From Isurus oxyrinchus (Eukaryota), in NCBI GenBank assembly GCA_026770705.1, contig JANJGN010000028.1, positions 4,092,001 through 4,156,000 on the forward strand: a DNA stretch of 64,000 nucleotides. Direction: 5' to 3'. The notes under the pieces are model-generated. The model did no database searches and was not told where the DNA came from. It was given only the letters and a program-made list of their open reading frames with translations. This document shows positions 1 through 64,000 of the stretch, piece by piece (the first letter of the stretch is position 1; every line of letters starts with the position of its first letter). Position numbers and translations under genes: made by a program.

Positions 1-27149: not shown

Positions 27150-27410
27150 TTATTCTTCGTTTATGTGGGCATCACTGACTAGGCCAGCATTTATTGCCCC
27201 TGTTCACAGGGCATTTAAGAGTCAATCACATTGCTGTGGGTCTGGAGTCCAGGTAAGGACAGCAGATTTCCTTCCCTAAAGGACATTAGTGAACCAGGTG
27301 GGTTTTTACTATGGTTTCATGGTCATCATTAGACTTTTAATTTGGTGGGATTCGACCCTGGGTCTCTGGAATACCAGTTAGTGACAATACCACTACACCA
27401 CCACCTCCCC
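27150..27410 (-). mobile_element. HE1-type SINE
   Basis: 'ccagcatttattgccc', body, B-box 'gggattcgacc' and head 'gacaataccactacacc'. Confidence 0.75.
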
Positions 27411-28679
27411 ACAGAAAACATGAGGCTGCGTCCCCATCTCACAGATACTTCCAAACAAATGTGTCCTTCAACCAAGTGTGATAAGGAGATTAAACAGCAA
27501 ACAGCTTTCTGTAATTGCAAGTCAGGGAGGAATTTTCCATGATTTTTTCCCTCCTTTTGACTCCTCTTTTGCCTCTCCAGGCAGGGAGAGGGGGAGGGGT
27601 AGCTCGGGAGTGGAGAGTCACAATGCTCCAGGCATCACAAGCGTAGCTAACTGGCCCAGCTGGTGTTTTCATGCCTGTCGTTTTCAGATGCTGGTGTGCA
27701 GTAATTAACAATGTAAAACTGAAAAACCAAAGCCGGCTGCAGCTCATTCCAACGCAAATGCCAAACTTACATGTGTCAAACTATGACAGTCAGCTCCTTC
27801 AGTACCAGCACTGCACACTTTGTAATCATCACTTTCACTGTGTTTGACTGAATGACATCACTCGCCCAGCTCCTCTGCTCAGCAGCAGCTAAAACCGCCA
27901 TTGACAAAATCTTCAATGACAAAGTAAAATTACTCTTCCCTACCGTTACTTTATTTGGCAGGTTGCCATGGAAGCTCAACTACCCCAGAGTTAAATCCAC
28001 TGGGCTGGGCGTACTGCAGCCTGTCTTTGGTAACAGTGCAGTCAGTACTGTAGCAGTTCATGGCAGGCAATAAAGCAGGGATTAGTCACACTGAACAGGA
28101 CCTGCCAACCCAGACCGATAAAAAAAACATGCACACACGATATGCAGGAGACACTGAGGCATGGCTACATCATTAATTCAGACATAAAAATTATAAAGAT
28201 GCCAAAAATATGAAAGCATACGAGAACATAGATAAAACTGAAGACAAACTCTGCCTAAAAATGCAGTGACACAATGTTCGTATCCAAAATGCCTGTACAT
28301 GTAACTAATGTTAACTGCTCTGTACTGAGCAAGTTTCCCTTATCTACAGAACTTTACAGTACATTCGGCCAGTCTCGCCAGTGCCAGATCTTTGAAAGAC
28401 CTTTCCAATTTTGTCCAAATCCCAGCTTTCTCCCCATAACCCTGCAAATTATTCCTCTTCAAGAACATGTCCAATTGCCTTTGGAGAGTTCCTACGAAAT
28501 CTGCTTCCAACACCCCTCCAGGTATCGTGTTCAAGATCTTAGCAGATTGCTGGGTGCAGATATTTCTCCTCATTTGCCTCTCTAGTTCTTTTTCCAATTA
28601 TTTAAAATCTATGAATGGTCCTAATTGGTCTCCTCTAAGAACAACAATCCCAGCTTCTCCAATCTCTTCGCATTACTGA

Positions 28680-28906
28680 ACTGAAGAGAATGAGGCTGGC
28701 AGCTAACATAAAAGGGAATCCCAAAGTCTTCTAAAGGTACATAAGTAGTAAAAAGAGGAGTGGGGCTAATTAAGGACCAAAAAGGGGATTGACACATGGA
28801 GGTAGAGGGCATAGCTGAGGTACTAAATGATTATTTTGCATCTGTCTTTACCAAGGAAGGTGATACTGTCCAGGTTATGATGAAAGAGGAGGTGATTCAC
28901 TAGATG
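28680..28906 (+). mobile_element. CR1 ORF2 remnant, left flank of LTR element 1
   Basis: Translates to LAANIKGNPKVF and AEVLNDYFASVFTKE; the CR1 resumes collinearly at 32733. Confidence 0.8.
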
Positions 28907-31900
28907 TGTTGTATTATGGGTTCTTTAGACGTCTCAGTGATGAGATCTTGCAACATGTATACTTAAACATGAAGCGTTTATTGTTAATCCTTAACTATTT
29001 ACAGATCCCAGATATTGTCTTGCATGGTGCTGCTTCTAGAGTGTTCTCTAGTCTATTGCCATGTGTCTCTATACATCATACTATGGATGAGGCTATTCTC
29101 AAGTCCAATGTTAACCCTTGCGCTGCTGAGCACCTCTACATTACAATGGCATGCAGATACACACATCCTACGACATCCCCCTTTCTTCTCCAAAGAAAAC
29201 TTCCCTCCCTTCCAACAGAGCATTTCAATGCAGTCTTTACTTGCTATCCCTCCTCCTCCGTTTCAAGTCTCTGACTTTATAAATTCAGATAGTCTTAAGG
29301 TTTGACAGCTCTTCCACATCTCGGTCTGCCATGTTTGGAGGAACAGTAATAGTGCTCTTGCATTTCTGGTGCTTGGTTATCCCCATTTGATTCACTTCCG
29401 GTGCTCCTTCCGAGTTGTGTTTCTCTTTATTAACAACCCGTCTGTGGGTTTGTCCCGTTCCTTCAGAGGGGAATGTGCACTCGTTCATTCCTAGCTTAGA
29501 CTCCAATTTTCTTGTTGCGTGGTGTCCACCGTGCTCTTGCTGGATGTATACACTTTGCAAAGGGAACCTTCATTCCCACTTGTTTCACAATCTCAGTTAA
29601 ACATCTGCTTGCTGTTTTATTTTCAAATTGTTCTGCAAGTTTATGAGTCTTTTCATTCAGCTCAGCGGCTCTCAGAACGTCCGAGACATCCAGCGCTTTT
29701 TCTTCGTCTAGTTCCTCGTACTGCAGTCAGATTTACATTTTCCAATCTTATTTTTGTCTTTTCTTCCTCTGGCCACAGTAGAACTAGGTCCTCATGCTTC
29801 AGTTTAGTTTCACTGTTGGCCAGGTCTGTCTCCAGCGAAGTTTGAACTGGTTTCAGTTCTGTAATTGTGCTACTCATGGCTTCATTATCCACTCACAGCG
29901 TGGAATGTTCTACAGCTTTTCCTTTCAATGCCTCATTTTCGTTCGACTGCTTCTTCAGCTCCTCAGTCTCTTTCTTGTAGCTTTCGGTTTCCTCCTGGAA
30001 TATGGGACATTGCTGAGTCTTCTCCACCAACTGGTTCTTCAGTTTGTTCAGAGTGACACTAAATTCATTTGCTTCTCTTCATAATATTCCAAAAGAATAA
30101 ACGTTGCCCTAAGCTGTCCTTGTAGCATGAGGATTCTTCAACAGGTTTTCCCTTGCTTTGTGAAGCTCGCTTGCTGCATCGTGAGTTTTCCTGTCATTCA
30201 GTAGAATCTCAGGTTTCTTTTGCTGTGCTGCCGTTCTGCTGTTTAAGACAGTCTTCATTTCTTTTGGTTGCTGAATGGTTATACATTCCTTTTGCATTTT
30301 ATGATTAAGGGCAATCAACTTGTCTTTCAACTGTTTATTAACCTTTTGACCTCTTGCCAATTCACTCTGGGCTTCAGTGCATCATTTTGTTGATACTGAT
30401 ATTTCCAACGCAGCTTTTTCTGGTGACGTTCAACGTCCTTTTTAACTCCTCATGTTCTTCCATGGCTACATATTAATTCTTCAAAGAGTCTTTCAGGATT
30501 GCAACTCTTTTGCATGTTTTTACTGCCTACTGTTTTGCCTGGCTGTATATCTGGTTGAGTTTTCCCAGCTCCCACTTTGATTTCCCAACTATGGAGTTGA
30601 GGGTTGTTATTTCCTTCTGATACCTTTGTGTTGTCTCTGAAATTTGTTTGTTCAGATCGTCAACAGCTTGGTTCATTGAAGGCTTCAGTTTATCATGCGT
30701 TTTCAAAGATATACACTCAGCTTGAATCTTGCATTTCAAATCTTCCAGTCCAGCTCTGTGAATGCTTTCTTGTTAAACAGCTTCATTTACTTTTTGTATG
30801 TTCTGCTTCTTTTGAGTTTCCTCAGATATCTTTCCTTCATTCATAGCCATCTGTTCACTCTGCACTTCCATCTGCAGCCCTCACTCTGGGGTCTTTTGGC
30901 TCCCTCTCTCTGGGGTTTCCTGTTTCTCTCAGTGTTTTACTGGGAGTCGGCCACTTTCTGGGGTCTCTTTTTGCCATTGGTGCTTTATCAGGCGTGTGCT
31001 AGACTTTCTTTTCTGGTCTGTGCTCTCCTCAACTTGAAATATCTTTCAAAGCCTTTTAACATGTCACCAAATATTGTTGAGTATCAATCTATACATTGGT
31101 TGTGGAATACATCACCAGCATGTGAACCAAACAGGAATAAAAACTTATCTACTTGTAATTCTCCTGTAAACTAAAAATTGTCTTCTCCCGGACTCCCATT
31201 CTTTGGTCAGGTTCAGCTCTTTCCATAGCAAAAAATGTGTCTGGATCTTCTAATATGCTGATGCTGTCTATTGCTTTTTTTTCCCTTGTAGTTACAGTTT
31301 TAAATGTTGTTGCCCCTTTAAGGCTGTCAGTGCTGTGACCATTTTTTTTCACTGGGGCTGTCAGCAGCTGCTGGTTCTGGCTCTGTGATTCTCCCACCCT
31401 TTTACAGGATGCCCGTGACCGTGGGCCATTTTCTTTAAACTTTAAAAAAAAACTACTGCAGCAATTTCTTCTCTGGGGCCCCGAAAATCAATTTCAAGGC
31501 ATGTTTCTTCAAGGTGGTTTTGTTTCTTCTCCTGTGACAGATTTCTTATTTCTTTTCCTATTTTGGCAGGCTCCCTGGTGATTGTGGGCCTGTTTTTTTT
31601 TAAACCTTTAAAACTGCAGCGACTCTTTTCTGGGTAGTTCTCTCCCTTTTTTTAAAATCTGCAGGTACTTTTTATTTTGAATGTCCCGCACTTTGAACAT
31701 TTCGGCAGGTGTGCGCTTTTTAAAATGGTTATAAGCTGTTAACTCTGCAGCAATTCATTCTTCTATACAAGGAGCCAGGGACCCGACTGAAAGGGATTCC
31801 CTTTCATTTAAACTCTGCAGGCTTTTCCTTTTTTTTCAACTGCGCTCTGCAGGTTTCTCTCTTGACTCTGCCAGCTGATCTTTATTTAACTTTTTTTTTA

Positions 31901-32732
31901 CTTCAGTGCAGCATAGCCATGTTATATGGTGCTGGCCAGCGTTACAGCTTTCTCCATCTGCCCCATGGATATGCTGAGCTGCAGGACTTCCACCTAATTA
32001 TATAATGCAGGTACAGCTTTTTTTTGTAATTTCTGCTCACTGTTTTGTGAACTGACCAGGTTCTTTGACTCTGCGTCATTTAGAGTCTTACAATGCTTTT
32101 GTATTTTTGCTCTCCCTCTTGTGAACTGACCAGTAATCTTCACACTGCGTCACTCAGGGTCTTGCCATTTTTTTGTATTTCTGCTCACTCGTCTTTGTAA
32201 TCTGATCAGATTTTTTTCCTCTTTAGTTTTATTCAAGGCATCTTGCAATGGACTTCCACTCATTCTGGTGGATTCCTCAACTTCTAAGTCTGCAGTGAAG
32301 CTTCTTCAGCTGTTTCTTCACTTTTTCTTCTCAGGCGCATGTCTCTTTAGTTCGGCTTCAGAGTTTTTGATATCTTGGGATGCTGAGTTCATCCTGTAAA
32401 ATACCACCTTTCATATCACTGCTGCTGTGGACCAGGTTGTGTTATGGTGCCAGCTGCGGTGTCTCTCGCTGATGAGACCTTAAGACTTGTGTGTTTAAAC
32501 ATGAACCATTTATTGTTAGTCTTTGACTATGCACAGATCCCATGTACTGTTTTACATGGTGCTGCTCCATGCAGGTCGGCTGCTTCTACAGTGTTCTCTC
32601 GTCTATTATCATGTGACTTCTATCCATCATGCCATGGGCGGTGCTATTCTCCAGACCCATGTTAACCCCTGCTCTGCTAAGCATCTTTACAATGACAATG
32701 GCATGCAGGCACACACACAGCATCCTACAACA
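28907..32732 (-). mobile_element. Non-autonomous LTR retrotransposon, copy 1, carrying a UACA-like coiled-coil ORF
   Basis: Direct repeats at 32435-32732 (5' LTR) and 28907-29175 (3' LTR). Outer ends TGTTGTA...TACAACA. AATAAA in both LTRs. PPT GGAGAAGAAAGGGGGA (29176-29191) abuts the 3' LTR. TGG-starting PBS-like sequence at 32417-32434. It splits a CR1. Confidence 0.85.
29220..30850 (-). pseudogene. Degenerate UACA/RAI14-family coiled-coil fragment inside LTR element 1
   Basis: Frameshifted ORFs such as 'IQAECISLKTHDKLKPSMNQAVDDLNKQISETTQRYQKEITTL' and 'MQKECITI...EILLNDRKTHDAASELH' are collinear with recalled UACA 'MKNHYVPLKVSEDMKKSHDAIIDDLNRKLLDVTQKY...KEIIAL' and 'EYISL...EILANYRKGQEEIVTLH'. 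Confidence 0.75.
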
Positions 32733-33312
32733 AGGAGGGTTTAAAATTGATAAGGAGGTGGTATTGAATAGTCTGTCTGTATTTAAAGTGGTTAAGGCAC
32801 CAGGACCAGATGAGATGCATCCAAGGATACTCAGGGAAGTGACAGTGGAAATTGCAGAGGCACTGGCCATAACTTTTCAGTCTTCCTCAGTGTCAGAGAG
32901 GTGCCAGAGGAGAATTGCAAACATTACACCCTTGTTCAAAAAAGGCTGTGAAGATAAACCCAGCAACTACAGGATCTGTATCTTCAGTGGTGGGGAAGCT
33001 CCTAGAAACAATAGCACAGGACGAAATGCAAGTCACTTGGGCAAAAGTGGATTAATTAAGGATTCAGCATTCCAACCATCATGGATTTGTTAAAAACAAA
33101 AACAGAATTACCCTTCCCAGGGTCATGAGGACTCGAAACGTCAACTCTTTTCTTCTCCACCGATGCTGCCAGACCTGCTGAGTTTTTCCAGGTAATTCTG
33201 TTTTTGTTTTGGATTTCCAGCATCCACAGTTTTTTGTTTTTATCTTTTTGGATTTGTTAAAGCCAATCATGCTTAGCTAACTTGCTGGAGTTTTTTTTCT
33301 GAAGAGGTACCA
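32733..33312 (+). mobile_element. CR1 ORF2 remnant, right flank of LTR element 1
   Basis: 'KAPGPDEMHPRILREVTVEIAEAL...ANITPLFKKG..DKPSNYR'. Confidence 0.9.
33095..33248 (+). mobile_element. Short Penelope-like terminal insertion with an inverted 5' stub
   Basis: 13-bp TSD TGGATTTGTTAAA (33082-33094 and 33249-33261). The 5' 'aaaacaaaaacagaattacc' is the inverse of the internal 'ggtaattctgtttttgtttt'. Confidence 0.85.
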
Positions 33313-34899
33313 GAGTATTTCTTGACGTCTTGCATAGTTGCAATGCCATGGACCAAATGTGCCCCACAGAATTCTTACAAAAAGGAAATCTGTTCAATAG
33401 CCCAGTTTGTACAGAAAGCTGCATATTTAATCAAATTCAAATTTGAGAAATATCAAAGACCATGTAGCAATAAGTTCAATATTTAATAAAAAATACAAAA
33501 TCTCATCTGAGGAGAAGTGTTAAAGATGGCAAGGCAGCTGCTAGTGACAGTGAAAATGGAGACATTCATTCTGCTCCAGACTGGGAGACACTGCTCATTA
33601 GCAACAGAACAGATTTGGCAATCACATTTCCAGCAGCTCTTTCTGACTGCGATCTCTGGAGATTTCCAATAGCTTTTGGAGCAATTTTACATCAACATCA
33701 AAATCAAGAAATTCCAGCCTGAGAGTCGAGTCCATTGAGTCGAAATTGATAGGGTGTGGCTCTTTCTGTTTCCCTCCTTGCACATGTTGCCTGACCTGTT
33801 GAGTATTTCTAGCAATTTCTGGTTTTATTTAAGGCAAATGGAGAACCTGGTCTCATAAGTCACTGAGAAACAACACATTTGATGCGGAGATCCTTCCTGA
33901 CAACTTATTATGAAGAATCCTCTTGGATTGCATGCTTAAGTCCTGGAAAAATAGATGAGAACTTTCTACTCTACAACAAGCTCGTGAATCTCAGGAACCA
34001 AAACCATTAATGGTTATGAACCAATTAATGATATCATTAATTTATTTGGATTGGGTATCGGTGTGGTTTGTCTCATTAACAGAGAACATTGTTAAGTCGT
34101 TCGGATAGAGTAATAAACACCACCAGTACTACCCTGAGATCCCAGCTGAATGTTTGGTCTGGGTCAAGTTCATCAGGATCGGCTCGAGGGGTAATGGGGA
34201 ACATGCCACAACTTGACTCTGCACCTCAAAGTGCGAAGGAATCCAAAACATTCCTCTGGATCAACAGCACAGACTGGAGGAATTCAATACAGGCCAACAG
34301 ATGTTCCCTTCTGATCTACAGCAACACCTGCTTCTGTGCTCAAGTTTGGAGACAAGTTGTAAGCCTATTTTGGGGAAACCTATGAGACGAACGAGAGCAG
34401 TTTATAGCATAGGAGAAGGCCATTCACCCCATCATACCTGTACTAGCTCTCAGCAATCCTCTCCCCTCACTCTCTGTAACAATTTTAAATAAAGGACACC
34501 TCATTACCGATTCCTCAAACGGAGACAACAATTGTTTCCTTTTCACTTGATCAAATCTCTTCATAATAATAATTAAAAACTTTATTAAGCCTCGTCCAAT
34601 ATATTCCCTGCACCAGTGGGTCGTCCAACCATTCAAGTCTGCCCTCAGAATGGGAGATGCCACCCATTCTTGGTGACTATGGCTTTAATGTTCTGTCTGT
34701 AACGGGGTTCTGAAAACAGAACAATACTGCAAATGGCCCAAGCAATGCCTTATACAAAATGTCACACATCTTTTCTCTGCATTCCATGTCCCAACTTATA
34801 AAACTAATCATTGTGCTTTTTCAATGCCTTCTCTCATGCCAAGAACGCATGAAAAATCTAAAAATTTTGTTTCTCTTCCATATTCTCTTGTTTAAATTA

Positions 34900-35836
34900 T
34901 TTTTTTTAATGGACAATTGCTGGGCTGATAAAATGGCCTCAGCTAGTCACATGCTGGTAGTTTTGTAAAACTCTGAGCACTTCCAATGGACAAAAGCAAC
35001 CTCGTCAATCTCCCGGAATGTGACTTGTATGAACATTCCAGCCAGTCAAACACAAAGAACTAGCAGACGAGGTGCCTGCACCAACCAGCTCTGGGCAAAG
35101 GCAGAGCTATTTGTGACTTCTCATCTCCAGCATTGTGCTAATGGTTCTACAGTCACCTGCTCAGAACAATGGTTTTAACAAGGGGGCATTGTCAGCTGAA
35201 TGTCTCGACCCAAAACCACCCTGTCGCATGACTGAGAATTGAGCTGTTTAAATTGCTTTAATTATACAGCTTTTAGTAACCTTAGAAGAGATGCCAGCAC
35301 ACCAAGCTATAGCAGCCAGCCTCTGACCTCCGTCTCCATCTAAACCTGGTCTCTAGAAAGAATCCTGCATTTCACCTACAAAGTGAACTAATTCCCGGAA
35401 TACAAGAATACTCTGCTGCAGCTTCACCAGCCTCAGCCTTCAACCGAGCTCTGAGGAAAAGACTTCCACCAGAAAAATCCAACTTCCTCAGACATTGACT
35501 TACTGGACTCTGGACTCATGTGAAACAATAATTCTTTTATTGTGTGTGTGTTCTTTGCCCTGTATCCCTCTTTTATTGTGTGAACGTAGTGACACCCACT
35601 CCCCACATTTTGAGTGTGCGTAAAATAAACTAACCCTCTGATTTTACCCTATCTCGGGTTTGCTGTGGGCTTATTAAGAGGGGATTGTATCACTTCAAAA
35701 CTGAGGGGTTGGAGAAAATACGCCACCACATAGAGAGGGGGAAAATCAAAAATCAAAAACAGCTTTCCATTTACAGGCAGGCGGCAAGATCACAAATCAG
35801 GGCTGTTTTAAATTAAACCCCCTCCTGCCCATAACA
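34900..35836 (+). mobile_element. Probable solo or partial LTR inserted in an old minus-strand CR1
   Basis: Ends ...ATAACA, has AATAAA at ~35623, and interrupts CR1 sequence; the 5' boundary and TSD are unresolved. Confidence 0.45.
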
Positions 35837-36249
35837 CTTCATTTACCTACACTTGCATTCGAATTATTTTAACTCCAAGGGCAGGTCACTCTATTTGCCT
35901 ACACACACCACAGTGTCTCTCCAGAAAGTGGAAAACACACATTGCTTCACCTTTTTCCCCAAAAATTTGTCTCTTTACACTTCACACTAAATTTTATCTG
36001 TCCATTTGACTAACCTGTCTAAGTGGTTCGGAAGATTTTTACAATCCCACCTCACTGATTATCACACCTTCCACTTTTGTCTCATCAGAAAATGGTGTAC
36101 TTTTTAACCTGTATGCGAAATCACGTAAATATATCCTGACAACAAAATACAATATACTAGCCCCCCTGGCACAACACTGCCAACAGTCCAAGCCCAGCCC
36201 CTCACACAAACTCATGTCCCTTAATCAACATTCCAGCCAGTGCTGATAG

Positions 36250-37065
36250 GAACTTGGTGGAGGAGCTGGTAAAATGGTGCGATAATAATTTGCTTAAACT
36301 GATCAAAACTAAGATGAAAGAACAGTTAAAGACTTTAGGAAAAAGAAGTTAATAATATTGTTCCTGTGAAGGTTTGTCATGGGGACATTGAAACAGTCAC
36401 TAACTACATGTACCTAGGTGTCAAAGTAAATGATAAGTTGAGTTGCAGGGAACAGTGTACAGCTGTGGAGGCCGAGGGACATACTCCATGATGTTGCCTC
36501 ACAAAATAAAATCCTTAGCTGTAGATGCTATAAACATGAAAGTCCTCTATTGGGCAGGAGTTGAGAGTGCAATCCTTGTCGGATGTCTCTCCTGGTGCCG
36601 TTGCCTTCAGAAAGCAGACATTGGTACAAAGGGTACAGAGATTGTTGAACCAGGCTGGAAGGGTATTTAATGAACAGATCTTTCTGGAGAAATCGACTCT
36701 CAAAAGAATTTTGACAAGAGTAAAGGGCGTCACGAAGAGTGAAAATCACTCCATGCCTCAGCATTACTGTTGGATGTGTTCAGGGAAAAGGTTACAATCT
36801 CTCAGGTGCTGGACAATTCGATTCCTGACGTCGTTCCCTATAAGGACTTTTAGCAGGAATTTGATGTGTGAACGAGGGTGGGACTCACTGAGTGATCATT
36901 TTAATGAATTGGAATAGTTTTTAATACATATCTTAAAGTTGATCTTAGTGCTAGGGTCATTTTCTTTTATTTATAAATGATAACAATAATTTTTTAACAA
37001 ACAAGCAAGGTACCAGAAATGAATTTCCTTACGGACAATAAAGTAATTGATTAAATTGATTCATT
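36250..37065 (+). mobile_element. Rex1/Babar-like non-LTR retrotransposon 3' remnant
   Basis: Translates to LVKWCDNNLLKL..TKMKE..DFRK and NYMYLGVKVNDKLS; ends with AATAAA and a short tandem ATTG tail. Confidence 0.55.
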
Positions 37066-37247
37066 CTCTTTTATCCAACATATATTTTGTTGAATGATGC
37101 TGTATGTGCCTTCCTGCCATTGTAATGTAAAGGTGTTCAGTGGGGCAAGGGTTAACATGGGACAGGAGAATGGCACTGCCTATGGTATGATGTATGGAGC
37201 CACATGGTAATAGACTGAGAGAACAGTATAGAGAGAACATTCTAGAA

Positions 37248-37702
37248 CAGTGTTCTTCATTGCCATGCCCTCGAGACTGTGGCGCCTCCCAATGACACTA
37301 AGTGCAGTTCCCCGACTCCATCCAACCATTTTCAGTAACCACTTTACCCTCAGGAAAGGTCGCGACCTGGAACCCAGCCCAGCATTATATCCCTGTTCAT
37401 TTTGTTTTTAACATGAAAAAATGTAAACTGAGCCTATCAAAAGTCAGCCTTCTTTATGAGTCACATTGACCACATGCTACAATGTGCTCCAATAAGAATA
37501 TCTAAGTATGTGCGTGGTACAGTAACAGTTATATTACCATAGCAACCACCATAGAACTAGCAGAGAATTGAACAGTTGGTGTCATGTATTTTTTTGGCAC
37601 AAGTGAATGACTGCAGTAGTAAGCAATAATAATTTAGCAGGCTCCCACACTGCAGGCTTTTTGCTAAAGTGGCCTTTGCTTGAAAAATAGTGAAGACCAC
37701 TG
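37248..37702. mobile_element. hAT (Charlie-like) MITE inside the 5' LTR of copy 2
   Basis: TIRs CAGTGTTCTTCA and TGAAGACCACTG. The left 8-bp site TTCTAGAA fits the Charlie NTCTAGAN preference (right copy diverged). Absent from the other three LTRs. Confidence 0.75.
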
Positions 37703-39071
37703 CTGCAGGAGCAGCCTATCTGCATGGTGAACAGCACCATTCATGACAGCAACCTGGGATCTGTAAACAGTTAAAGGCTACCAATAAAGGCTTCATGTTT
37801 AAACACACAAGACCTCACTCATCTCTCAGACACCACTGTATCAGGGAGACACCGTAGTGCAACATAGTTGGCAGTGGCAGACTGCAATGTGATATGAAAG
37901 GTGGCAGCGTTTTATATGATGAACCCAGAACAATGTCCCAAGGTCTGAAACGTTAAATGCAGCTGAAGCTGGGCTAAAGAGATGTGCACCTCAGAAGAAA
38001 AATTGAAGATACAGTTGAAGAAGCTTCACTGCCGAGTGAGCGGAAAGCTATCACAAGACCGCTGAGTGACGCAGCGTGAAAAGGGAAAACTAACCTAGTC
38101 AGATCACAAAGAAAGGCCAGCACAAATACAAAAATTGCAAGATCCTGAGCGACGCTGAGTTAAGACGCTTAGTTCGATCGCAAGATGGTGTGCAAATCTA
38201 CAAAAATCGCAAGACCCTAAGTGACACGGTGTGAAGAATACTGGACAGTTCACCAGATGGTGCGCAAACATTATAAAAAAGACGGGGGGGCTGTCCTGCG
38301 GCTTAGCAGATCCACAGAGCAGCTGGAGGAAGGCTGCCTGCTACAAATAAAATCTGCAAAGCTCAGGAAAGGAGAACCTGCAGAGAAACAAAAGGCAGGC
38401 AGGGCAGAGGAGAACCTGCAGAGTTAAAACATGAGAAACATGCAGAGCTTAAAAAAAAAGCAGCCCTGCAGAGTTTTTAAAAAAAATCACTGCAGGTTTG
38501 ACAGCTCATGGCTCTAAAAACAAAAGCAAAGCACCTGCCAAAACTCCCAAAACGCAAGGCTTTCAAAAGGAAGCACAAAGTTAAAAAAATGGAACTGAAG
38601 AATCGCCCCGTAGAGGCTGTAGAAGTTTTGAGGCCCACGATCACCTGGGAGCCCAACAAAACCCAAAAACGTGTGGGAAACTGACAGCACAGAAAGCCCG
38701 AGTGAATAAAAAAATGGTTATTGCACCAAGTCTTAAAGTAGTATCAAAATTTAAAATGGTAAATACAGGGAGACAAACTGGCCCTGGGCAGCAAATTAGA
38801 TGGGCAAGATGCATTTTGAATAAGGAAATGGCAGCACCAGGCACAAGAGTGGTCAAGCACACCCCCAATACAGCACCAAGGCCAACTAGAGACCCCAGTG
38901 AGAGGGCAACTCCCAATAAAGTGCCAATGTCAACAAAGGGTCCTGAGAGAGGGCAACAAAAGACCAATAGGAAGGCCAGCAAAAGACGCCAGAGAAAGGG
39001 CAAAAGGCCCCAGAGTGCCAGAGCCAAAAATTCCAGAGCAAGGGAAGCAGATGGCAGTGAGGAGTGAATAG

Positions 39072-40690
39072 ATGGCTATGAATGAAGGAAAGCTATCGGA
39101 GGCAACTCAAAAGAAGCAAAATGTGCAAAATGTAAATGATGCTGTCCTACAAGAAAATGTTCGCATCAGAGCTGTATTAGAAGATTTGAAGTGCGAGATT
39201 CAAACTGAGTATATACCTTTGAAGATGCATGATAAACTGAAGTCTTCAATGAACCAAGGTGTTCGAGATCTGAGCAAACAAATATTCAGAGACAGCACAA
39301 AGATATCAGGAAAAAATAATGACCCTCAACTCCACAGTTGGTAACTCAAAGCAGGAGTTGGGAAAACACAACCAGATGTTCAGCCAGGCTAGGCAGCAGG
39401 CAGAAAAGGCAAGCAAAACACCTGCAACCTGCAAGGCTCCTTGAAGAATCAATATGTAGCCATGGAAAAACATAACGAGCTAAAAAGACATTGAATATGG
39501 CTTCAGAATAAGCTGCATTGGAAATATCAGTAGCAACAAAATGATGCACTGAAGCCCAGAGTGAGTTAGCAAGAGGTCAACAAGAAAATAAACAGTTGAA
39601 AGAAAAACTGATTGTCCTTAAAAGTCAAATGCAAAAGGAATGCATAACCATGAAGAAACAAAGACTGTCTTAAACAGCAGAAGAAACGCAAGGAGACTCT
39701 ACTGGATTACAGGAAAATTCACGATGAAGCAAGCGAGCTTCACAGAGGAAAGGAAAGCCTGTTGAAGAATCTTCACATGCTACAAGAATCTCTCAAGTCA
39801 AAGTTTGTTCCTCTGGGAAATTATGAGGAGAAGCAAAATGAGTGTCACTCTGAACAAACTAAAGAACCAGGTGGCAAAGAAGACACAGCAATGTTCCATA
39901 ATCAAGGAGGAAGCCGAAAGTTACAAGAAACAGACTGAAGAGCTGAAGAAGCAGTCGAATGACAAAAGGAAAAGCCATCAAACTTTCCAAGCTGCAAACA
40001 GATAATGAAACTATGAGAAGCACAATTACAAACTGAAACAAGTTAAAGTTTCACTGGAGAACAGGCCTGGCCAACAGTGAAGGACAAGGACAAAGCTCTG
40101 CTGCAGACAGAGAAACAAAAGACAGAAATAAGATTGAAAAATGTAAATCTGACACTGCAGTACGAGGAACTAGACGAAGAAAAAGCGCTGGATGTCTCGG
40201 ACGTTCTGAGAGCCACTGAGCTGAATGAAAAGATTCATAAACTTGCAAAATGATTTGAAAATAAAACAGCGAGCAGACCTTTGACTGAGATTGTGAAACA
40301 AGTGGGAATGAAGCTTCCCTTTGTGAAACGTATATGTCCAGCAAGAACATGGCAGGCACAACAGGGAAAAAAGCTTTGAGAACACTCTAGGAATAAACGG
40401 AGTGCACATTCCCTGCGGAAGGATTGGGACAAATCCACAGGCACAATGAAAGCAGGCAGGTTTGTTAACGAAGAGAAACAGAACTTGAAGGAACACAAAA
40501 AAAAATGAATCAAATAGAGATAGCCAAGTGCCAAAAACAGAGTACGACTATGACTCCTCCGAACATGACAGACCGAGATGTGGAAGAATTGTTAAACCTC
40601 AAGACCGTTTGAATTTATAAAGTCAGAGACTTGAGATGGGGAAGCAGGGATAGCAAGCAGAAGATTGTATTGAAAATAGTTGGAAAGGAA
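39072..40690 (+). pseudogene. Degenerate UACA/RAI14-family coiled-coil fragment inside LTR element 2
   Basis: Segments 'EIQTEYIPLKMHDKLKSSMNQ', 'LKNQYVAMEKH', 'ETLLDYRKIHDEASELH..LQESLKSKFVPLGNYEE' and 'LKNQVAKKTQQCSIIKEEAESYKKQTEELKK' are collinear with recalled UACA 'MSNQYVPVKTH', 'EILANYRKGQEEIVTLH..IQECIKVKYAPIVSFEE' and 'LKDQLSEQTQKYSVSEEEVKKNKQENDKLKK'. Multiple stops and frameshifts. Confidence 0.78.
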
Positions 40691-41811
40691 AGCTTTCTTT
40701 GAGAAGAAAGGAGAGCGTTGTATAATGCTGTACCTGCCTGCCTGCCATTGTAATGTAAAGGTGTACAGCAGATCAAGAGTTAACATGACACAGGAAAATA
40801 GCATTGCCCACAGTATGATGCATAGAGTCACATGGTAATAGACTCTGAGAGAGCAGGCTAGAGAGAACAGTCTAAAAGCAGCCTACGTGCATGGTGAACA
40901 GCACCATGCATGTCAGTAAACTGGGTTCTGTAAATAGTTAGAGGTTCACAGAAATGGTTCATGTTTAAACACACAAGACCCTCCCAACAATACGCCACAA
41001 TGACCGAACCCATATTACAACGTAATCAACAAACCCCCTGTGAGGCACATTATCAAAGTCTTCTGGAAATACATACAGACTGCAATGAATGTAAACATAC
41101 TCTGATGTATTTATTCCTGAATCACATTGTGCTGATATCCTTGACACGATGTATCCCAATATGGCCACAAACTTCATGGTTACAAATTTCACCTCAAATT
41201 ATGGATTCTGAGAGTTTGCCCACAGGTGACATTACACTAGTTAGTCCAGTTACCAGCATTATATTAACTGTTCAGTATCTTACCGGTGTTACATGACTTA
41301 GTTATAGTTATCAGGTTTGTCCTTCTCTCCCATTTTAATTGCTTACTCCAGTACCCAGCACAATGTCAATATGTGAGGAGGATTGTCAAGTTGTAGTCAA
41401 ATCCTCTGCTTCCATCTCTTCATTCTTCAAACCACAGGAAGAAGCTGTCAGCGTCCAGTGAGTGACACACTTGAAATAATGTTCATTTCTCTGAATATTT
41501 CCTTTTTGACAGTCAACCCTAACAGCGGTTCTATATTCTTCAAATACACTAACATTCTCATTTCTATCTGTTTCTAACTCTAAGCACTTCTACGCACTCT
41601 TTGTTTATTCTATTAGTATTAATCTGCTTACAGGCAGCTACTTCCTTTTATATTATCTGTTAGTATTTACTATTCCATTCCCTATCAACCCTCCTAATCT
41701 CTCACCACTCACGACCATTTCACACTCCTCATAATTGCCTTGTGCTATTGAACATAAGCATCAGGTCAAACCATGTGTAATATATAGATAACATTATATA
41801 CATAGACACGC

Positions 41812-42326
41812 ACTCTGTCTCAGTCTCTCTCTCTCCCACACTCGCCGTCTCTCTCTCTCTCTCTCCCACACTCGCCGTCTCTCTCTCTNNNNNNNNNNNN
41901 NNNNNNNNNNNNNNNNNNNNNNNNNNNNNNNNNNNNNNNNNNNNNNNNNNNNNNNNNNNNNNNNNNNNNNNNNNNNNNNNNNNNNNNNNNNNNNNNNNNN
42001 NNNNNNNNNNNNNNNNNNNNNNNNNNNNNNNNNNNNNNNNNNNNNNNNNNNNNNNNNNNNNNNTCACACACTCTGTCACACTCTCTGTCTCTCTCTCACA
42101 CACTCTCTGTCTCTCTCTCTCACACACTCTCTGTCTCTCTCTCTCACACACTCTCTGTCTCTCTCTCACACTCTCTGTCTCTCTCTCACACACTCTCTGT
42201 CTCTCTCTCACACACTCTCTGTCTCTCTCTCTCTCTCTCTTACACACTCTCTGTCTCACACACTCTCTCACACTCTCTGTCTCTCTCTCACACACTCTCT
42301 GTCTCTCTCTCTCTCTCACATTCACA
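41812..42326. repeat. CT/CA compound microsatellite spanning an assembly gap (N at 41889-42063)
   Basis: Directly visible. Confidence 0.95.
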
Positions 42327-43207
42327 CAGTGCCCTTTAAAATGGCTGGCAGGTCTTATTTCCGGGATTCCCGACTCCATTCCCAGGCTGTCACATTTTTG
42401 GGAGTGCTGTTAAAGGGTGTACATATGAACAAGGAGCATGAGTAGGCCATTCAGCCCCTCGAATCTGCTAAAAGATCATGGCTGATCTGATAATAATCTG
42501 AAATCTGCAAACCATCTACCCCCGATAACCTATCACCCCCTTGCTTACTAAGAATCTATCCACCTCTGCCTTAAAAATATTCAAAGGCTCTGCTTCCAGC
42601 ACTTTTTCAGGAAGAGAGTTCCAAAGAGTCACGACTCTCAGAAAAAAATTTTTGTCTCATCTCGGTTTTAAATGTGCGACCCCTAGTTCTAGATTCTCCC
42701 ATAACAGGAAACATCCTCTCTACATCCACCCTGTCAAGTCCCCTCAGGATCTTATATGTTTCAATCAAGTCACCTCTTACTCTTCTAAACTCCAGTGGAC
42801 ACGAGCCTAGCTTGTCCAGCCTTTACTCAGAAGACAACCCACCCATTCCAGGTATTAGTCTAGTAAACCTTCTCTGAATTGTTTCCAACACATTTACATC
42901 CTTCCTTAAATAAGGTGACCAATACTGTACACAGTACTCCAGATGTGGTCTCACTAGTGGCCTGTATAACTGAAGCATAACCTCCCTACTTCTGTATTCC
43001 ATTCCCCTCGCAAGAAATGATAACATTCTATTAGCTTGCCTAATTACCTGCTATTCTTGCATACGAGTCTTTTATGATTCATGCACTAAGACACCCAGAA
43101 CCCTCTGCATCTCAAAGCTCTGCAATCGCTCTCCATTTAGATAATATGCTTCTCTTTTATTCTTCCTGCCAAAATGGACAATTTCACATTTTCCCACATT
43201 ATTTTTA

Positions 43208-43655
43208 TGTCTTGAGTCTATGAGTTCACTAGTCGAGTAAACTCGAATTGTTAGTTGATGCTCGCCATCAATAACAGAGAGAGACCGACATAAGAACAAA
43301 CTGTGATCGTTTATTGTAACAGAAGGCAAAACACTAAATCCTTACATTCTCCCGAAACCACCTCCAGCTCTAGACTTCCAGTTAACTAGCAGCTCATGCT
43401 GTACAGTTATTGGTCAGTACTGTCACATGGTTAGTCCTCTTGCATTCTCGTAAAGGTACACAGTACTCCACTTTACCATGTCCCTCCCTCTTTACTTAAA
43501 AAATACAGTTGAAAAACTTAATAACATGTGAACTATTTACACTAATAACTATTTACAAATCAAGTCTCTCAGGAAGCTTTCTCGGACATGTTGAGCATTG
43601 CAGTGCAATAATCTCAGCTGGATTTTCCAAGACTTCCTTTTCAGGGGACAGTTGT
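43208..43655 (-). mobile_element. Gypsy-like LTR retrotransposon 3' fragment (pol end + PPT + LTR)
   Basis: The minus strand reads ...CPRKLPERLDL*, typical of a Gypsy pol C-terminus. PPT AGAGGGAGGGA at ~43481-43491. LTR with AATAAA ending ...AGACA. Confidence 0.6.
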
Positions 43656-44783
43656 CTACTAGGTTAATAATAGCTTCTAACATTTTCCCTACGACAGATG
43701 TTGAGATAACTGGCCTGTAGTTTCCCGCTTTCTGTCTCCCTCCCTTTTTGAATAATGGAATTACATTTGCTCTTTTTCAATCCAATGGAACCTTCCCCGA
43801 ATCTCAGGAGTTTTGAAAAATTAAAACCAATGAATCAACTATCTCACTTCTTTTAAGACCCTAGGATGATTGTCAGCCCGCAGCTCCAACAATTTACTCA
43901 GTGCCACTTCTCTAGTGATTGTAATTTTCCTGAGTTCCTCCCTCCCTTCCATTTCCTGGTGTACAGTGGCTTCTGGGATGTTGTTTGTATATTGAAAACT
44001 GATGCGAAATACCTTTCAATTCATCTGCCATCTCCTTGTTTTCCATTACCAATTCTCCAGACTCACCTTCTATAGGACCAATGCTCACTTTAACAACTCT
44101 TCTTTTTTAAGTATTTACAAAAACTCTTACTGCTTTTATATTTCTGGCTAGCTTTCTCTCATACTCTAATTTTTCCCTCCTTAGTCTTTTAGTCATTTTT
44201 TGCTGTTCCTTATATCCTTTCTAATCTTCTGACCTGCAACCTGTCTTTGCACAATGATATGCTTTTTCTTTAAGTTTGATACTGTCTTTAACCTTTCTAG
44301 TTAACCACAGATGGTCTGTCCGTCCTTGGACTTTTTCTTACTCTTTGAAATGTATCTGTCCTGTGTATTCTGAAATTTCCCCTTAAATGTTTGCCACTGC
44401 ATCTCCATTGAGCTATCCCTTAACCTAATTTGTCAATTCACTTTAGCCAGCTCAGCTCATAATTGCCCTTATTTAAGTTTAAAAACATAGCCTTAGACCC
44501 ACTCCTCTCTCCCTCAAACTGAATGTAAAATTCAATCATATTATGCTCACTGCTACCTCTATGAGATCATTCATTCATCCCATCTCATTGCACAAAACCA
44601 AGTCTAGTTTCGCCCGCTCTCTGGTAGGTTCCAGAATGTGCTATTCTAAGAAACTATCCCAAAAACATTCAATGTACTTCTCATCTAGGCTATCTTTGCC
44701 CATCTGACTTTTCCAGTCTATATGTAAATTAAAATCTCCCATGATTATCGCCGTGCCTTCCTGACAAGCTCCAATTATTTCTT

Positions 44784-44982
44784 AAAAGCAAAATACTGCA
44801 GATGCTGGAAATATGAAATAAAAACAGAAAGTGTTGGAAAACCTCAGCAGGTCTGGCAGCATCTGTGGAGAGGGAAACAGAGTTAATGTTTTGAGTCCAT
44901 AAGATTCTTCTTATGAGCACTAACTCTGTTTCTCTCTCCACAGATGCTGCCATACCTGCTGAGTTTTTCCAACATTTTCTGT
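44784..44982. mobile_element. Inverted-repeat Penelope-like terminal insertion in CR1
   Basis: Two opposed pLTR ends; diverged ~17-bp TSD ag(c/t)tcc(a/c)attatttctt. Confidence 0.75.
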
Positions 44983-45677
44983 TATAGTTCCCATTATTTC
45001 TTCCTTTATGCTCCACCTACCATGTGGTTATTATTAGGGGGCTTGTATTCAACTCCCACATGCGACTTCTTGTCTTTACAATTTCTCACCTCTGCCCAAA
45101 CCCTTTCCACATCCTGGTTTCCTGAACTTAGGTCATCCCTCTCTATTGTGCTAATACCATCATTAATTCAAAGAGCCAGCCCTCCACCTTTTCCCCACTT
45201 CCTGCCCTTCCTAAATATCCTGTACCCTTCAATATTCAGGTCCCAATCCATGTCCTCCTGCAACCATTGCTCCAAATTGTAATTATATATTTCTATATGC
45301 GCTCTCAGTTCATCTGTTTTGTGTCAAATGCTATGTGCATTCAGATACAGAGCTTTTTGTTTTATCCTTTTATTCTTTTTATAACCTCTGGTCTCATCTG
45401 TTGATTTACTGTTAGATTTATACTCTCGATCTCTTCCTGTCACAGTCTGTTTTTCATTTCCCGTAAGATTACCTTTTTCTTTCGTCTTGTCTCTGCTCTT
45501 TGATGTGCCACATCTTCCCAAATTTGATCCCTTAGCCCCCACTATTTAGTTTAAAACCTTCTCTAATTCTCTAGTAATGTGACTCACAAGAATGCCAGCC
45601 CTAGCACGGTTCAAGTGTAGACCATCCCAAAAGTACAGCTCCCACTCTCCCCAGTATTGGTGCCAATGCCCCATGAA

Positions 45678-47115
45678 GAATGGCCAATGTTGTTCCATTG
45701 TTTAAGAAGGGTAGCAGGGATAATCCAGGAAATTACAGGCCGGTGAGCCTTACGTCAGTGGTAGGGAAATTATTGGGGAAGATTCTTCGTGACAGGATTT
45801 ACTACCATTTGGAAGCAAGTGGGTGTATTAGTGAGAGGCAGCATGGTTTTGTGAAGGGGAGGTCGTGTCTCACTAACTTGGTCGAGTTTTTCGAGGAAGT
45901 GACAAAGATGATTGACGATGGAAGGGCAGTGGATGTTATATACATGGATTTCAGTAAGGCCTTTGACAAGGTCCCTCATGGTAGACTGGTACCGAAGGTA
46001 AAGTCGCACGGGATCAGAGGTGAGCTGGCAAGATGGATACAGAATTGGCTTGGTCATAGAAGACAGAGGGTAGCAGTGGAAGGGTGCTTTTCTGAATGGA
46101 GAGCTGTGACTAGTGGAGTTCCGCAGGGATCAGTGCTGGGACTTTTGCTGTTTGTAGTATACATAAATGATGTGGAGGAAAATGTAACTGGGCTAATAGT
46201 AAGTTTGCAGACGACACTAAGGTTGGAGGAGTTGCAGATAGTGAAGAGGATTGTCAAAGGATACAATAGGATATAGATTGGTTGGAGACTTGGGCGGAGA
46301 AATGGCAGATGGAGTTTAATCCGGACCAATGCGAGGTAATGCATTTTGGAAGGTCTAATACAGGCAGGAATTATACAGTAAATGACAGAACCCTTAAGTG
46401 CATCGACGGGCAGAGGGATCTGGGTGTACAGGTCCACAGGTCACTGAAAGTGGCAACGCAGGTGGATAAGGTAGTCAGGAAGGCATATGGCATGCTTGTC
46501 TTCATTGGCAGGGGTACTGAGTATAAAAGCTGGGAAGTCATGCTGCAGCTGTATAGAACCTTGGTTAGGCCACACTTGGAATATTGTGTGCAATTCTGGT
46601 CGCCACATTACCAGAAGGTTATGGAGGTGTTGGAGAGGGTGCAGAGGAGGTTTACCAGGATGCTGCCTGGTCTGGAGGTTATTAGCTATGAGGAGAGGTT
46701 GGAGAAACTCGGATTGTTCTCACTAGAGCGACGGAGATTGAGGGGCGACTTGATAGAAGTTTACAAAATTGTGAGTGGCGTGGACAGAGTAGATAGTCAG
46801 AAGCTTTTTCCCAGGGTGGAAGAGTCAATTACTAGGGGACATAGATTTAAGGTGAGAGGAGAAAACTATAGAGGAGATGTGCGGGGCAAGTTTTTTACGC
46901 AGAGGGTAGTGAGTGTCTGGAATTCGCTGCCAGAGGAGGTGGTGGAAGCAGGTACGATAGTGGTGTTTAAGAGGCAGCTTGACAAATACATGAATAGGAT
47001 GGGAATAGAGGGATATGGACCCCGGGAGTGCAAAATGTTTTAGTTTGAAGGCAATATGATCGGCGCAGGCTTGGAGGGCCGAAGGGCCTGTTCCTGTACT
47101 TTTCTTTGTTCTTTG
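45678..47115 (+). mobile_element. Young 5'-truncated CR1 LINE (RT), same family as 8114-9441
   Basis: ORFs 45680-46276 and 46282-47043 with PGNYRPVSLTS, DFSKAFDKVPH and GVPQGSVLG; TTCTTTG tail; approximate TSD TGAA. Confidence 0.95.
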
Positions 47116-50100
47116 AACTGGAAATCGCTTCTCCCATACCAGCCTTTCAGCCACGCATTCAGCTCCCGAATCTGATTTGTCCTATGTCAATTTGCACGTG
47201 GCTCAGGTAATAATCCAGGTTCTGCTTCTTAATTTGGTGCTGAGGTACTGACATTGCAGAACCTCCTTCTTTGTTTTACCTATGTCATTGGTACCTACAT
47301 AGACCACAACAGCTGAGTCCTCCCCCTCCCACTGCGAGTTCCTCTCCAGCCCTGAGCACCAGGCAGGCAACAAAGCCGTATGGACTCACGCTCTTTGCTG
47401 CAGAGAATGGTGTCATTCCCTCTACCTCTACCACTACATTCCTGTTTGCTCCCTCCACTTGGATGGTTTCCTGTACCACGGTGCCATGGTCAGTTTGTTC
47501 ATCCACCCTGCAGCCCCCACTCTCACCCAAACAAGCTGAGAGAACCTCAAACCTGTTGGACAATTGCAGAGGCTCACACTCCTGCCCTCTGGGTCCCCTT
47601 ACCTGCCTCCCTCACAGTCACACCCTCCTGTCCCTGACCAAATCAGAAGACCCTATCCTAAGTGGTGTGACCGCCTCCTGATACAAAGCATCCAGGTAAC
47701 TTTATCCCCTCCCTGATGCGTCTCACTGTCTGTAGTTCAGCCTCTAGCTCATAAACTCGGAGCTGAAGCTACTCAAACTTCAAACACTTACTGCAGACTG
47801 CAGTGGGATGGTTCCTGTCAGAAGGCTGCATCCAGAACTCCGACCCTGGCCAGCTCGATTGCGGAGACAGGTATCTCCAACTCCTTTGCAACATTCATGG
47901 AATCGGGCCGGGTTTGTATAGGGTTGTGGTTCAGGGACCCTCAGAGGAGTCATGAACCCCAGTCTGCATGAGGGCACCTTAACATGAAACGCTCTGAGGA
48001 GTAGCCACACCCCCAGAGGGATGTAGGGAATCGGGGCTCTGGTGCCAGACACAGACACACAGAGACACACACACAGACACAGTGTGGTCATTAATTGACC
48101 AATTCCCACCCACGCCTTAATCCTGGGGGCCGCAGGGTTCCAGTACTTCCCGTTCTCACCTCCACACTCACCACCTGTGACAGCAAAAGATTCCACCCAC
48201 CCTCTCTCACACTCATTCTCACATTATACCAGAGAATTAGGACCCTGATTAGACACTTCATTAGGTCACTGAGCAAATTTTGGACTTCCCCGTCCAGAAT
48301 CAGAAGGGATTTCATCCACGTGCTCAATAGTTTCTTGTTTCTCTTCCTAAAACAATGACATTCACAGATATGAATCTTAAATCCTGTAATATTAAAGAAT
48401 GTGGAGGATAATGCAGGTTAACATTGGTTGAGAGTTTCGAATCACATGGTATCTGGCTGAGGGTATATCAGAGTGAACAGGACAAACGGTCTCCCACTTG
48501 CAGTCAGGAATCCATTGAAAATTTGAGTCATGTCACTCTGATCACCATTAGACATGAATTTTCGGTTCAAGTCTGCCCCTAATCTGGCACCAATGAGCAT
48601 CAGCTGCAGACCTTAGAATGCCTGATGTGGGGGGAATAAGAAAATGTCACTGACAATTGCCACAGCTCTGAGCAAGTAGCTCTCGTTTCTGAGTCAAAAG
48701 AAATTCTTCTCAACGGGTTGAGCCGTTATTGGTGGTGGGGGGGGTGAGACGGACAGTGAGCAGAGTGTTAAATTGCACCAAACCACTGAGCACCAGATCT
48801 GGGAGTGAGGGATGCCGACATTGGGCGTGCTAAATGGAGCAAGTGGAGAGGTAACATTGCTCAGCTCAGGGAGCGGCCACATTCACAAAAATAAACCAAC
48901 AGGGGAAATGCTGGTGAAATTTCTAGCGGAGAAATTTCAATCAATGCTTCTGAATGATCTGCATTGAAAGGGAAATAATGGGCTTTAGGCAACACATAAC
49001 TCTCAAATTTCAACTTGGATATTTTCTGCAAGGAATCATGCTATTTTAAAAAGCCACGAGAATAAAGTGTCAGATGGGTTGGGATTTTTGGGAAGAGCTG
49101 GGAATCCTCCTGAATGCTGCTCTCCCCAACCGCCTCAAACTGACAGGGCCAACTGGTATTTGGCCAGCAGCCAAGTACGAAGATTCTCTTCTCCCCCCCT
49201 CCCCCCCTCCACCCCTCCCCCCCCTCCCTCCCTCCATTGCCGAGATATCCAAGTGCCCAAGATTCTTGGACATTTTAGATTCTGCCAGTGTTAAAGGGCA
49301 GTCACTGAAACTTGAAGGGGAGGGACAGGCTGGAGATAAGAATCCTTCAATTCCTCTGTAGTGATCAGAGAAGAATTCTCTGAATCTTGTGGGAGGGTTG
49401 AGGCTTGTTCATTTTTGTGCATGGACTGGAGCAGCTTCCATATTCACTCAAACTCAAGGCTCATCTCACAACGAACCATGGCTGGTTGAACGACCGCTGA
49501 CCATTCTTACTGCATTCGCCACCTATTGGTCAAGTTACCCAAAATCCCACTGAAACAGGTGGCATTGTTCTTGATTATTTAATTCGACCCTTTTTTAGGT
49601 CATCTGCAGGCGTGGAACTTTTCCCTATAACGCTCTCATTCAAGTGATCTGTATGTGTACAATAAAAATAGCAAGACTTCCGATAACATCTTGGCTAACA
49701 GGCAGCCCAGATTAGCAACATTGGGACTGGACACCAATTCTCAAAATAAACCTGTTCCACATCGTGCTTGTGAGTGACCAGCATGAGGGGCAGAGTGGAC
49801 AAGTGCAGAGTCAGGCTCCTTTCACCTTGAAAAGTAATGCTCTGCACTCCACCGCAAGAGTCCGTTCACCTCAGCACCTGATGGTTCAATTAATCAGCCT
49901 CTCTTGGCAGGTACAGCTGCAATAAAATACAGAGTGGTTTTTGGGGGACTTGGAAAGCAGTGAATTCAGGAGGTCGGCCCTATGCCTCACCTCAACTGTC
50001 CTACCTCTCACCTCCCCAGCTCCTGATAAGCATGCTCCCACACATTCCCATTGAGCATATCAATCCTGGTGTCAGTCGTGACTCAATGGGGAGCACTCTC

Positions 50101-50519
50101 ACCTCCAAGATTGAAGGCTCAAGTCCCACTCCAGATACTGAAGCACCTACTCCAAGCTGACATTGACAGAGCGGCAGTGTGTGTGAAAAATGGCACTATT
50201 CCAAAGAAGAGCAGAAGAGTTCTCCACAGTATCCTGGGCCAACATTCAGCCCTCATCCAACATCAGTGAAGCAGTCTGACCTGGAATTTCCACAAAGTTT
50301 TGCAGGGTTTTTTGGCACATGCATCATTGAATTTAACATGTAAACTATGGTCTGCACAACCTGCTGCAAGATTTTCAGCCAGTTTTAAAAGCATTGCGCT
50401 AGAAGTTGGCCCCTCCCACAAAACGGCTCACAAAATCCCTCCTGGGTAAATCAATCACCATTGGGAGTTTCTGAAAATTACGTTCGTTTGCAAACCCTCC
50501 AGGAGGTTCCAAACATCAA

Positions 50520-52195
50520 ACTGAGGACACAAGTAACATCCCAGAAATAGCTGTAAATCAGGAAATGGAAGGGAGGGAGGAACTGAAGAAAATTACAATC
50601 ACCAGAAAAATGGTGTTGAGCAAATTGTTGAAACTGCAGGCTGACAAATCCCCCAGGGTCAGGTGGACTTCATCCGATGGTCCTGAAAGAAGTGTCTAGT
50701 GAGAAAGGTGATGCACTGGTTTTAATTTTCCAAAATTTATTAGATTCAGGCAAGGTTCCATTAGATGGGGAAATATAAAATATAACTGCTTTATTCAAAA
50801 AGGGAGGGAGACAGAAAGCAGGAAACTACAGTCCAGTTAGTCTAATATCTGTCATTGGGAAAATGTTAGAAGTTATTATTAAAGATGTTATAGCAGGGCA
50901 CCCATAAAAATTCAAGGCAATCAGGCAGAGTCCGCATGGTTTTGTAAAAGGGAAATCATGTTTAACCAATTTATTGGAGTTCTTTGAAGAAGTCACATGT
51001 GCTGGGGATAAAAGGAATTCAGTGGATGTGCTGTACTTAGATTTCCAGAAGGCATTCGATAAAGTGCCACATCAAAGGTTATTGCAGAAAATAAAAGCTC
51101 ATGGTACAGAGGGTAATATATTGGTACAGATAGAAAATTGGCTAGCCAACAGGAAGCAGAGAGTAGGCATAAATGGGTCTTTCTCTGGTTGGCAGGATAT
51201 AATAAGTGGTGTACCCCAGGGATCAGTGCTGGGACCTCAACTCTTTACAATTTATATAATTGACCTGGATGGTATAGTTGCTAAATTTGTTGATGATACA
51301 AAGATAGGTAGGAAAGTAGGATGTGAAGAGGGCATGAAACTATAAAGGGATACTGATAGGTAAATCTGGCAAATGGAGTACACTGTGGGAAAATGTGAAA
51401 TTGTCCATTTTGGCAAGAAAAATAAAACCGCATATTAACTAAATAGTGAGAAATTGCAAAGCTCGGAGATTCAGAGGGATCAGGGTATCATAGTGCATGA
51501 GTCACAAAACATTAGTCTGCAGGTACAGCAAGTAATTAAGAAAGCTCATAGAATGTTATCGTTTATTACAAGTGGAAGTGATTACAAAAGTAGGGAAGTA
51601 ATGCTTCAGTTATACAGAGCACAAGTGAGATCATATCTGGAGTACTATGTACAGAACTGGTCCCCTTATCTAAGAAAGGATGTAAATGCATTGGAAGCAG
51701 TTCAGAGAAGGTTTATCAGATTAATATCTGGAATGGAAGGGTTATTTTATGAGGAAAGGTTGGACAGGTTAGGTTTGTATCCGCTGGGGTTTAGAAGAAT
51801 AAGAAGCAACTTGATTGAGACATATAAAATCCTGAGGGGTCTTGACAGGGTGGATGTGGTGAGGATGTTTCCTCTTGTGGGAGAATCTAGAACTAAGGAT
51901 CACTTTAAAAATAAGGGCTTGCCCATTTAAGACAGAGATCAGGAGAATCTCTCAGAGGGTTGAGAGTCTTTGGAACTCTCATCCTCAAAAGATGGTGGAA
52001 GCAGAGTCTTTGAATATTTTCAAGGCAAAGCTGGATAGATTCTTGGTTAACAAGGGGGTGAAAGGTTATCGGGGAGTAAGCAGGAATCTGGGGTTGAGGT
52101 TACATTCAGGTCAGCCATGATCTTATTGAATGGCAGAGCAGGCTCAAGGCGCTGTGTGGCCTCCTCCTGCTCCTAATTCATATGTTTGTATGTTA
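50520..52195 (+). mobile_element. Degenerate CR1 LINE (RT to 3' end)
   Basis: YLDFQKAFDKVPH, GVPQGSVLGP, FVDDTK and LEYYVQNWSP; 'tatgtttgtatgt' tail. Confidence 0.92.
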
Positions 52196-52578
52196 GTTTT
52201 AAACTGATGAGGGCAAATTCATGAATAGGCTCATTTTAAAAAGCTTTGAATGTTAAATATTTCCTAAGAAATTCATTGCTGCACAAAATGTAATATCTCC
52301 AAATTTGCAGATGACACAAAGCTGGGTGGGAGGGTGAGCTGTGAGGAGGATGCAGAGATGCTTCAGTGTGATTTGGACAAGCTGAGTGAGTGATACAATG
52401 CATGGCAGATGCAGCATAATGTGGATAAATGTGAGATAGCAAAAACAGGAAGGCAGATTATTATCTGAATGGCTATAAATTGAGAGGGGAATGTGCAATG
52501 AGACCTGGGTGTCCTTGTACACCAGTCACTGAAGGTAAACATGCAGGTGCAGCAGGCGGTAAAGAAGGCAAATGGTAT

Positions 52579-53052
52579 TACCTGGAAAAACTCAGCAGGT
52601 CTGGCAGCATCGGCGGAGAAGAAAAGAGTTGACGTTTCGAGTCCTCATGACCCTTCGACAGAACTTGATTTCGAGTCCAGGAAAGAGTTGAAATATAAGC
52701 TGGTTTAAGGTGTGTGTGTGGGGGGGGGGGAGGAGAGAGAGAGAGAGACAGAGGTGCTTGTGTAGACAAACAAGCAGTGATAGAAGCAGTGATCTGCTTC
52801 TATCACTGCTTGTTTGTCTACACAAGCACCTCTGTCTCTCTCTCTCTCTCCTCCCCCCCCCCACACACACACCTTAAACCAGCTTATATTTCAACTCTTT
52901 CCTGGACTCGAAATCAAGTTCTGTCGAAGGGTCATGAGGACTCGAAACGTCAACTCTTTTCTTCTCCGCCGATGCTGCCAGACCTGCTGAGTTTTTCCAG
53001 GTAATTCTGTTTTTGTTTTGGATTTCCAGCATCCGCAGTTTTCTTTGTTTTC
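52579..53052. mobile_element. Penelope-like pLTR insertion forming a near-perfect palindrome
   Basis: Arms 52577-52789 and 52794-53005 differ only in one G-run length; loop TGAT; 14-bp TSD AAGGCAAATGGTAT (52565-52578 and 53053-53066). Confidence 0.92.
52916..52956 (+). ncRNA. Minimal type I hammerhead-ribozyme-like motif (variant core); mirror copy at 52625-52665 on minus
   Basis: AGTT-CTGTCGA-A-GGGTC-atgag-GACTC-GAAAC-GTC-AACT. Helix I is AGTT/AACT, helix II is GGGTC/GACTC, GAAA is present, helix III is the palindromic ACGT, and the site is GUC. The core is CUGUCGA rather than CUGANGA. Confidence 0.6.
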
Positions 53053-53639
53053 AAGGCAAATGGTATGTTGGCCTTCATAGCCAGAGGATTCAAGTACAGG
53101 AACAGGGATGTCTTGCTGCAATTGTACAGGGCCTTGGTGAGACCACATCCGGAATAGTGTGTGCAGTTTTGGTCTCCTTATCTGAGGAAGGATGTTCTTG
53201 CTATAGAGGGAGTGCAGCGAAGGTTTACCCAACTGCAAATACGTTTGAGTGAAAACTTGAGGGGTGAACGTGATTTAAAACAGGGATATTTTGTACCAGA
53301 ATCCACCCCACTATCAGGTCACTGTTACACTGCTGTTTGTGGGAGCTTACTGTGCGTATTCCCTACATTACAACAAAGACTACACCTCAAAAGTACTTCA
53401 ATGGCTGTAAAGCATTTTGGGAATTTGAGGTTGTGGAAAATGCTATAGAAATGTAAGTCTTTCTTTCCATTTCACTTACAACATTCCATTCCACAAGAGC
53501 AGGCCAGCAGCAAATAAAGCCACTACCTCCAATACCACCAACTCCTGAGCCACCCCTTGGTAAATCAGAATAACTGTACAGAACACTACTCTCTCTCTGT
53601 ATCCTCAGTCAGCCTTTCAAAGTTCATAGATGACCAACC

Positions 53640-54907
53640 CCCAGGCCCAAGATGTCTTCCTTAACCGAGGCTTTCCACCCACGGTGGTTGACAGGGCGCT
53701 CAACCGTGTCCGGCCCATCTCCCGCGTATCTGTCCTCAGACCTTCCTCTCCCTCCCAGAACCACGATAGGGTTCCCCACTTATCACCCCACCAGCCTCCG
53801 CATTCAAAGGATCATCCTCCGGCATTTCCGCCAACTCCAGCATGATGCCACCACCAAACACATCTTCCCTTCCCCTCCCCTTGCGGCTTTCCACAGGGAT
53901 CATTCCCTCCAGGACATCCTAGTCCACTCCTCCATCACCCCCTACAACTCAACCCTCTCCCACAGCACCTTCCTATGCAACCGCAGAAGGTGCAACACCT
54001 GCCCCTTTACTTCCCCTCTCCTCACCGTCCAAAGGCCCAAACACTCCTTTCAAGTGAAGCAGCATTTCATTTGCACTTCCCTCAATTTACTCTACTGCAT
54101 TCGCTACTCCCAATGCAGTTTCCTCTACATTGGAGACACCAAACGCAGACTGGGTGGTCGTTTTGCAGAACACCTTCGGTCTGTCCACAAACATGACCCA
54201 GACCTCCCTGTCGCTTGCCATTTTAACACTCCACCCTGCTCTCATGCCCACATGTCTGTCCTTGGCTTGCTGCATTGTTCCAGTGAAGCCCAACGCAAAC
54301 TGGAGGAACAGCACCTCATCTTCCGACTAGGCACCTTACAGCCTTCCGGACTGAATATTGAGTTCAACAATTTCAGATCCACCCCCTTTCTGATCCCACT
54401 TTTTCCTATAATTTATAATTTTTTAACAAATATATTTTTCTTTTCCCACCTATTTTTAAATTTATTTTGCCTATTTTTAAATTTATTTTGATCTATTGTT
54501 TTATCTCCACCTTTTAGCCCATTTTGATCCCTTCCCCCCACCCCACCCCCACTAGGACCATTTGCCCCTAGCTTGTCCTGCTTGCCACCCTTAATGTCCC
54601 CATTAGCACATTCCTTAGATAATATCACCACTGTCAACACCCCTTTGTCCTTTTGTCTATGACATCTCTGGCAGTCTCTTCTTGGCCTCCACTTATCACT
54701 GGCCCTCTATCCAGCTCTACTTGTCCCTCCCAACCCCTCTACCAGCATATATTTCATCTCATTTCTATATTTTTTAATACTGAAGGGTCATTCAGACCTG
54801 AAACGTTAACTGTGTTCCTCTCTGCAGATGCTGTCAGACCTGCTGAGTTTTTCCAGGTATTTTTGTTTTTGTTTTGGATTTCCAGCATCCGCAGTTTTTT
54901 GCTTTTA
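53640..54907 (+). mobile_element. Penelope-like element 3' part (linker, GIY-YIG, pLTR)
   Basis: ORF 53652-54491 has CNRRRCNTC and LLYCIRYSQCSFLYIGDTKRRL; the terminal repeat has a degenerate HHR 'ctgaagggtcattcagacctgaaacgttaac'. Confidence 0.9.
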
Positions 54908-55179
54908 TAACTTCCTCCTGTTTGGAAACGCACCAGTGAGGACATCCCTCAATTCAATCAATTCTGGACTATTTTCCATCTCTCCTCCCAATACCCACTG
55001 CTTTCCTTGTGGCCTTTGTGAGGGGCTTTCGGAGTTTATAACCTGCATCTTGATCTAACGGTTATTGTGGAAAGGTGCAGTTGAGGTATTGGATCAAACA
55101 GGATCTTGCTGAAAAGAGAGGAGGAATGGTCTACACCAGCTCCTATTGCTTGGGATCATCGAATGGTGTTGGAAGGGGT

Positions 55180-55306
55180 GGTCCGATCCGGGAATGGTCC
55201 AATCCGGGAATGGTCCGATCCGGGAATGGTCCGATCCGGGAATGGTCCGATCTGGGAATGGTCCGATCCGGGAATGGTCCGATCCGGGAATGGTCCGATT
55301 CGGGAA
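55180..55306. repeat. 16-bp CpG-rich minisatellite, about 8 copies
   Basis: Unit GGTCCGATCCGGGAAT. Confidence 0.95.
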
Positions 55307-56209
55307 CCTCGGCGGATCAACCCAGTTCTGATTGGGCAATTAACATTTGTCATCCACGCCAAATCAACAGGCAATTTGCATTTCAGCTCAGCATTAACAG
55401 CCAATTCCAGAGTTGGACAATTTGAATAGAATCACACAACATATTCAGTGGTCATTTCCAATGGGCCTATGTCATTGGTGCATCAATCCTGCCTGACCTT
55501 TCATCAAAGCTCTGACAATGTCACACAGAGTCAGGGTCTTTTATGGCAGAGTGAAGTCATTCGGCCCATCAAGTCTATGCCACTCTCCACATGGAAATCC
55601 AGTCAACCCCACCTCCCTTGATGTATCCCCACAGTCCTTCACATTTATTTCTTTCAAGAATCCATCAATGTGTTCCCTTTAAAGATTGATTTGTTCTGAA
55701 GAAATGGGCCAGTTTTGTGGAATTTGGAGGGTCACTCTGGGTCCCAGGTTTGCCTATGGCAGTGCTGGATTTACTGCCTAAAACTAACCTTGTAATCTGA
55801 GAATGGCATGCATGACCTCTCCATGCTCCACTGTAAGGTTACCATTCAATGTTTGTGTATTGATACCCGATAGCTCATTTCAATTGTCAGATTCACTTCA
55901 ATCTTCATTGAAAACAGAGGTGAGGATGTGGTCAGTCAATGATATATAAAGGGTGGAGGCTGTAATGATTAGCACTCTGTGGGTTCCCAAACCAAAGTTA
56001 TTGTGTTGACAATTGGAATCAAAAAATTCACAGCAGCCTGTTGTGACCAGCAATGAAGACAATCACCGACTTCACCCAGTTCAATAGTCAGGGCAGGACG
56101 AGGCAGGAAAACAATGCACCAACTTCACGAGGCAATGATAAAGGATCACATTAGGTAACATAGCAAACTGTTAAAAATTGTCAATAAGGGAATTCTAATC
56201 AAATGACCT

Positions 56210-56324
56210 GGGGCGGGATCTTTCAGTCCCAGCCACCAGCGGGATTTACCAGGACCGCCTAAGTCAGTGGACTTTTGACTGACTCGCCACATCCCCTGTA
56301 GCTGAACCAAAAAATTCCGGCCCC
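56210..56324. mobile_element. Small MITE with GGGGC-type TIRs (Harbinger-like)
   Basis: 'ggggcgggatcttt'...'aaattccggcccc'; similar ends occur at 14590-14690. Confidence 0.45.
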
Positions 56325-56340
56325 GTTGCAGACCTGTTAA

Positions 56341-57080
56341 AGAAAATAAACTTTCATTTATATAGCACCTATCACAACCTCAAAAGATCCCAAACTACTT
56401 TACAGCCAATAAAGTGCTTTTGAAGTGTAGTCTGTTGTTTGAAGGAAAGTTTGTAGTTTTGGAAACACAACAGCCAATTTGCACTCAGCAAGCTCCCACT
56501 TAGCGATATGATAATGGTCAGGTCATCTGCTTTGACGAGATTGATTCAGGGATAAATGTTGGGCAGGGCACCGGGGAGAACTCCCTCCTCTCCTTCAATT
56601 ACTGCCAAGGGATCTGTTACATCTGCCTGAGGTGGCAAACGGGACCAGTCTAAAATCTCATCTGAAAGACAGCCCCTCCAACAGTGCAGTACTCCCTCAG
56701 TGCAGCATTCCCTCAATGCGGAGTCCCCTCTCAGCACTGTGCCCCCACCTCTCAGTGCCATGCGCCCCCTCTCAGCCCCGAGCCCCCCAACCCCCCTGCT
56801 CTCGGCCTGTCACCCCCCATCTCTTAGCGTAGAATCCCCCCCTTTCGGCACAGAGGCCCCCCACGCACCCCCCCACCCCCCTCAGCATGGAGGCCACCTC
56901 CCTTCGCCACAGAGACCCCCACTTGGCACAGAGCCTCCCCCTCTCAGCATTGAGCCCCCCCACTCTTAGTGTGGCGGCCCCGCCCCCTCGACATGGTGCT
57001 GAGCTGTCGGCCTAGATTAGATTATTATTGTCTCTGGAGTCAGGTGGAACCCATAATCTTCTGACTCAAAGGTTAAAGTA
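56341..57080 (-). mobile_element. Deu-domain SINE with an internal C-rich tandem expansion (56700-57000)
   Basis: SINE tail at 56341 and head at ~57060; degenerate 'cccctcagca' repeats in between. Confidence 0.7.
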
Positions 57081-59859
57081 TAGGTGCAAATGCACAATTT
57101 CCTTGTTTTTTTATTTGTAGATCAGGAGCCTCCAATTTACTCTGAGGATAGCTCATTTTATTTTCAATGGAGAGGGGGCAGTGAAGAGCGCCGCAGATCC
57201 AGAATTATGCTGGAATGGTCCAAGCATCTGATGAGCATCTTAACCTCCCAGCTCAGAAATACGCTGGATTTTCCGCTACCCTGTGGGAACATGGATACAG
57301 CGGTTTTGACCATGTTGAGCTCTCCAACCTTGTCTCTCGATTTGCTTCCTGCACCTAGAGGCACATGGGGCAGATGAAGCACATGCTCACGTGTCTGTTT
57401 CCCATAGCTTATTTACCTGGAACAGGTCGCTGGCCCAAAGCTGGAGGCCTTAGCTTGAGTGGCGCCATTCCACACCAAACGTGGCTGACCAAGAGTCTCT
57501 CCCACTCTTATTGCTTTGCTATTGGAGTTGGAAGGATCTGGATAATCAACCTGTGCGGCCACCGAGTCTCCAATTCAGAGCTTCTGGCTCAGGGAAAGGG
57601 ACGTTACCCACTCTGCCACAACAGCCCAAGCTCCCCAAGATTAACAGGAGGTTATTTTCAATCAGTTCCAAAGGAAGCATTGCCCAGTGGAGTCAGCCTG
57701 CAAGGCTAACCCTATATCAAGTAGACTTGCAGTGAAAATCGAGGGACGAAGACCAAAATAATTCAAGATGTTCCTCAAGTCAAATACAATCTTTAAAAAT
57801 ATAAAAATCATTTAAAAAAGAGCAAAGCAGTTTGGTCCGTTGAGGTTAACACTCCAATGATGGCATTTAACTGTATTTTGAATAACCCAGTTTTTTTTTT
57901 CCTTTTTCTGGGACCACATTCCAAACATTGTTATTCTTAATGTTCCTGCTGAATATTCCACATTGGCATATGATGTAAATTGATATTTATATGCTCTGGT
58001 TCCTTGAACACTTGAGAGTAACAATCTGGATATACCTCGTCAGTAGATTTGGACCCTGCACCACCGCCATCTTGTACTTCCTGGCAGGCAGGAAGGCAGC
58101 TCGGACTTGGTTCAAAGGTCAAGAAATGATGGACGTCAACCAGAAGGGGACAGGAGAGAAAATGAGATGGAAGGGTTTAGTGGAGAAGGTGAAGGTACAG
58201 CCAAAGGAATGTGCTGAGGAGGTTTTGAGAAACAGGAAGCTAACAGGACAGAGAAATCAGTCAAGCAATGCCATCTTTTCAAATGTAAAAGCCCTGGATA
58301 TTTCTGACCAAGGACAAATTAGCAGTTCTATGATCCATTGTTTTTATGATGGACTTGTTCTATCTCAATTCCCCAGATAAAAACACAGACCTACAAGATG
58401 TTTCATTCTTCAGGGTGTTCCAAAGTGCTTCAAATGACTGTAGTGTTTTTGAAGAGTATTTCCGGTTGTGATACAGGAAGCCTAGCAGCCAATTTTCAAA
58501 TAGCAAATAAGATAAATAAAACAAAGAACTTGCATTTCTATTGCACCTTTCACACTCTCAGCTCATCCCAAAGTGCTTCACAATCAACAGAGCACCTTTG
58601 AAGTGTAGTCACTGTTGTCAGGTAACACAGCAACCAATTTGCACGCAGAAAGGTCCCACAAACAGCAACATGGCAATAACCAGAAAATCTGAAAGCCGGC
58701 ACCTCTGACAGTGCAGCATTCCCTCAGTGTCAGCTGAGATCAGCTGAGATTTTGTGCTCCAATCTCTGGAGTGGGGCTTGAAACAGCAATCTTCAGGGGC
58801 AAGAGTATTACCCAGTGACCCAGGGCCAACACCAGCAAATGGGCAGCTAACTTGTTTATTGAGTAAAGCATACTGGGAGAGCCCTTCATTCTTCAATTAA
58901 GGCATTAAATCTTTCACAAGTGCTTGAATAGTCTGACAGGTTAACAGATTCATCTAAAAGATGGTACCTACGACCGTGCAGCATTCCCTCAAGCACTGCA
59001 TCAATATGAACAGCTGACATTCAGCAAAACTCTCACAATATAAAAAGCAAAGAACACAGGGACGACGCATCAGATTTGGCATCAACGATCGCCATTCATT
59101 AAGCTAGAGCTATGAGCTGACAACAGCAAGCCAAGAGTAAAAGTTCACTTTCACCCCTGACTGAAGCAGTCCCTGGTTTGTCAGCATGGAACTAGGCATG
59201 TGCACGAAGCATTCCTCCCTCTTAACACAGTCAGATTCAACTACCTCCTTCACAGAGCTGCTTCATCAGGTGACTGTCATGGGAATAAGCAAAGAATAAG
59301 CAAAAAGTGGGAGCTGACAGCACTGTCAGCAACAGCCAGAAGTAATCCTGCTTCACGACCTCTTCACCAATAGTAATCCATTCATTAGAAACACTGAAAA
59401 TCTCATCCAGCTGCCAGGGGACTGTATAAAACTGCAGTCTGTGTGTTCCATTTACACTTTGTGATGTGGAATCATTTCTGTTAGAGTTCCCACAGCAGCT
59501 GATACATAGTTAGATCAGGAGTGCTCCACTGCTGTGCTGCCTCTCATTCTGTCTCTGGGCTTTGCCAAAACACTGCAACTCTAACTGCCAAAGGGAAAAG
59601 ATTTCTCACCTCGCAGTTCTAATCTGAAACAGATGGGTAAAAAGCAGCAGATGGAACGAACAGACAATCTGCAGCCAAACAACTCGTTTGTGGGCCCATT
59701 CCACCAACATCTCTGCAACTCGATCAGGGGGAGAGGGTAGCCCCCACTGCCCATCTCCCCAAACAGGAATGACAGAGCCAGGCTCTCTCTCTCTCACCAG
59801 ACGTAGATGGTGATCCTGGAAGTAGGAAAAGCCATGTACAGTTGGGTGCACTTGTTGAA

Positions 59860-61810
59860 GAAGAGTCATTGAAAAGGGGACTTCCACTGACTTCATCTCC
59901 TCTGAAGATTTTCTCTCCAGTCTCCAACCTCAGTGTCCCAACCCTGCCTAATCTGTGTTTACCTCTTACCCAAAATCCACAGACAGCACTGCCCTGGTAC
60001 ACCCTGCTCCTGCCCCACTGAATCCATTTCTTCCAATCCCAATTCCACTTCCGTCCTTTCATCCAGGCTCTTCCAATCAACAATCAACTCTTTCAATTCC
60101 CAATTTCTGATTTCTTGGCCCTAACGTCTCTGTTTCACAATGGATGATCAATCTCTCTACAGCCCCACCAGGATGATCTGAGGACTCCCCCATGTCTTCT
60201 CTGATGGGAGACCCAACCGGTCTCCATCCACCTCCACCCAGCTCCTTCTGGGTAAGCTTGTTCTGTCTCTGAACAACTCCTCCTTCAACTCCACTCATTT
60301 CCTGCAAAGAAAAGGTGTTGCTATGGATACCCATATGGTCCGAGCTTTGTGGGATATATGGAACATTCCTTGTTCCAGTCCTACTCAGGCCCCCTCCCTC
60401 ACCCTCTTCTTCCAGCACATTGATGATTTTATCAGTTCCTGCTCTCAATTTCCATCCTCCTTTCATGTTTACACGCTTTGTCTCGGACTCTTCCCTTCCC
60501 TTTACTGACTTCTATCTCTCAATTTTTGAGGATAAGCTATCTATCAGCTGATATTCACTATAAACCCACTGATTTCCATAACTACCTCAACTACATTTCC
60601 TCACACCCAGCTTCCTGTAAGGACTCTATTCCATTCTCCTAGTCTCTCCATCACATCGGTTCTGACAATCCAATCTATACCAGCACCTGTGTCTTCCTTT
60701 CTCCTGAACTGAAGCTTCCACCACCACACACCCCCTCTCACCCCCTCACCCTGACTGTGGTTGTCAGGCCCTAGATTGTGCCCAACCCATTTCCCACACT
60801 TGTGCTCTCTCTCTTTCCCCTCCCACCCAGAACCATGATAGAGTTCCTCATGTTCGCCTTCCACACAGTCATCCTCCTCAATTTTCACCACCTCCTGTGT
60901 GATGCTATCAGGAAATTAATCCCCCCCCCCATCTCCTTTCAGCGTTCCAAAGAGACCGCTCCCTGTGATAGCCTGGTCCATTGCTCAGTCACCCCTAACA
61001 CCCCCTTCTCCTTCGCTCAACACCTTTCCATGCAAATTGAGGTGGGACACCTTGGCTTCAACCTCCTCCTTCCTCAGCACCCAGGGCCCCATACACTCCT
61101 TCCCAGTGAAATAACAACTCGTACTTTTTTCAATTCAGTCTACTGTATTCACTGCTCACGTTGTGGATTCCTCTACACTGGGGAGACCAAACATGGAGTG
61201 GCTGGCCGCTGTGCAGAACACCTCCGTTCAGTCTGCAAGCACATCCCCCCCTTCCAATCGCTTGTCTCCACCTCGCGCCCACTCTGATCTCTCTGTCCTC
61301 GGCCTCCTGCATCTTTCCAATGAAGCTCAGACAACGGCACCTCATCTTTCAGTCCGACACTGGGTTCAACAATTTTAGCTTGTAAACTCTGGTTCCATTT
61401 TGTTTCACGTTTCATTGCTGGTTTGCTTTTTTCTCTCATTTCTCTCCCATTTCCTTTCGAATGGCAGCGATTCAGGATCCAGCTGTTCGCACCTCCTCTA
61501 GACACAGCTTTTGTTTCCTTACTTTCCCCCATTAGCACTCCCTACAGCTTTACACCATGAAACCTTTGGTCCTGTCCTCCACCCGACCACAGACCCTCCC
61601 CCCCCGCTGTTCTTTTCTGTAGCTTCCAAAGTTCCACTTGCTCAAAACCCGTTACATTGCTCACTTTCTCAGCTCTGATCAACAGTCACAAACCTGAAAC
61701 ATTAATTCCCTTTCTCTCTCCCCAGAGATGCTGTCTGACCTGCTGAGTATTTCCAGTATTTTCTGTAATTCTTTCAGATTTCCAGCATGTGCAGTATTTT
61801 GCTTTGGTTT
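59860..61810 (+). mobile_element. Old degenerate Penelope-like element (RT, GIY-YIG, pLTR)
   Basis: YLLPKIH, KGVAMDTHM, QHIDD, YKPTDFHNYL and VYCIHCSRCGFLYTGETK; terminal repeat at 61670-61810. Confidence 0.85.
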
Positions 61811-61849
61811 TTCATTTAAAAAGGGGATTTAGATGGCTGAAGAAGAGGA

Positions 61850-62152
61850 TTGGGGTAGAATGGGATTGGGGTAGAATGGGACTGGGGGTAGAATGGGACT
61901 GGGGGCAGAATGGGACTGGGGGCAGAATGGGACTGGGGGCAGAATGGGACTGGGGGCAGAATGGGATTGGGGTAGAATGGGACTGGGGGCAGAATGGGAC
62001 TGGGGGCAGAATGGGACTGGGGGCAGAATGGGACTGGGGGCAGAATGGGACTGGGGGCAGAATGGGACTGGGGGCAGAATGGGACTGGGGGCAGAATGGG
62101 ACTGGGGGCAGAATGGGACTGGGGCAGAATGGGATTGGAGTAGAATGGGACT
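61850..62152. repeat. 17-bp G-rich minisatellite, about 18 copies
   Basis: Unit GGGGGCAGAATGGGACT. Confidence 0.95.
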
Positions 62153-62839
62153 GGACTTGATGATTCTTGGAGAAAGCACTGGGATGGAGTTGAGGGCTCA
62201 ATTGGTCAGTCCTATCCTTTAGCCATTATCAATTCCAATCAAACAGGAACAATGAATAGCTTAATGAAAAGGCAACATCTAAGATATGCTTGAGCTACAC
62301 CATCAATAAAAATCCAGGCTTGAACAAATTTTGTGTAATGGAATCACTGAAATGATAGCACAGGAAGCAGCCATTCATACACAAGCAAGCTCTTATTTGG
62401 AGTTCCCCATTTCAATCTCCTCTTTACTCATTTGTTTTTAGATATTGCCTTAAACACTCACTTGTCAAATGAAGTCATCGTGTCTGTCTCAATAATTACT
62501 TGCCGGAAAATATCAAACCTCTGCACTTTATTCTTGAAGGCTGTGCAGACACGACTGCCAACTGATCACTGATTCATCAGCCAATGGAAAGATTGGAGTA
62601 CATCCGACTCTCAGACTTATTTTATTCTTTACAAAACCTCAATTAACATTTCCTGTTTCACTGAACACAATCCATTTTCAGGCTCTCTCAATCCTGATCT
62701 CCTGTTGCTGAATCTTCACTGCAGCCTTCACAAAGGATTCGCTATTTTTGGTATAACTGGCTGCCCAATCTGGCATGCAATACTCCCAACTGGTGCCTAA
62801 CAAGTGCCTGGTACAAACTGAACAGCTTTAAACCTCCAA

Positions 62840-64000
62840 TGTCAAGCCAAACAGTCAAAAAGCAAACTTCAGCAGTCCTGCCCCACCAGCAGGACAGGCC
62901 CAGCAGAGGTGGTGGCACAGTGGTAAACAGTCGGGAGGGAGTTGCTCTGGGAGTCCTCAACATTGACTTGGACCACATGAAGTCTCATGGCATCAGGTCA
63001 AACATGGGCAAGGAAACTTCTTGCTAATTACCAGGTGGAAATCAGAGGGAAAACTTTCCACTGGTTGGAGTCATACCTAGCACAAAGGAGATGGTTGTGG
63101 TTGTTGGAGGTCAGTCATCTCAGCTCCAGGACATCACTGCAGGAGTTCCTCAGGGTAGTGTCCTCAACCCAACCATCTTCTGCTGCTTCATCAATGACCT
63201 TCCTTCCGTCATAAAGTCAGAAGTGGGGATGTTCGCTGATGATTGCACAATGTTCAGCACCATTTGCGACTCCTCAGGTACTGAAGCAGTCCATGTCCAA
63301 ATGCAGCAAGACCTGGACAAGACCCAGGCTTGGGCTGATATGTGGCAAGTAACGTTCGCACAACACAAGTGCCAGACAATGACCATCTCCAACAAGAGAG
63401 AATCTAACCATCAGCCCTTGACGCTCATTGGCATTACCATCATTGAATCCCCCATCAGCAACATCCTGGGGGTTACCATTGACCAGAAACTGAACTGGAC
63501 TAGCCATATAAATACTGTGGCTACAAGAGCAGGTCAGAGGCTGGGAATCCTGCAGTGAGTAACTCAGCTCCTGAGTCCCCAAAGACTGTCACCATCTACA
63601 AGATACAAGTCAGGAGTGTGATGGAATACTCCCCACTTGCCTGGATGAGTGCAGCTCAAGAAACATGACACCATTCAGGACAAAGCAGTCCCACTTGATT
63701 GGCACCCCATCCACAAACATTCACTCCCTCCACCACCAACACACAGTAGCAGCAGTGTGTACCATCTACAAGATGCACTACAGCAACTCACCAAGTCTCC
63801 TTAGACAACACCCTCCAAACCCACAATCACTACCATCTAGAAGGCCAAGAGCAGCCAACACATGGGAACATCACCACCTGGAAGTACCCCTCCAAGTCAC
63901 TCACCATCCTGACTTCACTGTCACTGGGTCAAAATCCTGGAACTCCCTCCCTAACAGCACTGTGGGTGTACCTACACCACATGGACGGCAGCGGTTCAAG
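62840..64000 (+). mobile_element. HER1-type (CR1 clade) LINE with an internal deletion; runs off the window end
   Basis: EN fragment DRPSRGGGTVV is joined to RT GVPQGSVL..FADD..LGVTIDQKLNW; the 3' sequence is shared with 18125-18410. Confidence 0.9.

Follow-up and report, generated by a model that had tools for sequence, protein, structure and literature searches.

A decayed non-autonomous Ty3/Gypsy family of Isurus oxyrinchus carrying pieces of the host genes UACA and TPR

The window, 64,000 nucleotides of Isurus oxyrinchus DNA (contig JANJGN010000028.1), holds two elements, A and B, both old and broken, which belong to a non-autonomous Ty3/Gypsy (Mag-type) LTR family of high copy number. 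The reading we favour, at a probability of roughly 0.6, is that host UACA and spliced host TPR sequence replaced the middle of gag-pol in this now decayed family, and that the reading frame was kept in cis. An earlier note on this DNA had a host coiled coil take the place of gag-pol, which is right in kind but incomplete: the middle only was exchanged, in frame, for pieces of two host genes.

Two broken copies and their family

As the earlier note had it, the elements are separate: A occupies 28907..32732 on the minus strand (3826 bp) and B 37088..41022 on the plus strand (3935 bp), and they are 78% alike over 1951 nt. Element A starts with its 5' LTR (32435..32732, minus), next to a decayed primer-binding site (about 32416-32434), and ends with a C-terminal pol tail plus polypurine tract (29176..29558, minus; tract about 29176-29191) and the 3' LTR (28907..29175, minus). 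In B the 5' LTR (37088..37862, plus) is likewise followed by a decayed primer site; the pol tail and tract (40332..40715, plus) include a tail ending ...DRLNL* at 40620 and a tract at about 40700-40715, and the 3' LTR lies at 40716..41022 (plus). The paired LTRs reported earlier are real (74% over 254 nt in A; 82% and 85% in B for the two halves of a split 5' LTR), as are the termini TGTTG...TACAAC(A/G) and the purine tract ahead of each 3' LTR. The ends follow the TG...CA rule, the last base of B having decayed to G. The insertion of about 460 bp that splits the 5' LTR of B (37248-37709) was absent from the first reading. Each element is flanked by a decayed 5-bp target site duplication (TSD) in which 3 of 5 letters agree. 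Both had been placed inside CR1 remnants. A does interrupt a repeat, since uninterrupted copies span its site (three colinear pairs, and also contigs that skip A); this repeat is probably CR1. For B the case is a motif, the flanks reading ...DFDNVPHRGF... in antisense, presumably CR1; no colinear uninterrupted copies across its site were found among the hits searched.

How large is the family? Searches gave 5158 and 5196 first-look candidates dispersed over many contigs, and all 150 that were scored matched at E<=5e-41, which bears out the multicopy claim; the family likely counts thousands of copies. Of the conditions that would have refuted the earlier reading none holds: the matches are specific, and of the best 20 among 40 listed LTR matches 11 border this interior and 9 stand alone as solo LTRs, while not one borders the pol region of the relative L184 (see below). 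Among 24 delimited copies, 6 have 5-bp TSDs matching at 4-5 of 5 positions, against 3.3% of mismatched pairs, while 4-bp duplications occur in 2 of 24 and 6-bp ones in none; this sample is what remained after seven copies without a findable end were dropped and five skipped (the repeat was not the LTR, or the copy was a segmental duplicate). Solo LTRs carry a perfect 5-bp TSD in 3 of 9 cases. The primer-binding site is clear in relatives only, where in two copies 17-18 nt pair up with the 3' end of host tRNA-Leu, and is badly decayed in A and B (at least 5 edits in 14 nt). No intact copy was found; every copy examined is broken by private changes including many stops, and all copies seen are dead. 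Nor is this the picture of a domesticated host gene, which would be one intact, orthologous ORF maintained by purifying selection.

The absence of reverse transcriptase (RT) and integrase stands: gag-pol P0015 had no tblastn match in the window, and A and B lack protease, RT, RNase H and integrase. The claimed absence of gag fails for the family and for A, which has a gag N-terminal remnant of K02A2.6-like gag-pol type (31027..31161, minus; iE 2e-12); none was found in B. A gag profile built from 10 natural pieces matches the N-termini of K02A2.6-like RT-RNaseH-integrase polyproteins. But what moved such an element? An autonomous partner had been suggested, and one of 30 integrase loci examined, L184, is a pol-bearing relative: its tail and LTR match the family at 74% over 408 nt, and the gag linker is shared as well. 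Its domain order is gag, RT, RNase H, integrase. No intact helper was found, and we infer that the helper came from the lineage of L184. The top 30 rve-family loci belong to other families. Copia and BEL, suggested by the termini, are ruled out by gag and domain order; Helenus/Ajax TRIMs were set aside as lacking an internal ORF, and the parts of the literature consulted mention no sharks for them. The Mag lineage of Ty3/Gypsy, as described in PMC3286476, has 5-bp TSDs, a tRNA-Leu or Ser primer and short LTRs. The shark family resembles it in the 5-bp TSD, tRNA-Leu primer site and short LTRs, as well as in its K02A2.6-like gag start and polyprotein tail (same source), and differs in lacking protease, RT, RNase H and integrase. 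Mag is a candidate label, drawn from structural features and K02A2.6-like names in elements that hold no RT.

Captured UACA and TPR sequence

The resemblance to UACA is real and specific: only 3 of 529 candidates matched, all of them shark UACA (58, 55 and 51%), the best being Carcharodon UACA (58%, E=1e-45). The earlier identification was sound; the extent was not, as the captured part covers about 1.0 kb (in B 39087-40038) rather than the last 1.6 kb, and piece X, a TPR remnant and the pol C-terminal tail follow it. In A the UACA-derived part (29851..30835, minus) corresponds to host exon nt 859-1084, 1181-1856 and 2298-2409, with 102- and 450-nt deletions, 79.6% identity to the host and 5 stops in the host frame. 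In B (39087..40038, plus) it corresponds to nt 859-1082, 1181-1856 and 2335-2409, at 79.7%, with 2 stops and frame-breaking indels. Within the host exon nt 859-2409 alone are repeated in the genome, nt 1-840 being single-copy. Pfam gave generic coiled-coil matches for the UACA-like pieces, all below cut-off. Coiled-coil piece X (A 29667..29850, minus; B 40039..40215, plus) had no homolog in the homolog search and uninformative atlas matches, and its alignments to the UACA exon score mostly within the range of codon-shuffled controls. A linker of about 130 nt precedes UACA in the family; like piece X, it was not matched to a source.

The second host gene, not in the first reading, is TPR, which encodes a nuclear-pore (nuclear-basket) protein. 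Between 16 and 26 of 69 copies run across each of six exon junctions of host TPR (AG/GT ends), and the exons so joined stretch across 17 kb of host DNA. In these relatives the TPR exons meet precisely at the splice sites; such intron loss, by which retrocopies are recognised, shows that TPR was captured from mRNA. No exact junction is left in A or B. The remnant in A (29559..29666, minus) consists of two pieces from different host exons that abut across a family-wide 186-nt deletion, its length measured on the spliced mRNA; that in B lies at 40216..40331 (plus). PF25481 scores over cut-off in one element piece and in the host TPR exon. A homolog search with the TPR piece found nothing among proteins of up to 2000 aa, TPR itself being likely longer, and a PDB search found nothing.

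Could these pieces have been copied as DNA instead, the UACA exon by recombination, or are the copies processed pseudogenes next to unrelated LTRs? All captured UACA sequence lies within one host exon and so carries no splice evidence, a point in favour of such copying. For TPR, however, the spliced exons largely refute it; furthermore, every host piece is in sense and in frame, the unit is bounded by LTR pairs, a primer site and 5-bp TSDs, and the LTRs go with this interior in 11 of the best 20 matches (of 40 listed). We regard copying at the DNA level as very improbable and infer that UACA, too, was captured as mRNA. Template switching by RT onto co-packaged mRNAs would have brought UACA and TPR into the element, and mobilisation in trans by a helper's enzymes would have raised it to likely thousands of copies. 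The capture likely dates to the early lamniform lineage. Later internal deletions have 9-17 nt overlaps of identical words at their joints. The original element-mRNA switch points adjoin piece X or the linker, so microsimilarity is known for the later deletions only. The elements were presumably once expressed from the LTR; contigs from a run presumed to be RNA lie over the UACA part but differ from it at about 7-13% of letters, and we do not count them as a sign of expression.

The reading frame and what may have kept it

In older subfamilies gag, UACA, TPR and the tail all lie in one open frame. The UACA frame has no majority stop over about 560 nt upstream (10 copies) or about 800 nt downstream (19 copies), where the other frames have 13-31 each; from the private nonsense rate about 4 would be expected, a hand calculation and an upper bound. 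The frame was measured by interval-wise modal lengths; end-to-end distances modulo 3 between distant anchors proved too noisy from private indels, and whole-region alignment columns, which slipped the frame, were not used. Each of the nine shared deletions has a length divisible by 3 (102, 126, 147, 210, 450, 33, 96, 117 and 186 nt; chance 0.03-0.10), and when four between-source joints are added the frame is preserved in 13 of 13 (p about 0.013). Under the null, 55-79% of the microhomologies in these coiled-coil sequences would preserve the frame anyway, so the in-frame deletions are suggestive, not overwhelming. One subfamily is permuted; 4 of 10 copies have its joint exactly in frame, and private indels disturb it in the others. 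Five copies form a group that ends at exon nt 2409, and there the propagated frame slipped, at an interval backed by 2 of 4 copies only. The window's own subfamily stays open for about 470 nt beyond UACA, yet 71% of 38 copies share a stop at UACA codon 880; its gag regions are variable and partly deleted, so it spread without the full frame.

Was the frame selected at all? Though made by template switching, the captures may have been passive cargo: a packaging signal, the LTRs, the primer site and the purine tract would have sufficed for spread, with codon-biased microhomology joints and short-lived master lineages leaving the frame intact. The null in-frame share of 0.55-0.79 suits this account, as do the shared stop in the window's subfamily (of those sampled, the one with most copies), the only about 16 element-lineage residue changes in about 430 UACA codons before the older expansion, and the one testable branch, older to younger, where N/S is 0.80 of neutral (p=0.57; synonymous changes unpolarised). 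In the branch comparisons of UACA copies 91-93 codons each fell below a 70% threshold and were left out. This near-neutral branch and the shared stop give no sign of selection on amino acids. Yet all 13 joints are in frame, the frame extends into gag on one side and the pol tail on the other, and the expected majority stops are missing. Unselected cargo is a possible explanation, clearly less probable than a frame kept in cis.

Under the favoured reading, one translatable gag-UACA-TPR-tail frame would have been kept by selection in cis during spread, because uninterrupted translation would stabilise the element RNA, or because the nascent Gag N-terminus would carry its own RNA to assembling particles. 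The coiled coil would then be a translated spacer, free to vary in length and residues. Lengths differing by hundreds of nt, the permuted subfamily and the near-neutral N/S suggest a spacer over a specific function.

Alternatively, a Gag-N/UACA/TPR protein may have had a specific job, for example as a long stalk on the particle, or through its TPR coiled coil pairing with host TPR and loosening nuclear retention of unspliced RNA. Both captured genes and the two unassigned pieces encode coiled coils that continue the Gag frame, and according to PMC3258255 TPR holds back unspliced CTE-type retroviral RNA from export, its N-terminal region being important. In the same paper, though, TPR N-terminal fragments rescued retention, not release. 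The TPR N/S of host versus element, 0.23 of neutral, also points to function, but it includes the host branch, indivisible without an outgroup, with changes unpolarised, and 26 residue changes are fixed in 223 codons; moreover, the window's subfamily has most of TPR deleted and a stop upstream. Behind the same value there could be genuine selection on the protein of the element, against the spacer. A working fusion protein seems unlikely from these sequences, and it is equally doubtful that a stolen TPR N-terminal coiled coil in a Gag fusion helped the element to thousands of copies.

Precedents and meaning

Acutely transforming gag-onc retroviruses have defective, helper-dependent genomes in which host mRNA is fused in frame to a truncated gag. 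Unlike them, the shark family has no env, is not a retrovirus, spread by germline retrotransposition and gives no sign that its cargo acts on cell growth. The maize element Bs1, as reviewed in PMC13317346 and PMC7264820, is a non-autonomous LTR element with several host-gene segments in a chimeric ORF, and is alike in both respects; the shark case is a vertebrate Gypsy family with coiled-coil cargo only and high copy number. In the LTR-mediated retrocopies of Tan et al. 2016 (PMC5131818, seen in part), a stretch of the ORF that lies between the two LTRs is exchanged for host mRNA sequence. The likeness extends to microsimilarity at joints, several parental genes per unit and further retroposition as non-autonomous elements. 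Those retrocopies are young and at one or few sites, whereas the shark family, with at least 150 scored copies and likely thousands, expanded long ago, split into several subfamilies and carries gag and pol tail fused in frame. The mechanism is thus already known (Tan 2016; maize Bs1), and the scale, gag fusion and TPR capture are unusual.

In animals, most known cases of host mRNA caught by LTR elements are young and of low copy number; the shark chimera became a successful family, datable against the shark phylogeny. Its gag/host/host/pol-tail chimera left a fossil series of in-frame deletions and one permutation, which makes the need of non-autonomous LTR elements for translation in cis testable by counting. 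For annotation it is a warning: likely thousands of UACA-like and TPR-like matches in the Isurus oxyrinchus genome are transposon copies.

The two elements and their family

As the earlier note had claimed, the window (G000:C28:4092001-4156000, in a genome of 4.98 Gb) holds two LTR elements that are 78% alike across 1951 nt: A (minus strand, 28907-32732) and B (plus strand, 37088-41022). LTR pair identity is 74% in A and 82-85% in B, and the 5' LTR of B is interrupted by a ~460-bp insertion (window 37248-37709) that has no match among the loci compared. The proposal that each element interrupts a CR1 remnant holds in part: A lies within another repeat whose intact copies elsewhere cross the site (three colinear pairs), and the flank of B is putatively CR1, by a motif. 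Contigs spanning the 3' junction of B, with about 2-3% divergence, come from two public runs of a different sample, so this insertion is shared. Both elements have a ~74-bp tandem repeat in their 5' untranslated part (window 32022-32188 and 38054-38271); 5' tandem repeats occur in some Mag elements (PMC3286476). Another repeat, 1.25 kb long, is present in the window as two young (96-97%) inverted copies separated by 36 kb (8189-9442 and 45796-47048).

How large and how old is the family? First-look searches returned 5158 candidates by DNA and 5196 by protein, which are not copy numbers; all 150 protein matches scored reach E<=5e-41, in agreement with the multicopy family proposed before, and we infer a size in the thousands of copies. 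Median LTR pair identity is 80-82% (14 pairs in each group), so the family is long dead. The concern that the LTRs might occur independently of the interior was not borne out among the best 20 of 40 LTR matches, where 11 adjoin the family interior, 9 are solo LTRs and none has the pol region of the relative beside it. In the 24 copies whose ends were delimited automatically, 5-bp flanks agree at 4-5 of 5 letters in 6, vs 3.3% of mismatched pairs, and tests for 4-bp and 6-bp duplications gave no signal; perfect 5-bp duplications flank three of nine solo LTRs. In two copies the primer site is the complement of the host tRNA-Leu 3' end; the genome has 65 occurrences of the corresponding tRNA motif, and tRNA-Leu was called for three of four checked. 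At five loci (L073, L186, L191, L203, L205) the LTR 3' end has one or two extra units of primer-site-like sequence plus repeated terminus, so in part of the family the primer site was absorbed into the LTR; in copies with such ends the target-site duplication lies outside the last unit. Loci L082 and L083 (G000:C21, ~10 kb apart) are near-identical and share their flanks, so they represent a segmental duplication rather than two insertions.

Short LTRs, a Leu primer and 5-bp duplications are features that agree with the Mag lineage (PMC3286476). A profile from 10 natural pieces upstream of the UACA part matched 91 proteins. The subset examined, to which the top match and some others do not belong, contains an F-box protein as well as K02A2.6-like gag-pol polyproteins that the profile matches at the N-terminus; these carry RT, RNase H and integrase in the order typical of Gypsy, and one of them ends in a tail resembling the element's. 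A gag remnant lies at 31027-31161 in A and none was found in B, so the absence of gag noted earlier stands for B only. Among 30 integrase loci, one pol-bearing relative (L162/L184), itself broken and without a 5' LTR, shares the tail, the 3' LTR (74%, 408 nt) and the gag-derived linker; a second has part of the LTR in common, nothing more. At L133 (G000:C44:1599742) the integrase match falls within a 1165-aa open frame; the LTR element there is nearly intact and belongs to a different family.

Capture of UACA and TPR

What is the host sequence? An unbroken 157-aa piece at locus L008 matches shark UACA only (58, 55 and 51%; E 1e-45 to 1e-36; 3 of 529 candidates), which upholds the UACA-like segment claimed from the sequence. 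The large exon of host UACA lies at C25:4881192-4883918 and encodes aa 408-1316; its identity to Carcharodon UACA is 99%, which points to a lamniform shark as the host. Across 59 mapped loci, A and B included, nt 859-2409 of this exon are the sole part used; nt 1-840 are single-copy in the genome. The window's subfamily retains nt 859-1084, ~1181-1856 and 2298-2409, less than the older subfamilies, and one subfamily is permuted, with nt 2331-2409 placed before 925-2272. A ~130-nt piece precedes the UACA part and piece X, a coiled coil, comes after. Between gag and UACA lie purine-rich short tandem units (window 30900-31000, minus; 38860-39030, plus), whose number differs from copy to copy in the window's subfamily.

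Downstream of UACA, older copies carry a second coiled coil above the Pfam Nucleoprot-TPR cut-off. The host TPR gene is on contig C16, and the exons matched are spread across 17 kb with AG/GT ends; in the elements they are joined without introns at six junctions, and 16-26 of 69 copies run across each one, which shows that TPR was captured from spliced mRNA. Some TPR persists in 64 of the 69 copies; A and B each keep ~110 nt, across a 186-nt deletion joint and not an exact exon junction. That the captured TPR sequence acted as a working decoy (cf. PMC3258255) is quite improbable.

Lamniforms and the Mustelus lineage split in the Jurassic. Of 31 UACA sites where the host lineage has changed after that split, the element retains the old state at 26 and shows the host's at 4; of 30 sites specific to Mustelus, it agrees with Mustelus at one. 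The mostly old states point to capture early on the lamniform branch. Capture by LTR elements is already known in animals (PMC5131818) and in maize Bs1, and host domains are reported to have been incorporated into transposon proteins, some under selection (PMC3597677). No description of this family was found in full-text literature on shark LTR retrotransposons with UACA or among the other papers listed; a repeat-library entry could exist in supplements.

Reading frame and origin

When modal lengths are used from anchor to anchor, majority stops are absent from the UACA frame both upstream through gag (~560 nt, 10 copies) and downstream through TPR (~800 nt, 19 copies), vs 13-31 in each other frame. 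Two natural ORFs run unbroken from gag into UACA, at L040 and L047, and copies of the window's subfamily keep the frame open for ~470 nt beyond UACA. All nine deletions common to at least two copies are multiples of three. This weighs less because microhomologies in these sequences fall in frame in 55-79% of cases, giving p=0.03-0.10 for the nine, and about 0.013 once four between-source joints are added. Two further observations count against a kept frame: a stop at UACA codon 880 in 71% of 38 copies of the window's subfamily, and, in a 5-copy group, a propagated frame slip at an interval backed by two of four copies. Passive cargo, where the captured sequence would simply ride along, we hold unlikely.

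No selection on amino acids is demonstrated: the older and younger groups are separated by 23 replacing and 11 silent fixed differences, 0.80 of the ratio among private (neutral) changes (p=0.57). The host-vs-element ratios are lower, 0.55 for UACA (p=0.02) and 0.23 for TPR (p=3e-8), but selection on the host gene contributes to them. Between the two groups, X and tail differ at only 2 of 60 codons and the UACA part at 34 of 213; constraint may act on X and tail, or the younger master may have acquired its UACA part from a copy that had decayed before.

A Mag-type element with a single gag-pol frame would have co-packaged host mRNAs, and template switching by reverse transcriptase, as described in PMC5131818, would have replaced protease to integrase with coiled-coil sequence. 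The chimera, retaining LTRs, primer site and purine tract, would have been copied by a helper; further switching would have produced the deletions and the permutation, the latter presumably from two RNA templates, and the frame would have been maintained while length and residues drifted. We put this account, including a need for translation in cis, at about 60% as the best overall explanation; a frame kept under such drift fits that need better than a specific protein function.
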